Assembly (NCBI GenBank): GCA_046597635.1
Contig: JBKJKD010000144.1
Coordinates: forward strand, 2,905 to 66,904
Origin: Ferruginibacter sp.
Lineage (GTDB): Bacteria > Bacteroidota > Bacteroidia > Chitinophagales > Chitinophagaceae
Reading direction: 5' to 3'
DNA length: 64,000 bases
Shown here: piece by piece, positions 1 through 64,000 of the stretch
How the letters are laid out: each line of letters opens with the position of its first letter
How positions within the stretch are numbered: position 1 is the stretch's first letter
The notes under the pieces: model-generated
Database searches by the model: none
What the model saw: the letters and a program-made list of their open reading frames with translations, nothing else
Told to the model about the DNA's origin: nothing
Made by a program: the position numbers and the translations under genes

Positions 1-2
1 CG

Positions 3-770
3 GCCAAAGAAAACAACCTAATAGCAAAATCTTTTGATGCAACCATGGGCTACGAAACCTGGGAAAATAATCGCAGCAACCGTTTTATGGATTTGATTAA
101 ACCCATGAGCAAAATAAGCTATGATGATTTTAAAAGAATAAAGTTTGACCGGCAACTGCCGCAACAACTGGCCTACATTGGTACAAACGTAGATACCCTG
201 TTTATGCTGAATGAAAAGGACCACCCAGCCATCGCAGATCTGATTGTTACGCTTAAAAAATGGGATCGACTGGCAACTGTGCAAAGTGAAGGTGCTGCAG
301 CGTTCGGTATTTTATATTACTACATATCTGATAAAATTAACCAGGGCGAAAAAGGATATAGCAATCTTACCAAAGAAAAAACGATAGAAGCTATTACTTA
401 CACAAAAAGCTATTTGCTTTCCAACTTCGGAAAAACAACTGTTACACTGGGGGAGTATCAAAAACTGGTGAAGGGCAACAAAGCAATTGGATTGCCCGGC
501 CTGCCAGACGTAATTGCCAGCATGGAAAGTGAACCTTATAAAAAGGGAATGGTGAAAGGCAGGCAGGGAGAGAGTTTCGTTCAACTGGTGAATTTTACCA
601 AAGAGGGTCCTAAAATAGAGACGATCCATAGTTATGGCGCCAGTAAAAAATTAGGGAAGCCACATGTGGACGATCAGATGGAAATGTTTGTGGCAGATAA
701 ACTTAAACCAATGACGCTTGACAAAGCAACTGTTTATAAAAATGCGGAAAGAGTTTACCATCCGAAGTAA
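3..770 (+). CDS. Penicillin acylase / Ntn-hydrolase family protein, C-terminal part (runs off the left edge)
   Basis: Frame is open from position 3. The C-terminal pattern G..GESFVQLVNF...HSYGAS...PHVDDQMEMF resembles Bacteroidota penicillin-acylase beta-chain ends. Confidence 0.75.
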   Translation, partial: AKENNLIAKSFDATMGYETWENNRSNRFMDLIKPMSKISYDDFKRIKFDRQLPQQLAYIGTNVDTLFMLNEKDHPAIADLIVTLKKWDRLATVQSEGAAAFGILYYYISDKINQGEKGYSNLTKEKTIEAITYTKSYLLSNFGKTTVTLGEYQKLVKGNKAIGLPGLPDVIASMESEPYKKGMVKGRQGESFVQLVNFTKEGPKIETIHSYGASKKLGKPHVDDQMEMFVADKLKPMTLDKATVYKNAERVYHPK

Positions 771-778
771 AGCTACCA

Positions 779-2257
779 TTACTCATTGCTTGCCGCGGCT
801 ACTTTTGCAAATGCAACCAGTTGCCAGTAAGGTGGCTGATATTGGTTTTGTATCATAAAGCCATCAACCAATATTTGTGTCTCCGCTTTTACTTTTTTGT
901 TCATCGCAACAAAGGATTCATTCTTTAGCGCTTGGGTGGCGCTCATCCCCTCAGGAATCAAACCTGGTTTACCAAACAGGTTCTTTATCATACAATATCC
1001 TTTAATTACTCTCGCAAGAGGAAGCTGCCAAATATTATATCCAATTTTTTTTCCGTCATCGGCTTGCTCCAGGAGTGCATCCATCACGGCATTATCAATA
1101 TGATCTTTAAATAAAGTTGCAGGGTCCCGCCATTCTGCTACTACAGAGAGTTGTGGATCGTACTCCAGATCGGAGGGCATTTGTGTTACAAAATTTTCTA
1201 CGCCAAAATCATGCAGCCAGTTTACAACGCCCTGCGAAGAGATCGTAGAAAGCGATGGCCACAGTTGTACCCCTTTTTGTTTGTAGGCATAGGAAGCTAC
1301 CTCTGAACAAAACATAGCAGAGGAATCGAAAAAATTCATTTTAAAATCATAAGGAATATGCCGGGCAAAAGATTCGTCATATATTTTCCTGGCAGCTTTT
1401 TGCGGAAGCATGGGATCAGATAGCATAGCAGCAAGATCGGCTCTTGGCCTCATCACCATAAAACGTAATTTTTTATCTTTCTCATATTGTTGAACAGTGG
1501 CGACAGCCACCCCCCGTTCTATGTGTGATTCAATCAAAAAAGGAGTATTTGTTTTTTCATCCACATAACATAAAGCCACGTGAGAATAATTGCCGGGATA
1601 ATCATTTCCCCTTGAAATTAAAGCAGAAACTTCTGCACCGCCACGGGACACCAGGAGGTCGCCACTGTGCACCTTTAGACCAAATATAAAAGCGGATGGA
1701 GTGCCGGACTTCTCATCTTTAACCAACATTGCGGGTGGAAATTCGGCTCCATTAGTTTGAAGCAGTACTTCTTCTATAGCAGCCCTCATGCCGTATAACA
1801 TGCTGTACAAGGTGTTGCGTGCAAGTGGGTCCTGCAAGTTCCAATGCTGAGACTGCAGCTTGATATAATTACGCATCTGGTTGTAATAATTGATATACCA
1901 AACAAGTTCGCCAGGCTTTACGGCAATAAGCGGTGCAAGGGAAAAGAAAGTATGTTGGAGCGTAGCAAAATTGGTATCGCCTGCGGCAATTTGTTGTTGC
2001 TCAATGAGCACAAACTGCGCTGTAGCTTTTGCTTTTAAAACAGCAATGCTACTGTCTAACTGATAAGCCGGCAACTGTTTGCTTTTACGAAAATCGTTTT
2101 CTAATTGCTCCCAGAGCTTATCACTGTTCCATGCGAATGGTCTTGCATTTGCCTCAACCAAAGTTTCCCTTTTTTGAGCGTCTGGGATCATCAAAAGCAG
2201 GTACAACAAGAACGCTAAACTGAGGACTTTTATAATTTGTATTTTGAATTTTTTCAT
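779..2257 (-). CDS. YiiX/YebB-like permuted papain (NlpC/P60, C92) amidase with N-terminal anchor
   Basis: GDLLVSRG...YSHVAL (His) precedes YDF...MFCSEV (Cys), the permuted order. Hydrophobic N-terminus. Confidence 0.8.
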   Translation of the reverse strand: MKKFKIQIIKVLSLAFLLYLLLMIPDAQKRETLVEANARPFAWNSDKLWEQLENDFRKSKQLPAYQLDSSIAVLKAKATAQFVLIEQQQIAAGDTNFATLQHTFFSLAPLIAVKPGELVWYINYYNQMRNYIKLQSQHWNLQDPLARNTLYSMLYGMRAAIEEVLLQTNGAEFPPAMLVKDEKSGTPSAFIFGLKVHSGDLLVSRGGAEVSALISRGNDYPGNYSHVALCYVDEKTNTPFLIESHIERGVAVATVQQYEKDKKLRFMVMRPRADLAAMLSDPMLPQKAARKIYDESFARHIPYDFKMNFFDSSAMFCSEVASYAYKQKGVQLWPSLSTISSQGVVNWLHDFGVENFVTQMPSDLEYDPQLSVVAEWRDPATLFKDHIDNAVMDALLEQADDGKKIGYNIWQLPLARVIKGYCMIKNLFGKPGLIPEGMSATQALKNESFVAMNKKVKAETQILVDGFMIQNQYQPPYWQLVAFAKVAAASNE

Positions 2258-2273
2258 TGCTGCTGAACCGTCT

Positions 2274-3464
2274 CTAATTTTTTATTTGCCCATCTAATAC
2301 CCCAGTAATTATATTGCAGGCTGCCAAAATATCTTCATCCCGTATATTGAGAGGCGGCACAATTCTTAAGGCTTGGGCGGCAAAGAGAAACCAATCGGTA
2401 AATACACCCTTTTCTATGCAAGCATCAATGATGGCTTTGTTGGTTTCGTAACTATCAAACTCTACTGCCATCATGAGACCGACACTGTTGATGTTCTTAA
2501 TTTTCGGATGCGCAAGATGCGCCCGGAATAAAGCTTCTTTTCTTTTCACATCTTTTATCAAATCATCGTTTAGTAATACATTGAATGCTGCCAAGCCTGC
2601 GGCGCAGCTCACCGGGTGGCCACCAAAAGTATTGATATGACCCAGCACAGGATTATAGGAAAGCGTATCCATTAATTTTTTATCGGCTATAAAAGCTCCA
2701 AGGGGCATACCGCCGCCAAGCGCTTTACCCAGTAAAAGAATATCGGGTACCACATCAAATTGTTCAAAGGCCCAGAGGCTGCCATTGCGGCCAAAGCCAC
2801 ATTGAATTTCATCGAGCACCAGCAAAGCGCCCACATCTGTGCAGCGCTGGCGAAGCGCTTTGAGCCAGCCGTTTTGTGGAGGCAACACGCCGGCTTCGGC
2901 TTGAATAGTTTCTGCAACCACACATGCTGTGCGACAGCTTATTTGTTGGAGCTGCTCTACATTGTTATAATCTAATTGCAGAATATCCGGCAGCAAAGGC
3001 CGGAAAGCCTGCTGCCAATACTCACTGCCCATAATGCTAAGTGCGCCTTGTGTGCTGCCATGATAAGAGTTTTTAAAAGAAATAATTTGTGTGCGGCCGG
3101 TTGACCGCTTGGCAAGTTTCATAGCGCCTTCTGTGGCTTCGCTACCACTGGCTGTATAAAAAACGGAGTGGAGTGAAGCTGGCAGATGGTCGGTGAGTTT
3201 TTTTGCGTACGCTACCTGTGGATTTTCTACCAGTTCGCCATACACCATGATGTGGAGGTAGGCATCTGCCTGGTTTTTGATGGCTTGTACCACAGCCGGG
3301 TGGCGGTGCCCTATATTGCAAACGCTGATGCCGCCAATAATATCAATGTATTCCTTTCCATCTGCATCCCACATTTTGCTGCCCTCTGCTTTTACAATAT
3401 TGAGACATAAGGGAGCTTCAGAAGTTTGGCCTACATGATCTAAAAAAAGCTGGCGATTGTTCAT
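2274..3464 (-). CDS. Class III PLP aminotransferase (acetylornithine aminotransferase-like)
   Basis: SGSEATEGA, FKNSYHG, DEIQCGFGRNG, LLGKALGGG (PLP Lys), TFGGHP. Confidence 0.9.
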   Translation of the reverse strand: MNNRQLFLDHVGQTSEAPLCLNIVKAEGSKMWDADGKEYIDIIGGISVCNIGHRHPAVVQAIKNQADAYLHIMVYGELVENPQVAYAKKLTDHLPASLHSVFYTASGSEATEGAMKLAKRSTGRTQIISFKNSYHGSTQGALSIMGSEYWQQAFRPLLPDILQLDYNNVEQLQQISCRTACVVAETIQAEAGVLPPQNGWLKALRQRCTDVGALLVLDEIQCGFGRNGSLWAFEQFDVVPDILLLGKALGGGMPLGAFIADKKLMDTLSYNPVLGHINTFGGHPVSCAAGLAAFNVLLNDDLIKDVKRKEALFRAHLAHPKIKNINSVGLMMAVEFDSYETNKAIIDACIEKGVFTDWFLFAAQALRIVPPLNIRDEDILAACNIITGVLDGQIKN

Positions 3465-3725
3465 TTGGGAATCTTATAATAATTAGTGCGAAATTAGCGG
3501 ATAGTTTCACGCAAAGGAAAGAAGATCCGCAAAGTCGCAACTTAAACGGCAGCAAATTGGTACATGGAGTGGAAATAAGTTGCCAATAGGTATACGGTAC
3601 AAGTGAGTGACACAACAATGTTGAGTAGTATTCCAAATGCTGGCTAAACAAAATTTTATAACTTTTTAACCAATCTTCTCCGAACAAGGTTCCCCATTCA
3701 GGGGGCGGAGGGGGCTATAATTATT

Positions 3726-4238
3726 ATGAGTTTAATACTTCCGGTAAATGGTGTGCTGCCCCAAATGGGCGAAGATTGTTTTATTGCTCCCAATGCTACC
3801 ATCGTGGGCGATGTGATCATGGGCGATCAATGCAGTGTATGGTTTAATGCGGTGATAAGGGGCGATGTGAACAGTGTAAGAATGGGAAACAAGGTGAATG
3901 TACAGGACGGTGCCGTTATCCATTGCACTTTTGAAAAAACAAAAGCCATTATTGGAAATAATGTGAGCATCGGACACAATGCAATCGTACATGGATGCGT
4001 TATATACGATAATGTGCTAATTGGTATGGGTTCTATTGTGATGGACAATGCCCAGATTGGTAGCAACAGTATCATAGCAGCAGGGGCTGTTGTGTTAGAG
4101 AACACGGTAGTAGAACCTGGATCTATTTACGCTGGTGTACCAGCCAAAAAAGTAAAAGACATTAGCCAGGAACTGATCAGTGGAGAAATAAACCGGATTG
4201 CCGAAAATTATTTGAAGTACAGTGGGTGGTTTAAATAG
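3726..4238 (+). CDS. Gamma carbonic anhydrase family protein
   Basis: Hexapeptide repeats, IRGDVN, NVQDGAVIH, IGHNAIVHGC. Confidence 0.92.
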   Translation: MSLILPVNGVLPQMGEDCFIAPNATIVGDVIMGDQCSVWFNAVIRGDVNSVRMGNKVNVQDGAVIHCTFEKTKAIIGNNVSIGHNAIVHGCVIYDNVLIGMGSIVMDNAQIGSNSIIAAGAVVLENTVVEPGSIYAGVPAKKVKDISQELISGEINRIAENYLKYSGWFK

Positions 4239-4337
4239 AGGGGTTAGAGAGTTTAGAGGTTTAGGGGTTTAGAGTTTAGAGTTTAAAAGTTTAGGGGGGT
4301 TTAGAAGTTTAGGGTTTAGAGGTTTAGGGAGTTTGGG
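4239..4337. repeat. Low-complexity (GTTTAGR)n array, period about 7-8
   Basis: gggttagagagtttagaggtttaggggtttagagtttagagtttaaaagtttaggggggtttagaagtttagggtttagaggtttagggagtttggg. Confidence 0.85.
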
Positions 4338-4393
4338 TTGAATAAAAAGGGAACTTCACACTAATCAGTAACGATGTTTTTTATCTTTAAAAT

Positions 4394-4579
4394 ATGAAAA
4401 AAATTATCCTTTCTCTTTTTGTGCTTACGCTGCTGAGCAGCTGCTTTATATTTAAGAAGAAGGAAAAATATGGTTGTCCCGGCAGCCCGCAGCCCGGTCA
4501 GCTTACCAACGACCAAAAGATAGCGAGTGGCCAAAAGGTGAAAGAAACGAAATATAGAGGTGGCAAAAAAGGCTACTAG
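4394..4579 (+). CDS. Small basic lipoprotein (61 aa), function unknown
   Basis: MKK, hydrophobic stretch and lipobox LSSC; Lys-rich mature part with YGCP. Confidence 0.7.
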   Translation: MKKIILSLFVLTLLSSCFIFKKKEKYGCPGSPQPGQLTNDQKIASGQKVKETKYRGGKKGY

Positions 4580-4632
4580 TTACAACAAATATCAAATACC
4601 CTGATTCCTTTTACCCATAAAAACCTACATCC

Positions 4633-4935
4633 ATGTGTTACTCACTTAAAACGAAGTATGGCGGCACCGAAGCCGTTATAGACGACAATTGCGGCATTTC
4701 AAAATTTTATGCCATTGCTAATACTTTAGCCGATCACCTTCAAATTCAGTTTTTGAACCAGATAGATGATGCCGACACTCTGGACTGGGACTTTCGCTAC
4801 AAAGACCAGTTTCTCACCTTACACTACAATATATTTAACGGTGTGAGCATTTACCCGCAAAAACAAAAAAGCCTGAAGAAGGAAAACAAAGCGGTAATGG
4901 AAGTGGCGCAGTTTTTAGAAAGCAAAGCGTATTAG
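4633..4935 (+). CDS. Hypothetical protein (100 aa), possibly DUF3630-like
   Basis: Clean ORF with D..TLDWDFRYK...LTLHY; the family assignment is from recollection only. Confidence 0.6.
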   Translation: MCYSLKTKYGGTEAVIDDNCGISKFYAIANTLADHLQIQFLNQIDDADTLDWDFRYKDQFLTLHYNIFNGVSIYPQKQKSLKKENKAVMEVAQFLESKAY

Positions 4936-4939
4936 GAGG

Positions 4940-5097
4940 TTTTGAAAGGTTCAAGAGGTTCAAGAGGTTTCAAAGGTTTAACGTTTAAGGTTTAAAGTTG
5001 TAGGCACTTCAAGATTCCATTCAGGACTGCGAAGATTTGACTTTTCACCTTTGACCTTTCACTTTGCACTTACGCCCTTTCACCTTTGACCAGCCCC
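4940..5097. repeat. Composite heptad repeat: (AGGTTCA/AGGTTTA)n, ~30-nt core, (TTTCACC/TTTGACC)n
   Basis: Directly visible; same architecture as 62880-63125 read on the minus strand. Confidence 0.75.
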
Positions 5098-5101
5098 CGT
5101 A

Positions 5102-6025
5102 TCAATAACTCTTATCCTCAATCGTATCCCTGATGTTTAAATAACTCAGGTAACGCTCGTGATGAATCGTGCCTTCATTGACGGCATCTTTTACGGCGCA
5201 GCCGGGTTCTTCTATGTGGTTGCAGTCGTTGAACTGGCAATCGTTCATAACTGAACGCATTTCAGGGAAATAATGTGCGAGCTCCTCTTTGCTTACATCT
5301 ACAATACCCATCTCCCTGATGCCCGGTGTGTCTATCACCTTACCGCCAAAGGGCAGGTCAAACATCTCTGCGAAAGTGGTAGTATGCATACCCTTCCCAC
5401 TCCATCCACTCACTTCTTTTGTTCTTAATTTAAGTTCCGGAAAAATATAATTGATAAAGGTAGACTTGCCCACACCAGAGTGGCCACTAAGTAAAGTGAT
5501 CTTGTCTTTTAGCACAGCCTGCACATCGTCTAACCCAGTATTCTTTTCTATGCTGATTAATTTTACGGTATAACCGATAGGCTCGTAAATACTTTTAACC
5601 AGTTCAAATTTTTCTTCTTCTTTTTTCTTGTAGAGGTCGGCTTTGTTAAATACGATGATGGCGGGCACCCGGTACGCCTCCGATATTACAAGGAAGCGAT
5701 CTATAAAACCAAGCGATGTTTTAGGGTCCTTTAATGTGGCAAACAAAAGACTCTGATCCAGATTGGCCGCTACGATGTGATGCTGATTTCTGTTGTGGGG
5801 CGATGTGCGGTTGATGTAGTTACTGCGCTCATGCACGGTGGTAATGATGGTACTCTCCTCCTGGGTTTGATTTTCTATTTCTACCCAGTCACCCACAGCA
5901 ATGGGGTTGGTAGAAGTGATGCCGCCAATTTTTAATTTGCCCACCATTCTTGCATTGTGTGTAATGCCATCCATGTCTTTTACCTGGTACCAACTGCCGG
6001 TAGATTTGTAAACAAGCGCCCTCAT
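5102..6025 (-). CDS. rsgA: Ribosome small subunit-dependent GTPase A
   Basis: NKAD, GHSGVGKST, GMHTTT, DTPG, Zn motif CQFNDCNH..EPGC. Confidence 0.97.
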   Translation of the reverse strand: MRALVYKSTGSWYQVKDMDGITHNARMVGKLKIGGITSTNPIAVGDWVEIENQTQEESTIITTVHERSNYINRTSPHNRNQHHIVAANLDQSLLFATLKDPKTSLGFIDRFLVISEAYRVPAIIVFNKADLYKKKEEEKFELVKSIYEPIGYTVKLISIEKNTGLDDVQAVLKDKITLLSGHSGVGKSTFINYIFPELKLRTKEVSGWSGKGMHTTTFAEMFDLPFGGKVIDTPGIREMGIVDVSKEELAHYFPEMRSVMNDCQFNDCNHIEEPGCAVKDAVNEGTIHHERYLSYLNIRDTIEDKSY

Positions 6026-6059
6026 GGCTGCAAGATAACAAGATTATGACTCATAATTT

Positions 6060-7061
6060 TTAGGGGAACTTGCGCAGTACGAGGTAACGGAGCAAAACTT
6101 CGAGCAATAAAAAAAACAAAGCAGCTGCCACAAAGGGAAGAAATTTATCGTTGTAACGAATGGTGTTAATCACCTGCACTTTTGATTTTTCAAGGCCATC
6201 AATTTCTGTGTAAATGCCGTTGAGAGATTCATTGTCTTTTGCCCTGAAATATCTACCGCCGGTTTCTGTAGCAATCTCGGTGAGGAGTTTTTCATCTATA
6301 GAAACTTTGAAAGGTTGATTGACCACACCAGCAGGGGTATTCTCTGGTAAGTTGGCATAACCATCAGACCCAACACCAATAGTATATACCCTTACGGCAA
6401 AGGCTTTGGCAATTTCTTTGGCCGTTTTGGGATCTATGAGACCCCCGTTATTTTCTCCATCGGTAAGCAGTATCACTACTTTTGTTTTCGATTTGCTGTT
6501 GCGAATTCTATCTACACTGGTTGATAACCCGGAACCAATGGCAGTACCATCTTCCAACAAACCGTGCCGGATATTTTTAATGGCAGCTACCAATACAGTG
6601 CGGTCTGTAGTGAGTGGACATTGCGTAAAACTTTCACCAGAAAAGATAACAATACCAATTCTATCGGTTACCCGCCTGTTTACAAAATCGATGGCTACCT
6701 GTTTGGCAGCTTCGAGGCGGTTTGGTGTAAAATCTCTTGCGGTCATACTACCGCTCACATCAATACACAAAATAATATCTACGCCTTCACCTTCGGTTCG
6801 CTGGTCTTCGTTGCGCACCTGTGGCTTTGCCAAAGCGGTAATAATAAATGCAAGACAAAGCAAGCGGCAGGCAAATGGCAAATGCCTCAAAGCAGAGCGC
6901 CATGTTTGCAAACCAAAGGCACCCGTACCGGATACGATTACCGAAGCTGTGCGCTTTGTATTGGTCCTGATGTACCAAACAAGCAACAGCGGTAGCAGTA
7001 TCATCAACCCAAAAAAGATGGGCTGGGTAAATTCAATGTTATGTAAGTAGTCAAATATCAA
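6060..7061 (-). CDS. batA: VWA domain membrane protein BatA
   Basis: N-terminal TM pair, MIDAS DVSGSM, DGTAIG, LLTDGENN, C-terminal TM; follows moxR-DUF58. Confidence 0.88.
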   Translation of the reverse strand: MIFDYLHNIEFTQPIFFGLMILLPLLLVWYIRTNTKRTASVIVSGTGAFGLQTWRSALRHLPFACRLLCLAFIITALAKPQVRNEDQRTEGEGVDIILCIDVSGSMTARDFTPNRLEAAKQVAIDFVNRRVTDRIGIVIFSGESFTQCPLTTDRTVLVAAIKNIRHGLLEDGTAIGSGLSTSVDRIRNSKSKTKVVILLTDGENNGGLIDPKTAKEIAKAFAVRVYTIGVGSDGYANLPENTPAGVVNQPFKVSIDEKLLTEIATETGGRYFRAKDNESLNGIYTEIDGLEKSKVQVINTIRYNDKFLPFVAAALFFLLLEVLLRYLVLRKFP

Positions 7062-7075
7062 TGATCACACAAATT

Positions 7076-8002
7076 TTAAAAGCTTGATTTTTTTTCTAAA
7101 TGTTCTATCGCAGCCTTGATCTGTAATACAGATTGCTCTGTTTGCGACACAGGTGGATTATACTTTGCAAACTTTACAGCGTCGCCACAACGCAGCGCTT
7201 CTGCTGCACCAGACACCACCTGCGCATCCTTTGCCTGTTGCTGCAGTTGCAGCAATAAGTCGCCCGTGGTGATGCTCATCATGTTCCTGTTTGCTTTGCG
7301 ACTATAATATTTTTTAAACACATCGCTCAGGGAGAGGTAGTACGTCTTTTGTGATGCTGCATCAGCGGGAAGTTCCTTTTGCATTTTTTGCAAAGCCTTC
7401 ATGGCTTCATCATAAGCCGACTGTGCCGTGTTAAACAATGGCGGCGCTTTTTTCTTCCTGGTTTTAAAATAGCGGTAGACAAAGTAGGCCAATATCAACG
7501 CCAATATAATACCGGCTGCTATGTACATCCACTGCCGGTCTATCACAAATACTTCCATTACCGGCTTGATGTCCCGCAGTTGATCGGTGCTGTCGGCGGG
7601 TGAATACCCTACCCTAACAAGAAAGGAATCGCTTAAGAATTTTTGTGTAGCCTTGTTGGGAAAAGAAATACTAACAGGAAACGAAGGAATCTTCCAAACG
7701 CCAGAATCGAAGCTAGTAAACACGATGGATTGCCTCAAAGTGTACACACCAGTGGCGTCTGTGGTATCATATTTATTTTGATCTATAATTTCAAAATGAG
7801 GAACCGAGTCGGGGATGTCAATATCAATTCTGTAAGATGAGTTAGCCAGGTTGATTTTTATCTCAAACTTCACCTGCTCGCCAATTAAGATGTCGTTGGT
7901 ATTGATAGCTGTTCTTACAGCCTGGGCAGACAACTGCTGTCCCCCGGCAAACAAGAAAAACAACAATAAAAAACTATGATATAGAGTATACTTCGCAGTC
8001 AT
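7076..8002 (-). CDS. BatD/DUF4381-like membrane protein of the moxR-bat locus
   Basis: Signal peptide, IGEQV, FDSGVWKIP, LRDIKP, single TM, C-terminal D.VKFAKY.P. Confidence 0.75.
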   Translation of the reverse strand: MTAKYTLYHSFLLLFFLFAGGQQLSAQAVRTAINTNDILIGEQVKFEIKINLANSSYRIDIDIPDSVPHFEIIDQNKYDTTDATGVYTLRQSIVFTSFDSGVWKIPSFPVSISFPNKATQKFLSDSFLVRVGYSPADSTDQLRDIKPVMEVFVIDRQWMYIAAGIILALILAYFVYRYFKTRKKKAPPLFNTAQSAYDEAMKALQKMQKELPADAASQKTYYLSLSDVFKKYYSRKANRNMMSITTGDLLLQLQQQAKDAQVVSGAAEALRCGDAVKFAKYNPPVSQTEQSVLQIKAAIEHLEKKSSF

Positions 8003-8020
8003 TAGAATAGAACAGGCCTT

Positions 8021-8890
8021 TTAGGTTCTTCTTAAAAAAAACAATTGTAAAATTTTCACATAATCTTCGTCAGTGCGTATATGTAATAATTCTGCACCTG
8101 CTTTTCTAAAATATCTTTTTACCAGTTCTGTTTGGTTTAGAAAATGCTGCTGGTAGTTTTGCCGCACCATGGCACTTCCTGTATCTACCCATTGAGTGCG
8201 CCCGGTCTCCGCATCCTGCATTTGCAAAAGCCCTACTTCAGGCAATTGCATATCCATCTTATCGTAAACTTTTAACCCTATTACATCGTGACGTTTGCCA
8301 ATAACTTTTAAATCATTTTCGTAGCCGGTGTCCAGGAAATCGCTCAGTAAAAAAGCGATGCTCTTTTGCCTGGTGGTATTGTTGAAGTAGCGGATAGCCT
8401 CATCAATATTGGTACCCTGTGCCTGCGGTTCTACGGTGAGCAGTTCCCGCACAATGTACAATCCATGCTGGCGTCCTTTTTTTGGCGGAATATATTTTTC
8501 AATCTTATTGCTGAAAAATATGACTCCCACTTTATCGTTGTTGTTTATGGCGCTAAAGGCAAGAATGGCTGCCATTTCTATAATCAAATCTTTTTTTCGT
8601 TTGCCGGTTGTGCCAAACAAGTTACTGTTACTGGTATCTATCAACAGCATCATTACCAGCTCCCGCTCTTCTTCAAATACTTTAGAAAATGGATGAGCGT
8701 AGCGTGCACTCACATTCCAATCTATGAACCGCACATCATCGCCAGCGCTGTATTCCTTCACCTCTCTAAAGCTCATACCTTTGCCCTTAAAAGCAGAGTG
8801 ATACTCGCCTGTAAAAAGCTGGGTGGTAATCTTCTTGCTTTTTATTTCAAGTTCTTTTACCTTTTTTAGTATGTCGGCGGTGGTTAGCAT
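8021..8890 (-). CDS. DUF58 domain protein
   Basis: GEYHSAFKGKGMSFREVKEY..GDDVRFIDWNVSAR, FEEEREL, SDFLD. Confidence 0.95.
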   Translation of the reverse strand: MLTTADILKKVKELEIKSKKITTQLFTGEYHSAFKGKGMSFREVKEYSAGDDVRFIDWNVSARYAHPFSKVFEEERELVMMLLIDTSNSNLFGTTGKRKKDLIIEMAAILAFSAINNNDKVGVIFFSNKIEKYIPPKKGRQHGLYIVRELLTVEPQAQGTNIDEAIRYFNNTTRQKSIAFLLSDFLDTGYENDLKVIGKRHDVIGLKVYDKMDMQLPEVGLLQMQDAETGRTQWVDTGSAMVRQNYQQHFLNQTELVKRYFRKAGAELLHIRTDEDYVKILQLFFLRRT

Positions 8891-8898
8891 GAAGAAAG

Positions 8899-9446
8899 GT
8901 TGTCAGATGTTAGTTGTTAGATGACGGGAGTTAGGTATCAGGTGTTAGATGTTAGGTTTTAAGAATTAGGTGTTTTGTATTAAGGGTTACATGTTAGGTG
9001 ATAAGTTCGAAATATTGGTGCCTATTTTAAATTGCCTTTTTCGTAATAAGAAATGAGTCCATTTAAAATTTTAAGACACTCCTCAGTCATTTCATTTAGT
9101 TTGTCAAATTTTTCCTTTGACAAAATTTCCACCATTGCAGCTATATTCAGCAAAGTTTCTACTTCGTATAAAGAACCCCTTGCAATGTGTAAGAACTGAA
9201 TGGTATCCTTTTTATAATTTCTTCCCACGCCCTCCGCAATATTACTCGGCACGGAAGCAACTGCACGTTTTGTTTGAGATGTGAGAGCGAACAACTCATC
9301 TTTTGGAAAACTCTTCGTTAGCTCTTAAACTTCCCGAACCAACTGCATTGATTTTTTCCATGCCTCCAAATCTTTATATCCAGCCATAGAAAACTTTTTT
9401 AGAAAGATCTCAAATGTCGAGATGCTAACATCTAACATCTGACAAC
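8899..9446. mobile_element. Inverted-repeat-bounded cassette carrying only a four-helix-bundle gene (mobility inferred)
   Basis: 8899-8920 gttgtcagatgttagttgttag versus reverse complement of 9425-9446 gttgtcagatgttagatgttag (21/22). Heptad array runs to about 9000. Sits between moxR and DUF58. Confidence 0.5.
9022..9387 (-). pseudogene. Four helix bundle protein (23S rRNA IVS protein / TIGR02436-like) with in-frame TAA at codon 21
   Basis: MAGYKDLEAWKKSMQLVREV*ELTKSFPKDELFALTSQTKRAVASVPSNIAEG.GR...FLHIARGSLYEVET. The stop at 9325-9327 lies where Tyr is expected. Confidence 0.85.
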
Positions 9447-9464
9447 TAAAATCTACCTTCTCCC

Positions 9465-10466
9465 CTACGGCACATTTACCGTTCTCAAAATCTCGTCTAT
9501 AATTTCAAGCACATTTACATTTTCTGCTTCGGCTTCGTAAGTAAGACCTATACGATGACGCATCACATCTTTGCAAATGCTCCTTACATCTTCCGGAATA
9601 ACATAGCCTCTTTTATTGAGAAATGCATAGGCTTTAGCAGCCAATGCCAGGTTGATACTTGCTCTTGGAGATCCCCCAAAACCGATCAGGGGTTTTAGTT
9701 TAGACAGATTATAATTTTCCGGAAAGCGGGTAGCAAACACAATGTCCAGAATATAATTCTCTACCTTCTCATCAATGTACACTTGCCGCACCAATTCTTT
9801 TGCGGTTAATATTTCTGTAGTAGATGCAACAGGATAAATAATAGGAGCGACTAAGCCCAGCGTATTTTGCCGGATGATCATTTGCTCTTCAGATTTTGTG
9901 GGATAGGTTACCACTACTTTAAGCATAAAGCGATCTACCTGTGCTTCAGGCAGAGGATAAGTACCTTCCTGCTCAATAGGGTTTTGCGTAGCCAGTACGA
10001 GGAAGGGCTCTTGCAATTTATAACTGGTATCGCCAATAGTTACCTGCCGTTCCTGCATGGCTTCCAGCAAGGCACTTTGCACTTTGGCAGGTGCCCGGTT
10101 AATTTCATCCGCCAAAATAAAATTGGAAAAAATCGGGCCTTTACGAACAAAGAATTCGTTTTTGGATTGGTTGTAAATCATCGTACCTACCACATCTGCC
10201 GGAAGCAGATCTGGGGTAAACTGGATGCGGCTAAAATCCGCATGAATAGACTGAGCCAGCGATTTTATAGCCAGTGTTTTTGCCAGCCCGGGAACGCCCT
10301 CTAACAAAATATGACCGTTGCTTAACAGTCCAATCATGAGGCGTTCTATCATTGTTTGCTGGCCGACGATCACTTTGCTGAGCTCATCGTTTATTCTGGT
10401 AACAAACCCTGCTGCATGACTGATCTTTTCATTCAGGAGGCGAATGTCTTCTGCTGTTTGTAGCAT
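9465..10466 (-). CDS. moxR: MoxR family AAA+ ATPase
   Basis: LEGVPGLAKT, RIQFTPDLLPAD, LADEINRAPAKVQSALLEAMQE, ATQNPIEQEGTYPLPEAQ.DRF. Confidence 0.96.
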   Translation of the reverse strand: MLQTAEDIRLLNEKISHAAGFVTRINDELSKVIVGQQTMIERLMIGLLSNGHILLEGVPGLAKTLAIKSLAQSIHADFSRIQFTPDLLPADVVGTMIYNQSKNEFFVRKGPIFSNFILADEINRAPAKVQSALLEAMQERQVTIGDTSYKLQEPFLVLATQNPIEQEGTYPLPEAQVDRFMLKVVVTYPTKSEEQMIIRQNTLGLVAPIIYPVASTTEILTAKELVRQVYIDEKVENYILDIVFATRFPENYNLSKLKPLIGFGGSPRASINLALAAKAYAFLNKRGYVIPEDVRSICKDVMRHRIGLTYEAEAENVNVLEIIDEILRTVNVP

Positions 10467-10675
10467 ATTTTATAGGATAAATTTAGTGTTGCAAATTACG
10501 AAGTGAAAGTAAACAAAAATACTGCCACGTTGGGTATGGGCCAAATTGTATGTTAATTTCCCTCGTGCCAACAGCTTTTTATTTCCTCGCCAATGTTTGT
10601 CTAGCCAATATTCAAATATGGCTGGCTTCCCCATTCGCATTAACCAGTGACGATTGACCAATGACCGATAAGAGG

Positions 10676-12358
10676 CTAACTTAAGTACTTGCCCACAATT
10701 GGAACCCGGCGGCCTACGCCAAAAGCCTTTGGAGAAATACGAATGATGGGGCAAAACTGGTTGCGCTTGTATTCATTTATATTCACCATTTTTAATACAC
10801 GATCCACCAGGGCGTTGTCAAAACCTGCAGCTTTTATTTCTTCCGGGCCTTTGCTAAACTCTATATATTGATACAATAATTTATCCAGCACCTCATAATC
10901 GGGTAGGCTATCGGAATCTTTCTGACCGGGCCGTAGTTCTGCGCTGGGTGGTTTGGTGAGAATGTGCAAGGGAATAATTTCTTCGTGGCTATTAATATAT
11001 TTAGCCAATTCAAACACCTGTAGTTTATAGCAATCTCCCAATACTGATAAGCCCCCTGCCATGTCTCCGTACAATGTACCATAGCCCGTTGCCAGTTCAC
11101 TTTTATTAGAGGTATTCAACAGAATGAAACCAAATTTATTTGCTATGGCCATTAATAAATTTCCCCTGGTGCGGCTTTGAAGATTCTCTTCTGCCACACT
11201 AAAGGGAAGATCAGCAAAGAGGGGTTTTAGTTCTTTTAAAAAGCTGTCGTAAATATTGGCAATAGGAATGACGTGGTAGGGGTTACCCAAATTTTTACTC
11301 AATGCTTCTGCATCGCTTACAGAGTGGCCTGTAGAATATTCGGAGGGCATCAAAACAGCTGTTACATTTTCTTTGCCTAGAGCTTCGCATGCGAGCGCCA
11401 AAGTAACTGCACTGTCTATACCACCGCTGCTTCCAATAATCGCTTTGGTAAAACCCATTTTAGAAAAATAATCTTTTATACCCAGGACGAGCGCTTCATA
11501 CACCTGTGCAATATGTAAGGCAGGTTCGAGGCCAGCTGGGTTAAGTTCTGCATCGGGCAGCTGGCTCGCTGGTTCAAGCACCGGCCCTTCAATAGAGCCA
11601 TTGTTGTTTAAAATAAATGCCTGGCTCTCCTCTTTGAAACTGGCAAGCTTACCACATAGGTTGGCATCTCTATCAAACACCAATGAAGTACCATCAAAAA
11701 CAATTTCTGTTTGGCTGCCTACTCCGTTGCAATAAAACATGGGTATACCGTACTTCAACACATTTGCTTTTACGGTTGCGAGCCTGTCTGCACCATGCGT
11801 ATAATCAAAGGGTGAAGCAGAAATATTGATCATCAAATCTGGCTGATCTCCCATTAAAATATCCATTGGGCAGTATTTATACAAAGGGTTGCTGCCAAGG
11901 TTCCAGATATCTTCGCAAATAGTGATCGCTATTTTTTTACCTTTAAATTCTACGAGGTTCCAATCATGGGCAGGTTCAAAATAACGATCTTCATCAAACA
12001 CATCGTAGGTGGGTAAACATGTTTTATGAATCACCTGTTTTATTTCCTGGTCTTCTAAAAAATAAGCAGCGTTGAAAAGATCTTTTCCCTCCAGTGCCTC
12101 ATTGCGGTGCGGCCCACCTACGAGCACAGCAATTCCATCTGCGTGTTTTTTAATAATATCGATCGAGTGATAACATTGATCGATAAAATTTTTGAAATAT
12201 AAAAAATCCCGGGGCGGATACCCGCAAACACTGAGTTCACTAAAAACTACCAGGTCTGCAGACTGTGCCTTTGCTTCTAAAATCGCATCTATTATTTTTT
12301 GTGTATTGATTTCAAAGTTGCCAATATGATAATTCTGTTGGGCCAAAAATATTTTCAT
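10676..12358 (-). CDS. nadE: Glutamine-dependent NAD+ synthetase
   Basis: Nitrilase domain (FSEL, ICEDIW) plus SSGGIDS, NKSELATGYGTLYGD, KPPSAELRPGQKD. Confidence 0.96.
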   Translation of the reverse strand: MKIFLAQQNYHIGNFEINTQKIIDAILEAKAQSADLVVFSELSVCGYPPRDFLYFKNFIDQCYHSIDIIKKHADGIAVLVGGPHRNEALEGKDLFNAAYFLEDQEIKQVIHKTCLPTYDVFDEDRYFEPAHDWNLVEFKGKKIAITICEDIWNLGSNPLYKYCPMDILMGDQPDLMINISASPFDYTHGADRLATVKANVLKYGIPMFYCNGVGSQTEIVFDGTSLVFDRDANLCGKLASFKEESQAFILNNNGSIEGPVLEPASQLPDAELNPAGLEPALHIAQVYEALVLGIKDYFSKMGFTKAIIGSSGGIDSAVTLALACEALGKENVTAVLMPSEYSTGHSVSDAEALSKNLGNPYHVIPIANIYDSFLKELKPLFADLPFSVAEENLQSRTRGNLLMAIANKFGFILLNTSNKSELATGYGTLYGDMAGGLSVLGDCYKLQVFELAKYINSHEEIIPLHILTKPPSAELRPGQKDSDSLPDYEVLDKLLYQYIEFSKGPEEIKAAGFDNALVDRVLKMVNINEYKRNQFCPIIRISPKAFGVGRRVPIVGKYLS

Positions 12359-12435
12359 AAACCAATTTACTTAATGAGCTTAACTGTAAGTTTGTGTGCA
12401 AATAGTAAAGTTAAATCTTTCAAAAGCATTAACGT

Positions 12436-13446
12436 ATGAGATTTTTATGGATAGCGGCAGTTTTGATTTTGATTGGCAGCGGGTGTAACGACAACGATAC
12501 GCCGGATGTGTCTGCAATAAAAATAAGCCTCAGTACACAGCGTTTTGAGCAGGATTTTTTTAGTATGGATAGTGCACGCTCTAAAGAATCATTTGAAAAA
12601 TTGATGATGAAATATCCTGGCTTTGGCGAAAATTTTATTACGACCATTTTAAATACAGATCCTAAATGGCCGGCAGATACAGCGCTCAATTACCTTAAAA
12701 GTTTCATTGCAGCGTATCGCCCTGTGTACGATACTTCACAAAAGGTATTTGATGATTTTGCTCCTTACGAAAAGGAGGTTCAAAAAAGCCTGCAGTACCT
12801 AAAGCATTATTTTCCGCAATACCCTGCACCAAAAAAAATAATTACTTACATCGGACCAATGGATGGCTATGGTGATATTTTAGATGTGGATGCTTTTATC
12901 GTTGGCCTGCACCAACACCTGGGCAGCAATTATTCTATGTATAAATCTGCATTGGTAAGAGAAACCTATCCCGATTATATTAGTAGCCGCTTTAAACCCG
13001 ACTACATAGCTGTGAATTGTATGAAAAATGTTGTGTTGGATATGTACCCTGAAAAACTGGAAGATAAAACCCTGGTAGTGCAAATGGTTGAAAAAGGAAA
13101 GCGTTTGTACCTTCTTCAAAAATTAGTTCCTTTTGCAAAAGACTACCAATTGATTGGTTATACAGAAAAGCAATTGAAGGAAAGCAAAGCAAGGGAAGCT
13201 GCTATTTGGGATATCTTTGTACAAAACGGATTACTACAATCTATAGACAACAGCGTTATCAAAAATTACATAGGTGAAAGTCCTAAAACAACGGAGCTTG
13301 GCGAAGCAGCCCCAGGCAACATTGGTGCCTTTGCCGGCTGGCAAATAGTACAAAAATTTATGAACAAGTTTCCGGAAACCAGTTTACAGCAGTTGATGAG
13401 CACCGATGCAGAAACGCTTTTTTCCCAGGCCAAGTACAAACCTTAG
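12436..13446 (+). CDS. gldB: Gliding motility lipoprotein GldB-like
   Basis: Lipobox SGC, RFEQDFF, MVEKGK.LY, YIGESP, PGNIGAFAGWQIV. Confidence 0.85.
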   Translation: MRFLWIAAVLILIGSGCNDNDTPDVSAIKISLSTQRFEQDFFSMDSARSKESFEKLMMKYPGFGENFITTILNTDPKWPADTALNYLKSFIAAYRPVYDTSQKVFDDFAPYEKEVQKSLQYLKHYFPQYPAPKKIITYIGPMDGYGDILDVDAFIVGLHQHLGSNYSMYKSALVRETYPDYISSRFKPDYIAVNCMKNVVLDMYPEKLEDKTLVVQMVEKGKRLYLLQKLVPFAKDYQLIGYTEKQLKESKAREAAIWDIFVQNGLLQSIDNSVIKNYIGESPKTTELGEAAPGNIGAFAGWQIVQKFMNKFPETSLQQLMSTDAETLFSQAKYKP

Positions 13447-13447
13447 C

Positions 13448-14566
13448 CTATGCTGCTGCCTTTGTTTGAGTCTGCGCTTCTAAAAATGCTGCTGAGGGTT
13501 GTTTGCCTAATTGCCTCATTACTCTAAAGTGAGAGCCGATGGCCTCGCTCATAGTATCGTAATAATTGTAAGGAACATTAAACTCCCTGCATTTTTCCTT
13601 TACTATTTTGCTTATGGCCGGATAATGTACATGACTAACCTTTGGAAACAGATGGTGCTCTACCTGGTAGTTTAGTCCGCCTACAAACCAGGAAATTACC
13701 TTATTGCTCATGGCAAAGTTTGAAGTAGTTTTTAACTGATGCACTGCCCATGCTGTTTCAATATGTTTGGTGGTATCTAAAGGAATGTGTTCGAACTCTG
13801 TATTTTCTAACACGTGTGCCAATTGAAACACAAGTGATAAGGTGAGCCCCATGGTAAGATTCATAGCCATAAAACCAGCTAACCAACCCCAAAAGCCCCA
13901 TACATACATGGGAACAGCTATAAAAATAAAAGCATACCATAATTTGGTCAACCAAAATACCAGATGATTTTTGGGAGATAATTTCCAGGCCTCAGTAGTG
14001 TAGATTTTCCTGGTAAAATATTTAGTGAAATCCATGAACAAAATCCAGAAGATGGATGACATAGCATAAGCAGGCAAAAGATACAAATGTTGCACCTTAT
14101 GTGCAGGAACCCATTTTTGCGTTTCGCATTGGCGAATAATCGGGCTTTTGGCAATGTCATCGTCGATGCCATCTACGTTAGTGTAAGTATGATGGATGAT
14201 ATTGTGCTTCTGCTTCCAAAAGTATGCACTTGCACCAAGAGCGTTGGCAGAAAGACCTAAAACTTCGTTGAGAGTAGTGTTGTTGCTGTAGCTGCCATGG
14301 TTGGCATCGTGCATCACACTAAAACCAATACTTGCAGCAAGAAAACCGAACAAACTGGCAAGCAATAGAGCAGGAAATACCCCAATAGAAACAAACATAG
14401 CTAAGTAATACACAATTACGGCCGATGAAAGCAGTACAATTGTTTTGGTAAACAATCGCCAGTCGCCGGTTTTTTCAATGTTGTTGCTGGTAAAATATTG
14501 ATCAACGCTGGTTTTCAAACTTTGAAAAAATGCGTTGTCTTTGTTGTTAAAGATTATTTTAGACAT
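13448..14566 (-). CDS. Membrane fatty acid (acyl-CoA) desaturase
   Basis: His boxes HDANH, HNIIHH, QVEHHLFP. Confidence 0.93.
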   Translation of the reverse strand: MSKIIFNNKDNAFFQSLKTSVDQYFTSNNIEKTGDWRLFTKTIVLLSSAVIVYYLAMFVSIGVFPALLLASLFGFLAASIGFSVMHDANHGSYSNNTTLNEVLGLSANALGASAYFWKQKHNIIHHTYTNVDGIDDDIAKSPIIRQCETQKWVPAHKVQHLYLLPAYAMSSIFWILFMDFTKYFTRKIYTTEAWKLSPKNHLVFWLTKLWYAFIFIAVPMYVWGFWGWLAGFMAMNLTMGLTLSLVFQLAHVLENTEFEHIPLDTTKHIETAWAVHQLKTTSNFAMSNKVISWFVGGLNYQVEHHLFPKVSHVHYPAISKIVKEKCREFNVPYNYYDTMSEAIGSHFRVMRQLGKQPSAAFLEAQTQTKAAA

Positions 14567-14689
14567 GTAGATAATATATATGCGTATTTAATTTTATTGT
14601 TAAATTCCGAGAACGTGGCAATATAAGTATTTTATGTTTACGGGCAGATGATTGTAGACCGCAACAGCTTAAAATAACAGAAAAGGCTG

Positions 14690-15076
14690 TTAATTGAGCT
14701 TAAAAGGCACCTGCATTTCAAAGGCGGGAATAGTCACCCTGAAGGTCTGCAGCGAGTCAAGATTTTCCATCAGGTAAGTGCCGTGCATTCTTCCAAACTC
14801 TGTCTTAAGATTACAACCACTCATATACTGGTATTGTTCGCCGGTCAAAATCTGTGGCTGTTCCCCTACTACGCCTTCACCCTCCACCTCTTTCATACTT
14901 CCGTCGCTGTCAAAAATATGCCAATGGCGGCTCAGCAACTTTATAGTGAAGTCATTGCTGTTTTCAATAGTAATTCTGTAAGCAAACATAAACTCGTTAT
15001 TCAACGGATTGCTGAACTCTGGTTGATAAAACGATTCTACGCTTATCTTAACGCCACCGGAAATTTTACTAGTCAT
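14690..15076 (-). CDS. apaG: ApaG protein (start moved to MTSKISGG, 128 aa)
   Basis: FAYRITIEN, LLSRHWHI, VEGEGVVGEQP, YQYMSGC, G.MHGTY. Confidence 0.93.
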   Translation of the reverse strand: MTSKISGGVKISVESFYQPEFSNPLNNEFMFAYRITIENSNDFTIKLLSRHWHIFDSDGSMKEVEGEGVVGEQPQILTGEQYQYMSGCNLKTEFGRMHGTYLMENLDSLQTFRVTIPAFEMQVPFKLN

Positions 15077-15130
15077 GTGTTTAAATTTACTCCAGGTTAC
15101 CAAATATAACGACGGGCATTTTTGAGGCAT

Positions 15131-15475
15131 CTACCTTTTTTGCGTGAGTTTGTATTCATTTTTCAACAACCAACCCAGCACTTTCTCCCGGTTATCTCCC
15201 TGCACAATTATTTCTCCCTCTTTTACAGAACCACCTGTTCCGCAAAATGCTTTTAATTTTTTTCCCAGTGCTTCTGCATCAGCGGCTGTGCCTTCAAAGC
15301 CGGCCACCAGCGTCACAGCTTTGCCCGCCCTGTGTTTAGTATCCAGCCTCACTTTCAGGCGTTGCTGCGAAGGGGGCAAAGTTTCCTGCACATTCTCCTG
15401 ATCTTCTTCTCTTTTAAAAGAAGGATCAGTAGAGTATACTAGAGCGCTGCCTGGTGTCAGTTTATTCTTTGCCAT
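15131..15475 (-). CDS. SUI1/YciH translation initiation factor
   Basis: LVYSTDP, R.GKAVTLV, LKAFCGTGGSVKEGEI.VQGD. Confidence 0.92.
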   Translation of the reverse strand: MAKNKLTPGSALVYSTDPSFKREEDQENVQETLPPSQQRLKVRLDTKHRAGKAVTLVAGFEGTAADAEALGKKLKAFCGTGGSVKEGEIIVQGDNREKVLGWLLKNEYKLTQKR

Positions 15476-15477
15476 AT

Positions 15478-16332
15478 CTAAGAAAGAGTTACCGCTTTTA
15501 AACTTAGATCCAAACTTACCGCTTGGTGAATTACGGCGCCGCTTGAAATAAAGTCAACCCCAGTTGCTGCATATGCTTCAAGGTTCTCTAGGTTAATACC
15601 GCCGCTGGCTTCTGTTTGGTATTTACCTTTTATAATTTTTAGCGCTTCAATGATTAGCTCGGGCGAAAAATTATCCAGCATAATACTGTTTACCTTACCC
15701 GTTTCCATTACTTTTTCTACGTCTGACAGCGAACGGGTTTCTACTTCTATTTTCAAACCTGGTTTTTTCGTCTGCACATATTGCCATGCTTTTTCTATAG
15801 CCTCTTTTATCCCTCCGCAGTAATCAATATGATTGTCTTTCAGCATAATCATATCGTACAAACCTATACGATGATTAACTCCACCACCAATTCGCACAGC
15901 CTCCTTTTCTAACACCCTGAAATTAGGAGTTGTTTTGCGGGTATCTAATAAACGTGTATTATAACCTTTTAGTTTGTTCACATAAGTATTGGTGAGTGTG
16001 GCTATGCCGCTCATTCGCTGCATGCAGTTCAGTACAAGGCGTTCACATTGCAAAATCGTATGCACTTTGGCACTTACTTCAAAGGCTTGTTCACCAAAAG
16101 ACATAGCTTCCCCATCTTTTTTTTGGGGTGTAAAAATTGCATCTTGCTCCATGTAATGAAAAATACTTCTGGCCACATCTATGCCTGCGAGAATGCCTCC
16201 TTGCTTAATTTTTAATATGGCTTTACCTCTTGTGTCAGGCCCGACAGTAGAAAGCGTAGAGTGGTCTCCATCGCCAATATCTTCTGCCAGTGCATTTTTA
16301 ATAAGAAAAATGATCTGTTCATCCTTGGTCAT
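15478..16332 (-). CDS. nadC: Nicotinate-nucleotide pyrophosphorylase (carboxylating)
   Basis: EDIGDGDHST, ERLVLN..QRMSGIAT, DTRKTTP, HRIGLYD, EVE, MLDNF, EASGGI. Confidence 0.97.
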   Translation of the reverse strand: MTKDEQIIFLIKNALAEDIGDGDHSTLSTVGPDTRGKAILKIKQGGILAGIDVARSIFHYMEQDAIFTPQKKDGEAMSFGEQAFEVSAKVHTILQCERLVLNCMQRMSGIATLTNTYVNKLKGYNTRLLDTRKTTPNFRVLEKEAVRIGGGVNHRIGLYDMIMLKDNHIDYCGGIKEAIEKAWQYVQTKKPGLKIEVETRSLSDVEKVMETGKVNSIMLDNFSPELIIEALKIIKGKYQTEASGGINLENLEAYAATGVDFISSGAVIHQAVSLDLSLKAVTLS

Positions 16333-16412
16333 GAAGGCAAAGCTAAGTAAGGAAATTCGTTTTGTGATATTAAAAAAGCCCCGTTTGGAGCTTTTTATAT
16401 CAGTATAAATTG

Positions 16413-16793
16413 TTATTCATTTTCGAGCCGTATTTCCTGCAGAAACTGCTTATCCCCTCTTTGTTTCATAAAAATAGTGGTGCGAAATGTGCCGTTTTTT
16501 GTAATTAATTTGCCAATGCAATATTGAGACCCAGCATTATCACCCTTGTGAATTACCTGGAAACTTTTAACTGGATTTGTCACCAAAAAATCTCTCAAAA
16601 TAACTTCCGCCTGGCTCTTGCTATAACTGTTTCCTTTTTGCGGTAGGGTGATGTCTACCGTATTGTCAAAATATCGGGAAACCTGCCCTGCATTGCTTGC
16701 CTGCAGGGCATTTATCACTTCCTGGATGCCTGTTTGTGCTGAGGAAGAGAGTGTGAGTAAACCGGCGCATATCAGTGTAAAAAATGCTTTCAT
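16413..16793 (-). CDS. DUF4783 domain protein
   Basis: Signal peptide, YFDNTVDI, YSKSQAE.IL.DF, IHKG, Y.IG.L.T.NG.FR. Confidence 0.8.
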   Translation of the reverse strand: MKAFFTLICAGLLTLSSSAQTGIQEVINALQASNAGQVSRYFDNTVDITLPQKGNSYSKSQAEVILRDFLVTNPVKSFQVIHKGDNAGSQYCIGKLITKNGTFRTTIFMKQRGDKQFLQEIRLENE

Positions 16794-16927
16794 ATTAGTT
16801 CAAGTTTATTAATGCCTATTTGTCTAAAAACGTGCCAACAAAGCATCCTATTGCCCATTTAAGATTTATTTACAACGCAACAATATAGCTATTCGCAAGC
16901 TACACTTCAAATAAGTAGCTTTACAGC

Positions 16928-18442
16928 ATGGAAAATAAGAAAACAATGCTAGTAATCATGGACGGGTGGGGTTTAGGCAAAATTAAAAGCAGTGATGCTA
17001 TTCAACATGCAAATGTTCCTTTTGTGACATCCTTGTACTCCAAATATCCAAATTCTACGCTAAAAACCTGTGGTTTAGATGTAGGTCTACCGGAGGGCCA
17101 GATGGGAAACAGTGAAGTGGGTCACCTGAACCTGGGTGCTGGCAGGGTTGTTTACCAGGAGCTGGAAAGAATCAATGTTGCTATCAGGGATAAATCTTTT
17201 TTTGAAAATACCACGCTACTTCAGTCTATCTCGTACTGTAAGGAGCACAATAAACCATTGCACCTCCTGGGCCTCGTAAGCAACGGCGGGGTTCATTCTC
17301 ACATCAACCATGTAAAAGCAATAGCCGATCTATGCCTGGCGCACCAGTTTACGAATCTGCTCATACATGCTTTTACTGATGGAAGGGATACGGATCCAAA
17401 AAGTGGCGTTCGATTTATAGAAGAACTTCAGCAGTATTTAGAAACATCTACCGGCAAAATAGCCAGCATTACCGGCCGGTATTATGCCATGGATAGAGAC
17501 AAAAGATGGGAAAGAATTAGTTTGGCCTACGAGGCTTTGGTGCATGCAAAAGGTGAAAAATCGGAGGACCTTATTGCTTCCATGCTGGCATCTTACGACA
17601 AAAATAAAACAGATGAATTTCTGCTTCCCATCATTAATGCAAACCTTGCTGAAACCAAGATCCAGGATGGTGACGCCGTCATCAGTTTTAACTTTAGAAC
17701 AGACAGATGCCGGGAAATTACAGAAGCACTTACGCAATTCGATTTTCCTGAACAAAATATGCACAAGCTTAACCTGCATTTTACCACCATGACATTGTAC
17801 GATCATGCTTATGAAAATGTGAACGTTATATTTGAAAAAGACAACCTTGAAAATACTTTGGGAGAAGTGCTTTCAGCACACGGCAAAACCCAGTTGCGCA
17901 TGGCTGAAACCGAAAAATATCCCCACGTAAGTTTCTTTTTTAGTGGTGGCAGAGAAGTACCTTTTGAGGGTGAGAAAAGAATTATGGTGCCGTCACCAAA
18001 AGTAGCCACCTACGATCTGCAGCCAGAAATGAGCGCTTATGAATTAACCACCATGGCCATTAACGAAATCAATGAGTCTACGCCAGATTTTATTTGTCTG
18101 AATTTTGCCAATGCCGATATGGTGGGTCACACAGGTATTTGGGAAGCGGTGATAAAAGCTGTAGAAACGGTAGACAGCTGTGTTGAAAAGTTGGTAGCCG
18201 CAGCACTTGAAAAAGACTATTGCATTTTCTTAACTGCCGATCATGGCAATGCCGATTACGAAATTAATGAAGACGGTTCACCCAATACTGCGCACACGCT
18301 AAATCTTGTGCCGCTATTTGTAATAGATAAAAACTGGAGGGGCACACTTAATGATGGAAAATTGGCTGATATTGCGCCCAGCATTTTACAAATGATGGAC
18401 ATTCCTGTTCCGGCAGCTATGACGGGTAACATACTTTTTTAA
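16928..18442 (+). CDS. gpmI: 2,3-bisphosphoglycerate-independent phosphoglycerate mutase
   Basis: MDGWG, GQMGNSEVGH, GRYYAMDRD, AETEKYPHV, NFANADMVGHTG, ADHGNA. Confidence 0.98.
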   Translation: MENKKTMLVIMDGWGLGKIKSSDAIQHANVPFVTSLYSKYPNSTLKTCGLDVGLPEGQMGNSEVGHLNLGAGRVVYQELERINVAIRDKSFFENTTLLQSISYCKEHNKPLHLLGLVSNGGVHSHINHVKAIADLCLAHQFTNLLIHAFTDGRDTDPKSGVRFIEELQQYLETSTGKIASITGRYYAMDRDKRWERISLAYEALVHAKGEKSEDLIASMLASYDKNKTDEFLLPIINANLAETKIQDGDAVISFNFRTDRCREITEALTQFDFPEQNMHKLNLHFTTMTLYDHAYENVNVIFEKDNLENTLGEVLSAHGKTQLRMAETEKYPHVSFFFSGGREVPFEGEKRIMVPSPKVATYDLQPEMSAYELTTMAINEINESTPDFICLNFANADMVGHTGIWEAVIKAVETVDSCVEKLVAAALEKDYCIFLTADHGNADYEINEDGSPNTAHTLNLVPLFVIDKNWRGTLNDGKLADIAPSILQMMDIPVPAAMTGNILF

Positions 18443-18454
18443 ACGAAACAGAAA

Positions 18455-18952
18455 ATGAAAATATTGAAACGAATAGGCATTGGTTTGATCGTGTTGTTAT
18501 TACTGGCTCAGTTTTATCCAAGACCTGAAAGAAATAAAGCCAATACACCTGAGCCGAAACATATCCGCAGTGTTTACCCGATCCCTGGCGATGTGGAAGC
18601 ATTGATGAAAAGCAGTTGTTATGATTGTCATAGCAATAATACTGTATACCCATGGTATTCAAATATTCAACCCGTTGCATGGTGGCTGGGCGATCATATT
18701 GAAGAGGGAAAAAAGGAGCTAAACTTTTCTGAGTTTGCCAACTATTCCCTGGCCCGTCAATACAGAAAATTAGAAGAGGTTATATCAGAAGTAAAGGAGG
18801 GTAAAATGCCCCTTGAATCGTACACCTTTATTCACAGAAATGCTAACTTTAGTGCAGCACAGCGACAAGTAATTACCTCCTGGGCGGAGAATATCCGAAG
18901 TGAAATGACGCAAAAATATCCTGCAGACAGTCTTATAAGAAAGAAAAAATAA
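18455..18952 (+). CDS. Haem-binding (Haem_bd) monoheme cytochrome c-like protein
   Basis: Signal anchor, SCYDCHSN (CxxCH), YPWYS, LNFSE, MPLESY. Confidence 0.88.
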   Translation: MKILKRIGIGLIVLLLLAQFYPRPERNKANTPEPKHIRSVYPIPGDVEALMKSSCYDCHSNNTVYPWYSNIQPVAWWLGDHIEEGKKELNFSEFANYSLARQYRKLEEVISEVKEGKMPLESYTFIHRNANFSAAQRQVITSWAENIRSEMTQKYPADSLIRKKK

Positions 18953-18969
18953 ATGCATCCTCTCTTGCA

Positions 18970-19482
18970 ATGGCAAAGATTTTACGAACATATTTGTTGG
19001 GTTCATTGCTAGCTGTTGTTTCCCTAATGCCGGTGCTCGTTGCTATGTGGTATTGCACAAGCCAGGCCATCATTTACCATCAAATGGAAACGGCGCTTCA
19101 GAGGGAACACCTAGAAACCATCACCCTAAAAACAGCTGATATCACATGGGTAAAAGAAAGCAAAGAAATTCTTTTAGGTAATCAACTATTTGATGTAAAA
19201 ACAATTGTTACCAACGGAAATGAAACAACACTCACAGGTTTATTTGATCATCAAGAAAAATTACTAAAAGAAAAAATCGGGAAACTTGAAGGCAATGGTA
19301 TGCGGCACGAAAAGCGAGTAAAAGTTACCAGGCCACTGTTCTTCTTTAGCCCTGCCGCCGCCATACGTTTTGCAGGCTTAATATTGATGCCGAATAGAAA
19401 TGCAAACTATTTATATTATAATGAGCTTTTCATACAACAAGATTATAGCCTGTTAATCGCTCCCCCGCCCCGATTTGCCTAA
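18970..19482 (+). CDS. Hypothetical membrane protein with Pro-rich C-terminus upstream of a TonB receptor
   Basis: N-terminal TM, W.KE.KEI...NQLFDV, ends LLIAPPPRFA*. Confidence 0.7.
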   Translation: MAKILRTYLLGSLLAVVSLMPVLVAMWYCTSQAIIYHQMETALQREHLETITLKTADITWVKESKEILLGNQLFDVKTIVTNGNETTLTGLFDHQEKLLKEKIGKLEGNGMRHEKRVKVTRPLFFFSPAAAIRFAGLILMPNRNANYLYYNELFIQQDYSLLIAPPPRFA

Positions 19483-19506
19483 CATTTACCGGGGTTAACC
19501 CCTTCT

Positions 19507-19546
19507 GTATCGATGTCTATTGGATATATCGGATACTTTTTATTTT
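19507..19546 (+). terminator. Candidate intrinsic terminator/attenuator between the upstream ORF and the TonB receptor
   Basis: gtatcgatgt...atatcggatac imperfect stem followed by tttttatttt. Confidence 0.5.
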
Positions 19547-19726
19547 AGACACAACCAAAGGCCTGGGCTGCAGCCGCATACCTACGCCGTAACAACAAAC
19601 TGGCTATAAACAATTCGTTTATAACCCTAAACTCTAACGACCGTATAATGCCGATTAACGACATCTAAACAAACACGGATGTTTTTTAAGCTGTGTTCTA
19701 TGTGGTCTATCTAAACATATAAACAC

Positions 19727-21949
19727 GTGAAACATATTATACTACCTGTAGGTCTTCTGCTTGGTTCCCTTTTAGGAAAAGGACAGGATAAAAAACCTTT
19801 GCCAAAGGATACCGCCGCTGAGATCAGCCTAAATGAAATAACGGTTTCTGCCACGAGATTTAAAGAAAACAGTATTTTTTTACCGCAAAAAATCGTGTCC
19901 ATAAATGCAGAAAGAATTGCAGCTTACAACCAGCAAACTACCGCAGAATTATTGAGCCAATCCGGCGAAGTACTTGTTCAAAAAAGCCAGCTTGGTGGTG
20001 GAAGTCCGGTTATACGTGGCTTTGAAGCCAATAAGATTTTAATAGTGGTGGATGGTGTAAGAATGAACAATGCTATTTTCCGTGGTGGTCATCTGCAAAA
20101 TGTAATTACGGTTGATAATGCCATGCTAGCTAAAACGGAGATTCTATTTGGGCCCTCATCTGTTATCTACGGCAGTGATGCGCTGGGTGGCGTATTAAGC
20201 TTTTACACCAAAGACCCTTTGTTTAGTAGTGCCGCTGGCAAAACTTCTATTTCGGGTAATGCCTTTGTGCGCTATGCTTCTGCCTACAATGAAAAGACAG
20301 GCCACTTCGACCTTAATATTGGAGGTCAAAAGCTTGCTTCGCTAACAAGTGTAACTGTTTCAGATTTTGGTGACCTCGAGCAAGGTTCAAAGTATTACGA
20401 TCAGTTTCCAAACTGGGGCAAACGTAATTTCTACGTGAAAAGAATCAACGGCATTGACTCCATGGTTGCCAACAGTAACCCAGACAAACAAGTTGAAACA
20501 GGGTATACGCAATATGATCTATTGCAGAAGCTCCTTTTCGAAACCGGAAGGCTTCAGCATACGCTAAATTTCCAATTCTCTACTAGTTCCGATATCAATC
20601 GGTACGATCGTTTGACTGATGTGAATGGGGCCGGAATCGCAAGGAGTGCGGAATGGTATTATGGCCCACAAAAAAGACTGCTTACTGCCTGGAATATCAG
20701 CCTTCCTTCCAGCAAATTTTATGATAAAGGACAAATAGTTACTGCCTATCAGGATGTGGAAGAAAGCCGCCATAACCGCAACTACCGGAGTACCAAACTA
20801 AATAACCGGGAGGAGCGGGTGAAGATCGGCAGTATGAATGCTGATTTCTTTAAAAAACTTGGCAAGGCCGAATGGAACTACGGCGCAGAAATTACCTACA
20901 ACAAAGTAAAGTCAAATGCATATGCAGAAAATATAACTACTGGTGTGAGATCAGGGCTAGACACCCGATATCCCGATGGGGGCAGTAGCACACAATCATA
21001 TGCTGCGTACACAACTGGCCTTTATAAATTTTCAAATCAGATCACTGTCAACGGAGGACTGCGTTATACCCACAACAGGCTAAATGCCAATTTTAAGGAT
21101 AAAACGTTTTTTCCATTCCCATTTGACAATATTGAACAGGAATCAAATGCTGTTTCTGGCAATTTAGGAGTCGTTGCACTACCTGGCGAAGGTTGGAAGT
21201 TGTCCGCACTGGTTGGCACCGGCTTTCGTACCCCAAACATAGATGACATGAGTAAAGTTTTTGAAAGCGGCAACGGCACCTTGATTGTGCCAAACCCCAG
21301 CCTTAAACCCGAAAAGACTATCAGCTATGAACTGGGGGTTTCAAAAACTATAGCAAAAAAATTTAGTGCTGGTGCCACGGCCTGGTATAGTAAGCTTACC
21401 AACGCACTTACAACAGATTTTAGCACCTTAAACGGATCTCCCACCGTCGTTTACAACGGAACTTCAAGCAAGGTAGTCACCGTTGTAAACATGAAAAAAG
21501 CCTACTCCTGGGGCATAAGCGCCAACGTTAACGCTTCCATCAGCAACCAACTTAGTGTTAGTTCTCTCATCAATTACACCTATGGCAGAATAAAGGAAAG
21601 TCCGGAGAATTATCCTCTTGACCACGTTCCACCAACCTTTGGCAAAACAAGCATTACGGGTAATTTCGGAAATCTAAACCTTGAGTTGTTTGCATTATAC
21701 CATGCTGCGAAAGACTCTGCCGATTTTAATCTAAGAGGAGAAGACAACCAGCAATACAGTGCCGATCCTGTACGGGGATACTATCCTGGCTGGGCTACTG
21801 CTAATTTCAGGGCTGGATACCGCATCAATAAATACGCAGCATTTCAGCTGGCAGTAGAAAACATTTTCGACAAATACTACCGTGTGTTTGCTTCTGGCCT
21901 TGGTGCACCCGGAAGAAATTTTGTGCTCACGATACGGGGAAATTTTTAA
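19727..21949 (+). CDS. TonB-dependent receptor
   Basis: GTG start, signal peptide, TonB box EITVSATR, plug QKSQLGGGSPVIRG...GPSSVIYGSDALGG, barrel ending APGRNFVLTIRGNF. Confidence 0.95.
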   Translation: MKHIILPVGLLLGSLLGKGQDKKPLPKDTAAEISLNEITVSATRFKENSIFLPQKIVSINAERIAAYNQQTTAELLSQSGEVLVQKSQLGGGSPVIRGFEANKILIVVDGVRMNNAIFRGGHLQNVITVDNAMLAKTEILFGPSSVIYGSDALGGVLSFYTKDPLFSSAAGKTSISGNAFVRYASAYNEKTGHFDLNIGGQKLASLTSVTVSDFGDLEQGSKYYDQFPNWGKRNFYVKRINGIDSMVANSNPDKQVETGYTQYDLLQKLLFETGRLQHTLNFQFSTSSDINRYDRLTDVNGAGIARSAEWYYGPQKRLLTAWNISLPSSKFYDKGQIVTAYQDVEESRHNRNYRSTKLNNREERVKIGSMNADFFKKLGKAEWNYGAEITYNKVKSNAYAENITTGVRSGLDTRYPDGGSSTQSYAAYTTGLYKFSNQITVNGGLRYTHNRLNANFKDKTFFPFPFDNIEQESNAVSGNLGVVALPGEGWKLSALVGTGFRTPNIDDMSKVFESGNGTLIVPNPSLKPEKTISYELGVSKTIAKKFSAGATAWYSKLTNALTTDFSTLNGSPTVVYNGTSSKVVTVVNMKKAYSWGISANVNASISNQLSVSSLINYTYGRIKESPENYPLDHVPPTFGKTSITGNFGNLNLELFALYHAAKDSADFNLRGEDNQQYSADPVRGYYPGWATANFRAGYRINKYAAFQLAVENIFDKYYRVFASGLGAPGRNFVLTIRGNF

Positions 21950-21970
21950 AGCATACCATTTACTTAAAAC

Positions 21971-22013
21971 AAAAAACGCCTAATGTTAACATTTTAACAT
22001 TCAGGCGTTTTTT
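21971..22013. terminator. Bidirectional intrinsic terminator after the TonB receptor
   Basis: aaaaaacgcct-aatgttaa...taacatt-caggcgtttttt. Confidence 0.8.
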
Positions 22014-22078
22014 GTTGCGGAGCAGCGTAAGATTCCATTAAATTGTCATAAATTGAAGGGTAATAAATTCACGAACTT

Positions 22079-22654
22079 ATGACCGAGGAGCTAATGCTTG
22101 CGGGAAGTATTAAAAACAACGCAGCTGCGCAGGAAGAATTGTACAACCGATTCAGCCCTCGAATGCTGGGTGTTTGCTACCGGTTTGCAAAAAATCGGGA
22201 AGATGCGGAAGATATGTTGCAGGAGGGTTTTATAAAAGTATTTACCCAACTGCATCAGTACAGAAATGAAGGGGCATTAGAGGGGTGGATCAGGAGAATT
22301 GTGGTGCACACCTGCATTAACATTTTAAAAAAGAATAAGAAGTTTTCGGAGAGTGTTGATCTTATTCATGCAAAAGGCATACACATCAGAGAAGACATGA
22401 TTCCCTCCATTATGCAAGCCAAACAGGTGGTGGAGTGCATCAGGATATTACCACTTGGTTATCGCACTGTTTTGAATTTATATGCTATCGAAGGATTTTC
22501 GCATAAGGAAATAGGTGCCTTGTTAGACATTGAAGAAAGCACCAGCCGGAGCCAGTATACCAGGGCAAAGGCGATGCTGGAAGAAATACTCGTTAAGAAA
22601 AATATCATTCATAAATCCCGAAAAAATAATTTCGGAACTGCCTCTTCAAGATAA
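22079..22654 (+). CDS. ECF RNA polymerase sigma factor
   Basis: Region 2 EDAEDMLQEGFIKVF...LEGWIRRIVV; region 4 LPLGYRTV.NLYAIEGFSHKEIG..L.I.ESTSRSQY.RAK. Confidence 0.95.
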   Translation: MTEELMLAGSIKNNAAAQEELYNRFSPRMLGVCYRFAKNREDAEDMLQEGFIKVFTQLHQYRNEGALEGWIRRIVVHTCINILKKNKKFSESVDLIHAKGIHIREDMIPSIMQAKQVVECIRILPLGYRTVLNLYAIEGFSHKEIGALLDIEESTSRSQYTRAKAMLEEILVKKNIIHKSRKNNFGTASSR

Positions 22655-22713
22655 ACTGTTTGCCAGCTTTTTACCTTGAGAAAACCAAACTAAAAATGCT
22701 TTTTGTGAAAGAG

Positions 22714-24231
22714 ATGGAAAATAATTTCTATAGAGACGACTTTGAACAAATGCTTAAGGATACTACCGAGGATTTTAGGATGTACCCTTCCCGAAAAGTG
22801 TGGCACAGCATTTACAACGATCTTCACCCAGATCGCAAATGGCCGTCCTTTGCGGCATGCCTGCTGCTCCTTACTGCCATTTTATACATAGGAGTATCTA
22901 ACAACAACTACATTAGCAGAACTACACAACCACTTATCAGTTCCACGCTCAGCCCCGGCCTTCAGAGTGCATGGCCGATTTCTACTCAGTTGCCCGTAAA
23001 CACCAAACATGATATTGCTTTGGTAACGAGCCCTGCTCAAGGAAGCAAGCAACCAAATTTATCCGGTATTCAGAAGGGAGTTTCAAGTAAATCTTCGTTT
23101 GCCAAACGAGCTATAACAAGAATTTTACCGATGCAAATAACTGGAGAAACTGTGGTAGCCGATGATGGATCTAACTTCACTACAAGTATTACATCTAAGA
23201 CGGCTAAGCTGGATAATAAAGACTTTGCCGCACTTAATAAAACATTTGACATAGCTACCCTACCTGTGAAAAATGAGATCGTAACTAAATCGAAAGATGA
23301 ACTAAATGTTGGGGCAACTAACACGAACGTTCGGAGTTTAAATGGCAACGAAATGGATCAACTGGCATCTTCCATTTCTACTGAACCGACAAGTATCGCA
23401 AAAAGTGAAGTAACGTTTTCTAACCAGCAGTCAGAGCGTTCTTTACCTGTGGCAGATAAAGCCTGGATAGAAGATTTTGCATTTCACAATCTTCGCAATC
23501 CGGGTAAATGGAAGACCAATATTTCGTTTCAATACTACATAACGCCTTCCATAGGTTACAGGCATCTAAACAAAAACAATGACTTTGAACCTGTGAACGG
23601 AGCCCTTATCAGAACAACCGATAATGATAAAGTAACGCAGCAACCAGCGCCCAATTTTGAGGCAGGGGCAGTGATGCTTTTAGCTTTAAGCAAGAGGTTA
23701 AAGATTAAATCGGGCCTCCAGTTTAATGTAACCAACTACAACACTTACGCCCACGGCTTACAACACCCCACCCAAACAACGGTACCCCTCAATGATGCAA
23801 GGAGCGGTTACCTCCGCCATGAATCTTATAACACCACTTACGGTAATGTGCTCGGTTCTAACTTCACAAAATTGAACAACCAGACCTTACAGTTAAGTTT
23901 ACCAATAGGCATAGATTACCGAGTTGCCGGTAATGACAAAATAAAATGGTACATGGGGGCAGGAATACAGCCCAGCTTCATCATGTCTGGCAATGCTTAC
24001 CTGATATCATCTGACAACAAAAATTTTGTGCAGGATGATGCCATGCTTAGAAAATGGAATGCCAGCGCCAACGTAGAAACATTCATGAGCATCAAAACTC
24101 CGAGTGGTATTGATATTAACGTGGGTCCTCAACTGCGTTACCAACTCTTGTCTACGTATAGTAAAAGGTACAGTTACACTGAGAAACTTTACAATGTTGG
24201 CATCAAGATAGGAGTCACCAAAAAATTATAA
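22714..24231 (+). CDS. Putative anti-sigma: N-terminal cytoplasmic part, one TM, long linker, C-terminal outer-membrane beta-barrel
   Basis: Likely start MENNFYRDD. TM WPSFAACLLLLTAILYIG, Ser/Thr-rich linker, alternating beta-strands ending VGIKIGVTKKL. Follows the ECF sigma. Confidence 0.7.
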   Translation: MENNFYRDDFEQMLKDTTEDFRMYPSRKVWHSIYNDLHPDRKWPSFAACLLLLTAILYIGVSNNNYISRTTQPLISSTLSPGLQSAWPISTQLPVNTKHDIALVTSPAQGSKQPNLSGIQKGVSSKSSFAKRAITRILPMQITGETVVADDGSNFTTSITSKTAKLDNKDFAALNKTFDIATLPVKNEIVTKSKDELNVGATNTNVRSLNGNEMDQLASSISTEPTSIAKSEVTFSNQQSERSLPVADKAWIEDFAFHNLRNPGKWKTNISFQYYITPSIGYRHLNKNNDFEPVNGALIRTTDNDKVTQQPAPNFEAGAVMLLALSKRLKIKSGLQFNVTNYNTYAHGLQHPTQTTVPLNDARSGYLRHESYNTTYGNVLGSNFTKLNNQTLQLSLPIGIDYRVAGNDKIKWYMGAGIQPSFIMSGNAYLISSDNKNFVQDDAMLRKWNASANVETFMSIKTPSGIDINVGPQLRYQLLSTYSKRYSYTEKLYNVGIKIGVTKKL

Positions 24232-24250
24232 CCACAAAAAATATTGATCG

Positions 24251-24279
24251 AGCGCAGCCTTTTCAGCTGCGCTTTTTTT
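24251..24279 (+). terminator. Intrinsic terminator
   Basis: agcgcagc-cttttca-gctgcgc followed by T7. Confidence 0.8.
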
Positions 24280-24328
24280 ATAGTTGCTAATTAAAGGCAA
24301 ATGAAAATTTCGGTTTAATTTTGACCAC

Positions 24329-24910
24329 ATGATAAAAGTATTGATAGGTATCCTGCTGGTAATTATGATTTCCTCCTGCAATAGACCCGTTGACCCATCA
24401 ACAAATATTACAAATAATGATCAAGAAACACCCAGCTTTTTTCCGGTTACGAATTATATTTATGGGCAAATTGAAGCTATTAAACAGGCAGGCATCAATC
24501 CAATAAAAATTGATAGCAGTATTAGAAGCACAGATACGAGCTGGCTTAAAGTTGAAGACTTTGAAACCGCCTTCCAGGAGTTTGTAAAGCCGATAATTGA
24601 CAGCACCAATCTAGTTAACTTTTTTACTGAGAGTAAATTTGAGGATCAGACCATAGACTCCTACACCTTCACGTATAAAGCCAAGCCATCATTACCGGAC
24701 AGCATAACACTGCAGCGATGGGATGTGTACATAAGCCCGACAAGCAATACCATCGAACGAATTTTTATGGTAAAGAAATTGAGCGATGAAAAGGAATTAC
24801 AACTTACCTGGCAAAGCGGGCAATGGTGCAAGACAGTTATTATTGCTACCGATGCAAAGGGGCAACAATCTGTAAGCACTGTTCAAACTATCAAATGGAA
24901 TTTTGACTAA
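24329..24910 (+). CDS. Hypothetical lipoprotein
   Basis: Lipobox ISSC; 3 nt upstream of uvrC. Confidence 0.75.
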   Translation: MIKVLIGILLVIMISSCNRPVDPSTNITNNDQETPSFFPVTNYIYGQIEAIKQAGINPIKIDSSIRSTDTSWLKVEDFETAFQEFVKPIIDSTNLVNFFTESKFEDQTIDSYTFTYKAKPSLPDSITLQRWDVYISPTSNTIERIFMVKKLSDEKELQLTWQSGQWCKTVIIATDAKGQQSVSTVQTIKWNFD

Positions 24911-24913
24911 CAT

Positions 24914-26716
24914 ATGACCGCATCAGAATTTGCAGCCATAGCTGCTACCATACCTGTTTCTCCCGGCATCTATAAATATTTTGATGCCAACAATCAGCTC
25001 ATATACGTGGGCAAGGCAAAACATTTAAGAAAAAGGGTCAGCAGCTACTTCAATAAAAACCTGCAGAGTTATAAAACGGTAGAGCTTGTAAATAGGATAA
25101 TACGAATTGAGTTTACCATTGTAAACAGTGAACAGGATGCGTTCCTCCTCGAAAATTCCCTGATAAAAGAATACCAGCCGCTTTTTAACATCAACCTAAA
25201 AGACGATAAAACCTACCCCTATATCGTCGTAAAAAATGAACGCTTTCCGAGAGTGTTCTTCACTCGCAGAAAAATAAATGATGGCTCTCAATATTTTGGA
25301 CCCTACACATCTGTAGGAAAAGTGCGTGACTTGCTGGACGTTATTAAGCAGAATATTCCGTTACGTACCTGTAAACTCAACCTTACGGAAAATAATATTC
25401 AAAAGAATAAGTTCAAGGTATGCCTTGAATATCACCTGGGAAATTGTAAGGGTCCCTGTGAAGGTTTGCAAAGTACAGATGACTATAACCTCGGCATACA
25501 ACAGTTAAAGCATGTACTCAAGGGGAATGTGTACCCGGTAATGCAGCATTTTAAGACACTGGTTAAAGACCATGCAGAAAAAATGGAGTTTGAAAAAGCT
25601 TCCTTTTATCAATCCAAAATAGAGCACCTGCAACAATATCAATCTAAATCTGAAGTGGTAGGTACCAAAACAGGAACCATAGATGTGTTTAGCATGATTG
25701 AAGAAGGAGACCAGGCTTATGTAAATTACCTTGCAGTGAACAATGGCAGTATCATTCAGACAAAAACCATCACGCTTCAAAAAAAATTGGAGGAACCGCC
25801 TGCGGAAGTGCTCAGTTTTGCCGTAGCCCAGCTTAGACAAACTTTTGCAAGCGAAGCAACGGAAATCATTATTCCTTTTGAAATTGACTATCCTGCGGAG
25901 GGAATAATACTTACCGTACCAAGGAGCGGAGATAAAAAGAAGCTACTGGAACTGTCTCAAAAAAATGTAGACTATTTCAAAGAGGAGTTACATGCCAGGA
26001 AATTGCTGAAACTGGAAGATAAAACATCAGCCGAAAAAAGTAGGATACTGGTGCAATTGCAAAAAGACCTGTATTTAAAGGAACTACCCACTCATATTGA
26101 ATGCTTTGATAACTCCAACTTCCAGGGAAGCTACCCGGTGGCAGCAATGGTTTGCTTTATAAATGGCGAACCTAGTAAAAAAGACTATCGGCACTATAAT
26201 ATCAAAACGGTTTCGGGCATCAACGACTTTGCCTCCATGAGTGAAGTGGTTTTGCGGCGTTATCAGCGGCTAATTACCGAAGAAAAAGATTTACCCCAGC
26301 TTATCATCATAGACGGAGGCAAAGGGCAGCTAAGCGCCGCATTAGAAAGTATTGAACAACTAGGCCTCACCGGAAAAACAACCTTGGTAGGCTTGGCTAA
26401 AAATAAAGAAGAACTGTTTTTTTCCGGGGATACTTCTTCGTTGCAATTACCCTGGGATAGTGAAAGTCTGAAGTTGATCAGGCGCATCAGGGATGAAGTG
26501 CATCGATTTGGTATAACGTTTCACCGCAATAAGCGGAGCAAGGGCACTTTTGTAAATGAAATGGAAACCATTAAAGGCATTGGCAAACAAACCACTGATT
26601 TACTACTAAAAAAATACCGGTCAGTAGCACAAATAAAACAAAAAACGCTGGAGGAACTTACCTCAGACATAGGGAAAGACAAGGCAGAAAAACTCTTTAA
26701 AGGTCTCAATGGATAG
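24914..26716 (+). CDS. uvrC: Excinuclease ABC subunit C
   Basis: GIY-YIG (PGIYKY...IYVGKAK.L.KRVSSYF), IECFDNS, DGGKGQ, RIRDEVHRFG, C-terminal HhH. Confidence 0.98.
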   Translation: MTASEFAAIAATIPVSPGIYKYFDANNQLIYVGKAKHLRKRVSSYFNKNLQSYKTVELVNRIIRIEFTIVNSEQDAFLLENSLIKEYQPLFNINLKDDKTYPYIVVKNERFPRVFFTRRKINDGSQYFGPYTSVGKVRDLLDVIKQNIPLRTCKLNLTENNIQKNKFKVCLEYHLGNCKGPCEGLQSTDDYNLGIQQLKHVLKGNVYPVMQHFKTLVKDHAEKMEFEKASFYQSKIEHLQQYQSKSEVVGTKTGTIDVFSMIEEGDQAYVNYLAVNNGSIIQTKTITLQKKLEEPPAEVLSFAVAQLRQTFASEATEIIIPFEIDYPAEGIILTVPRSGDKKKLLELSQKNVDYFKEELHARKLLKLEDKTSAEKSRILVQLQKDLYLKELPTHIECFDNSNFQGSYPVAAMVCFINGEPSKKDYRHYNIKTVSGINDFASMSEVVLRRYQRLITEEKDLPQLIIIDGGKGQLSAALESIEQLGLTGKTTLVGLAKNKEELFFSGDTSSLQLPWDSESLKLIRRIRDEVHRFGITFHRNKRSKGTFVNEMETIKGIGKQTTDLLLKKYRSVAQIKQKTLEELTSDIGKDKAEKLFKGLNG

Positions 26717-26726
26717 TTGCGAACAT

Positions 26727-26785
26727 AAAAAAGGGCCAGGATAAAAATCCAGCCCCGTTTAAAATCCAATATCCTATGAAAAACC
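26727..26785 (-). ncRNA. Candidate sRNA copy 1 (~59 nt)
   Basis: Minus strand GGTTTTTCATAGGATATTGGATTTTAAACGGGGCTGGATTTTTATCCTGGCCC-T6; -7-like TAGTTTTA at 26797-26790. 5' end inferred. Confidence 0.6.
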
Positions 26786-26818
26786 GTTGTAAAACTAAGG
26801 GAAGTATTTTTAGCTACC

Positions 26819-26838
26819 TATACCATTTTTGTGGTATA
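26819..26838. promoter_or_regulatory. Palindromic operator TATACCA-N6-TGGTATA
   Basis: Perfect 7-bp arms, 22 nt from the -7-like box of copy 1. Confidence 0.65.
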
Positions 26839-26870
26839 AGTTAAATTTTGACATTCGTTGAGGATGGAGC

Positions 26871-26932
26871 AAAAAAAGGGGCCAGGATAAAAATCCAGCC
26901 CCGTTTTAAAATCCAATATCCTATGAAAAACC
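26871..26932 (-). ncRNA. Candidate sRNA copy 2 (~62 nt)
   Basis: Near-identical to copy 1, with one extra T, one extra C and a T7 tail; -7-like TAAGTTTA at 26944-26937. Confidence 0.6.
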
Positions 26933-26965
26933 GTGGTAAACTTAAGCCTATATATGTTATCTCTA

Positions 26966-26985
26966 TATACCCTAAAATGGGTATA
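26966..26985. promoter_or_regulatory. Palindromic operator TATACCC-N6-GGGTATA
   Basis: Perfect 7-bp arms, 22 nt from the -7-like box of copy 2. Confidence 0.65.
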
Positions 26986-26995
26986 TTTCAAATAA

Positions 26996-27023
26996 AAAGC
27001 CCTCTTCATCGGAAGAGGGCTTT
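26996..27023. terminator. Terminator of the gldKLMN operon
   Basis: aaagccctcttc-atcg-gaagagggcttt; T-tract on the minus strand. Confidence 0.85.
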
Positions 27024-27044
27024 AGAAAGTAGTTAGTTGAGGTA

Positions 27045-28064
27045 TTAGTAACTCCACAAATCCTGCTCGTAGTTAAATATCTTGTCCTTGATATTTTCAC
27101 CTTCCAGCAGCTGTAGAATAACATTTTCGTTTAACCCTTTATAATTTTTAATAAACTGATCGTACGGGTTGTCAATAGTGCTTTTTATAATTCTTCCGTA
27201 GAACATGCGACTTTCGAACAATTCCTCCCAACTCATGCGGGCTCCAAAGTTCTTGCCATTGTAAACTTCGTACTTAGCGAAAGTCTCCCTCATGTCAGGA
27301 TAATATACCCAAAATAATTCAGTTGGTCCAAGATCTACACCCTGGCTGGTAATAACATTTTTTACCGGGGCTATTCCTAGGATACGCATGAACAACCGTG
27401 AGCTCTCTTTATCAAAAATCACTTCTTCTTTTATCCTGAACTTGTAAAATGAGTCGAAACTGATATCGTTTACCATTTTTTTAGTCCCCGTTAGTTCCCC
27501 ATTTTCGTTGTAAATAGGAACATCAATAGGATCTCCAGATACCACTTTGGCTACTTCACCTTTGGTCATTGGTGTTGTAAAACGATCATCTACACTACTA
27601 AAAACAGTTACCACATCATCCTGTATGGCCTGGAGTAAAATAGAAATAAAGCGTTGGTTCCCATTATTCTCATCGGCTGAGTATCTAAACGGGAGGTTGA
27701 TCTTCTCTCTCGTATCAATTTCTCTCCAAACCTTATGGCGATAAACGGCGTCATCTGCACGCAGATGCTCATAGGCAAGTGGAGTTCTGTCTCTGAGTAC
27801 CGTGGTTTCTACTGCCTCATCGGGCCTAAGAGACTTCTTAACCGCTTTGAGGGGCAAACTGTCAATTGCTGGTGCTGCTACTGCTGCCATGGCGGCCACA
27901 GTATCCACGGTAGCAACCGTAGGCTTCACCTTTGCTTTTGTTTTTGTAGCGGTCGCCCTCTTCGTAGAAGTTCGCTTCTTTACTGGTTTTTTCTGAGCCA
28001 TGGCATCAGAGAAGCCACAGATCAAAATAGCCAGGAATAATAATTTAATAATACGCTTTTTCAT
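27045..28064 (-). CDS. gldN: Gliding motility / T9SS protein GldN
   Basis: YEHLRADD..Y...VWREIDTREKIN.PF, F.IKEE..FDKE.SR, LFWVYYPD.R, IFNYEQDLWSY; last gene of KLMN. Confidence 0.93.
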   Translation of the reverse strand: MKKRIIKLLFLAILICGFSDAMAQKKPVKKRTSTKRATATKTKAKVKPTVATVDTVAAMAAVAAPAIDSLPLKAVKKSLRPDEAVETTVLRDRTPLAYEHLRADDAVYRHKVWREIDTREKINLPFRYSADENNGNQRFISILLQAIQDDVVTVFSSVDDRFTTPMTKGEVAKVVSGDPIDVPIYNENGELTGTKKMVNDISFDSFYKFRIKEEVIFDKESSRLFMRILGIAPVKNVITSQGVDLGPTELFWVYYPDMRETFAKYEVYNGKNFGARMSWEELFESRMFYGRIIKSTIDNPYDQFIKNYKGLNENVILQLLEGENIKDKIFNYEQDLWSY

Positions 28065-28075
28065 ACCTGTAAGTT

Positions 28076-29566
28076 TTAATATAATGCGATTGATTTACCA
28101 TCTATCGACCTGGTTCCATCGGGACCAGAAACCTTGATGTTATCGAAAGAAATAACCGAGCCAGGACCACATCTTTGCATGTAAGTTTGAAGGCCAGCTA
28201 AGCTGTTACTTGTAATGGAAGCTGTCACAACATTAGGGAAATTAGCACCTGAGAAATAAACAGTAGCACTTACCACATTGTATTTAAGATCGAAATCGAA
28301 GGCCTCTAAATCGGCACGGCAGAATTGTTGCTGCTTAAATTCGATAGACGGCATTCTAATTTTACCAGACCCAACTTTAAAAACAGGATCAGGAATTCTC
28401 TTAACCCTGAAAGGGTAAGTACTGGGTTTACCATCCGGGCTAACCGTTATAGAAGCGGCACCGATTGCTGAAACCCTTACGGTTCTTTTTGATCCCGAAC
28501 CGCTAATGGTTCCTCCGCTCATGCTCACGGTAGTTTTATCCCAACCTGTAGGTGAACCGATAGTTACCGGGTTGTCCACACCAATATAGAATACGTTCAT
28601 TTTATCCAGCATTACAGCAGCACCACCGGGTGTACCTACCGTATACTTAATTGTGTAGGGCAGTGAGGCTTTTGTGCCATCAGGCTTAGTATAATTAACT
28701 ACTACTGCTACGCTTCTTTCTCCACCACCTTCGGCGGTAAATTCTTTTTCAGCGAAACCCTCGGCATTTACAGATACACCGGCACCACCAATAGAAATAA
28801 CAGGCTGCGCAGCAGTGCTATAAGCACCCACACCAGCAGTAATTTTCACTTTTTCGCCTGGCATTACATAGTTAGAACTTTGGCCAACAATAGCAGCGAA
28901 CTTATCGTAGATCACTTTAACTTCTCCAATCTTGTTGTGAGCAAAAGTTACCACCTGGTTTTCAGCGTTCTTGATATTGTTCTGCCACTTGCTAAGTAAA
29001 GTTATGGCAGCCACAGTAGGCATCATCCTAAAATTAGGCGTTGTTGCATCTTTATTTGGGTCCACTTCTACAGGTAGAGTTGTCTCAAATGCAGCCTTAA
29101 TCTCAGGGTCAATATTTAACATCGCAGCTCTGTAAGCCTTTAATTTTTCATCTAATTGTTTTCCTTTCTTGTCTGTGTCAAAAATGCGGGAAGTTGCATT
29201 CAAATCATCTTCCTTATATTTTTCCTTTCCACCTTCTTCAATAGTCAGGCCAGAAGCCGTTTTTAACTCTTTTTTTAGGCCATCAATATAAGCCATCATT
29301 TCTGAGGATAGCTTTTTGGCCTGCTCTGCTTTCGGTGCCCACTTCTCTGCATTAGCTTTCGAAGTAGGATCAGATAATTTAGCGGCCAAAGACTTGAATA
29401 AAGTTGCATTCGAAGCTTCTATATTGGTATTTGAGTTTACTAAACTTTTATCTACCGTTTTAAAAGCTTCTATAACTTCAGCCGATACGTTTAGCGCCAG
29501 GATAGCCGTCAACACCAAGTACATGATGTTGATCATCTTTTGCCGGGGCTCTTTTGGTAAAGACAT
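28076..29566 (-). CDS. gldM: Gliding motility / T9SS motor protein GldM
   Basis: MSLPKEPRQKMINIMYLVLTAILALNVSAEV, KMNVFYIGVDNP, FRVKRIPDP. Confidence 0.96.
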   Translation of the reverse strand: MSLPKEPRQKMINIMYLVLTAILALNVSAEVIEAFKTVDKSLVNSNTNIEASNATLFKSLAAKLSDPTSKANAEKWAPKAEQAKKLSSEMMAYIDGLKKELKTASGLTIEEGGKEKYKEDDLNATSRIFDTDKKGKQLDEKLKAYRAAMLNIDPEIKAAFETTLPVEVDPNKDATTPNFRMMPTVAAITLLSKWQNNIKNAENQVVTFAHNKIGEVKVIYDKFAAIVGQSSNYVMPGEKVKITAGVGAYSTAAQPVISIGGAGVSVNAEGFAEKEFTAEGGGERSVAVVVNYTKPDGTKASLPYTIKYTVGTPGGAAVMLDKMNVFYIGVDNPVTIGSPTGWDKTTVSMSGGTISGSGSKRTVRVSAIGAASITVSPDGKPSTYPFRVKRIPDPVFKVGSGKIRMPSIEFKQQQFCRADLEAFDFDLKYNVVSATVYFSGANFPNVVTASITSNSLAGLQTYMQRCGPGSVISFDNIKVSGPDGTRSIDGKSIALY

Positions 29567-29627
29567 AAATAAATATTATTAGTTGTTTTTATGAAATGTT
29601 GTTTGGATTTAAAAGCGTGCAAGAAAA

Positions 29628-30389
29628 CTACCTGCCTTGCATAGCGCTAAGCATGTTACCATACACAGCATTTAGTTTGCTCAGGTTGGTTGCCAATGCA
29701 CCAATTTGATCTTTCGCTTTGTTGGCGTCATCTACAGAATTCATCATTGCCTGGCTGGCTTCAGCCATTTTACCGTAGAAACCATTCAAGGCTTTCAGAT
29801 GATTGTTACTTTCATTTAGTTCCAATTCATAAATAGTATTTAAAGAACCGAGGTTCTTAGTCAAAACCTGAACCTGCTCATGAAAACCTTTTGCACTTTC
29901 AGAGGCATTGTTAAACGAAGCCATCGTATTTGCGCTGTTGGTAAATGAGGTAGCCATATTGCCAATAGCCACAGTTGCTTCTTTGGTTTTTATACCAAAA
30001 TCGTTCGTACTTTTTACCACATCACTTACATCTGACATACCGTTAACGGTAGTACCCAGTTTGTTGAAGCCCTCGCCCAGTCTTTTAAGATTTGCAGGAG
30101 TAATGTCAGCTTCTTGTAGCATCTTGTCCATTGATTGCAGAGCGGGGTTGCCACCGGCAATTGCCAAAACTGGTTCCTCGTCATCTTCTTCATGGTGTTT
30201 AGGCTTTACCCACTCAATGGCTGCATAAACAAGAAAGATTGCAGTCTCTGTCCACATCCCGACAGTTAATAAGACATCAGCATAGGCCTGGTGAGTTAGT
30301 TTAGCCCATGCTGCAAAAATAATAACGGCAGCGCCGGCACTTACCAACACATCGATTACTGTTAAAAAGGTTCTTTTCTTTTGAGCCAT
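29628..30389 (-). CDS. gldL: Gliding motility / T9SS motor protein GldL
   Basis: Two N-terminal TMs (GAAVIIFAAWAKL.H, GMWTE), LN.IYELEL, LNAVYGNMLSAM. Confidence 0.96.
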   Translation of the reverse strand: MAQKKRTFLTVIDVLVSAGAAVIIFAAWAKLTHQAYADVLLTVGMWTETAIFLVYAAIEWVKPKHHEEDDEEPVLAIAGGNPALQSMDKMLQEADITPANLKRLGEGFNKLGTTVNGMSDVSDVVKSTNDFGIKTKEATVAIGNMATSFTNSANTMASFNNASESAKGFHEQVQVLTKNLGSLNTIYELELNESNNHLKALNGFYGKMAEASQAMMNSVDDANKAKDQIGALATNLSKLNAVYGNMLSAMQGR

Positions 30390-30534
30390 TGTTTTAGATT
30401 TTAAAGAGTTTTAGTGGGGGTTGTTTGAGATTTTAGAATTACATCGGTTAAATTACCCGTTCTATTGTTACATAGAACGGGTAATTCATAAGTTTATTTC
30501 AAAAAAAGAAAATATTACTCTTAAGCTGGGAAAG

Positions 30535-31830
30535 TTATTTTCTGCGGCTTGCAGATGGTGGTAAGTCAATCACACACCTAAATCCAATGTATGATTTTGA
30601 GGTATCCTGGTATTCATAGTTCCTTGTGCTTGTTTGGAGAAAATGTCCTACATCTTTCCAACTGCCACCACGCAAAACCTTGCGCTTCATTCTAGGAGGA
30701 TCTGAGTCTTTTGCAGTCCAACGAATATCCGGATTCATATCATGTTGAAAGTTGTAACCACCCTCATAATAAAGAGAGGAAGTCCATTCTGCTACGTTTC
30801 CGGCCATGTTATACAAACCGAAGTCGTTGGGCCAGTATGCGTCTGCCCTTACAGTATAGAAGCCACCATCTTCAGGATAATTACCACGACCTGGTTTAAA
30901 ATTGGCCAACAGACAGCCTTTTTTATTTCTTAAGTAAGGTCCGCCCCATGGGTAAGGGCTTTGTGAACGACCACCTCTTGCAGCATATTCCCATTGCGCT
31001 TCTGTGGGTAAACGGTAATCAGTTTCTGAAGTTCTTTTTTTACTTTCAAGAAAGCTGTTGTAAAAATTAGTTCTCCACTCGCAAAATGCAGATGCTTGTT
31101 TCCAGTTCACGCCTACCACAGGGTAATTACCATATGCAGGATGACCAAAGTATTTTTTAGCCATTGGCTCATTGTAAGAGTAGGCAAAATCTCGCACCCA
31201 GCATAAAGAATCTGGATAGACAGGAATCTGTTGCTTCATAATAAATGCCGAACGGGGAATAGTAACGTCACGGTTACTTGCGGCTGCCTTATAATCAAAT
31301 ACCTCGGATTGATATACAATCTTTTTAGCGTCTAGTTCTTTCTTGCCAAATATCCTATTATCAGGTGTAAGAATGATAGCATCAATTTTTTCAATGGTTG
31401 CTTTATCGCCCCACTTGATTGTTTTTACCTTGGTCCAGTCCACTAGTTCTACACCGTCAGGACTTTGCTTTACAAAACCCATTAGTTTGGCAGCAATAGA
31501 ATCCCTAACCCAATTGGTGAATTGGCGATATTCGTTATTGGTCACCTCTGTGGCGTCCATCCAGAAGCCGCTAATTGAAACTTGCTTGTTACGGGCAGTG
31601 TAGGCGTAATTGACGTCTTCGTCACTAGGACCCATATGAAAGGTTCCTGGCGGTACGTAAACCATGCCAAAGGGCTTTGGCATTGACCATCTAGCCGATG
31701 GAGCAACTCCATGTAACTGACCGTCGTTAGCCAGGGAGCCAGATTTCTTTTTGCCGCTGAGCATTTTACAGCTAGAAGCAGAGGTTACGATAGCAGTAAC
31801 TGCTAAGAGATAGAATATCCGATTGTTCAT
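30535..31830 (-). CDS. gldK: Gliding motility lipoprotein GldK (start moved to MNNRIFY)
   Basis: Lipobox ASSC, FGE-sulfatase-like GMVYVP.G.F.MG, YPVVGVNW.QA..FC.W, LPTEAQWEYAARGG. Promoter TACATTTG at 31862-31855 overlaps the longer TTG start. Confidence 0.95.
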   Translation of the reverse strand: MNNRIFYLLAVTAIVTSASSCKMLSGKKKSGSLANDGQLHGVAPSARWSMPKPFGMVYVPPGTFHMGPSDEDVNYAYTARNKQVSISGFWMDATEVTNNEYRQFTNWVRDSIAAKLMGFVKQSPDGVELVDWTKVKTIKWGDKATIEKIDAIILTPDNRIFGKKELDAKKIVYQSEVFDYKAAASNRDVTIPRSAFIMKQQIPVYPDSLCWVRDFAYSYNEPMAKKYFGHPAYGNYPVVGVNWKQASAFCEWRTNFYNSFLESKKRTSETDYRLPTEAQWEYAARGGRSQSPYPWGGPYLRNKKGCLLANFKPGRGNYPEDGGFYTVRADAYWPNDFGLYNMAGNVAEWTSSLYYEGGYNFQHDMNPDIRWTAKDSDPPRMKRKVLRGGSWKDVGHFLQTSTRNYEYQDTSKSYIGFRCVIDLPPSASRRK

Positions 31831-31989
31831 TTTTAAAACTTTGAGGGGTAATAGCAAATGTAATGATTATTTTGACTTAACATCAACTGACTAAATTTCG
31901 TTTTGGTTAAATTTTCTTCACACTTTCAAGTTCTACAGATTAATATAAACGATGCTATTAGACAATTATTGTGAGTCGTATTTTAAATT

Positions 31990-34050
31990 CTATCTATTTT
32001 TTAGTGAACTAATCAGCTCCTGTACATTATAAACGGGCTTTCCGCAGCTGTAGTTTTTGCATAAGTAAATAGTTACGGGCTTTTCATAATCTTTTTTACT
32101 CAAGAGTGGCAAATCGAATTCCTTCTCACTGCTCTGAAGCACTTTATTGGGCAGAAACTCCTTTATCAAAGTTGATAGTGATGGTCCTATGCTCGCCCCG
32201 GTCAATACTATTTCGTTGATACCTACAGTTTGCAAAAGGTATGCCCCTGCCCAAACTGCAAATGATGTAGGATGCTTTTTCATGCCATTGAACACTCCCC
32301 TGATCATTTGGTGCCCCCTTTCCAACCAGTCCTTTTCATCTAATATTATGCCAAGGTAAAGGAGGTTATGAGCCATAATCCCATTGGCAGAAGGCGTTGC
32401 ACCGTCATACAATTCAATTTTTCTTACCACTATATCTTGTTGGCCATGATGCGTGTAATACAGGAATGGACTTTCCTCGTCTCCAAAATTATTTACAACA
32501 TGCTGGGTCAATTCTTTTGCTCTTTGCAAGTACTGCTGGTTGGAAGTTACCTCCTGCAACTGAATGCAGGCTTGAATATAATATGCATAGTCATCTAAAA
32601 AAGCAGGAAATTTGGCTTCCCCGTTTTTATAGGTATGCTTCAGCCCGATGGAATCGTCCCTGAATTTTTGCTCTATAAAATCATATAGTTCCATAGCTGC
32701 AATCTTATAACCCTCCTCTCCAAGGGCTGCGTATGCCTTGCAAAAGGCGGCTATAAGTAGTGCATTCGCATTCAGCAAGATTTTATCATCGGTGCCTGGG
32801 GCAACTCGTTTATTGCGCTCAGCCAGCAAGAGTAATTTCCATTTTGCAAGTTTATCTTCCCAATCTTGCGGGGTCATATCGTTTGCTTCTGCAAAACTTT
32901 GCAGATCCTCTTGTATGTTGAAAATGTTCTTGCCCTCCCAATTACCTTGCTCGGTAACGTTGAAGTAGCTACAAAATAATCCTGCATCTTCACCCAAGAG
33001 TTGCTCTATTTCTTGTTTTTGCCAAACATAAAATTTTCCCTCTATCCCTTCACTGTCTGCATCAAGGGCTGCAAAATAGCCACCATCGGAATGTTTCATA
33101 TCCCTCACCAGGAACTGCAGGGTGCTGACAATGGCATCCTTAAATATCTTTTGGCCACTTACCTGGTAGGCATCACACAATACATCTACCAGCAAAGCAT
33201 TATCGTACAACATCTTTTCAAAATGAGGAGCCAGCCATTCATTATCTGTACTGTACCGTGAAATACCGCCTGCCAGTTGATCGTAGATACCACCTTTTAC
33301 CATTTTTTGCAACGAAAACAAAGCATGTTGTTTACCTTCCTCTTTTTTGAAAAGCTCAGCGTATTGCAACTGGTACTTGAGCGAAAAAGTATGCAGAAAT
33401 TTGGGCGCTTTACCATAACCGCCATCTACCGTATCTGCATTTTTTAAAAACTGCGCAGCCATTAGACGACAATCGTCTGCATGGTAAAAAGAAACTGTTT
33501 CGGTTAGCGGTACAAGGTTTTTAGCATCTGCAAAACTGTTAGACTTTTGAATATGGCCTATCAGCCTGTTGGCCTGGTCCTCTACTTCGCCTCTTTTGTT
33601 TATCCAAATATCTGCCATAGAATGCAGCACATCCGACCACGAAACCCGGTTAAAAGCTTTCTCTGGCGGAAAGTACGTTCCGCCATAAAAAGGTTTTGCG
33701 TCAGTCGTTAGAAAAACATTCAACGGCCATCCGCCATTGCCAGCAATAGCCTGCAGGGCATCCATGTAAATGTGATCAAGGTCTGGCCGCTCTTCCCTAT
33801 CTATTTTAATGTTGATGAAATGCTCATTCATATACTCAGCAATGGATTCATTCTCGAAACTTTCCCGCTCCATTACATGGCACCAATGGCAGGCTGAGTA
33901 ACCTATACTCACCAGTATTGGTTTGTCTTGCTGCCTTGCAAGCTTTAAGGCCTCCTCACCCCAAGGGTACCAGTTTACCGGATTGTGAGCGTGCTGTAAA
34001 AGATAAGGGCTCGTTTCGTTAATGAGCGCATTGTTGTATTTCGTTTGCAT
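31990..34050 (-). CDS. YyaL/DUF255 thioredoxin-domain protein (SPATA20-like)
   Basis: [48 protein letters not shown]. Confidence 0.94.
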
Positions 34051-34115
34051 AATTAATAGCTTAAAACCTACAGCGCAGGCATAAAAAAAGCAACCCTAAG
34101 AGTTGCTTTGTAAAA

Positions 34116-34904
34116 TTATTTTTTTTTGACCGAGAGCAGGAATTTTTCAAGTGCGCTGATCATACTGGGCGTTTGTGGCAAAGGGGCTTTTATTTCGAGT
34201 GTGAGACCGGCTTCTTCTGCGGCCTTAAAAGTATTAGCGCCAAAGGCTCCTATTTTAGTTCCGTTTTGTGTGTAGGACGGGAAGTTTTCCAGCAAGCTTT
34301 TTACGCCACCGGGCGTAAAGAAACAGATAACATCGTAGTTACGGCCAATCACTTCCTTAATATCGTTGCTAATGATTTTGTAAAGTACGGGGGTAGCAAA
34401 ACCACAATTGTGCACTTTTAGCCAGTTGGTAATTTCACTGTCAAAGGACTCTGAGCAAGGATATAAGAACTTCTCGTTGTCCTTGTGTTTGTTAATCACA
34501 TCAAAGAGACTTTTATTGGTACCATCGGCGCCATAAAAAACCTTTCTCTTTCTGTACAAGATAAATTTCTGAAGATAAAGGGCAACAGCTTCTGTGATAC
34601 AAAAATACTTTGTGTCCTGCGAAACGGTAGTCTTCATCTCATCGCAAATGCGAAAGAAATGATCAATTGCATTACGGCTTGTAAATATCACAGCGGAAAA
34701 AGCAGCAATGTCTATCTTTTGCCTACGAAAATCCTTGGAAGCAATGCCTTCTACCACTATAAAAGGAAAAAAATCGATGTTTAAGCTATACTTCTTTGCG
34801 AGATCAAAGTATGGAGACTTAAGACCCTCAGGTTTTGGCTGAGCTATAAGTATTTTTTTAACTTTTCTGGGTGCAGTTACCACCATCTTTTCGTGTATGG
34901 CCAT
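34116..34904 (-). CDS. hemD: Uroporphyrinogen-III synthase
   Basis: ILIAQPKP...SPY, FTSRNAIDHFF, YLQKFILYRKRK; Bacteroidota HemD pattern. Confidence 0.85.
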   Translation of the reverse strand: MAIHEKMVVTAPRKVKKILIAQPKPEGLKSPYFDLAKKYSLNIDFFPFIVVEGIASKDFRRQKIDIAAFSAVIFTSRNAIDHFFRICDEMKTTVSQDTKYFCITEAVALYLQKFILYRKRKVFYGADGTNKSLFDVINKHKDNEKFLYPCSESFDSEITNWLKVHNCGFATPVLYKIISNDIKEVIGRNYDVICFFTPGGVKSLLENFPSYTQNGTKIGAFGANTFKAAEEAGLTLEIKAPLPQTPSMISALEKFLLSVKKK

Positions 34905-34934
34905 ACTTATTTTACCTAATTGATATACACAAAG

Positions 34935-35822
34935 TTAAAGATTTTTAACAATAAAAATGCTAACTGCTTTGTATATAAGCATTAGTGGCAATATCTCCAT
35001 GGCCAGGATGTACAACAAGAAATGGAAACGGCTCACATTTAATTTATGCTGCAACAAACTATATGATCTGATAAACCTTAGCAACAAAAGGATACCCACT
35101 ATTAAAAATGACAGCACCGCCGCAAAATTAGCAATACGACTTTCGGAGAAAGACAAAATAACAATAATGGGTAGCAGGCAAATACCTATTATTTTATTGA
35201 TCAAAAACAAAACGAAAGTATAGGTGTCAGCTTCGGTTTGATAACCCGTAACCCAGCCCACAAATTTGAGCGTAATAGATTTTACGACATACACTATCAT
35301 AAATATGGCGATGCATGAACCCAACAATATCCAATTAACTGCCTTACCTGCGGTGCCTAGTCTTTCAAATAAAAAATAGGCATAAAAGCCTCCGGCATTC
35401 AAAAAAATGAGGTTGAAGAAAAGCGAGGGCAGTTTAGATTGTGCTAACTGATCAGTAAGTTGGCTCTGCCTCAACGAACTGTTGAAGAATACCCTGAATA
35501 AGGTTGTAAAATAACGGTCATAGACAGTTCTTATGATGCCGAAAAAAAATATTAAGCCGGCCAGTAAATAAAACAATGCATCTTTTTGTGGGGGTTGACG
35601 ATGTTTAATGATGAAGCTCGTTGGAGCATCTCTAGTATTTATGTAACTGTTCTCATCCAACAATTTTTGCAGTGCGGTGGCTCTTGAAGCAGTTTTTACC
35701 GGTAAACTGTCAACTGCCTTTATAGCTGAGTCAGCCAGTGGAACCAGCGCTGAGTCTACCCGCTGCGCAGTTGCAAAGCTGTAAGCCAGCGTGAAAAATA
35801 TAAGGAGGTAAAAATATTTCAA
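34935..35822 (-). CDS. DUF4271 domain membrane protein
   Basis: TTG start, several TMs, ends FHFLLYILAMEILPL; usual neighbour of hemD. Confidence 0.8.
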   Translation of the reverse strand: MKYFYLLIFFTLAYSFATAQRVDSALVPLADSAIKAVDSLPVKTASRATALQKLLDENSYINTRDAPTSFIIKHRQPPQKDALFYLLAGLIFFFGIIRTVYDRYFTTLFRVFFNSSLRQSQLTDQLAQSKLPSLFFNLIFLNAGGFYAYFLFERLGTAGKAVNWILLGSCIAIFMIVYVVKSITLKFVGWVTGYQTEADTYTFVLFLINKIIGICLLPIIVILSFSESRIANFAAVLSFLIVGILLLLRFIRSYSLLQHKLNVSRFHFLLYILAMEILPLMLIYKAVSIFIVKNL

Positions 35823-35873
35823 TCGGGTTATATGTTTTGGGCCGCAAAAATAGCAGGCATTTTTCGAAATTTA

Positions 35874-37697
35874 TTAAAAGTAGTTGATATAGCCGAAATG
35901 AAGTTTAGAGGCTTCCCGGATGTTGAATTTCACATCATCCCTTTTACCCACGGCATAAGTCACATTAAGTAGTCCGGCCTTTGTTTCAAAAAGAATACCC
36001 AAACCACCGCCTACAAACTGGTTGTTTGCATTTACCGCCTGGTATTTATTTTTTGCCATCCCAATATCGGTAAAGGCAAAGAGGTAGGAGTTGAGTCCTA
36101 CGAGATACCGGTATTCGGCAGTAAAAACGGCGTACCGGCTGGCATAAATGCTTTCTTCGTTAAAGCCTCGCAACAGTTTATAGCCACCAATTTGAAAAAG
36201 TTCATTCCTAAAAATTTGTGGACTGTTGTAGTACCCACCATTCAAAGAGGTTTTGAGGGTGCCAGATTTTGAAAGTGGGAAAAAATGGGCGGCAGCAACT
36301 TTTATGCGCACCTGATAGTTTTTAGATTTCACAGAATCATACAAACTTGCATAATTAAAATTTGGATCCTTAATGGCAGTAATGTCACTATTTTGACGAA
36401 TGTTCTTGACTCCCACCACGGTTAAAACATTTACTTCATTACCCCGTCGGGGGTTGAACCGGTAATTGGTGCCATTCAATTCGTAGTTGATACCAACATT
36501 AACCGCACTCACATCAATATTGGGAGGAAGCTCTTTTTGTTGTTTAATAAAATTGGTATCTATGGCGCCAGCTAAGAGGGTATTGTTTTGCCATTGTAAA
36601 AACAACTTGCCATGCTGGTTGGCAGAGAGATTGTATTGAATGCCCGCCTGTGCATTTACCTGTAAAAAATTAGAATCTTTTTTAAAGAGATCGAATAAGA
36701 AATTAACGCCAAAAGGAGATCGGAAAACATAGGGCTTGGTAAAACCAAGGTTAAGACGTGGCGACTTTGCCTGAAGTTGTTGCCATTTCAACAGTATTTC
36801 TTCAGCTCCACCAAACATATTTTTTAAATCAAGGTTTACATCACCGGTTAGTTGCAGCTTGCTGTTTTCTGAAGATGCCGGCAAAAAGCCGATCAGGAAA
36901 TTAACCTGGCTACTTTTCCTGGGCTGGGCGTACAAATTTAAAACGGCACCGCTGCCCAACATGGTAAGATCTGACGGTTGCACTGGTGTAAGGAAGGGCA
37001 ACTCTAACATACGCTTATCTACCTCCTGCAATTTTGTTTTGCTATAAATACTACCATTGGCGATGCTCAAATATTTTTGTAAAAAAGCTTTGTCTAATTT
37101 TACTTTACCATACATGCGTATGCTGTCTATGTGGTACAATACGCCCTTGTCTGCCTGTAGTGTTGCGTTCATATTGCCTTCCTGTATTTGTATACTATCC
37201 AGGAAAACGGCGGCAAACGGGTAACCCTGGTTTTCATAAAATCTTATTAGCCGCTCCTGCAAGTTCTGCACCTGCGCAATGTTCAATGGCTTGCTGCTAA
37301 AATTCCTTTGGGAAAAACCGGCAGCATCAAGCGCCTGCTTATCTATATTGTTAGTAGAAAGTTGAACCCAATTAAATTGTTGCCCTGTGTACAATGCAAT
37401 GTGAAAGCTGTCATTGTGCCGCCAAAAACTATCCACAGATGCCACAGGATAACCTTTAGAAATAACTAGGGCAGGGAGTTTGTTTATATAACTGACGGCG
37501 TCTATCTCAGTAGCAAAACCAGTTTGTATTCCCAAAGAAGGAATGGCAAAGCCGCTATCTTTGCCCACAAAATGAACGAAGAGCGCAAAGGGCTTTTTAT
37601 CATCTGCAGGTTTTTGCGACCGGACATTGCTGTAGATGCAACATAGCAAAAAGCAGATAGTAAGCATGGTCAAATTAAAGGCGCCCTTCTTCTTCAT
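35874..37697 (-). CDS. POTRA + Omp85 (TamA/BamA-like) outer membrane protein
   Basis: Y...GYPFA POTRA repeats, FQIGGYKLLRGFNEESI, ends HFGYINYF. Confidence 0.85.
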   Translation of the reverse strand: MKKKGAFNLTMLTICFLLCCIYSNVRSQKPADDKKPFALFVHFVGKDSGFAIPSLGIQTGFATEIDAVSYINKLPALVISKGYPVASVDSFWRHNDSFHIALYTGQQFNWVQLSTNNIDKQALDAAGFSQRNFSSKPLNIAQVQNLQERLIRFYENQGYPFAAVFLDSIQIQEGNMNATLQADKGVLYHIDSIRMYGKVKLDKAFLQKYLSIANGSIYSKTKLQEVDKRMLELPFLTPVQPSDLTMLGSGAVLNLYAQPRKSSQVNFLIGFLPASSENSKLQLTGDVNLDLKNMFGGAEEILLKWQQLQAKSPRLNLGFTKPYVFRSPFGVNFLFDLFKKDSNFLQVNAQAGIQYNLSANQHGKLFLQWQNNTLLAGAIDTNFIKQQKELPPNIDVSAVNVGINYELNGTNYRFNPRRGNEVNVLTVVGVKNIRQNSDITAIKDPNFNYASLYDSVKSKNYQVRIKVAAAHFFPLSKSGTLKTSLNGGYYNSPQIFRNELFQIGGYKLLRGFNEESIYASRYAVFTAEYRYLVGLNSYLFAFTDIGMAKNKYQAVNANNQFVGGGLGILFETKAGLLNVTYAVGKRDDVKFNIREASKLHFGYINYF

Positions 37698-37736
37698 TTA
37701 CAAAACGATGTTTTCTAAAACGTAAATTTACAATCT

Positions 37737-38864
37737 TTGGCGGGCATTTATATTCACATACCTTTTTGCAGGCAGGCTTGCACCTATTGTAATTTTCATT
37801 TCTCTACAATACTGGGGCAAAAAAACGCTTTGCTAGAAACATTGAAGCAAGAAATCGGTTTGACTCAGCCAATGGTACCTGATGAAATTATAGAGACAAT
37901 CTACTTTGGTGGAGGTACTCCCAGCCTCTTGCTACCAGCTGAAATTAACAGTATCCTCAAAACGATTCAACAAAAATTTATCATCACCCCTGCTGTAGAA
38001 ATTACTTTGGAAGCCAATCCTGATGATGTCTCTCCAGCGATTTTGAAAGCTTGGAAATCTATGAACATCAACCGGCTTAGCCTCGGCGTGCAATCTTTTA
38101 ACGAGGCGGAGTTGAAATGGATGAACAGGGCGCACCATGCCAGCCAGTCACTTCAAAGCATTGATGACATCATCGCAGCTGGTTTCACCAATTTTTCTGT
38201 AGATCTTATTTACGGTTCTCCCATGCTGAGTAATGATGATTTCATTGAAAATGTGAAGATCGTTTTAAACAAAAATATTCCACATATCTCTGCTTATGCT
38301 TTAACGGTAGAACCGAAGACTGCTTTGCATTCTTTGATTAACAAAAAACAATCAGCGCCGGTAGATGAGGCCAGGCAGGCCGAGCAATTCGAAATCCTTT
38401 TGCAAATGTTGGAGGAAGCTGGCTATGAGCAATACGAAATAAGCAGTTTTGCCCGACCCGGTTTTAGGAGCAAGCACAACAGTAGTTACTGGCAGGGCAA
38501 ACCATACTATGGCTTTGGGCCTTCGGCTCATTCCTTTGATGGCAATACAAAAAGGCGATGGAATATTGCCAACAACGCCTTGTATCAAAAATCTATTGAA
38601 AACAACACACTTCCTTTTGAAGAGGAGACACTCACGCCCACGCAGCAACTTAATGAATACATCATGATCAGCCTTAGAACGATGGAGGGAATTCATTTGA
38701 GCGTCGTGAAGGATCGTTTTGGAAAAGATAAAGCAGATGCCATCAACAACATGTCCGCAACATTTATAAGCCAGCAATTAATGGCCAAAGATGATCAACA
38801 TCTGGTACTCACAAAAAGGGGGAAGTTTTTGGCAGATGGTATTGCAGCAGACCTGTTTTTTTAA
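37737..38864 (+). CDS. hemW: Radical SAM heme chaperone HemW
   Basis: YIHIPFCRQACTYCNF, YFGGGTPS, EANP, YEISSF, HNSSYW; TTG start. Confidence 0.93.
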   Translation: MAGIYIHIPFCRQACTYCNFHFSTILGQKNALLETLKQEIGLTQPMVPDEIIETIYFGGGTPSLLLPAEINSILKTIQQKFIITPAVEITLEANPDDVSPAILKAWKSMNINRLSLGVQSFNEAELKWMNRAHHASQSLQSIDDIIAAGFTNFSVDLIYGSPMLSNDDFIENVKIVLNKNIPHISAYALTVEPKTALHSLINKKQSAPVDEARQAEQFEILLQMLEEAGYEQYEISSFARPGFRSKHNSSYWQGKPYYGFGPSAHSFDGNTKRRWNIANNALYQKSIENNTLPFEEETLTPTQQLNEYIMISLRTMEGIHLSVVKDRFGKDKADAINNMSATFISQQLMAKDDQHLVLTKRGKFLADGIAADLFF

Positions 38865-38871
38865 TATCTTA

Positions 38872-39912
38872 CTACACCAACTCTTCTTCTATGCTTTCAA
38901 ATCCATGTTTCGCCTGCATACCATTCCATAAAATATCATAGACGATGCTTGCAATGGGCATATCGGCCATTACTTCTTTGTTAATAATGAACATGCACTG
39001 GCTGGCATAATAACCTTCTGCTACCATGCTCATCTCCAATTGCGCAGCCTTTACGGAGTATCCTTTGCCTATCATGTTTCCAAAATTTCTGTTTCGGCTG
39101 TGAAGGGAGTAGCAAGTTACCAACAAATCGCCCAGGTAAACGGAGGCCGCATAATTGTTGTGTTCTTCTGTAGCGGCGTCAGTTTTTTTGTGTTCTATAT
39201 AACCCACTTCTGCATTAATGAAACCGGCTTTCCGTAAAAATCCAGCCATCTCATCGGCACTATTTGCAATGAGCACGCTCAGAAAATTATCACCATAATC
39301 AAGCCCATGCACCATGCCGGCGGCCACTGCATAAATATTTTTAAGTACCGCTGCATATTGCACTCCATAAATATCCTTGTTGATGACCGTATTGATGTAC
39401 GCCGTTTTAAAATACCCCGCTACCTCGTTGGTGGTAACTGTATCTATACCGGTGAAAGTGAGATACGATAATTTTTCCTGTGCTACTTCTTCTGCATGGC
39501 AAGGACCCAGCACGGCAAAATAATCTTCAAGCGCCACATTGAAGTGCAGTTTCAAGTAATCGTTTAACAACAGGTTTTCGCCTGGCAAAATACCTTTAAT
39601 GGCAGACAATATTTTCTTTCCCTCAAAAATATTTCGTGGCAAATTGCCCAGCGCTTCAATTGTATAGGCAGAAGGAATTACGATGAGAACGATATCCGAA
39701 TTGCGGATTACTTCTTCAGCATTGGTAGTAAGTATAAGCTGGCTGATGTCGAACCTTGCAGAAGGCAAGTACTGAGGATTATGGCTTCTTGTCTTGAACT
39801 GTGCAATAGCGGTTTCGCTGCGGTTCCACCAATGAATAGTTTGACCGTTGTCAGTTAAAATTTTGGCAAGGGCTGTACCCCAACTTCCACTCCCTAGTAT
39901 TCCGAAAGTCAT
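38872..39912 (-). CDS. gpsA: NAD(P)H-dependent glycerol-3-phosphate dehydrogenase
   Basis: GSGSWGTAL, GPCHAEEV, LKNIYAVAAG, GDLLVTCYS.HSRNR. Confidence 0.96.
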   Translation of the reverse strand: MTFGILGSGSWGTALAKILTDNGQTIHWWNRSETAIAQFKTRSHNPQYLPSARFDISQLILTTNAEEVIRNSDIVLIVIPSAYTIEALGNLPRNIFEGKKILSAIKGILPGENLLLNDYLKLHFNVALEDYFAVLGPCHAEEVAQEKLSYLTFTGIDTVTTNEVAGYFKTAYINTVINKDIYGVQYAAVLKNIYAVAAGMVHGLDYGDNFLSVLIANSADEMAGFLRKAGFINAEVGYIEHKKTDAATEEHNNYAASVYLGDLLVTCYSLHSRNRNFGNMIGKGYSVKAAQLEMSMVAEGYYASQCMFIINKEVMADMPIASIVYDILWNGMQAKHGFESIEEELV

Positions 39913-39921
39913 TGTTTTAAT

Positions 39922-39989
39922 GGTTTAAAAGGTTCCAAAGGTTCAAGAAGTTCAACGTTGGACATTGAACGTTAATCTTCTTGAACCTT
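39922..39989. repeat. AGGTTCA-type heptad palindrome with 22-bp arms and 8-nt loop
   Basis: 39938-39959 versus reverse complement of 39968-39989: 20/22 match. Confidence 0.8.
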
Positions 39990-40700
39990 CTATAGCCCCA
40001 GTTTATCTACAGCAAGCTGTGCTGCAATCTGGCTGGCGTCTTTTTTATTGTAGCCCTTGGCCTGAGACACAAGTTCCCCATCTACGGTAGCGCCGATTGT
40101 GAACAAACGGCGCCCATTTTCCATCTTTTCATCGAGGGTTTCAAACTCAAGCGCCTTTCCATTTTTATTGGCCCAGCCGTATAACTTGTTCTTGATATTT
40201 ATTTCTAAACCCTCCAGATCATCTATAAACAAATAGGGAAGTACAATGTATTTTTCTACCCACTGCTGTGTTTTTTTGTAACCCTTATCTAAAAATACGG
40301 CGCCGATAAGGGCCTCCAGGGTGTTGCCAAATATCTGGGAGATTTTGAGGGCATTGTCAAACTTATTGTAGAACGTAATTTTCTTCAATCCCATCTTCAG
40401 GGCAATTTCATTTAACTTTTGACGGTTCACCATTTTGCTGCGCATCTCTGTTAAAAAACCTTCTCCTTTGTAAGGATATTTTCTAAACAAATAATGTGCA
40501 ATGATGGAACTTAAGACTGCATCGCCTAAAAATTCGAGACGCTCATTGTTTTCGTCTGCGCCTTCCCGTATGGAACGATGACTCAATGCTGTTTTGTACA
40601 AAGCCACGTCCCCGGGGGTGAAGCCCAATACATTGTTCAACTGCTTTTTGAAGTCCTTCTTGTGCGGCTCTTTATCGAAAAAGTTTTTAAAAAATTCCAA
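39990..40700 (-). CDS. rnc: Ribonuclease III
   Basis: NERLEFLGDAVL, FGNTLEALIGAVFLD, C-terminal dsRBD. Confidence 0.97.
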   Translation of the reverse strand: MEFFKNFFDKEPHKKDFKKQLNNVLGFTPGDVALYKTALSHRSIREGADENNERLEFLGDAVLSSIIAHYLFRKYPYKGEGFLTEMRSKMVNRQKLNEIALKMGLKKITFYNKFDNALKISQIFGNTLEALIGAVFLDKGYKKTQQWVEKYIVLPYLFIDDLEGLEINIKNKLYGWANKNGKALEFETLDEKMENGRRLFTIGATVDGELVSQAKGYNKKDASQIAAQLAVDKLGL

Positions 40701-40831
40701 AGTAACTATTAAAAAATGTAAAGTGTAAATTAGACTATTTATTAAAACGAGGAAAGAAATATAATCGGGATTCCTATGCCTCTGCTTACTTATGCAAAAG
40801 GAATTTTACAAACAGGAATAGCGTTAACGGC

Positions 40832-42085
40832 CTAAGCGACGTACTTTTTAATGATTACAGATGCGTTGTGTCCACCAAAACCAAAGGTGTTGCTGAGCGC
40901 CGCATTTACTGTTTTGTACTGTGCTTTGTTAAACGTAAAATTAAGTTTGGGGTCTAATTCGGGGTCGTCGGTAAAATGATTGATAGTGGGAGGTATTACA
41001 TTTTTAGTAACGGCAAGAATACAGGCGAGTGCTTCCAGTGCACCTGCAGCACCCAGGCAGTGACCTGTCATACTTTTTGTAGAGCTAATGTTTAAATTAT
41101 AAGCATGTTCTCCAAATACATTTAAGATAGCTTTGGTTTCGGCAATGTCTCCTAGTGGTGTAGAAGTACCATGAACATTGATGTAGTCAATATCTTCCGG
41201 TTTTAATCCTGCATCAGCCAGGGCAACAGTCATTACATTTTTTGCACCCAGTCCTTCCGGGTGCGGGGCAGTTATATGATGCGCATCTGCGGTAGCACCG
41301 CCACCGGCAATTTCACAATATATTTTTGCGCCCCGTGCCAGAGCATGCTCCAGGCTTTCCAAAACTAACACTCCCGAACCTTCTCCCATTACAAAACCAT
41401 CCCTGTTTTTATCAAAAGGACGGCTGGCAGTAGCTGGGTCATCGTTTCTTTCGCTCAGTGCTTTCATCGCATTAAAGCCACCTACTCCTGCAGCGCTAAT
41501 TACTGCCTCGCTTCCGCCGGTGATAATAATTTCGGCTTTATTTAGTCGTATAGTATCAAAGGCATCGATGATAGCGTTGGTACTGCTGGCGCAGGCACTT
41601 ACTACTGCGTAGTTGGGTCCACGAAAGCCGTGACGCATAGATATTTGTCCTGCAGCAATATCCAAAATCATTTTAGGAATAAAGAAAGGATTGAAACGGG
41701 GAGTTCCATCGCCGGAGGCAAAATTGACTACTTCTTCCTGGAAGGTAATAAGACCACCAATGCCACTGGCAAAGATGACTCCCACCCTGTCTGGATCAAC
41801 GTTGTCTTTTGTAATACCTGCATCTTTTACTGCTTCATCGCTTGCTATCAAAGCAAACTGGCAATAACGATCCATTTTGCGTGCCTCTTTTCTGTCAAGA
41901 TAGGTTGTGGCATCAAAGTCTTTAACCTCACAGGCAAATTGGGTTTTAAATTTTGTAACGTCAAACTGACGGATTGTTTCGCAACCACTTACACCATTTT
42001 CTAAAGCCTGCCAATATTCATCAACAGTTTTACCCAATGGAGTGAGGGCGCCCAACCCAGTAACGACTACTCTTTTTAAAGCCAT
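40832..42085 (-). CDS. fabF: Beta-ketoacyl-ACP synthase II
   Basis: VVSACASS, NVHGTSTPLGD, GHCLGAAG, SNTFGFGGHN. Confidence 0.98.
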   Translation of the reverse strand: MALKRVVVTGLGALTPLGKTVDEYWQALENGVSGCETIRQFDVTKFKTQFACEVKDFDATTYLDRKEARKMDRYCQFALIASDEAVKDAGITKDNVDPDRVGVIFASGIGGLITFQEEVVNFASGDGTPRFNPFFIPKMILDIAAGQISMRHGFRGPNYAVVSACASSTNAIIDAFDTIRLNKAEIIITGGSEAVISAAGVGGFNAMKALSERNDDPATASRPFDKNRDGFVMGEGSGVLVLESLEHALARGAKIYCEIAGGGATADAHHITAPHPEGLGAKNVMTVALADAGLKPEDIDYINVHGTSTPLGDIAETKAILNVFGEHAYNLNISSTKSMTGHCLGAAGALEALACILAVTKNVIPPTINHFTDDPELDPKLNFTFNKAQYKTVNAALSNTFGFGGHNASVIIKKYVA

Positions 42086-42146
42086 ACAATTTGCCTGTGA
42101 TAATTAAAAGCCCGAACGGCTGAATGCCGCAGGGAAGGATGATTAA

Positions 42147-42383
42147 CTACTTAGCATTTTCTTCTAAGTAAGACACAGCCTGACCAACGGTAGTGATGGT
42201 TTCGGCTTGCTCATCAGGAATAGAAATATTAAATTCTTTTTCAAATCCCATAATTAACTCAACGGTGTCCAAGCTATCGGCACCTAAATCATTAGTGAAT
42301 GACGCTTCGGTGGTTACTTCAGCTTCATCAACCCCTAATTTGTCAACAATAATTTTTTTTACTCTTGTTGCAACATCTGACAT
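42147..42383 (-). CDS. acpP: Acyl carrier protein (start moved to MSDVATRV, 78 aa)
   Basis: [12 protein letters not shown]; upstream promoter TATTTTTG with TTTG element. Confidence 0.98.
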
Positions 42384-42653
42384 GGTAGTAAAATTTAGTT
42401 TATACAGCTGCAAAAATATACTTTTTGATGTAATTACAAAGAAATACTAAACACGGAGTTTTTTTGGTTTCCGGCTTGCTTTAGATGGTGCTCCTTTCAC
42501 CCATTTTTCATATATGGTTATATAAATATCTAAGTTGCTATTTTTTAAGTTTATTTGGTACGAATATCAATGTAGAATTTAGCGTATATTGTAAAATCGC
42601 CAGTAGCAAGGTATTTAACCATTAAGTATTTAACCACTACAAAGTTTACAGCA

Positions 42654-43082
42654 ATGGGATTAAAACAAATAGATTACGGCACAAAGGAATACCAGCAACT
42701 GTTAGATCTTCGGTATGCTATACTGCGTGAGCCGCTGGGGCTTGGCTTTAAAGAAGAAGAATTACAAAAAGAAAAAGACCATTTGCACATTGCTGCCTTT
42801 GAAGATGACGAGCTTTTAGGATGCTGTATGCTGGTTGAAGTGAGCAGCGACACTCTGCAACTAAGGCAAATGGCAGTAAAAAACAATTTGCAGCGCAAGG
42901 GAATTGGAGCATCCATCATCAACTTTGCAGAAAATTTATCGAAAGACAAAGGCTACAAGAAAATAATGATGCATGCCCGGGACACCGCCATCGGTTTCTA
43001 CGAAAAATTTGGCTATATAACAAAAGGAAAGCCTTTTATAGAAGTAAATGTTCCCCATCATATTATGGAAAAGCAGCTTTGA
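42654..43082 (+). CDS. GNAT family N-acetyltransferase
   Basis: LRQMAV...QRKGIG, HAR..AIGFYEKFGY. Confidence 0.92.
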   Translation: MGLKQIDYGTKEYQQLLDLRYAILREPLGLGFKEEELQKEKDHLHIAAFEDDELLGCCMLVEVSSDTLQLRQMAVKNNLQRKGIGASIINFAENLSKDKGYKKIMMHARDTAIGFYEKFGYITKGKPFIEVNVPHHIMEKQL

Positions 43083-43565
43083 TTAGCCCCTTATTTTGGC
43101 CGAAAAAATTTTCCTGGCCTCATGCACTTCGTCTCCTTCAAAAGCGTCTTTAGGAATGATAAAGAAAGAACGACTGTTGAAGTAAAGATGAAAGAAATGC
43201 GGGCTTTCCATCCAGGTATTGAAAGCAGACCACTCCCAGCCCTTGCTTCCACGATCATTTTCTATGGTAAAATTTCCTACAGATAATATTGCACGAAAGC
43301 GGTCTTTAAAAGTGGCAGCTTTTCTGTAAATAATCTGCGGAAGCAGAAACCAAAAAAGTATCATCAGGATAAACCATAAGGCAGAACTTATCAGGAAAGC
43401 TAGTGGACTAATTTTTTTAAAGAAAAAAAATGCAGCAGATGTTATCGCAAAAACATTTACAAATATCATCAGTACTTTTATTTCTCTGCGGCTTATAAAA
43501 TGATAGCGCAATGCCTGGATAACTTTTGGCTTGTTGTAAGTAAAATAAGAAGATACCATTGGCAA
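43083..43565 (-). CDS. YcxB family protein
   Basis: Two TMs then W.AF..W.ESP..F.LY......IIPKDAF. Confidence 0.8.
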   Translation of the reverse strand: MPMVSSYFTYNKPKVIQALRYHFISRREIKVLMIFVNVFAITSAAFFFFKKISPLAFLISSALWFILMILFWFLLPQIIYRKAATFKDRFRAILSVGNFTIENDRGSKGWEWSAFNTWMESPHFFHLYFNSRSFFIIPKDAFEGDEVHEARKIFSAKIRG

Positions 43566-43590
43566 ATATATTGGTTCGATTTTAAAATGA

Positions 43591-44952
43591 TTATCTGCCA
43601 GGCGTCTTTAGCTCATTTTCGGATACTGACCATTGGCCCAGTTGCTCCCCTTTAATACCGATAAACTTCACTTTTAAAACCCTTTCATTTTTTTTACCCG
43701 AGACCTCTATTTTACCAAAATTCTGAACCTCTACCAGTGTATTGGCAACACGTGCAGCATTGTTTACCTCGGCACCACGTGGTTTACTGATACCCGCCGT
43801 GTAAGGAGATATAGTTACATCATATAAGGGATGCATCCCGGGCCTGTTCATTCTTATCACTTCACTGTGGTGACGGTCGCCGGTAAAGATAATTACTCCT
43901 GTTATTTTTTGCTCGGCCAAAAAACCAATTAGATCATTGTATTCAAAACTATAAAAAGTCATGCTCTCAAAAGTGCTCAGCGGATTTAAAATTTGGCTGC
44001 CGGTAACAATTATTTTGAAAGTTGCATCGCTGCTCAACAAGGCATTTTTTAACCAATCCATCTGCATGCTGCCAAAATAAGTTTTCAAAGCAGATGCCTT
44101 ACCATCGATGCTATCTTTAAAACCCGGATGACTTCTAAAATAGCGATCGTCGGTTAAAAAAAAGTCGACGTCGCTGTAAGAGAATTGAGTGTAGATACCT
44201 TTCCCTTCTTCGCCATAGGTAGGATTCAGGCTGTAATTACGGAATATGTTGCGGCTCTCTTCTTTGAGAAGATAGCTTTTACCGGCATCGTTTGGACCAA
44301 AGTCGTGATCGTCCCAAATGGCGTACTGGGGCATAGCAGCCATAAAAGGTTGTATTATCTTTTGACCTCTGTCCCGGGAGGCTCTATAGTTAAGCCCCCA
44401 TACCGTGCTGTAGTCAACTTCCCTTGTATACCAATTGTCGCCCATCCAAATGTGAAAACTGGCAGGGGTTTCTGCCATCGTTTCGAAAATAGAAGAATCT
44501 CCACCATAGGGTTTACCCGGCCGGTCGTAAACCGGCTCATTAAAATAGGCACAACTACCCGCCAGGAAACTAAAATCTGGTGCTGGCTTGCGGTATTGCC
44601 AAAGATCTTTTGTAGTAAAAACAGTAGCGAAGGATGTGGTTATAGGCTTGCCATCGATGATAAGCGAATACTGATAAGTGGTGTTGGGCTCCAGGCTATT
44701 CAACTCAATCTTAACAGGATTGAAATCTTTGCCAAGAGCAGCTCTTGAAAAAATTATTTTACCGGTAGCAGGTTTACCTTTCGGAAAATATTTTACCGCA
44801 ACCGACTTCACAGATGGCGACACTTCCACCAATACTGTAGCATTTCGCAACTCTACATTACCAGCCCACGGGCCACTTACCAATGCGGGTTGTGCTACGG
44901 CCACAAACTGGAAAATTATCAGTAACAGGAAACAGCTTAAAAAATATCGCAT
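43591..44952 (-). CDS. phoD: Alkaline phosphatase D family protein
   Basis: GSCAY, WMGDNWY, WDDHDFGPND, DDRYFR, GDRHH. Confidence 0.9.
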   Translation of the reverse strand: MRYFLSCFLLLIIFQFVAVAQPALVSGPWAGNVELRNATVLVEVSPSVKSVAVKYFPKGKPATGKIIFSRAALGKDFNPVKIELNSLEPNTTYQYSLIIDGKPITTSFATVFTTKDLWQYRKPAPDFSFLAGSCAYFNEPVYDRPGKPYGGDSSIFETMAETPASFHIWMGDNWYTREVDYSTVWGLNYRASRDRGQKIIQPFMAAMPQYAIWDDHDFGPNDAGKSYLLKEESRNIFRNYSLNPTYGEEGKGIYTQFSYSDVDFFLTDDRYFRSHPGFKDSIDGKASALKTYFGSMQMDWLKNALLSSDATFKIIVTGSQILNPLSTFESMTFYSFEYNDLIGFLAEQKITGVIIFTGDRHHSEVIRMNRPGMHPLYDVTISPYTAGISKPRGAEVNNAARVANTLVEVQNFGKIEVSGKKNERVLKVKFIGIKGEQLGQWSVSENELKTPGR

Positions 44953-45088
44953 GTAATTTTTTGGTGCAAATTACCACTTTATCAATTTGTATGCTTCCAA
45001 TAAAAACGCCTCCTTACCTGTGGGCAGTTTTCAAAAATATTTTTAAATCAAAACGATTTTGCGAATTCTTCTGCTTTTTTTTGCCGGA

Positions 45089-45424
45089 CTACTGCAGCTT
45101 ATCATTTTCCTTGTGCCGGGTTGCATCCCGGTCAGACTTCTTTTCAAAGTTTTTCTCCAGTGCCTCCGTCAGGTTAACCCCAGTTTGATTAGCAAGGCAC
45201 AGCAGCACCCAAAGCACATCGGCCATTTCATCAGCCAGCAATTTTCCTTTGTCGCTTTCCTTAAACGATTGCTCCCCATAGGTACGCACCATAATGCGAC
45301 TTAGCTCTCCCACTTCTTCCATTAAAATGCCGAGGTTAGTCATTTCATTGAAATATCTTACGCCTACAGTCTGTATCCAGTCATCAACTTTTTGCTGCGC
45401 TTCTTCTATTGTTATGGATTGCAT
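45089..45424 (-). CDS. MazG-like nucleotide pyrophosphohydrolase
   Basis: LMEEVGEL, ADEMADVLWVL.CLANQTGVNL. Confidence 0.92.
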   Translation of the reverse strand: MQSITIEEAQQKVDDWIQTVGVRYFNEMTNLGILMEEVGELSRIMVRTYGEQSFKESDKGKLLADEMADVLWVLLCLANQTGVNLTEALEKNFEKKSDRDATRHKENDKLQ

Positions 45425-45455
45425 TTTTTAAAATTGAATGGTAAAATAATTATGC

Positions 45456-45908
45456 TCACTCCCTATTTTTACTGTCTATCAAAATAGTAATGGGGCCGTC
45501 GTTTACGAGACTCACCTTCATAGCTGCGCCAAAAGTACCCGTAAAAATTTGCTTACCCAATGCTGCCTCAAGCATTGTTATAAAACGTTCGTACAACACA
45601 ATAGCTACTTCCGGCTTTGCTGCTTTCATATAAGAAGGCCTGTTGCCTTTTTTGGTAGAAGCGTGTAATGTAAATTGGCTAACGAGCAAAAGGTCTCCAC
45701 CTGCTTCCATAAGAGAAACATTAGGCACTTGGTTCGCATCGTCAAAAAGTCTCAATTGAACAATTTTATTTGAAAGCCATTGAAGGTCGGTATCATCATC
45801 TGCTTCCTCAATTCCTGCAAGTACCAGTAGACCGATACCAATGCAGGCTTTTTCCCGATCATCAATAACAACCGATGCCGATGTAACCCGTTGTATGACC
45901 ACCCTCAT
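45456..45908 (-). CDS. dtd: D-aminoacyl-tRNA deacylase
   Basis: MRVVIQRV, SQFTL, GNRPS, G.FGAAM.V.LVNDGP.T. Confidence 0.97.
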   Translation of the reverse strand: MRVVIQRVTSASVVIDDREKACIGIGLLVLAGIEEADDDTDLQWLSNKIVQLRLFDDANQVPNVSLMEAGGDLLLVSQFTLHASTKKGNRPSYMKAAKPEVAIVLYERFITMLEAALGKQIFTGTFGAAMKVSLVNDGPITILIDSKNRE

Positions 45909-46078
45909 AATGCTTATGTTTTAGTTAAGATACGGAACATTATCCGCTGAGAATTTAAATGCCAACTGCACCATTCGCCCTTCACACATTTACAACAATT
46001 TTACAGTTCAAACAAAAATGATTTCTGCCGAAAAATAAAAAATTGACGTAGAAATAAGCCTGCTGCATACTTGCTATA

Positions 46079-46099
46079 TTATCCACCAGGTTGTCCACA
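46079..46099 (+). promoter_or_regulatory. Two DnaA-box-like 9-mers upstream of nrdJ
   Basis: TTATCCACC and TTGTCCACA, each one mismatch from TTATCCACA, 12-bp period. Confidence 0.45.
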
Positions 46100-46205
46100 G
46101 CATGTTAATATTTCCATTAAAAAAAGTTGAGGCACAAAGAATACATTCGTTGTCCTACGGTTTTCTCTGAAACCTGTTAGCTACACAAACTTAAAACAAC
46201 TGCAT

Positions 46206-49200
46206 ATGCCCACAAAAAAGCGATCGACTGCTGCCTTGCGTATTTCCCGACAGTTTACTAAAGAGGGCATTAGCCCTTATGATATGTTTGAATACGACTA
46301 TCGTGTATCGGTTATAAAAAACCCCTCCGGAGAAATTGTATTTCAAATGGACAATGTGGAAGTTCCCCGGCAGTGGAGCCAGATTGCTACCGATATATTG
46401 GCACAAAAATATTTTAGAAAAGCAGGTGTACCACAAACCGATGGCACTACCGGCAGGGAAAAAAGCAGCAAGGAAGTAGCCCATCGTATGGCGCATTGCT
46501 GGAGGGTGTGGGGCGAGCGCTACGGTTATTTTGAAACAGAAAAGGATGCAGAAATATTTTATGACGAGATGGTGTACTCCATCCTAAACCAGGCATGTGT
46601 ACCCAATAGTCCTCAGTGGTTTAATACAGGCCTGCATGAAGTATATGGCATCACCGGTAAACCGCAGGGGCATTATTATGTAGACCAGGAAGATGGAATG
46701 CTAAAAAAATCTACCAGTGCATATGAGCGCCCGCAGCCACACGCCTGTTTTATTTTAAGTGTAGAAGACGACCTCGTAAATGATGGTGGCATCATGGACC
46801 TCTGGGTAAGGGAAGCAAGAATATTTAAATACGGTAGCGGCGTAGGTACCAACTATAGCAGCATAAGAGGCGAGAAAGAAAAGCTAAGTGGTGGCGGAAC
46901 AAGCAGCGGCTTGATGAGTTTTTTAAAAATAGGCGATCGTGCCGCCGGTGCTATTAAAAGTGGTGGTACCACCAGGCGTGCAGCCAAAATGGTTTGCCTG
47001 GATTTAGACCATCCCGAGATAGTAGAATTTGTAAACTGGAAAGTGGACGAAGAAAAGAAAGTTGCTGCGTTGATTGCTGCCGGCTACCCGAGCGACTATG
47101 AGGGAGAAGCTTACCGTACGGTAAGTGGCCAAAACAGCAACAACTCTGTACGAGTACCCAACAGTTTTTTCAAAGCCCTGGATGAAAATGGAGACTGGGA
47201 ACTGAAAGCGAGAAGCGATGGCCGCACCATGCAAACCGTAAAGGCCAAAGATTTGTGGGATCAAATTAATTATGCTGCGTGGCGCTGCGCCGACCCCGGT
47301 ACACAATACGACACCACCATCAACGAGTGGCATACCTGCCCTGAGGGTGGTCGCATAAGAGCGTCTAACCCTTGCAGTGAATATATGTTTTTAGACAACA
47401 CTGCCTGCAACCTTGCCAGTGTGAACCTGCGTAAGTTTTTTAATGAAGCCGACAATAGTTTTGACGTGGCAGGCTTTGAACACACCTGCCGCTTGTGGAC
47501 GATCGTGTTGGAAATTTCTGTATTGATGGCCCAATTTCCCAGCAAGGAAGTAGCTCAGTTAAGTTATGATTACAGAACATTGGGATTGGGTTATGCCAAC
47601 CTTGGCTCTATGCTTATGGTGAGCGGCATTGCTTACGATAGTGAAGAAGCAAGAGGAATTGCAGGCGCCATCACAGCCATCATGACTGGAGTAGCATACA
47701 GTACCTCTGCAGAAATGGCTAGCTTCCTGGGAGCTTTTGACAAATACGAATTGAACAAAGAACATATGATGCGGGTGATGCGCAATCACCGTGCAGCAGC
47801 GTATGATGCAATGGATGCCTATGAAGGGCTGGAAATAAAACCTCATGGCATCAATGCTAAATACTGCCCCGACTATTTATTAACAGCGGCTACCAAAGCC
47901 TGGGACAATGCAGTACAGCAGGGAGAAAAATATGGATACCGCAATGCGCAAACGACCGTAATTGCACCCACAGGTACCATCGGCCTGGTAATGGATTGCG
48001 ACACCACCGGTGTAGAACCGGATTTTGCTTTGGTGAAATTTAAAAAACTAAGTGGTGGTGGATACTTTAAAATCATCAACCAAAGTGTACCGCAGGCATT
48101 GCGCAATTTAAAGTACAGCGAAAAAGAACTGGAAGAAATAGTCAACTATGCAAAGGGCCACGCTACTTTAAAAGGATCGCCATATATCAATGAAATTTCG
48201 TTGAGTGAAAAAGGATTTTTACCCAACGAAATAGAAAAGCTAAATGCCGCCATGGCAAGTGCTTTTGAAATCGGATTTGTGTTCAATGTATTCACACTTG
48301 GCGAGGCCTGCCTGCAACGGCTTGGCTTTACGCATGAAGAGTATGGCAATTTTGAATGGAGCCTTTTAGAAGCCCTGGGTTTTACCGATGAACAAATTGA
48401 TGCAGCGAATATTTATATCTGCGGCACCATGACGGTGGAAGGTGCTCCTTATTTGAAAGACGAACATCTTTCAGTATTTGATTGCGCCAATAAATGTGGC
48501 AACACCGGCGAGCGCTATATACATGCTCATGGTCACATTCGGATGATGGCCGCAGCACAACCCTTTTTAAGTGGTGCCATCAGCAAAACCATCAACCTGC
48601 CCAACGAAGCGGCGCTGGAAGAAATAGCAGACAGCTACAGGCTGAGTTGGGAACTGGGTTTAAAAGCGTGTGCACTTTACCGTGATGGCAGCAAGTTGAG
48701 CCAGCCGCTGAGCAATAAATCTGATAAAAAGAAAAAGACCGAAGATGAAACGAAGTCGAACGAAATGCCTGCTGCGGAGCCAGTATCAGCATTGGTTGAC
48801 ATGTCTAAGCTAACCATTGAAGATTTGCTGGAAGAAATGAACCGGCGTGTGCAAAGCAGTGCGGATACCGCACTAAAACGCCAGCTGGCAATGATTGTAG
48901 AACGCAGGGCACTACCGGCCAAGCGAAGGGGCTTTACCCAAAAAGCAAAAATAAACGGGCAAGCATTGTTCCTGCGCACCGGCGAATACAATGATGGCAC
49001 TTTAGGAGAAATCTTTATTGACATGGCCAAAGAAGGTGCTACCATGCGCAGCATGCTCAACTGTTTTGCGATTGCCATTTCTATAGGCCTGCAATATGGC
49101 GTTCCCCTGGAGGAATATGTAGAAAAATTTGTGTTCACTCGCTTTGAACCAGCCGGTATGGTGGAACATCCAAACATCAAAACCACCACGTCTATCATAG

Positions 49201-49580
49201 ACTTTATGTTCCGCTCGCTGGCCTACGAATACCTCGGAAGGAATGATCTTGTTCATGTGTTGGACAAACCAGAAGTGCAAAATACCGGTACGGAAGAATG
49301 GGATATCAATTCGCCCACCATTGGCGACAGAAAACCAGACCTCAGTGAAGTAAGGGTATTGGGCGGAACTTCTAATGCAACTTCACCATCACCAGAAGTG
49401 AAACCGTACAAAGCTGCTTATGCTGCTAAATCGGCCACGATGAATATGAGTGCTTCTAATGCTGCTGCAAAAAATATGCAGAGCGATGCACCTGCCTGTA
49501 ATGTGTGCGGGCACATTACCGTTCGCAGTGGTACCTGTTACAAGTGTTTGAACTGTGGGAATAGTTTGGGATGTAGTTAG
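46206..49580 (+). CDS. nrdJ: Vitamin B12-dependent (class II) ribonucleotide reductase
   Basis: PNSPQWFNTG, HACFI, SNPCSEY, ACNLAS, IAPTGTI, TSCPD-like domain, C-terminal Cys ribbon. Confidence 0.96.
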   Translation: MPTKKRSTAALRISRQFTKEGISPYDMFEYDYRVSVIKNPSGEIVFQMDNVEVPRQWSQIATDILAQKYFRKAGVPQTDGTTGREKSSKEVAHRMAHCWRVWGERYGYFETEKDAEIFYDEMVYSILNQACVPNSPQWFNTGLHEVYGITGKPQGHYYVDQEDGMLKKSTSAYERPQPHACFILSVEDDLVNDGGIMDLWVREARIFKYGSGVGTNYSSIRGEKEKLSGGGTSSGLMSFLKIGDRAAGAIKSGGTTRRAAKMVCLDLDHPEIVEFVNWKVDEEKKVAALIAAGYPSDYEGEAYRTVSGQNSNNSVRVPNSFFKALDENGDWELKARSDGRTMQTVKAKDLWDQINYAAWRCADPGTQYDTTINEWHTCPEGGRIRASNPCSEYMFLDNTACNLASVNLRKFFNEADNSFDVAGFEHTCRLWTIVLEISVLMAQFPSKEVAQLSYDYRTLGLGYANLGSMLMVSGIAYDSEEARGIAGAITAIMTGVAYSTSAEMASFLGAFDKYELNKEHMMRVMRNHRAAAYDAMDAYEGLEIKPHGINAKYCPDYLLTAATKAWDNAVQQGEKYGYRNAQTTVIAPTGTIGLVMDCDTTGVEPDFALVKFKKLSGGGYFKIINQSVPQALRNLKYSEKELEEIVNYAKGHATLKGSPYINEISLSEKGFLPNEIEKLNAAMASAFEIGFVFNVFTLGEACLQRLGFTHEEYGNFEWSLLEALGFTDEQIDAANIYICGTMTVEGAPYLKDEHLSVFDCANKCGNTGERYIHAHGHIRMMAAAQPFLSGAISKTINLPNEAALEEIADSYRLSWELGLKACALYRDGSKLSQPLSNKSDKKKKTEDETKSNEMPAAEPVSALVDMSKLTIEDLLEEMNRRVQSSADTALKRQLAMIVERRALPAKRRGFTQKAKINGQALFLRTGEYNDGTLGEIFIDMAKEGATMRSMLNCFAIAISIGLQYGVPLEEYVEKFVFTRFEPAGMVEHPNIKTTTSIIDFMFRSLAYEYLGRNDLVHVLDKPEVQNTGTEEWDINSPTIGDRKPDLSEVRVLGGTSNATSPSPEVKPYKAAYAAKSATMNMSASNAAAKNMQSDAPACNVCGHITVRSGTCYKCLNCGNSLGCS

Positions 49581-49645
49581 GAACCCCTGAATCCCTCCCG
49601 ACTCATCGGGATAAATTCCGGGGACTTGGGAAGATTGTTAGATAT

Positions 49646-49676
49646 AGCCACCAGTTTAAAAGCTGGTGGTTTTTTT
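49646..49676 (+). terminator. Intrinsic terminator of nrdJ
   Basis: agccaccagt-ttaaa-agctggtggt followed by T-run. Confidence 0.8.
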
Positions 49677-49683
49677 ATCTATA

Positions 49684-49819
49684 AAACCGCTGTCGGGGCG
49701 GACAGCCGCCGACAGGGTTGCGAGAAACCCCGACAGCGGCTCCAGGCCCTATCGGCGGTTGGTGAAAAGAACGATGCAGCTTAAACCCCGACAGCGGCTT
49801 CAAGCCCTGTCGGCGGTTT
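49684..49819. repeat. Triple REP block (left of RAYT)
   Basis: Three imperfect palindromes of type aaacc-ccgacag-cggct-N-agcc-ctgtcgg-cggttt at 49684-49719 (reverse), 49725-49760 and 49783-49819. Confidence 0.9.
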
Positions 49820-49872
49820 GCGGGAAAAGGAAAAGGCTTTTGATTTGAAATAAAATATTTTTACATTGTTCC

Positions 49873-50469
49873 ATGAGAGTAATTGAACCCCTTGAACCTG
49901 GTAACATCTATCATATATTTAACCGTGGCAATAACGGAGAAGATATCTTTAAAGAGAGAAAGAATTACAATTATTTTCTTCTCAAATACAAGGAATATTG
50001 CGAAGCCGTTTTTGATACGTATGCTTATAATCTCCTGAAAAATCACTTCCATTTAATGGTTAAGGTGAAGGAAAAACGTCTCGTTCCAAGAAAAGACGGA
50101 AAAGGAGAAATAGAACTGAATGCATCCAGACAACTCTCTCATTTTTTTAACTGTTATGCACAGTCTATAAATAAAGCACATAACCGACACGGTAAACTAC
50201 TGGAAGAACCATTCCGCAGGATAGAAGTTACCACAGATGAATACTTCACTTCCCTTATCTATTACATTCACTTTAATGCGCAACATCACCATTTCGTAAA
50301 AGACTTTAGGAATTGGGAATTTACCTCCTGGCATAGTTATGTGAGTGATGAGAATTGCTTCCTTGAAAAATCTTCTGTAATAGGATGGTTTGGAAATAAA
50401 AAACATTTTATTGACGCACACTTAGGCAATGCAGGTTTTGATAATATTTCTCATTTAACTTTGGAATAG
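49873..50469 (+). mobile_element. REP-associated tyrosine transposase (RAYT, Y1 HUH)
   Basis: YHIFNRGNN...IF, YAYNLLKNHFH (HUH), YIHFNA (catalytic Tyr), W..TSW; flanked by REPs. Confidence 0.9.
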
Positions 50470-50481
50470 GAAGTTTATCAT

Positions 50482-50617
50482 AAACCGCTGTCGGTGCTTA
50501 TAGCCGCCGACAGGGTTAAGCGCCACCACGACAGCGGTTGAAAACACTGTCGACGGTTGAACAGAAAATAAAACGTTCAAAAACCCCTACAGCGGCTCTA
50601 AGCCCTGTCGGCGGTTT
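50482..50617. repeat. Triple REP block (right of RAYT), colinear direct repeat of 49684-49819
   Basis: Same 136-bp length and unit order/orientation, offset 798 bp. Confidence 0.9.
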
Positions 50618-50726
50618 AAAAAATATGACCGATCCAAGACCCTGTAATCGGTACTGAGCCCTTTCGTATCATTAGCATCCAAATCCTCCTTTGTCTTCAA
50701 CCCCTCAATCTATTATCTTTGCGGCC

Positions 50727-52187
50727 ATGGCAAACGAAACAAATAATTTTGCAGCGCTGATTGCGCATTGCAAAGAATATGGCTACATTTTTCAAAGCAG
50801 CGAACTCTATGATGGCCTTGCGGCGGTATATGATTATGGCCAGATGGGTGCCCAACTCAAGAAAAACCTGAGGGACGAATGGTGGAAGAGCATGACCCAG
50901 ATGCATGATAACATTGTGGGTATTGATGCGGCCATTTTTATGCATCCAACCGTGTGGAAGGCGAGCGGCCACGTAGATAATTTTAGCGACCCGATGATTG
51001 ACAACAAAGACAGCAACAAACGCTACCGGGTAGATCATTTGATTGAAGGCTTTGCAGAAGAGCAATTGGCAATTGGTAATAAGGAATTGGCAGATAATTT
51101 ACTGGCAGAAATGGATAAGCTACTGGCGGCAACAGATTACGCCGGTATCAAGCAATTAATTGAAGACAATAAAATTAAATGTGCCATCAGTAAAACCTGT
51201 AACTGGACGGAGGTACGGGAATTCAACCTCATGTTCAATACGCAGATAGGCAGCGTTGCGGAAGAAAGCGAAACCATTTACCTACGCCCGGAAACAGCAC
51301 AAGGCATTTTTGTAAACTTTTTAAATGTGCAAAAAACCGGTCGTATGAAAATACCTTTTGGTATTGCACAAACGGGTAAAGCTTTTAGAAATGAAATTGT
51401 AGCAAGGCAGTTTATTTTTAGAATGCGGGAATTTGAACAAATGGAAATGCAATTTTTTATCCGCCCCGGCACACAAATGGATTGGTATAATTTCTGGAAA
51501 GACGAAAGAAAAAAATGGCATGAAAGTATTGGCATCCCGGCAGAAAAATTACGTTTTCATGATCATGTAAAACTGGCGCATTACGCAGATGCTGCGCTGG
51601 ATATTGAATTTGAATTTCCCTTTGGTTGGAAAGAACTGGAAGGCATACATAGCCGCACTGATTTTGATTTGACGCAACACTCCAAATTCAGCAAAAAGAA
51701 AATACAGTATTTTGACAACGACCTTAACCCTGAAGGAAAACCTTACGGCAACTACACGCCTTATGTGGTAGAAACCTCTGTTGGTCTTGATCGTTTGTTC
51801 CTGACTGTTATGAGCCTGGCTTATGCAGAAGAAAAGTGGACCAAAGAAGATGGTACCGAAGACAGCCGGGTGGTGCTGCGCATTCCGGCAAAAATTGCTC
51901 CTACCAAACTGGCCATTTTGCCTTTGCTTAAAAAAGATGGCTTACCAGAAATAGCCAAGGGACTTTTGGACGAATGCAAAGGAGCCTTCATGTGTTTTTA
52001 TGAAGAGAAAGATGCCATCGGCAAACGTTACCGTCGCATGGATGCGATAGGCACACCCTTTTGTGTAACCATCGATCATCAAACAAAAGAAGACAATACC
52101 GTAACCATTCGCTACCGGGATGATATGAGGCAGGAAAGAATTGCCTTGAGTGAAGTGAAGAAATTGGTGATGGAAAAGATTGGATAA
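50727..52187 (+). CDS. glyQS: Glycine--tRNA ligase (alpha2 type; start moved to MANETNN)
   Basis: ASGHVDNF.DP, YLRPETAQGIF, AFRNEI..RQFIFRMREFEQ.E, IGKRYRR.D.IGTP. Confidence 0.97.
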   Translation: MANETNNFAALIAHCKEYGYIFQSSELYDGLAAVYDYGQMGAQLKKNLRDEWWKSMTQMHDNIVGIDAAIFMHPTVWKASGHVDNFSDPMIDNKDSNKRYRVDHLIEGFAEEQLAIGNKELADNLLAEMDKLLAATDYAGIKQLIEDNKIKCAISKTCNWTEVREFNLMFNTQIGSVAEESETIYLRPETAQGIFVNFLNVQKTGRMKIPFGIAQTGKAFRNEIVARQFIFRMREFEQMEMQFFIRPGTQMDWYNFWKDERKKWHESIGIPAEKLRFHDHVKLAHYADAALDIEFEFPFGWKELEGIHSRTDFDLTQHSKFSKKKIQYFDNDLNPEGKPYGNYTPYVVETSVGLDRLFLTVMSLAYAEEKWTKEDGTEDSRVVLRIPAKIAPTKLAILPLLKKDGLPEIAKGLLDECKGAFMCFYEEKDAIGKRYRRMDAIGTPFCVTIDHQTKEDNTVTIRYRDDMRQERIALSEVKKLVMEKIG

Positions 52188-52207
52188 ACTTTTAACAAAC
52201 AAAATTT

Positions 52208-52242
52208 AAAAAGAGGAACAAGAAATTGCTTCCTCTTTTTTT
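52208..52242. terminator. Terminator after glyQS
   Basis: aaaaagaggaa...ttcctcttttttt. Confidence 0.7.
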
Positions 52243-52337
52243 AAAAGTGATCTACAGCTTTTGAAAATATATAAAACTGAATACTCAGTCTACACCCAAT
52301 TTAGCTTACCTGAACATATCTTTGTTACTTTGCTAAA

Positions 52338-53147
52338 GTGAATAACCAAACCACCATATCATTAATAGAAAAGTTCCAGTCATTAAACTTATCATCCATT
52401 ATCGACTTTGATAAATTTAATGGCTATGCTATTACGCATCATTCTACCACAATCGAAGGCAGCACACTTACAGAAACAGAAACCAGGCTTTTGTTAGATG
52501 AAGGCATTACGCCGGCTGGCAAACCTTTATTGCATAGCTTAATGGTACAGGATCATTACAATGCTTTATTATTGATTACTGAAAAAGCAAAATCAAAAAT
52601 TGAACTGAGTCCTGCCTTCATCCAGCAAATAAATGCTGCAGTAATGAAACAAACCGGAAGCATCTATCAAACCGTTTTTGGTGAACTGAATGCCGCAAAG
52701 GGTGATTTTAGAAAAGGGAATGTAAGCGCAGGCAGTACTTATTTTGTAGGTTACGAAAAAGTAGAAGGGCTTGTAAAAAAACTCTGCGACAGCATCAATC
52801 AAAGAATAAGTGGAGTTAGTGCTATCATAGATAAATTGAACATCTGTTTTGATGCTCACTTTGACCTGGTAACAGTGCATCCATTTTATGATGGCAACGG
52901 CAGAACGAGCCGCCTTCTGATGAACTATTTGCAATTACTATTTGATTTTCCCGCAGCTATTGTTTTTAAAGAAGATAAAGCGCTCTACTTCGAAGCGCTG
53001 CAACAAACGAGATCCATGGAAGATATCAGCATTTTTAGATCCTTTATGTACCATCAATACGAAAAATACCTCCAAATTGAGATCAACAAGTTTGAACAGG
53101 CGACCTCTCCGGGAGAAAAAGGAAAGGGATACTCCTTTATATTTTAA
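52338..53147 (+). CDS. Fic family protein (class II, N-terminal inhibitory motif)
   Basis: STTIEG inhibitory motif and canonical HPFYDGNGRTSR; GTG start. Confidence 0.93.
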   Translation: MNNQTTISLIEKFQSLNLSSIIDFDKFNGYAITHHSTTIEGSTLTETETRLLLDEGITPAGKPLLHSLMVQDHYNALLLITEKAKSKIELSPAFIQQINAAVMKQTGSIYQTVFGELNAAKGDFRKGNVSAGSTYFVGYEKVEGLVKKLCDSINQRISGVSAIIDKLNICFDAHFDLVTVHPFYDGNGRTSRLLMNYLQLLFDFPAAIVFKEDKALYFEALQQTRSMEDISIFRSFMYHQYEKYLQIEINKFEQATSPGEKGKGYSFIF

Positions 53148-53260
53148 TCATCCTTTTCAAAATTATCAACCCTATTTAACAGCTACCCATGCAGCACAAT
53201 GAGTAGTCTCATACTCATCTTCTCAACAATCATTTAATCAACCTCAAATTAACTCAACTT

Positions 53261-53791
53261 ATGAAAGCAGTATTGCTTATTTCTTTTTTATGTATCAGTG
53301 GAATCGTTATGGCACAGGAAGCAACTACTTCTAAAATCCCCGGCCAAACAAGTTTCTATGCAGAACTGGGCGGCCCCGGCATTTTATTTTCTGCCAATAT
53401 TGACAGGCGCTTTATTAAATCTCACCTTGGTATTGGTGGTAGAGTTGGTATTGGCTTTGTGAGTGGCTATACTTACTATAACACAAATGGTAATTTTAAT
53501 TCTGAGCAGAGATCGGTAGTGACTGTTCCAATACAACTGAACTATGTTTTTGGCAAAGCCAACTCTGTACACACTTTTGAAGTAGGTGCAGGTGCTACAT
53601 TCACCGGCAAAAAAGTAGACATACTCGATTTCTATGACGAAAACAGATCATCGGTTTTTGGTACGGCCTCCTTCATGTACCGCAGGCAACCTAAAGACGG
53701 CGGCTTTTCCTGGCGGATTGGTTTTACTCCACTCATTGCAGGGGGGTTTATACAACCTTCCGGAGCAGTAAGCGTAGGGTACAATTTTTAA
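53261..53791 (+). CDS. Small outer-membrane beta-barrel protein, function unknown
   Basis: Signal peptide, Gly/aromatic beta-strands, ends SVGYNF. Confidence 0.75.
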   Translation: MKAVLLISFLCISGIVMAQEATTSKIPGQTSFYAELGGPGILFSANIDRRFIKSHLGIGGRVGIGFVSGYTYYNTNGNFNSEQRSVVTVPIQLNYVFGKANSVHTFEVGAGATFTGKKVDILDFYDENRSSVFGTASFMYRRQPKDGGFSWRIGFTPLIAGGFIQPSGAVSVGYNF

Positions 53792-53811
53792 ACATTAAAA
53801 AGCAACGCCCG

Positions 53812-53837
53812 GCCAGCACTTCGTGCTGGCTTTTTTT
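53812..53837 (+). terminator. Intrinsic terminator
   Basis: gccagcac-ttc-gtgctggc followed by T7. Confidence 0.9.
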
Positions 53838-53870
53838 ATGCCGGTAAGTCACGGGCATTTTACATTAAAG

Positions 53871-53906
53871 CTGATAACTATCACACATAGGGCTGTGCTA
53901 TATCAA
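53871..53906. promoter_or_regulatory. FNR/CRP-like boxes upstream of the PFOR operon
   Basis: CTGAT-AACT-ATCAC (53871-53884) and CTGTG-CTAT-ATCAA (53893-53906) versus TTGAT-N4-ATCAA. Confidence 0.5.
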
Positions 53907-53967
53907 TGGTTGGGGTGAAGCCTGCGCTTAATTTAGTAGGCGTATTACCATCACCTAATTTATAAAA

Positions 53968-55617
53968 ATGTCATACATAGACATCACCAAACCTGCGGAC
54001 CTCACAAGTCATGCAGATGGTACGGGCCCCACCAGAATGCGTCGCCCGGTTTACCTCGATTTTATGCCCCCATGCAACAGCGCCTGCCCGGCCGGAGAAA
54101 ACATACAGGCCTGGATGGCATATGCGCAGGCAGGCAAATATTTTGAAGCGTTTCAAACACTGGTTGAAGACAACCCCTTTCCTGCCATCATGGGTAGGGT
54201 TTGCGTAAAACCATGTGAAACCGGCTGTAACCGCACACATATAGACAGCACCGTAAATATACATGCGGTAGAACGGTACATTGGTGACGAAGCCATCAAA
54301 CAAAAATGGCCCATCCAGTACCGTACTAATACCTCTGGCAAAAAAGTATTGGTTATTGGTGCAGGCCCCTCCGGATTATCTGCAGCGTATCATTTGGTAC
54401 GTATGGGTCACACCGTTGAAATCTTTGAGGCAGGTAGTCATCCGGGAGGTTTGTTGTGGAGCGGTATACCAGATTATCGGTTACCGAAAAATATTTTAGA
54501 TAGTGAAGTAAACCGTATTGTAAAAGCGGGCGTAAAAATAAGGCTGAATTATAAAGTAGAAGATGTAGTTAGTGAAAAGGAAAACGGAAAATTTGATGCT
54601 GTCTATCTTGCCATCGGCGCCCAGCTTATTTCTAAAGAAAATATTAACCACGACGATTCTGTTTACATCACAGATGCATTCTCGTTTTTTAAAGAGTCAA
54701 AATCAAATTCGTCTCCTTTTATACAAAAGAAAGTAGCTATTTACGGAGGAGGTAAACTTGCCTTATACCTTGCCCGGATGCTGATGAGATTTGGCTCAGA
54801 AGCGACAGTATATTTTGCCGGGGATAAAAAGTTAATGCCTGCCTATGATTATGAAACAGAAGATGCCCTGGCCGAAGGAGTAGATGTACAACTCTTACGA
54901 AGCATCAGCAGCATCGAGAAAAATAAGATTAAGCTGGAGAAAATGGCAGTAGAAAAAGGCAACGCTGTGGGCTCCGGTGAATTTGAGACCGTAGATGCAG
55001 ATATCCTGATTCTTGCCAACAGGCAGAAACCAGACACGGGCTTCCTGCGTGGTTTGAGAAATCTGATTTTTAATGAAGATGAAACGATAAAAATTGATAT
55101 CCAGAGAATGACGGGCCAAGAAGGAATTTTTGCAGGTGGCGACATGCTGCCCGGCGAAAACAGGAGTGCCAGCATTGCAATAGGCCAGGGTAAAAAAGCC
55201 GCCCGTTTCATAGACAGCTATTTAAACCAGCAAGCATTTATTAAAGGAGAAAAACATCCAACAGCAAGTTACCGCAAACTACATATGTGGTATAAAACGG
55301 ATGCACCCATTAAAGAACAAGATAAACTTCCTCCACAGGTTGCCATAAAAAATTTCGATGAAGTGAACGCTGGCCTGGCGGAAAAAGAAGCCCGCTACGA
55401 AGCCCAACGTTGCCTGAGTTGCGGCAACTGTTTTGAATGTGACGGTTGTTTTGGCGCCTGCCCGGAAGAGGCGATTATTAAACTGGGGCCGGGCAAGCGC
55501 TACAAGTTTGATTTTGATAAATGCACGGGCTGTGGTGTTTGTTTTGAACAATGCCCCTGCCATGCCATTGAAATGATTCCTGAACCCACTAAAGAACTAA
55601 CAGATGCCAGCAAATAA
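53968..55617 (+). CDS. GltD/PreT-like FAD and Fe-S oxidoreductase with C-terminal 2x[4Fe-4S] domain
   Basis: PPCNSACP...GRVC..PCE.GC.R, GAGPSG, CLSCGNCFECDGCFGACP, CTGCGVCFEQCP. Confidence 0.88.
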   Translation: MSYIDITKPADLTSHADGTGPTRMRRPVYLDFMPPCNSACPAGENIQAWMAYAQAGKYFEAFQTLVEDNPFPAIMGRVCVKPCETGCNRTHIDSTVNIHAVERYIGDEAIKQKWPIQYRTNTSGKKVLVIGAGPSGLSAAYHLVRMGHTVEIFEAGSHPGGLLWSGIPDYRLPKNILDSEVNRIVKAGVKIRLNYKVEDVVSEKENGKFDAVYLAIGAQLISKENINHDDSVYITDAFSFFKESKSNSSPFIQKKVAIYGGGKLALYLARMLMRFGSEATVYFAGDKKLMPAYDYETEDALAEGVDVQLLRSISSIEKNKIKLEKMAVEKGNAVGSGEFETVDADILILANRQKPDTGFLRGLRNLIFNEDETIKIDIQRMTGQEGIFAGGDMLPGENRSASIAIGQGKKAARFIDSYLNQQAFIKGEKHPTASYRKLHMWYKTDAPIKEQDKLPPQVAIKNFDEVNAGLAEKEARYEAQRCLSCGNCFECDGCFGACPEEAIIKLGPGKRYKFDFDKCTGCGVCFEQCPCHAIEMIPEPTKELTDASK

Positions 55618-58600
55618 AAAATTAGTAGCCACCATAGATGGTAACGAAGCCGCTGCATATGTAGCCTACAGGGTAAATGAAGTTTGCGCCATCTATCCAA
55701 TCACACCCTCCTCTACCATGGCTGAACTTGCTGATGAGTGGAGTGCCAAAGGAATAAAGAATATCTGGGGCAGTGTTCCCGATGTTATAGAAATGCAGAG
55801 TGAAGGCGGCGCAGCCGGAACTGTACATGGTGCCTTACAAACTGGTGCCCTCACTACTACTTTCACTGCTTCGCAGGGGCTGATGCTTATGCTGCCGAAT
55901 ATGTATAAAATAGCAGGAGAATTAACTGCCACCGTATTTCATATTGCAGCCCGTTCGCTGGCTGCACAGGGCCTGTCTATTTTTGGCGATCACCAGGATG
56001 TGATGGCTGCTAGAACAACAGGTTTTGCATTACTCGGTTCTGCCAGCGTGCAGGAGGCACATGATTTTGCATTGATAGCACAAAACGCAACCCTGAGATC
56101 AAGGATTCCTTTCATGCATTTTTTTGATGGCTTCCGCACATCGCATGAAGTAAACAAACTGGAATTGTTATCAGACGAACAAATCAAACAAATGATTCCG
56201 GATGAATATGTTTTTGCACATCGCAAAAGAGCATTAAATCCGGATAGTCCATTTATAAGAGGTACAGCTCAAAACCCGGATGTTTACTTCCAGGGACGTG
56301 AAACCGTAAATGCATTTTATGATAAAACACCGGGCATTGTAGAAGATGCCATGAGGCAGTTTGAAGAAATGACCGGCAGAAAATATGAACTCTTTCAATA
56401 CAGCGGTGCCGCAGATGCAAAACACATTACCGTAGTAATGGGTAGCGGATGCGAAACGGTGGATGAAACCGTGCAGGCATTGAATGCTGCCGGAGAAAAA
56501 AACGGTGTGGTGCAGGTAAGATTGTACCGCCCTTTCTCTACAGAACATTTCATAAAATCTCTGCCTGCCTCTGTTGAATCTATTGCTGTGCTGGATCGTA
56601 CCAAAGAATCCGGTGCTACCGGCGAACCGCTTTACCAGGATGTGCTCGCTGCATTAGTAGAAGGATTACAACAAAATAAATTATCAAAACTGCCCAATGT
56701 TATTGGTGGCCGCTACGGCTTATCATCAAAAGAATTTACACCAGCCATGGTAAAAGGAATTTATGATGAAATGCTGAAACCGGTTCCAAAAAATCATTTT
56801 ACAATCGGTATTAATGATGATGTTACCCATACAAGTTTAGATTACAATGAAGCCTATTCATTAGACGAATCAGAATGGAGGCAGGCATTGTTCTTTGGCC
56901 TTGGCGCCGATGGTACCGTAGGTGCCAACAAAAACAGTATTAAGATCATTGGAGAAAATACAGATCTTTTTGCACAGGGATATTTTGTATATGATTCAAA
57001 AAAATCTGGTGCAAGAACAGTGTCACATTTGCGTTTTGGTCCAAAACCAATCAGGGCACCGTACTTAATAACTCGTGCCGATTTTATCGCCTGTCACCAG
57101 TTTAACTTTACAGAAAAAGTAGAAATGCTTAACCTGATTAAAACGGGTGGAACATTTTTATTAAACAGTCCTTACCCTAAACAGGAAGTGTGGAGCCAAT
57201 TGCCGGGCAATGTTCAAAAAGATATTATCAGCAAAAAATTAAAGTTTTATATTATCGATGCCACTACGGTAGCAAGAGATACCGGTATGAATGGCAGAAT
57301 TAATACCATCATGCAAACCTGCTTTTTTGCATTAAGTGGTGTGCTTCCAAAAGATGAAGCCATCGAACAAATAAAATATGCCATTAAAAAAACCTATTCT
57401 AAAAAAGGCAAAGGAATTGTAGAACAAAATTATAAAGCAGTAGATGCCACGCTGGAACATTTGCATGAAGTAACCGTGCCGGAAGAAGCTACGTCTGTTG
57501 GCACAATGCTTTCCATCGTATCCTCAGAAGCACCAGATTTTGTAAAAGATGTTACGGCTATGATGATGAGCGGCCATGGCGATGAAATACCGGTAAGTAA
57601 AATGTCGGTAGATGGTACTTATCCAAGCGGCACTACCAAATGGGAAAAAAGAAATATTGCAGACCTTGTTCCACTTTGGGATGAAGACACCTGTATTCAA
57701 TGTGGCAACTGTGCATATGTTTGCCCGCACGCTGTTATCCGTGCAAAATTTTATCATGAAGATTTTTTAAAGAAAGCACCGGAAGGATTTCAATCTGCAC
57801 CCATCAATTCCCGGGGCTTTCCTGAAACAAAATACACCTTACAGGTATATGCCGAAGATTGCACCGGTTGTAATTTATGCGTAGAAGTTTGCCCTGCTAC
57901 CAACCCGCTGGATCGTTCTTTAAAAGCCATCAACATGACGGAGAAAGAACCGATTCTTGAAAAAGCAAAACAACATATTACCTTCTTTGAAGACCTGCCA
58001 TGGAACAACCGTTCTGAAATTAATTTTTCTACCGTGCATGGTGCACAATTCATGGAGCCTTTGTTTGAATTTTCCGGCGCCTGTGCAGGATGTGGCGAAA
58101 CGCCTTATTTAAAATTATTGTCGCAGTTATTTGGCGACCGGTTGCTGATAGCCAACGCAACCGGATGCTCTTCTATTTATGGCGGTAATTTACCCACCAC
58201 ACCATGGACAAAAAATAAAGAAGGACAGGGTCCTGCCTGGTCTAACTCCTTGTTTGAAGACAATGCAGAATTTGGATTGGGCATGCGTATGACGGCAGAT
58301 TACCAACTTGCAATGGCCACCCGTATATTAAAAGAAATGGCACCGCAACTGGGCGAATCATTTGTAGATGAAATAATAAATGCCACACAATTACAGGAAT
58401 CGGATATAGCCGAACAACGCAAGCGTGTAAAAGAACTAAAAGAAAAATTAGAACTTATTCCGGATACCAAAGCAAAACATTTACTGTCTGTGTGCGAGCA
58501 GTTGGTGCACCGCAGTGTATGGTTGGTGGGCGGAGATGGATGGGCTTATGATATTGGCTACGGAGGATTGGATCATGCCCTTGCCAGTGGTAAAAACATC

Positions 58601-64000: not shown

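Follow-up and report, generated by a model that had tools for sequence, protein, structure and literature searches.

A heptad-armed four-helix-bundle cassette in the moxR operon of a Ferruginibacter genome and its likeness to ORF-bearing 23S rRNA intervening sequences

A 574-bp insert between moxR and DUF58

The window, that is, the whole 64,000-nucleotide stretch of Ferruginibacter sp. DNA that was analysed, carries on its minus strand a moxR/Bat operon in which a 574-bp insert occupies the entire space between the moxR stop codon and the DUF58 start codon. The features of this locus, listed from the 5' end in gene sense, are the following.

9465..10466, minus strand: moxR (AAA_3 ATPase), the upstream host gene (PF07726, E=2.6e-66)
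9425..9458, minus strand: 5' arm (gene sense), G/T-rich heptads of the GTTAGAT type (TRF period 7, 4.4 copies, at 9425-9455)
9388..9424, minus strand: non-repetitive leader of 37 nt, seen in the sequence, running from the 5' arm up to the ATG that opens the four-helix-bundle gene
9022..9387, minus strand: four-helix-bundle gene of 121 codons, a pseudogene (PF05635, E=1.6e-38; TIGR02436, E=9e-37)
8899..9005, minus strand: 3' arm (gene sense) of 107 nt, C/A-rich heptads of the ATCTAAC type, about 15 units (TRF periods 7/14/21)
8021..8890, minus strand: DUF58 gene (vWA-like) of the moxR/Bat operon, host gene on the downstream side (PF01882, E=3.8e-74)
7076-8002, minus strand: DUF4381-like gene, 3' of DUF58 (PF14316)
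6060-7061, minus strand: BatA/VWA gene, after the DUF4381-like gene (PF00092, PF07584)

The outermost arms, 8899-8920 (GTTGTCAGATGTTAGTTGTTAG) and 9425-9446, are 22 nt each and complementary at 21 of the 22 positions (95%), just as had been described in an earlier note made from the sequence without database searches; their alignment reaches a score of 39, whereas 100 shuffles averaged 18 and never exceeded 28. The further heptads that had been noticed on the left side belong to the period-7/14/21 array of the 3' arm, within which a direct-repeat family, D1, recurs at spacings of 14, 14, 21 and 21. The moxR stop codon lies 18 nt from the 22-nt inverted arm and the 3' array terminates 8 nt short of the DUF58 ATG. 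In the MFE as well as the centroid RNA fold, a stem formed by the arms encloses the entire cassette (z=-3.77). [quoted passage not shown] An Rfam search of positions 8700-9700 returned no match. The same was true of a PADLOC search, and we therefore dropped the reading of the insert as a defence system.

The identification of a TIGR02436-like four-helix-bundle gene inside the operon is upheld by the profile scores of its product (131.6 bits against PF05635, cut-off 33.8; 125.6 bits against TIGR02436, cut-off 24). The nearest solved structure by sequence is XCC0516 of Xanthomonas (2GSC, E=4e-20), described as a homopentamer built from four-helix bundles (PMC4990558). No catalytic domain is recognisable in the protein. 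The window copy is a pseudogene, since its codon 21 is an in-frame TAA (9325-9327) where the orthologues at loci L007 and L014 read TAT; a residual 90-aa ORF with a TTG start (9022-9294) is left within the broken gene.

Presence, absence and decay of the cassette in relatives

The window MoxR is 86-89% identical to its nearest named records, which are Ferruginibacter sp. MAGs. We compared the moxR-DUF58 junction in 28 relatives having both genes on one locus, 21 of which belong to the same genus. The two genes are normally adjacent, as the earlier note states. The junction is near-empty (0-27 nt) in 7 of the 28 relatives (L010, L012, L016, L021, L008, L025 and L030). Within the genus, 2 of the 21 relatives possess the cassette gene and 5 have a near-empty junction, and the junction is otherwise filled by gene-less heptad hairpins or unrelated spacers. 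Presence or absence across relatives had been set beforehand as the test of an insertion, and the gene proved not to be fixed at this site.

Intact orthologous cassettes lie at the junction in L007 (genome G016) and L014 (G014). An orthologous cassette is also found there in L023, from a different bacterial family, and L028 (G027:C1), likewise from a different family, has at its junction a four-helix-bundle gene of another subfamily enclosed by AGTGAAA/TTTCACT arms. Because the L028 cassette belongs to a different subfamily, the moxR-DUF58 junction has been struck independently at least two times. Gene-less heptad hairpins are present at the junction in L009, L011 and L029, while the closest GTDB relatives have unrelated spacers at this position, and a wider set of 80 Bacteroidota moxR loci contains many further gene-less heptad hairpins (e.g. 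L261, L293, L315 and L329). Judged from these sequences, the state of the junction appears to change fast among relatives. Gene-less hairpins occupy the junction also in gut Bacteroidales, namely in Segatella copri (L304), in a Prevotella sp. (L329) and in a member of the Tannerellaceae (L315), which means that cultured, genetically tractable experimental hosts exist.

Nearer to the window than any GTDB relative is the metagenome contig Ga0136636_10027900 (L341; 85-88% nucleotide identity). Its orthologous cassette (L341:1061-1500) has suffered a 5' truncation that removed about 30 first codons, and its 5' arm has been replaced by GTTGAGG units, which are mismatched to the ATCTAAC 3' arm. Taken together, the nonsense codon of the window copy and the 5' deletion and arm replacement in L341 indicate that this lineage carries a decaying cassette. 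Among orthologous four-helix-bundle genes, dN/dS is 0.03-0.16 at dS values from 0.65 to saturation, which shows that the protein is functional and under purifying selection, and the cassette arms retain their unit type and complementarity over spans that would scramble neutral sequence. A cassette can accordingly persist for long with its protein under purifying selection and then decay.

The cassette design is general and the arms travel with the gene

The window genome, hereafter G000, encodes 11 PF05635 proteins with mutual identities of 15-40%. All 11 genes are flanked by inverted arrays of about 7 nt, the unit of which differs from copy to copy; arm units of the paralogues include GGTTTAG, GGTGAAT, GGCAATR, ATGATTT and GACGAAT. 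The prediction that paralogues should have inverted heptad flanks is thus borne out by ten of the ten other copies in G000. Wherever a neighbouring gene could be called, the 11 copies are co-directional with both of their neighbours. In a survey of the genus (30 genomes), the arm alignment exceeded the best of 30 shuffles in 96 of 113 cassettes, and identity at lag 7 was raised in both flanks of these 113 (0.33 versus about 0.27); 23 of 28 cassettes from 28 Bacteroidota genomes pass the same comparison of arms with shuffles. The median distance from the upstream stop codon to the 5' arm, which often includes that stop codon, is 2.5 nt, and the median distance from the end of the 3' arm to the next ATG is 9 nt. 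Cassettes thus land in the narrow gap that separates one gene's stop codon from the following gene's start codon, and always in the direction of the host genes.

The PF05635 family is present in 64 of 81 sampled Bacteroidota genomes, and Bacteroides thetaiotaomicron, which served as a control, likewise possesses such genes. Within the genus the number of copies per genome ranges from 0 to 23, and internal stop codons interrupt 17 of 150 PF05635 matches (about 11%), among the matches listed; the turnover of the family within the genus is thus high. In an alignment of 10 paralogues from G000, the only invariant columns are Q40, S47, N51 and E77 (C109 numbering), around the NIAEG motif, and there is no conserved stretch of 7-10 columns. 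The four residues are polar or acidic, not basic, which would be unexpected if the sole role of the protein were nucleic-acid binding.

For pairs of cassettes with unrelated outer flanks, the similarity of the arms climbs with the identity of the proteins, from 0.22 (below 40% identity) through 0.33 (50-60%) and 0.45 (60-70%) to 0.54 (at least 70%); same-locus orthologues have arm similarities of 0.51-0.61. One cassette family, with proteins 80-85% identical, is found at three unrelated loci in three genomes with the common termini GTTAATCCG...CGGATTAAC, and no target-site duplication was seen at these three loci. Both results speak for the insertion cassette that had been proposed in the earlier note. 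Furthermore, unit variants tend to be mirror-ordered in the two arms (score 38 versus 32.4 with the unit order shuffled; Wilcoxon p=1.5e-5, n=37). What is inherited and turns up at new loci is the whole unit of arm, gene and arm.

Heptad arrays throughout the genome

At a TRF score of at least 40, G000 contains 237 period-7, 65 period-8 and 127 period-14 arrays, whereas a shuffled genome yields 0, 0 and 9, respectively. When merged, these amount to about 448 heptad arrays covering 23.9 kb, most of them gene-less, so that gene-less arrays outnumber PF05635 genes by about 40 to 1 and the flanks of the window cassette are part of a genome-wide system. Forty-eight inverted pairs occur among the 448 arrays; 27 of these enclose a spacer shorter than 300 nt and no gene, while the spacers of 420-480 nt, and most of those of 580-860 nt, represent four-helix-bundle cargo. 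Fifty gene-less spacers were found to be free of PF05635 remnants, which makes simple recent deletion an unlikely source of most arrays; we therefore rejected the idea that gene-less hairpins are recent deletion derivatives, even though L341 shows that 5' deletion is ongoing.

Several arrays deserve separate mention. At C146:33576-35459 of G000, heptad arrays occupy the spaces that separate genes for ribosomal proteins (S13-, S11- and S4-like ORFs), indicating that arrays are tolerated even in highly expressed essential operons. Two near-perfect arrays of GATGTCA, which is the unit family of the arms of the window cassette, are located at C1:14494-14586 (13 copies) and C234:7286-7411 (18 copies), and their perfection suggests recent expansion, although the window gene is broken. 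A perfect (AACCCTA)11 array lies at a contig end (C325:1-79) and a (GGTTTAG)8.7 array at C321:509-569. GGTTTAG corresponds, by cyclic permutation, to TTTAGGG, the telomere repeat of the plant type; these telomere-like arrays are nevertheless probably not contamination, because the GGTTTAG heptad family flanks the C109 cassette. Finally, 65 of the 448 arrays of G000 are situated at contig ends. Arrays probably break short-read assembly, and counts of arrays and cassettes in fragmented MAGs (e.g. G024) are therefore likely too low.

Gene subtypes and their repeat units

The array survey covered 31 genomes and three protein subtypes, together with 183-400 kb from each of six genomes, for which the densities of period-7 arrays were as follows, with the whole of G000 for comparison.

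G018: 0 PF05635 copies, 0 period-7 arrays per 100 kb (400 kb)
G003: 0 PF05635 copies, 0 period-7 arrays per 100 kb (400 kb)
G021: 1 PF05635 copy, 0 period-7 arrays per 100 kb (217 kb)
G010: 3 PF05635 copies, 1.7 period-7 arrays per 100 kb (239 kb)
G017: 23 PF05635 copies, 3.75 period-7 arrays per 100 kb (400 kb)
G046: 20 PF05635 copies, 3.8 period-7 arrays per 100 kb (183 kb)
G000, the window genome: 11 PF05635 copies, 6.1 period-7 arrays per 100 kb (whole genome)

G018 and G003, two complete-looking genomes devoid of PF05635, have neither period-7 nor period-8 arrays in the 400 kb taken from each. At the level of subtypes, orthologues (at least 57% identity) of the C277-type protein, the arms of which consist of GGTGAAT units, are encoded by only four of the 31 genomes (G000, G005, G011 and G024), and exactly these four contain 80-226 matches to GGTGAAW, compared with at most 8 in each of the other 27. 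The four do not form one clade in a tree of MoxR and DUF58, the well-supported branches of which require two changes or more. G021, which is the sister of G005 in this tree, has neither the C277-type gene nor GGTGAAW arrays. For the C109 type (GTTTAG arms), at least 20 unit matches were counted in 6 of 7 genomes with the gene versus 4 of 24 without it. The C171 type (TGATDTN units) matches poorly, with arrays in 1 of 2 genomes with the gene versus 5 of 29 without. Over the three subtypes together, arrays accompany the gene in 11 of 13 genome-subtype combinations and occur in 9 of the 80 that lack it, counts in which related genomes are non-independent samples. The unit family of the window cassette itself can be described only by a degenerate pattern that has many matches in the reversed-pattern control and is too unspecific for co-occurrence.

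One genome, G024, is an exception, in that a single detected gene is accompanied by hundreds of matches of three unit types. A linear dose-response between gene copies and arrays was rejected on this account: the relation holds for no copies versus many, and G024, with one copy and many arrays, breaks its linearity. Given this exception and the non-independence of the genomes, we regard it as a partly supported hypothesis that the subtypes act specifically in trans. It is possible, although we would put it forward only tentatively, that PF05635 proteins form the trans-acting component of a repeat system with two parts, each subtype recognising its own 7-nt unit and driving the spread, expansion or retention of its arrays, i.e. 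of the cassette arms and of tens to hundreds of gene-less arrays. If true, a single cause would lie behind both the surplus of heptanucleotide repeats seen in many bacteria, which has long lacked an explanation, and the origin of the intervening sequences of rRNA that bear an ORF.

Proposed explanation and its alternatives

We interpret the insert as a decaying heptad-armed four-helix-bundle cassette, which corresponds, in an operon of protein-coding genes, to the ORF-bearing intervening sequences (IVS) found in 23S rRNA, and assign to this explanation as a whole, including its proposed steps, a probability of roughly 0.55. Both the movement of the cassette and the role of its protein are what we infer, as follows. 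The cassette, which has no recognisable promoter of its own, would be read from the operon transcript, in which the two arms would base-pair and so enclose the ORF within a long stem. By analogy with rRNA IVS, this stem is probably a substrate of RNase III, and its cutting would mean that the insertion does the host operon almost no harm; we include this RNA-processing step because of the precedent of the Coxiella IVS and the strict co-orientation of cassettes with host operons. The Avd-like protein, expected to be pentameric, may recognise, in repeats of its own type, the heptad strand rich in G and T and might in this way maintain or spread the cassette arms as well as the gene-less arrays, which are far more numerous. 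That the protein might bind its heptad flanks had been suggested in the earlier note, and the co-occurrence of subtypes and units lends this suggestion indirect and partly inconsistent support. The enzyme responsible for cutting and joining DNA is not encoded in the cassette.

The composition of the arms bears on whether they act as RNA or as DNA. In 87 of 96 cassettes, G outnumbers C in the arm on the 5' side of the cargo (835 G versus 229 C), and, as the arms are inverted, the G-rich strand runs 5' to 3' toward the cargo from both sides. The same G-inward polarity is observed in 24 of 27 gene-less inverted pairs and in 21 of 23 cassettes across the phylum. Mismatches between the arms that would be G.U in the sense transcript number 95, versus 86 that would be G.U in the antisense; this wobble asymmetry amounts to no signal, and in the absence of a G.U excess the sequences give no positive sign of selection on a sense RNA stem. 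Three ideas were tried here and rejected, the first two of them as explanations of the polarity. A telomerase-like or retro-element origin of the G-inward strands is contradicted by the lack of RVT_1 in the array-rich G000 and its presence in one array-free genome, a rejection that covers genome-encoded reverse transcriptases of the RVT_1 family. The arms could have served as frame-independent translation stops, which would account for inward strands poor in C, and 38 of 88 close all three frames versus 17.7 for shuffled arms; by our own calculation, however, about 47% would be expected for any tandem heptad of that composition, so that three-frame closure points to nothing beyond periodicity. 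The third candidate, a RAYT/Y1 transposase as partner, is present in 5 of 5 genomes tested, whether these have arrays or not. The survey of cognate enzymes covered Y1_Tnp and RVT_1, neither of which tracks the arrays.

A polarity that is symmetric on both strands, coupled with the lack of G.U bias, is what would be anticipated from a DNA transposon-like element. Its arms would be terminal inverted repeats in which a binding site is reiterated, and its protein would have an architectural role, bringing in a recombinase or nuclease of the host that acts on hairpins of DNA; the gene-less arrays would be non-autonomous, MITE-like copies and RNA pairing would be irrelevant. The relocation of the arms with the gene and the co-occurrence of the gene with arrays fit such an element as well. 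We nonetheless consider it unlikely: target duplications and an associated recombinase are both missing, Y1 transposases are equally represented in genomes with and without arrays, G000 has no reverse transcriptase, and pairing of gene-less arrays is often imperfect or missing altogether, with only 48 pairs among 448.

The distribution of arrays among intergenic regions (1.01 arrays per kb in convergent, 0.77 in co-directional and 0.21 in divergent gaps) could alternatively reflect a domesticated regulator. The protein would then be a host factor binding RNA or DNA, the arrays its regulon of operon-internal and 3' sites, and the arms autoregulatory. Arrays are indeed 4-5 times denser in co-directional or convergent than in divergent gaps, the gene is under strong purifying selection with orthologues retained at fixed loci over dS>1, and a post-transcriptional role has been proposed for the TAACTGA heptads of Beggiatoaceae (PMC4679880). 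A host regulator would hardly be expected, however, to range from 0 to 23 copies in one genus with stop codons in about 11% of the copies, among the matches listed, to be missing together with its arrays from two complete-looking genomes, to occupy a junction whose state turns over fast, or to turn up in cassettes at unrelated loci, and we find this explanation improbable.

It could also be argued that the arrays came first: hairpins would grow by replication slippage and four-helix-bundle genes would insert into their loops, in which case the arms would be target sequence rather than part of an element. Polymerase slippage was proposed by Mrazek et al. 2007 (as summarised in PMC4679880), and the long perfect arrays of G000 suggest that slippage is ongoing. 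The roughly 40-fold numerical excess of gene-less arrays over genes, the many genomes with gene-less hairpins at the moxR-DUF58 junction and the absence of gene remnants from gene-less spacers all accord with this order of events. It does not readily explain why arm sequence tracks protein relatedness at unrelated loci, why three loci share identical termini around genes 80-85% identical, why arrays are lacking from genomes without the gene family, or why GGTGAAW arrays are confined to genomes with the C277-type gene, and is in our view quite unlikely. That a chance inverted repeat happens to stand beside an ordinary small gene, for which nothing speaks other than the A+T-rich, low-complexity flanks, is refuted by an arm score above that of 100 out of 100 shuffles and by the recurrence of the design in 11/11, 96/113 and 23/28 cassettes.

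Significance and comparison with known systems

This locus and its relatives join two old loose ends, the function of the protein encoded in 23S rRNA intervening sequences and the excess of 7-base tandem repeats: outside rRNA, the gene family and the heptad repeats move as one unit, and for one protein subtype or more the repeat unit is present genome-wide where the protein is. What had been a vague association thereby becomes directly testable by experiment. In annotation, such cassettes should be treated as insertions splitting operons, and a heptad array as a probable sign that the system is present. The results obtained here are the presence/absence series at the junction, the co-inheritance of arms and gene, the G-inward polarity, the absent wobble signature, the purifying selection and the within-genus link of the gene family, and in part of its subtypes, with arrays across the genome. 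A literature search, outside which most subscription journals lay, retrieved no paper in which inverted heptad arrays are connected with PF05635 genes at large; the only published hint that we found is the occurrence of heptameric repeats in the Coxiella IVS.

The heptad arrays resemble MITEs and REP/BIME elements in being short, multi-copy, intergenic inverted repeats enriched at the 3' ends of genes. They differ from these in lacking target duplications, in having arms of tandem heptads instead of a unique terminal repeat and in that the presence of a Y1/RAYT-type transposase does not track them. They also resemble the heptanucleotide long simple-sequence repeats (LSSR) and STRR-type arrays, which likewise consist of lineage-specific intergenic tandem 7-nt units without an accepted explanation. 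Heptad arrays of this kind have been described for GGGAATC in Xanthomonas, where they are often paired convergently (70-75 pairs), for GGGGAYT in Nostoc (PMC4692102) and for TAACTGA in Beggiatoaceae (PMC4679880). Unlike those arrays as published, the ones in G000 bracket PF05635 genes and co-occur with them; the terms PF05635 and S23p occur 0 times in PMC4679880 and PMC4692102.

On the protein side, there is distant homology to Avd of diversity-generating retroelements (DGRs; PF22296 bAvd, E=6.6e-6; NF033474, E=4.7e-6; PHROG 3206, E=9e-9). Avd is a small helical protein that acts in complex with the reverse transcriptase of the retroelement (PMC6182149). The window protein, by contrast, attains only 26.9 bits against DivGenRetAVD (cut-off 80) and 27 bits against bAvd (cut-off 40), G000 has no RVT_1 match anywhere, and a pair of template and variable repeats is lacking. 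With scores below the cut-offs and a genome without reverse transcriptase, the window protein is not a DGR Avd.

The closest parallel is offered by the S23p-type IVS, which are known from Coxiella burnetii (helix 45), Leptospira, Brucella and Xanthomonas, and for which earlier authors have proposed that the ORF-bearing IVS is a mobile element (PMC4990558). In Coxiella, a variable number of heptameric repeats precedes the S23p ORF, and the terminal stem is cut by RNase III at the start of these repeats (PMC4990558). Like such IVS, the window cassette encodes a PF05635 protein, has a size of about 430-570 nt, carries its ORF in the loop of a stem of terminal inverted repeats, would have its sense strand in the host transcript and has an ORF prone to decay; like the Coxiella IVS in particular, it has heptameric repeats on its 5' side. 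Unlike them, it is located between two protein-coding genes of an operon rather than in 23S rRNA, both of its arms are 7-nt arrays, and its genome contains 11 copies with different units alongside hundreds of gene-less arrays.

What the first reader, a model, noticed from the sequence alone, without database searches (positions are those of the whole stretch)
26727..26986. Tandem pair of autonomous sRNA-like genes hidden between uvrC and gldN
Seen: two ~70-bp near-identical blocks 147 bp apart. On the minus strand each reads operator palindrome, 22 nt, -7-like box (TAGTTTTA / TAAGTTTA), c(a/c)acGG, TTTTTCATAGGATATTGGATTTTAAA, hairpin GGGCTGGAT-TTTT-ATCCTGGCCC, T6-7. The hairpin needs a G-U pair and has a U-tract only on the minus strand, which fixes the orientation. 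Sequence between operator and -7 box has diverged while spacing and RNA body are kept, the pattern expected for selection on paralogous RNA genes rather than a neutral duplication. The gld operon terminator (26996-27023) insulates the pair. Established: Bacteroidota sigma-70 promoters use TAnnTTTG, and tandem paralogous sRNAs exist elsewhere (PrrF1/2). Inference: these are regulated ~60-nt trans-acting sRNAs; I do not recognise them as a named family.
Basis: partly seen in the sequence, partly recalled or inferred. Interest (0 to 1): 0.9.

Follow-up and report, generated by a model that had tools for sequence, protein, structure and literature searches.

The report
FopS-like sibling sRNA gene pair
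The two repeated blocks are very likely two side-by-side genes for ~60-nt regulatory RNAs, members of a multi-copy family found throughout the Chitinophagaceae; the family has the same 5' pairing sequence as the FopS/GibS small RNAs of gut Bacteroides, so it looks like a new branch of a known kind of regulator, not a new kind.

Summary
Two ~75-nt blocks (26721-26800 and 26867-26946, RNA on the minus strand) lie 146/147 nt apart between uvrC and the gldKLMN operon.

**Not an isolated duplication:**
- The genome has 8 strong copies plus one variant.
- Every same-genus genome sampled has 1-12 copies.
- A covariance model finds the family in 108 of 151 genera of the family, and almost nowhere else in the phylum.

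**Features shared across 110 distinct copies:**
- The flanks are unrelated.
- A Bacteroidota -7 box (TAnnTT[T/C][G/A]) sits at a fixed distance.
- Conservation starts sharply at the predicted transcription start.
- A 23-nt 5' stretch is nearly invariant.
- The hairpin shows compensatory changes and a conserved U-G pair, followed by a U-tract.

The "operator" is also real. ATACC-N8-GGTAT occurs in 19 of 110 copies, always centred at -43 to -45, at the syntenic uvrC-gldN locus.

**Relation to FopS/GibS:** the 5' seed (GGUUUUUCAUAGGAUAUUGGAUUU) nearly copies the R1 seed of B. thetaiotaomicron GibS/FopS (GUGUUUUUCAUAGUAUUAGAUUU). However, the Rfam FopS model scores these copies at only ~17 bits against a threshold of 56.

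**Not shown:** Target prediction was inconclusive.

Verdict: a new variant of a known kind, of moderate-to-high interest.

The parts
26871..26932 (-). sRNA gene 1 (promoter-distal from uvrC), ~60-62 nt. Seed 26932-26904, hairpin 26902-26878, U-tract 26877-26871.
   Evidence: CM R1 gives 97 bits. Conservation begins at the GG. The hairpin covaries.
26727..26785 (-). sRNA gene 2, ~57-59 nt. Seed 26785-26758, hairpin 26756-26733, U-tract 26732-26727. The U-tract ends 11 nt from the uvrC stop codon.
   Evidence: CM R1 gives 90.7 bits. The RNA body matches gene 1 except for one missing A in the A-run and a C-to-U change at the last position of the stem.
26937..26944 (-). -7 promoter box TAAGTTTA of gene 1
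   Evidence: It occupies positions -13 to -6 of the 110-copy logo, where T/A/T/T reach 57-85%.
26790..26797 (-). -7 promoter box TAGTTTTA of gene 2
   Evidence: Same register as gene 1.
26966..26985 (.). Operator palindrome TATACCC-N6-GGGTATA of gene 1, centred at -44 and covering the place of the -33 element.
   Evidence: The same motif sits at the same position in 19 of 110 copies, and also in other genera.
26819..26838 (.). Operator palindrome TATACCA-N6-TGGTATA of gene 2, centred at -44.
26996..27023 (-). Intrinsic terminator of the gldKLMN operon, upstream of the pair.
   Evidence: 12-bp perfect stem plus a T-run.
27045..28064 (-). gldN, the upstream neighbour on the same strand.
   Evidence: Pfam GldN, 227.7 bits. 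The synteny with the sRNA is conserved.
24914..26716 (+). uvrC, the convergent neighbour. The hairpin of sRNA gene 2 may also terminate it.
   Evidence: Pfam UvrC domains. Synteny.

Best explanation
The two blocks are two independently transcribed genes for ~60-nt small RNAs, arranged in tandem.

**Transcription of each gene**
- A Bacteroidota sigma-A type promoter drives each gene. The -7 box ends 4 nt before the conserved GG.
- In this pair the -33 element is replaced by a 20-bp palindrome, ATACC-N8-GGTAT, centred at about -44. This is the binding site of an unidentified dimeric transcription factor. Its position suggests an activator.
- Transcription starts within about 2 nt of the conserved GG and ends at an intrinsic terminator.

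**The RNA**
- A largely unpaired 5' stretch of 28 nt, GGUUUUUCAUAGGAUAUUGGAUUUUAAA.
- The terminator hairpin.

**Family membership**
- The pair belongs to a multi-copy 'sibling' sRNA family of the Chitinophagaceae.
- The family's seed is a near copy of the R1/R1' seed of Bacteroides GibS/FopS.

**Proposed mechanism (inferred by analogy and from the anti-AUG seed CAU)**
- The RNAs pair with translation initiation regions of the type ...CCUAUGAAAAAC....
- These regions are typical of exported and outer-membrane protein mRNAs in organisms that do not use Shine-Dalgarno sequences.
- Pairing blocks translation initiation.
- RRM-type RNA-binding proteins may modulate this.

**Shown versus inferred**
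- Shown by comparative data: gene anatomy, strand, promoter, operator position, terminator and family distribution.
- Inferred: transcription itself, trans action, the targets and the protein partners.
For: **Copy number and spread**
- 8 strong copies plus 1 variant in this genome.
- All 25 same-genus genomes have 1-12 copies, often in tandem.
- 179 of 251 genomes and 108 of 151 genera of the family are positive.
- In a phylum sample, 18 of 22 family genomes are positive against 2 weak hits in about 379 others.
- Named hosts include Niabella aurantiaca, Foetidibacter luteolus, Longitalea arenae, Ferruginibacter, Flavisolibacter, Segetibacter and Sediminibacterium.

**Promoter**
- Logo of 110 copies: -13 T 63%, -12 A 57%, -9 T 84%, -8 T 85%, and TTG at -36 to -34.
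- Information content is near zero elsewhere upstream and rises sharply at -2/-1.

**Autonomy**
- The upstream gene is divergent at 3 of 8 loci.

**Terminator**
- 97.4% of cells are paired.
- 6 of 10 pairs change on both sides.
- 0 of 500 shuffles reach the observed covariation.
- Slid controls give 32-63% paired.
- The U-G pair is kept in 28 of 31 sequences.
- The U-tract is conserved.

**Operator**
- ATACC-N8-GGTAT (at most 1 mismatch) occurs in 19 of 110 copies, all centred at -43 to -45.
- All of these lie at the uvrC-gldN locus.
- The motif is also present in other genera.

**Seed identity with GibS/FopS**
- Primers and probe in PMC11697453, supplementary file 5.
- RF04319 consensus.
- Bona fide FopS loci show the same spacing from the -7 box to the seed.

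**FopS mechanism (from PMC11697453)**
- A 5' single-stranded seed plus a terminator.
- 14 copies with sigma-ABfr promoters.
- Translation of susC is blocked at the start codon.
- RbpB counteracts the repression.

**RNA-binding proteins in this genome**
- No Hfq or CsrA was found by tblastn, but three RRM proteins were.

**Predicted targets**
- The top 25 of 2407 translation initiation regions are 60% signal-peptide proteins against a 36% background (p=0.014). A reversed-seed control gives 40%.
- The top 10 include a SusC-like receptor and three proteins with weak T9SS sorting domains.
Against:
- Genome-wide hybridisation energies of the seed, once the sRNA loci themselves are excluded, are no better than those of shuffled seeds.
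- Only 1 of 24 SusC/TonB-type genes has a notable site. That site is conserved only in one 89%-identical relative, so it is uninformative.
- The gldN start region offers only 9 nt of pairing.
- The signal-peptide enrichment is modest, and it is expected from the AUGAAAAA complement alone.
- The Rfam FopS model gives ~17 bits against a gathering score of 56. Homology with FopS therefore rests on the seed and the architecture only.
- Near-invariance of 23 nt across more than 100 genera is more than a typical seed needs, and could point to a protein partner instead.
Confidence: 0.72

Rival explanations
1. The RNAs are made, but they act mainly as decoys or sponges for an RNA-binding protein (for example the RRM proteins) and not by pairing with mRNAs. 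The nearly invariant 23 nt, with its two GGAU motifs (AUAGGAU AUUGGAU), would be the protein-binding platform.
For: - 23 nt are nearly invariant across 108 genera, which is longer than most seeds need.
- No target stands out above shuffled controls.
- Three RRM proteins are encoded.
- In B. thetaiotaomicron, RbpB binds the 5' part of FopS.
Against: - The stretch contains the same anti-start-codon seed that was shown experimentally to pair with susC mRNA in Bacteroides.
- No CsrA was found by tblastn, so a CsrB-type sponge is unlikely.
- The two modes are not mutually exclusive.
Confidence: 0.12
2. The blocks are a dispersed repeat (REP/MITE-like) or reusable bidirectional-terminator cassettes, with no RNA product of their own.
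For: - The element is multi-copy.
- At 6 of 8 loci the hairpin abuts the stop codon of a convergent gene (6-101 nt), so it probably also terminates that gene.
- A-tracts and T-tracts flank the stem.
Against: - There are no terminal inverted repeats or target duplications.
- The conserved block is asymmetric: seed plus hairpin.
- A -7 box at a fixed distance and an operator at a fixed position lie outside the repeated block.
- The U-G pair and the U-tract are specific to one strand.
- Orthologous positions such as uvrC-gldN are kept across genera, which indicates vertical inheritance and not mobility.
- A terminator needs no nearly invariant 23-nt upstream sequence.
Confidence: 0.06
3. The nearly invariant 23 bp is a DNA-level site, for example the target of an RNA-guided dCas12f-sigmaE activator or a protein-binding box, and not an RNA seed.
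For: - The extreme sequence invariance.
- RNA-guided transcription systems exist in Bacteroidota, including a Chitinophagaceae MAG (PMC13472631).
Against: - Outside the sRNA loci themselves, no stretch of 15 nt or more identical or complementary to the block exists in the 99%-complete genome, so no guide is present.
- Those systems need no promoter, yet a -7 box is conserved here.
- The strand-specific hairpin and U-tract would be left unexplained.
Confidence: 0.03
4. The functional strand is the plus strand: a leader or small ORF starting at ATGAAAAACC (MKNR...).
For: An ATG lies inside the nearly invariant block, preceded by an A/T-rich stretch.
Against: - The downstream 'peptides' share nothing beyond MKN(R/H), and their stop positions are arbitrary (sequences, my translation).
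- Conservation ends 7 nt after the ATG.
- On the plus strand the stem has a C-A mismatch where the minus strand has U-G.
- No -7 box is conserved on that side.
Confidence: 0.02

Closest known systems
FopS family (Rfam RF04319) and GibS (RF04182) of Bacteroides thetaiotaomicron (Ruttiger et al. 2025, PMC11697453)
   Same: - A multi-copy paralogous family (14 copies in B. thetaiotaomicron, 8-9 here).
- Canonical -7 box promoter with the same distance to the RNA start.
- A single-stranded 5' seed followed directly by an intrinsic terminator.
- The seed begins GUUUUUCAUAG (11 nt identical) and continues UAUU(A/G)GAUUU.
- The host lacks Hfq and CsrA and has RRM proteins.
   Different: - A 2-nt insertion (GA) in the seed.
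- A shorter linker (~60 nt against ~71 nt) and an unrelated hairpin sequence.
- RF04319 scores ~17 bits against a threshold of 56, and the model built here scores true FopS at 16-17.5 bits.
- A different order and habitat: Chitinophagaceae, mostly from environmental metagenomes by their record titles.
- A subset of copies, including this pair, carries a palindromic operator in place of the -33 box.
- A conserved position between uvrC and gldN.
- SusC targeting is not demonstrated here.
Tandem or sibling sRNAs of Proteobacteria and Firmicutes (PrrF1/2, OmrA/B, Qrr1-5, LhrC1-5, streptococcal csRNAs); from my own knowledge
   Same: - Paralogues with identical seed regions and diverged promoters.
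- Tandem arrangement (PrrF, OmrA/B, LhrC).
- csRNAs carry sequences complementary to the start codon region.
   Different: - No sequence relation.
- Those systems depend on Hfq or act in bacteria that use Shine-Dalgarno sequences.
- Their regulators (Fur, OmpR, LuxO, CiaR) are known. Here the regulator is unknown.
REP/BIME and MITE repeats
   Same: Short, multi-copy, intergenic, contain a hairpin, and often lie between convergent genes.
   Different: - Promoter and operator at a fixed distance.
- A strand-specific terminator.
- No inverted termini.
- Syntenic conservation across genera.
Pedo-repair RNA motif (Pedobacter, located downstream of DNA-repair genes); recalled from memory
   Same: A Bacteroidota ncRNA candidate found next to DNA-repair genes (here uvrC).
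   Different: No Rfam family other than chance-level hits to the gld terminator was found at E<=10 in 25500-28500.

Membership tests
FopS (RF04319) | Score at or above the Rfam gathering threshold (56 bits) | tested here: not met
   The best scores for the copies of this genome are 16.7-17.5 bits. No hit at E<=10 in the window region. Positive control: true FopS loci L263 and L264 score 78-81 bits.
FopS (RF04319) | R1/R1' seed at the extreme 5' end | tested here: inconclusive
   GUUUUUCAUAG is identical, and UAUU(A/G)GAUUU follows after a 2-nt insertion. This is clearly similar but not the same sequence. Whether it reflects descent or convergence is undecided.
FopS (RF04319) | [quoted passage not shown] | tested here: met
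   Fold. Covariation of the stem. Conserved U-tract.
FopS (RF04319) | Canonical Bacteroidota sigma-A promoter (-7 TAnnTTTG) | tested here: met
   Logo of 110 copies. In this pair the -33 element is replaced by the operator.
FopS (RF04319) | Multi-copy paralogous family within one genome | tested here: met
   8 copies plus 1 variant in this genome, and 1-16 per genome elsewhere.
FopS (RF04319) | Bound by the RRM protein RbpB | not testable with these tools
   Only the presence of three RRM-type ORFs could be shown (tblastn).
FopS (RF04319) | Represses translation of SusC-like transporters by pairing at the start codon | tested here: inconclusive
   One SusC-like gene has a -23.8 kcal/mol site in its upstream region. 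No enrichment over shuffled seeds genome-wide. Modest enrichment of exported proteins among the top sites.
REP/MITE repeats | Scattered copies without promoter context, terminal inverted repeats or target-site duplications, and a variable genomic position between relatives | tested here: not met
   The -7 box and the operator are positionally fixed. The uvrC-gldN position is kept in 17 of 18 genus loci and in 21 loci of other genera.
Any Rfam 15 family | A hit overlapping 26727-26986 | tested here: not met
   cmscan at E<=10 over 25500-28500 returned only chance-level hits on the gld terminator.

The most novel reading that the evidence does not exclude
The R1-type anti-start-codon seed is an ancient regulatory principle of the Bacteroidia, which do not use Shine-Dalgarno sequences, shared by Bacteroidales (GibS/FopS) and Chitinophagales. 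The syntenic pair downstream of gldKLMN is the RNA output of an unidentified dimeric transcription factor (site ATACC-N8-GGTAT at -44). The same factor also drives genes for T9SS cargo and other surface proteins. The sRNAs would then be the post-transcriptional arm of a secretion / cell-surface regulon.
Probability: 0.2. Interest if true: 0.75.

Novelty: new variant of a known kind. Interest (0 to 1): 0.6.

Why it matters
FopS-type sibling sRNAs have so far been described only for gut Bacteroidaceae. If this finding holds, it has four consequences:
- The same seed and gene architecture exist in a different order of Bacteroidia, the Chitinophagaceae, whose genome records here come mostly from environmental metagenomes. 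They occur in more than 100 genera and are missed by the current Rfam model.
- It provides a covariance model and a list of cultured hosts for direct testing: Niabella aurantiaca DSM 17617, Foetidibacter luteolus YG09 and Longitalea arenae.
- It suggests that blocking start-codon regions of exported-protein mRNAs is an old solution in bacteria that do not use Shine-Dalgarno sequences.
- It exposes an unassigned operator with a fixed promoter geometry, which could identify a new regulator linked to the gliding / type IX secretion locus.

Tried and rejected
- **Rfam scan of the region.** No family matched.
- **Exact complement search (10 nt or longer) across the genome.** Outside the sRNA loci the longest match is 14 nt, which is near chance. 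This also excludes a separate guide RNA matching the block.
- **Energy-based genome-wide target scan.** The best non-self sites reach -26.7 kcal/mol, while shuffled seeds reach -25 to -29. Several recurring hits proved to be antisense to histidine-kinase coding sequence, not mRNA.
- **SusC/TonB receptor start regions.** One site, C1:6966-6990, scored -23.8. The locus exists in only one other genome of 40, at 89% identity, so conservation is uninformative.
Only the generic UAUGAAAAA pairs, with -12 to -14 kcal/mol in three genomes.
- **Hfq and CsrA.** Not found by tblastn.
- **Plus-strand small ORF.** Rejected because the peptides are not conserved (sequences).
- **dCas12f target idea.** Rejected.
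- **Broad seed pattern search over the phylum.** It was badly specified: it required G followed by four T, so it caught only the variant subfamily. Outside the family, hits equalled the backwards control.
- **Literature searches for Chitinophaga sRNAs or FopS outside Bacteroidaceae.** Nothing found.

Full report
**1. Observation**

The two blocks exist as described. The repeat finder reports two direct-repeat families with spacing 146/147 nt: 26721-26764 vs 26867-26910 at 91% identity, and 26753-26846 vs 26900-26993 at 71%. Each copy, read on the minus strand, contains the following:
- a palindrome TATACC-N8-GGTATA
- a 22-nt spacer that is only about 45% identical between the copies
- a -7-like box (TAAGTTTA or TAGTTTTA)
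- four bases
- GGTTTTTCATAGGATATTGGATTTTAAA
- a hairpin with one U-G pair and a 1-nt bulge
- T6-7

Upstream of the pair sits a perfect 12-bp terminator for the gld operon, at 27023-26996. Pfam confirms uvrC (24914-26716, +). It also confirms gldN, gldM and gldL plus a GldK-like FGE-sulfatase gene on the minus strand.

**2. The pair belongs to a family**

- BLAST of one block against the window's own genome (99% complete, 346 contigs) finds 8 strong copies.
- A covariance model built from them (R1) adds a ninth, divergent copy.
- All 25 same-genus genomes sampled have 1-12 copies, often two or three in a row. Sixteen other families of the order have essentially none.
- Within the GTDB family, 179 of 251 genomes and 108 of 151 genera are positive, at 80-97 bits.
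- In a phylum-wide sample, 18 of 22 family genomes are positive, against 2 weak hits in about 379 others.
- An exact-pattern scan of named genomes shows the hosts are Chitinophagaceae: Niabella aurantiaca, Foetidibacter luteolus, Longitalea arenae, Ferruginibacter, Flavisolibacter, Segetibacter, Sediminibacterium, Hanamia, Puia and Lacibacter.

**3. Anatomy supported by comparison**

I collected 110 distinct copies with flanks from the genus. The column-wise information content shows the following:
- It is near zero upstream except at -13 to -6. There T is 63%, A 57%, then T 84% and T 85%, followed by T/C and G/A. This is the Bacteroidota -7 box TAnnTTTG.
- There is a weaker TTG at -36 to -34.
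- It jumps to nearly 2 bits at -1/0, stays there for 23 nt and remains high (0.6-1.4 bits) through the A-rich linker.
- It drops in the stem while pairing is kept, and rises again in the U-tract.

The stem is well supported:
- 97.4% of cells are paired.
- 6 of 10 pairs have changes on both sides.
- None of 500 shuffles reaches the observed covariation.
- Slid controls give 32-63% paired.
- The U-G pair is kept in 28 of 31 distinct sequences, which fixes the strand.

In this genome the upstream gene is divergent at 3 of 8 loci, so the element cannot be a 3'UTR there. At 6 of 8 loci the downstream gene is convergent. The neighbouring genes have no common function. Across genera the stems differ completely in sequence while the 5' stretch stays the same.

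**4. The operator**

ATACC-N8-GGTAT with at most one mismatch occurs upstream of 19 of the 110 copies. Every one is centred at -43 to -45, which covers the place of the -33 element. These copies all lie between uvrC and gldN. At that locus:
- 17 of 18 genus loci carry at least one copy.
- 14 carry the operator.
- 4 carry a tandem pair.
- 21 loci from other genera also have a copy there, 6 of them with the operator.

Other paralogues carry other palindromes at other fixed positions: TGTAG-N8-CTACA at -62, and TGTGT-N7-ACACA at about -84.5. So the paralogues appear to be wired to different regulators. The window's pair is the old, syntenic, operator-A member.

**5. Relation to known RNAs**

Rfam 15 gives no hit on the blocks at E<=10. 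The literature led to the FopS family of Bacteroides thetaiotaomicron. That family has 14 paralogous sRNAs, canonical promoters and a single-stranded 5' seed plus terminator. It is bound by the RRM protein RbpB and blocks translation of SusC-like transporters at the start codon (PMC11697453).

The seeds compare as follows:
- The primers and probe in that paper give the 5' ends GTGTTTTTCATAGTATTAG (FopS-10, GibS) and ...GTATTAGATTTAAGG.
- The Rfam consensus is GUGUUUUUCAUgGUAUUAGAUUUAAGG.
- The family here reads GGUUUUUCAUAGGAUAUUGGAUUUUAAA. That is 11 nt identical, then a 2-nt insertion, then UAUU(G/A)GAUUU, at the same distance from the -7 box.

Nevertheless RF04319 scores these copies at only ~17 bits against a threshold of 56, and my model scores true FopS loci at 16-17.5 bits. 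I therefore file it as a separate family that shares the seed and architecture of FopS/GibS. Common descent is likely, but convergence on the same target motif is not excluded.

**6. Mechanism**

The seed contains CAU flanked by U5 and AGG. Its complement, CCUAUGAAAAAC, looks like the start of an exported-protein mRNA (Met-Lys-Lys/Asn) in a phylum that does not use Shine-Dalgarno pairing. tblastn finds no Hfq or CsrA in the genome, but it has three RRM proteins. By analogy with FopS, I propose translational repression by pairing at or near start codons.

The tests I could run are weak:
- Genome-wide duplex energies do not exceed those of shuffled seeds.
- Among 2407 predicted translation initiation regions, the top 25 are 60% signal-peptide proteins against 36% overall (p=0.014). 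A reversed seed gives 40%.
- The top ten include a SusC-like receptor and three proteins with weak T9SS sorting domains.
- The SusC site could not be tested by conservation.
- The gldN start offers only generic pairing.

A protein-sponge role is a real alternative, given how long the nearly invariant stretch is.

**7. Rivals rejected**

- REP/MITE or a plain terminator cassette: contradicted by the promoter and operator geometry, the strand-specific features and the synteny.
- A DNA target of an RNA-guided activator: no matching guide of 15 nt or more exists in the genome, and a promoter is present.
- A plus-strand small ORF: the peptides are not conserved.

**8. Limits**

- Copies from related genomes are not independent events, so the counts overstate the number of evolutionary observations. 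However, the unrelated flanks and the different stems show many independent lineages.
- The transcription start is inferred to within about 2 nt.

**9. Verdict**

It is a new, Chitinophagaceae-wide variant of the FopS/GibS kind of sibling sRNA. The window holds the syntenic tandem pair, controlled by an unassigned operator.

Noticed in passing
own genome outside the window: C233:1861, C188:1291, C9:32968, and sites on C101, C326 and C284: The module ATACC-N8-GGTAT followed at 19-23 nt by a -7-like box occurs 18 times, against 3-10 times at other spacings. Besides the two sRNA promoters, it sits 60-95 nt upstream of genes for secreted proteins: two with T9SS sorting domains, an astacin protease, an FGE-sulfatase-like protein (with the perfect palindrome ATATACCCTTCGCAGGGTATAT) and a dockerin protein. 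It also precedes a TPR histidine kinase. This may be a regulon shared with the sRNA pair.
   Followed up: partly
own genome C125:9859-9925 (minus strand); L133 and about 25 other loci: A second subfamily with a variant seed, AGUUUUCAUAGGGUACGGAUUAAAAACGGGCC..., has its own -7 box and terminator. It occurs as one copy per genome in 17 of 22 family genomes and is also present in Niabella aurantiaca.
   Followed up: partly
own genome C247:5390-5459 and its orthologues (L026-L045): Other paralogues carry different palindromes at fixed positions: TGTAG-N8-CTACA centred at -62, and TGTGT-N7-ACACA centred at about -84.5. This suggests the siblings are regulated differently.
   Followed up: partly
L137, L139, L160, L179, L189, L208, L217, L229 (uvrC-gldN locus in other genera): In several other genera the syntenic copy has, instead of operator A, a (C)CTATAGG-type palindrome around -35, followed by the -7 box TGTATTTTCG.
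   Followed up: no
window 26727-26756, and 5 other loci of the genome: The sRNA terminators lie 6-101 nt from the stop codon of a convergent gene (11 nt after uvrC in the window). They are flanked by A-runs and T-runs, so they probably act as bidirectional terminators.
   Followed up: no
L263:1499-1567 and L264:1499-1571 (genomes G573 and G408, two other families of the class): Bona fide FopS (RF04319, 78-81 bits) occurs as single copies in two genomes outside the window's family. This shows the FopS model reaches beyond one genus but not to the Chitinophagaceae copies.
   Followed up: partly
own genome C227:22950-23040: One copy ends 20 nt before the ATG of the next gene on the same strand, and a perfect -7 box (TAGTTTTG) lies in between. 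That gene would therefore have a very short leader right behind the sRNA terminator.
   Followed up: no

Follow-up and report, generated by a model that had tools for sequence, protein, structure and literature searches.

What is encoded between a uvrC-like gene and gldN in this Ferruginibacter sp. contig, where a short minus-strand sequence is antisense to a translation start? In the window, that is, the whole 64,000-nucleotide stretch that was analysed (contig JBKJKD010000144.1, positions 2,905 to 66,904), the first-pass annotation had taken positions 26766-26785 for the seed of a small RNA (sRNA). It proposed that such RNAs repress a regulon of MKK signal-peptide mRNAs for envelope and type IX secretion system (T9SS) proteins by covering the start codon, or act as a sponge. 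Our analysis favours the first of these proposals. We consider it probable that the two tandem units found here are independent genes for a trans-acting, start-masking sRNA of about 60 nt, the Chitinophagaceae counterpart of FopS of Bacteroides thetaiotaomicron, with exported proteins as targets.

Two sRNA units and their copies in the genome

The uvrC-like gene (plus strand, ending at 26716) is separated from gldN by a 328-bp gap, which holds on its minus strand the gldN terminator and then two near-identical units 146-147 bp apart (Table 1). Positions 26766-26785 are the first 20 nt of copy 1, the promoter-distal unit. Each unit is laid out as a -7 box (TAAGTTTA or TAGTTTTA), 4 nt, GGUUUUUCAUAGGAUAUUGGAUUUUAAA(A)C, a hairpin GGGGCUGGAU-UUUU-AUCCUGGCCC(C) and U6-7, and the U-tract follows the hairpin on the minus-sense strand only. 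The start site of copy 1 was placed by the position of its -7 box and by analogy with the mapped +1 of FopS and GibS. Structure prediction gave a weak 4-bp internal helix only for the seed, leaving the 5' 28 nt largely unpaired. The hairpin of copy 1 lies about 10-15 nt from the uvrC stop codon. The closest GldN, with 84% identity, is found in a Ferruginibacter MAG.

Table 1. Positions of the sRNA units and neighbouring features in the window
Feature	Position	Strand	Description
sRNA copy 1, ~59 nt	26727..26785	-	predicted start G 26785, U-tract end 26727; 89.8 bits (model R1)
Single-stranded 5' seed, copy 1	26758..26785	-	GGUUUUUCAUAGGAUAUUGGAUUUUAAA, includes CAU complementary to start AUG; invariant across copies and genera
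Terminator hairpin, copy 1	26733..26756	-	GGGGCUGGAU-UUUU-AUCCUGGCCC, then U6 at 26727-26732
-7 promoter box, copy 1	26790..26797	-	TAGTTTTA; consensus TAnnTTTG; ends at -5
sRNA copy 2, ~62 nt, gldN-proximal	26871..26932	-	92 bits; Rfam FopS model aligns at 26868-26933
-7 promoter box, copy 2	26937..26944	-	TAAGTTTA
22-bp palindrome, candidate operator	26965..26986	.	ATATACCC-N6-GGGTATAT; about -33 to -54 of copy 2
Related palindrome	26819..26838	.	TATACCA-N6-TGGTATA; upstream of copy 1; from inverted-repeat search
gldN terminator hairpin, 12 bp	26996..27023	-	separates gldN from copy 2
gldN, last gene of gldKLMN	27045..28064	-	start ATGAAAAA at 28057-28064; 9 contiguous bp with seed

The assembly (G000; 3.88 Mb, 41.8% G+C) holds eight copies with the invariant GGTTTTTCATAGGATATTGGA and one variant with GAGUUUUCAUAGGGUACGGAUUAAAAAC. 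All eight genome copies have identical 5' 22 nt, as do 27 copies taken from about 20 genomes within the genus, and the sequence flanking the eight copies is unrelated and diverged. The other seven copies lie at unrelated loci with no common neighbour. Compensatory changes in the hairpin occur among paralogues (GGGGCUGG/CCUGGCCC, GGGACUAG/CUUGGUCCC and GGGCUUUGAU/AUCAUCGCCC), and 96.8% of the cells are paired in a hairpin alignment of 22 distinct sequences. Covariation in the gldN-linked copies was uninformative because their stem is too conserved, and the support for the hairpin comes from the paralogues.

The sequence upstream of 145 non-identical units, drawn from many genera, has the consensus tTATcTTtg..tCGG, which contains a Bacteroidota -7 box 4-5 nt before GG; judged by this box, the promoter of each unit is probably of the housekeeping type. 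No promoter of the ECF type, considered by analogy with RybB, was seen among these housekeeping-like sequences. No conserved open reading frame was found on either strand of the units. A small plus-strand frame from ATGAAAAACC ('ATG AAA AAC C..') was rejected, since the copies differ after codon 4 and the frame mirrors the -7 box instead. A guide RNA of the dCas12f kind (PMC13472631) was also rejected: the RNA is too short, no dcas12f/rpoE locus adjoins it, and the seed is identical in all copies.

The palindrome upstream of copy 2 recurs as an inverted repeat ATACCC-N6-8-GGGTAT in many genera, also at gldN-linked copies, some 33-55 nt before the start of the sRNA (loci L268-L284); in some genera it takes the form CCTATA..TATAGG. 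It looks like a conserved site for a putative dimeric transcription factor controlling the sRNA. Moreover, a second subfamily, 'Type B', is present in the assembly (C125:9860-9922, minus strand); it begins AGUUUUCAUAGGGUACGGAUUAAAAAC, has its own -7 box TAccTTta, and co-occurs with the main type in many Chitinophagaceae (loci L143-L146, L030, L037, L039 and L040).

Distribution and kinship with FopS and GibS

Searches with a covariance model built on the eight copies found 1-13 copies both in 24/24 genomes of the genus and in 108 of the 150 Chitinophagaceae genera that were sampled; the 5' ~30 nt hardly vary. The exact seed pattern occurs in at least 118 contigs, labelled as Chitinophagaceae or Chitinophagales or more broadly (Bacteroidota, Sphingobacteriales, 'uncultured bacterium'); the named genera include Ferruginibacter, Flavisolibacter, Niabella, Sediminibacterium, Puia, Segetibacter and Hanamia, among others. 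Isolates of Niabella aurantiaca, Foetidibacter luteolus and Longitalea arenae are among the carriers of the pattern. The sRNA seems to be confined to one large subclade of the Chitinophagaceae.

The position beside gldN was followed by scanning 1.5 kb on either side of gldN from 30 genera. The sRNA lies directly downstream of gldN and on the same strand at 25 of the 30 loci (24/29 without this genome). The gldN-linked copies of the different genera agree fully in the first ~30 nt and over most of the stem. This synteny is stable over deep divergence, with GldN only about 50% identical. As a separate observation, the family members that lack the sRNA (e.g., G041, G057, G071, G093 and G100) mostly carry the GldN sequences that diverge furthest (E-values for the most part 1e-38 to 1e-57).

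The nearest characterized RNAs come from B. thetaiotaomicron. FopS comprises 14 paralogues there; each measures ~65-70 nt, is single-stranded on its 5' side, ends in a terminator and has a promoter of the canonical type (Ruttiger et al., 2025; PMC11697453). Outer-membrane proteins are enriched among the predicted targets of FopS (PMC11697453). FopS-10 binds beside the start codon of susC (BT_3983) and blocks its translation in vitro, and compensatory mutations restore the effect (PMC11697453). The start codons of BT_0771 and BT_3893 are spanned by pairing with GibS, which may also pair within a coding sequence (Ryan et al., 2020; PMC7366714). For both RNAs, seed pairing at or next to start codons was demonstrated by EMSA, in-line probing, compensatory mutations and in-vitro translation (PMC11697453; PMC7366714). 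Moreover, RbpB, a protein with an RNA recognition motif (RRM), binds the 5' part of FopS and counteracts it (PMC11697453).

The 5' end GGUUUUUCAUAGGAUAUUGGAUUU of the sRNA here matches the seed GUGUUUUUCAUgGUAUUAGAUUU common to B. thetaiotaomicron FopS and GibS. Judging from the T7 primers and the northern probe of the FopS paper, the 5' end of FopS/GibS is GUGUUUUUCAUAGUAUUAGAUUUAAGG, and the sRNA here begins GGUUUUUCAUAGGAUAUUGGAUUUUAAAC. With standard filters, the Rfam model of FopS (RF04319, BTncRNA_FopS) had no match anywhere in the assembly, and an Rfam scan at the 3-kb scale returned gldN terminator noise only. An alignment to copy 2, covering the model in full (1-71), appeared only when 81-231 nt were scanned; its 15.7 bits (E = 1.3-3.7) do not reach the gathering score of 56 bits, because the sRNA here has an insertion of 2 nt (GA) and is devoid of the AAGGUUAAC extension. 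The common parts of this alignment are GUUUUUCAU.G, UAUU.GAUUU, the hairpin and the U-tract. Set against the R1/R1' seed of RF04319, GUGUUUUUCAU(G/A)GUAUUAGAUUUAAGG, the sRNA here has GUUUUUCAU.G and UAUU.GAUUU.AA.

The likeness extends to the whole gene. Both RNAs are about 60-70 nt long (59-62 nt here) and consist of a single-stranded 5' stretch and one rho-independent terminator (U6-8 here). Both have many paralogues per genome, each with its own canonical -7 box of the sigma-A type placed 4-5 nt before the +1 G, and both 5' ends contain GUUUUUCAU(A/G)G and UAUU(A/G)GAUUU(U)AA. Bacteroidales FopS loci, fetched with the RF04319 model, showed the identical layout of -7 box, 4 nt and +1 G. RRM proteins are present in the FopS host and in this genome, where three single-RRM genes (PF00076, RRM_1; C230:647-856, C238:233-445 and C30:11193-11402) belong to the class of RbpB. 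Pairing of the seed with initiation regions of envelope-protein mRNAs, at or next to the start codon, is known for FopS and predicted here. On the other hand, FopS belongs to gut Bacteroides, whereas the hosts here are soil and freshwater Chitinophagaceae of another order, in most genera of which one copy is anchored downstream of gldN. The predicted targets also differ: T9SS cargo is enriched here and SusC-type receptors are not, and no significant match to the T9SS cargo domain (PF18962) was found in B. thetaiotaomicron. Similarly, GibS has the same 5' R1 seed (GUGUUUUUCAUAGUAUUAGAU...) and pairs across start codons in an organism without Shine-Dalgarno (SD) sequences, but it is a single-copy RNA of 145 nt with a second seed (R2), internal hairpins and a non-canonical promoter induced by GlcNAc.

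By its sequence, then, the Chitinophagaceae sRNA is of the FopS kind, a likeness that fits common descent or convergence on start regions and stays below the formal Rfam threshold. The start-codon-masking mechanism is already known from FopS and GibS, and the Chitinophagaceae branch is absent from RNA databases. In other families of the class, weaker relatives retain no more than the U-run and CAU(A/G)G, e.g., GUUUUUUUCAUAGUUUAGG, GUUUUUUCAUAGGUGUUGG and AUUUUUUCAUAGUUGGG, near the noise level; they hint at a class-wide superfamily of start-codon-complementary sRNAs. Among such weak matches, three loci (L251 in G337, L254 in G287 and L153 in G273; 28-35 bits, near noise) encode hairpin-terminated RNAs beginning U6-7-CAUAG.

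Predicted pairing with start regions and secretion cargo

That the seed is antisense to a start region, as the first-pass annotation had it, was borne out. The minus strand from 26785 to 26758 reads GGUUUUUCAUAGGAUAUUGGAUUUUAAA, and its plus-strand complement TTTAAAATCCAATATCCTATGAAAAACC includes ATGAAAAA at 26776-26783; copy 2 has the same sequence, with ATGAAAAA at 26923-26930. The complement also resembles an initiation region, falling at the 75th percentile of the genome's real starts and at the 98.8th percentile of random genomic ATG contexts. Gene starts here rest on our own simple dicodon and start-context model, which called 2980 genes, and the called genes have an A-rich profile at -13 to -10 and no SD. 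Among 2883 called genes, 246 have ATGAAAAA at the start, and called starts make up 25% of its occurrences in the genome; the mere existence of a seed complement is trivial. The genes at 2257 and 4394, which had been named for this start, do begin with it (ORF 779-2257, minus strand, MKKFKIQIIKVLSLAFLL...; ORF 4394-4579, plus strand, MKKIILSLFVLTLLSSC...), and both look exported.

The overlap claimed for the gldN start is likewise present, the plus-strand text acgctttttcatacc at 28053-28067 having TTTTTCATA (9 nt) in common with the sRNA. Its extension to a 12/13 match needs the upstream AC. This AC is unlikely to be part of the transcript, since -5, counted from the first G, is where the -7 box ends, in agreement with the mapped FopS and GibS starts. 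The 9-nt match TATGAAAAA is common to 112 called gene starts, so that gldN is not special in this respect, and gldN as a target is not supported, its pairing score being 28, at the 62nd percentile.

Nearly all of the best predicted sites in the genome keep the register in which CAU meets AUG, U5 meets AAAAA at +4 to +8 and AUUUUAAA meets the A-rich tract. At a gapped pairing score S of at least 39, 97 start regions were found versus 60 +/- 23 for dinucleotide-shuffled seeds, and 17 of the 200 shuffles reach 97; the expected enrichment of start sites over shuffled controls is thus present but weak to modest. There was no excess of long perfect in-register matches at starts (maximum 11 nt in 4 genes, 3 expected by position frequencies). 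RNAduplex energies in -40 to +25 windows, a measure made noisy by large loops, were no different between start regions and internal coding windows. The core duplex UUUUUCAUA:UAUGAAAAA comprises only nine A/U-rich pairs and finds a match in ~4-9% of all genes; something other than this duplex must therefore provide specificity. An exact k-mer search for a dedicated long target gave nothing convincing, the longest complements outside the sRNA genes being 12-14 nt, near chance. The top predicted target in the assembly (S=54) is a DoxX-like membrane protein of 136 aa (C321:785-1192, minus strand). Its orthologue in a second genome (G168) ranks third in the sample there (S=48), and nine orthologues reach S>=39 across 25 sRNA-bearing genera; their start regions are not conserved and many of their 5' UTRs look very short. 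Another observation concerns two adjacent exported-protein genes on contig C224 (starting at plus-strand index 6087 and 6612), of which one has a T9SS tail. Each has in its 5' UTR, ahead of the start codon, a bipartite stretch complementary to nearly all of the seed (e.g., AUCCAAU-UCCUA-cauc-UGAAAAGCC).

With regard to target classes, the predicted enrichment of signal-peptide genes was recovered: signal-peptide-like genes score above the rest (MWU p = 2e-24), which partly restates their MKK starts. SusC/TonB-type receptors showed no enrichment (29 Plug-domain genes, median 27 versus 26 for others, p = 0.30), whereas SusC-like TonB-dependent transporters are the validated target class of FopS. 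Several top matches ended in the Por_Secre_tail domain, and genes with this ending were therefore tested as T9SS cargo, a choice made post hoc in the discovery genome. In this genome (G000, g1), 15/63 cargo genes reach S>=36, versus 6.6% of other genes and 10.5% of other signal-peptide-like genes. As independent checks, G168 (g144; 47.6% G+C, identical seed) gave 15/72 cargo genes versus 5.1% of others and 7.6% of other signal-peptide-like genes, and G143 (g119) gave 6/30 versus 5.8% and 7.7%, respectively; genes neighbouring the cargo genes served as controls in these two genomes, and signal peptides were assigned by a crude heuristic. In G168, cargo genes ranked above other genes with MWU p = 4e-7 and above the remaining signal-peptide-like genes with p = 2e-4. 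The cargo-versus-all AUC was 0.60 (G000), 0.68 (G168) and 0.64 (G143); of 200 shuffled seeds, 3, 0 and 1, respectively, did at least as well. The signal shrinks under nearest-neighbour energies and depends on the scoring scheme: the RNAduplex AUC for cargo versus other signal-peptide-like genes was 0.58 in G000 (reached by 6/40 shuffles) and 0.60 in G168 (1/40). The preference for T9SS cargo is accordingly modest, seen in three genera and scoring-dependent, suggestive rather than established. Candidate targets of the exported or cargo class in G000 are C146:4628-7894, C338:6910-9171 and C238:11389-21213. Of the regulon as first proposed, the start masking and the leaning to exported proteins gain from the FopS/GibS kinship, the in-register sites and the signal-peptide and cargo scores; the modest margin over shuffled seeds, the ordinary number of long perfect matches, the weaker cargo signal under nearest-neighbour energies and the lack of SusC enrichment count against it.

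Readings of the locus

From the gene anatomy, conservation, copy number, gldN synteny and seed similarity to FopS and GibS observed here, we infer transcription, the start site, targets and repression as follows. A housekeeping-type promoter (-7 box TAnnTTT[G/A]) would drive each unit separately, giving a predicted primary transcript of ~60 nt that has the 5' end GGUUUUUCAU, begins with GG and runs to the intrinsic terminator. Target mRNAs would be bound at their translation initiation regions by the unstructured 5' ~28 nt: CAU would sit on the start AUG, U5 on AAAAA in the Lys/Asn codons 2-3, and the AUUUUAAA stretch that follows on the A-rich enhancer (about -10 to -17). Such pairing may keep the SD-independent Bacteroidota ribosome off the start site and so repress translation. 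The preferred targets would be exported-protein mRNAs starting MK(K/N), with a modest, replicated preference for type IX secretion cargo, and an RbpB-type RRM protein probably modulates the sRNA. Kinship with FopS and GibS makes it very likely that the start-codon-masking logic is right, and an exported-protein regulon is plausible.

Comparable strategies are found in other bacteria. The sigma-E-dependent RybB and MicA and the tandem paralogues OmrA/B of enterobacteria are short sRNAs with a conserved 5'-terminal seed that repress envelope mRNAs at initiation regions; unlike the sRNA here, they depend on Hfq, are unrelated in sequence and target SD or early coding sequences; the comparison is an analogy only. 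The anti-SD (C-rich/CCUCC) sRNAs RsaE/RoxS and the rhizobial 'cuckoo' RNAs have seeds that complement a generic ribosome-binding feature, which leads to a broad regulon. By analogy, the generic feature here would be the start codon with its A-rich flanks, whereas it is the SD in the RsaE/RoxS type.

An extension of the favoured reading, possible though we put it forward tentatively, is that the gldN-anchored copy is an ancestral controller which couples the T9SS machine to its load. It would mask the start codons of cargo mRNAs and so throttle their translation, in a loop like that of sigma-E with RybB and MicA for outer-membrane proteins, at a level set by a factor bound to ATACCC-N6-8-GGGTAT.

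It is rather doubtful, by comparison, that the sRNA is mainly a decoy, in which the invariant 5' stretch with its two GGAU motifs in AGGAUAUUGGAUU would titrate an RbpB-like RRM protein or another RNA (the sponge of the first-pass annotation) and the start complement would be secondary. Invariance of all ~30 nt across 25 genera is above what a pairing seed usually needs, multiple copies suit titration, and both the binding of RbpB to the 5' part of FopS (PMC11697453) and the three RRM_1 genes of this genome fit such a role. However, FopS acts directly on mRNAs and RbpB antagonises it (PMC11697453), the class-wide common element is a U-run followed by CAU(A/G)G and not GGAU, and the Type B paralogue has GGGUACGGAUU.

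We give the same low weight to a pairing sRNA that has few dedicated targets, reached through its GGAUAUUGGAUUU part in 5' UTRs or inside genes, with the ATGAAAAA match incidental. The generic 9-nt match is too common for specificity, the two C224 genes carry their bipartite complement (AUCCAAU-UCCUA..UGAAAAGCC) upstream of the start codon, and GibS may pair inside a coding sequence (PMC7366714). Nevertheless, none of the exact complements of 12-14 nt outside the sRNA genes lies in or close to a start region or 5' UTR, and they are near chance; the best alignments are in register with AUG, and the U-run with CAU is the most widely conserved part of the superfamily.

Very unlikely is a cis element of the gldKLMN operon, that is, a 3'-UTR-derived RNA or a read-through module for the stability of the gld transcript or for the convergent uvrC. 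The conserved place after gldN on the same strand in 24/29 genera and the closeness of the hairpin to the uvrC stop codon speak for it, but a strong gldN terminator precedes the unit, each unit has its own -7 box, and the seven further copies stand at unrelated loci. A dispersed DNA repeat instead of an RNA gene (a protein-binding site with a terminator, or a miniature mobile element) would fit the multicopy, often tandem arrangement but is hardly credible, as the conserved stretch runs exactly from the promoter-proximal GG to the U-tract, only one strand has a U-tract after the hairpin, terminal inverted repeats and target duplications are absent, the gldN synteny outlasts deep divergence, and the homologous Bacteroides units are proven transcripts (PMC11697453; PMC7366714).

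The favoured reading, a start-masking sRNA of the FopS kind, bears on a field in which sRNA regulation in Bacteroidota is known almost only from gut Bacteroides, whose sRNAs have been reviewed as narrowly conserved (PMC13750123). A seed antisense to ATGAAAAA was already established through FopS and GibS; our study adds the anchoring at gldN, the cargo test in three genera and the negative outcomes for SusC-type receptors and for gldN. In most of the genera of a large environmental family, a seed of the FopS type hardly varies, and it has a physical link to the gldKLMN secretion and gliding operon. This suggests that start-codon masking by sRNAs with a 5' U-run and CAU is an old and widespread form of envelope control in SD-less bacteria, and it offers a testable link from an sRNA to type IX secretion cargo.

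Finally, in two other genera, a copy of the sRNA was found immediately downstream of a T9SS cargo gene with a Por_Secre_tail match (G097:C1:2621924-2622266 and G168:C1:6103093-6103559).
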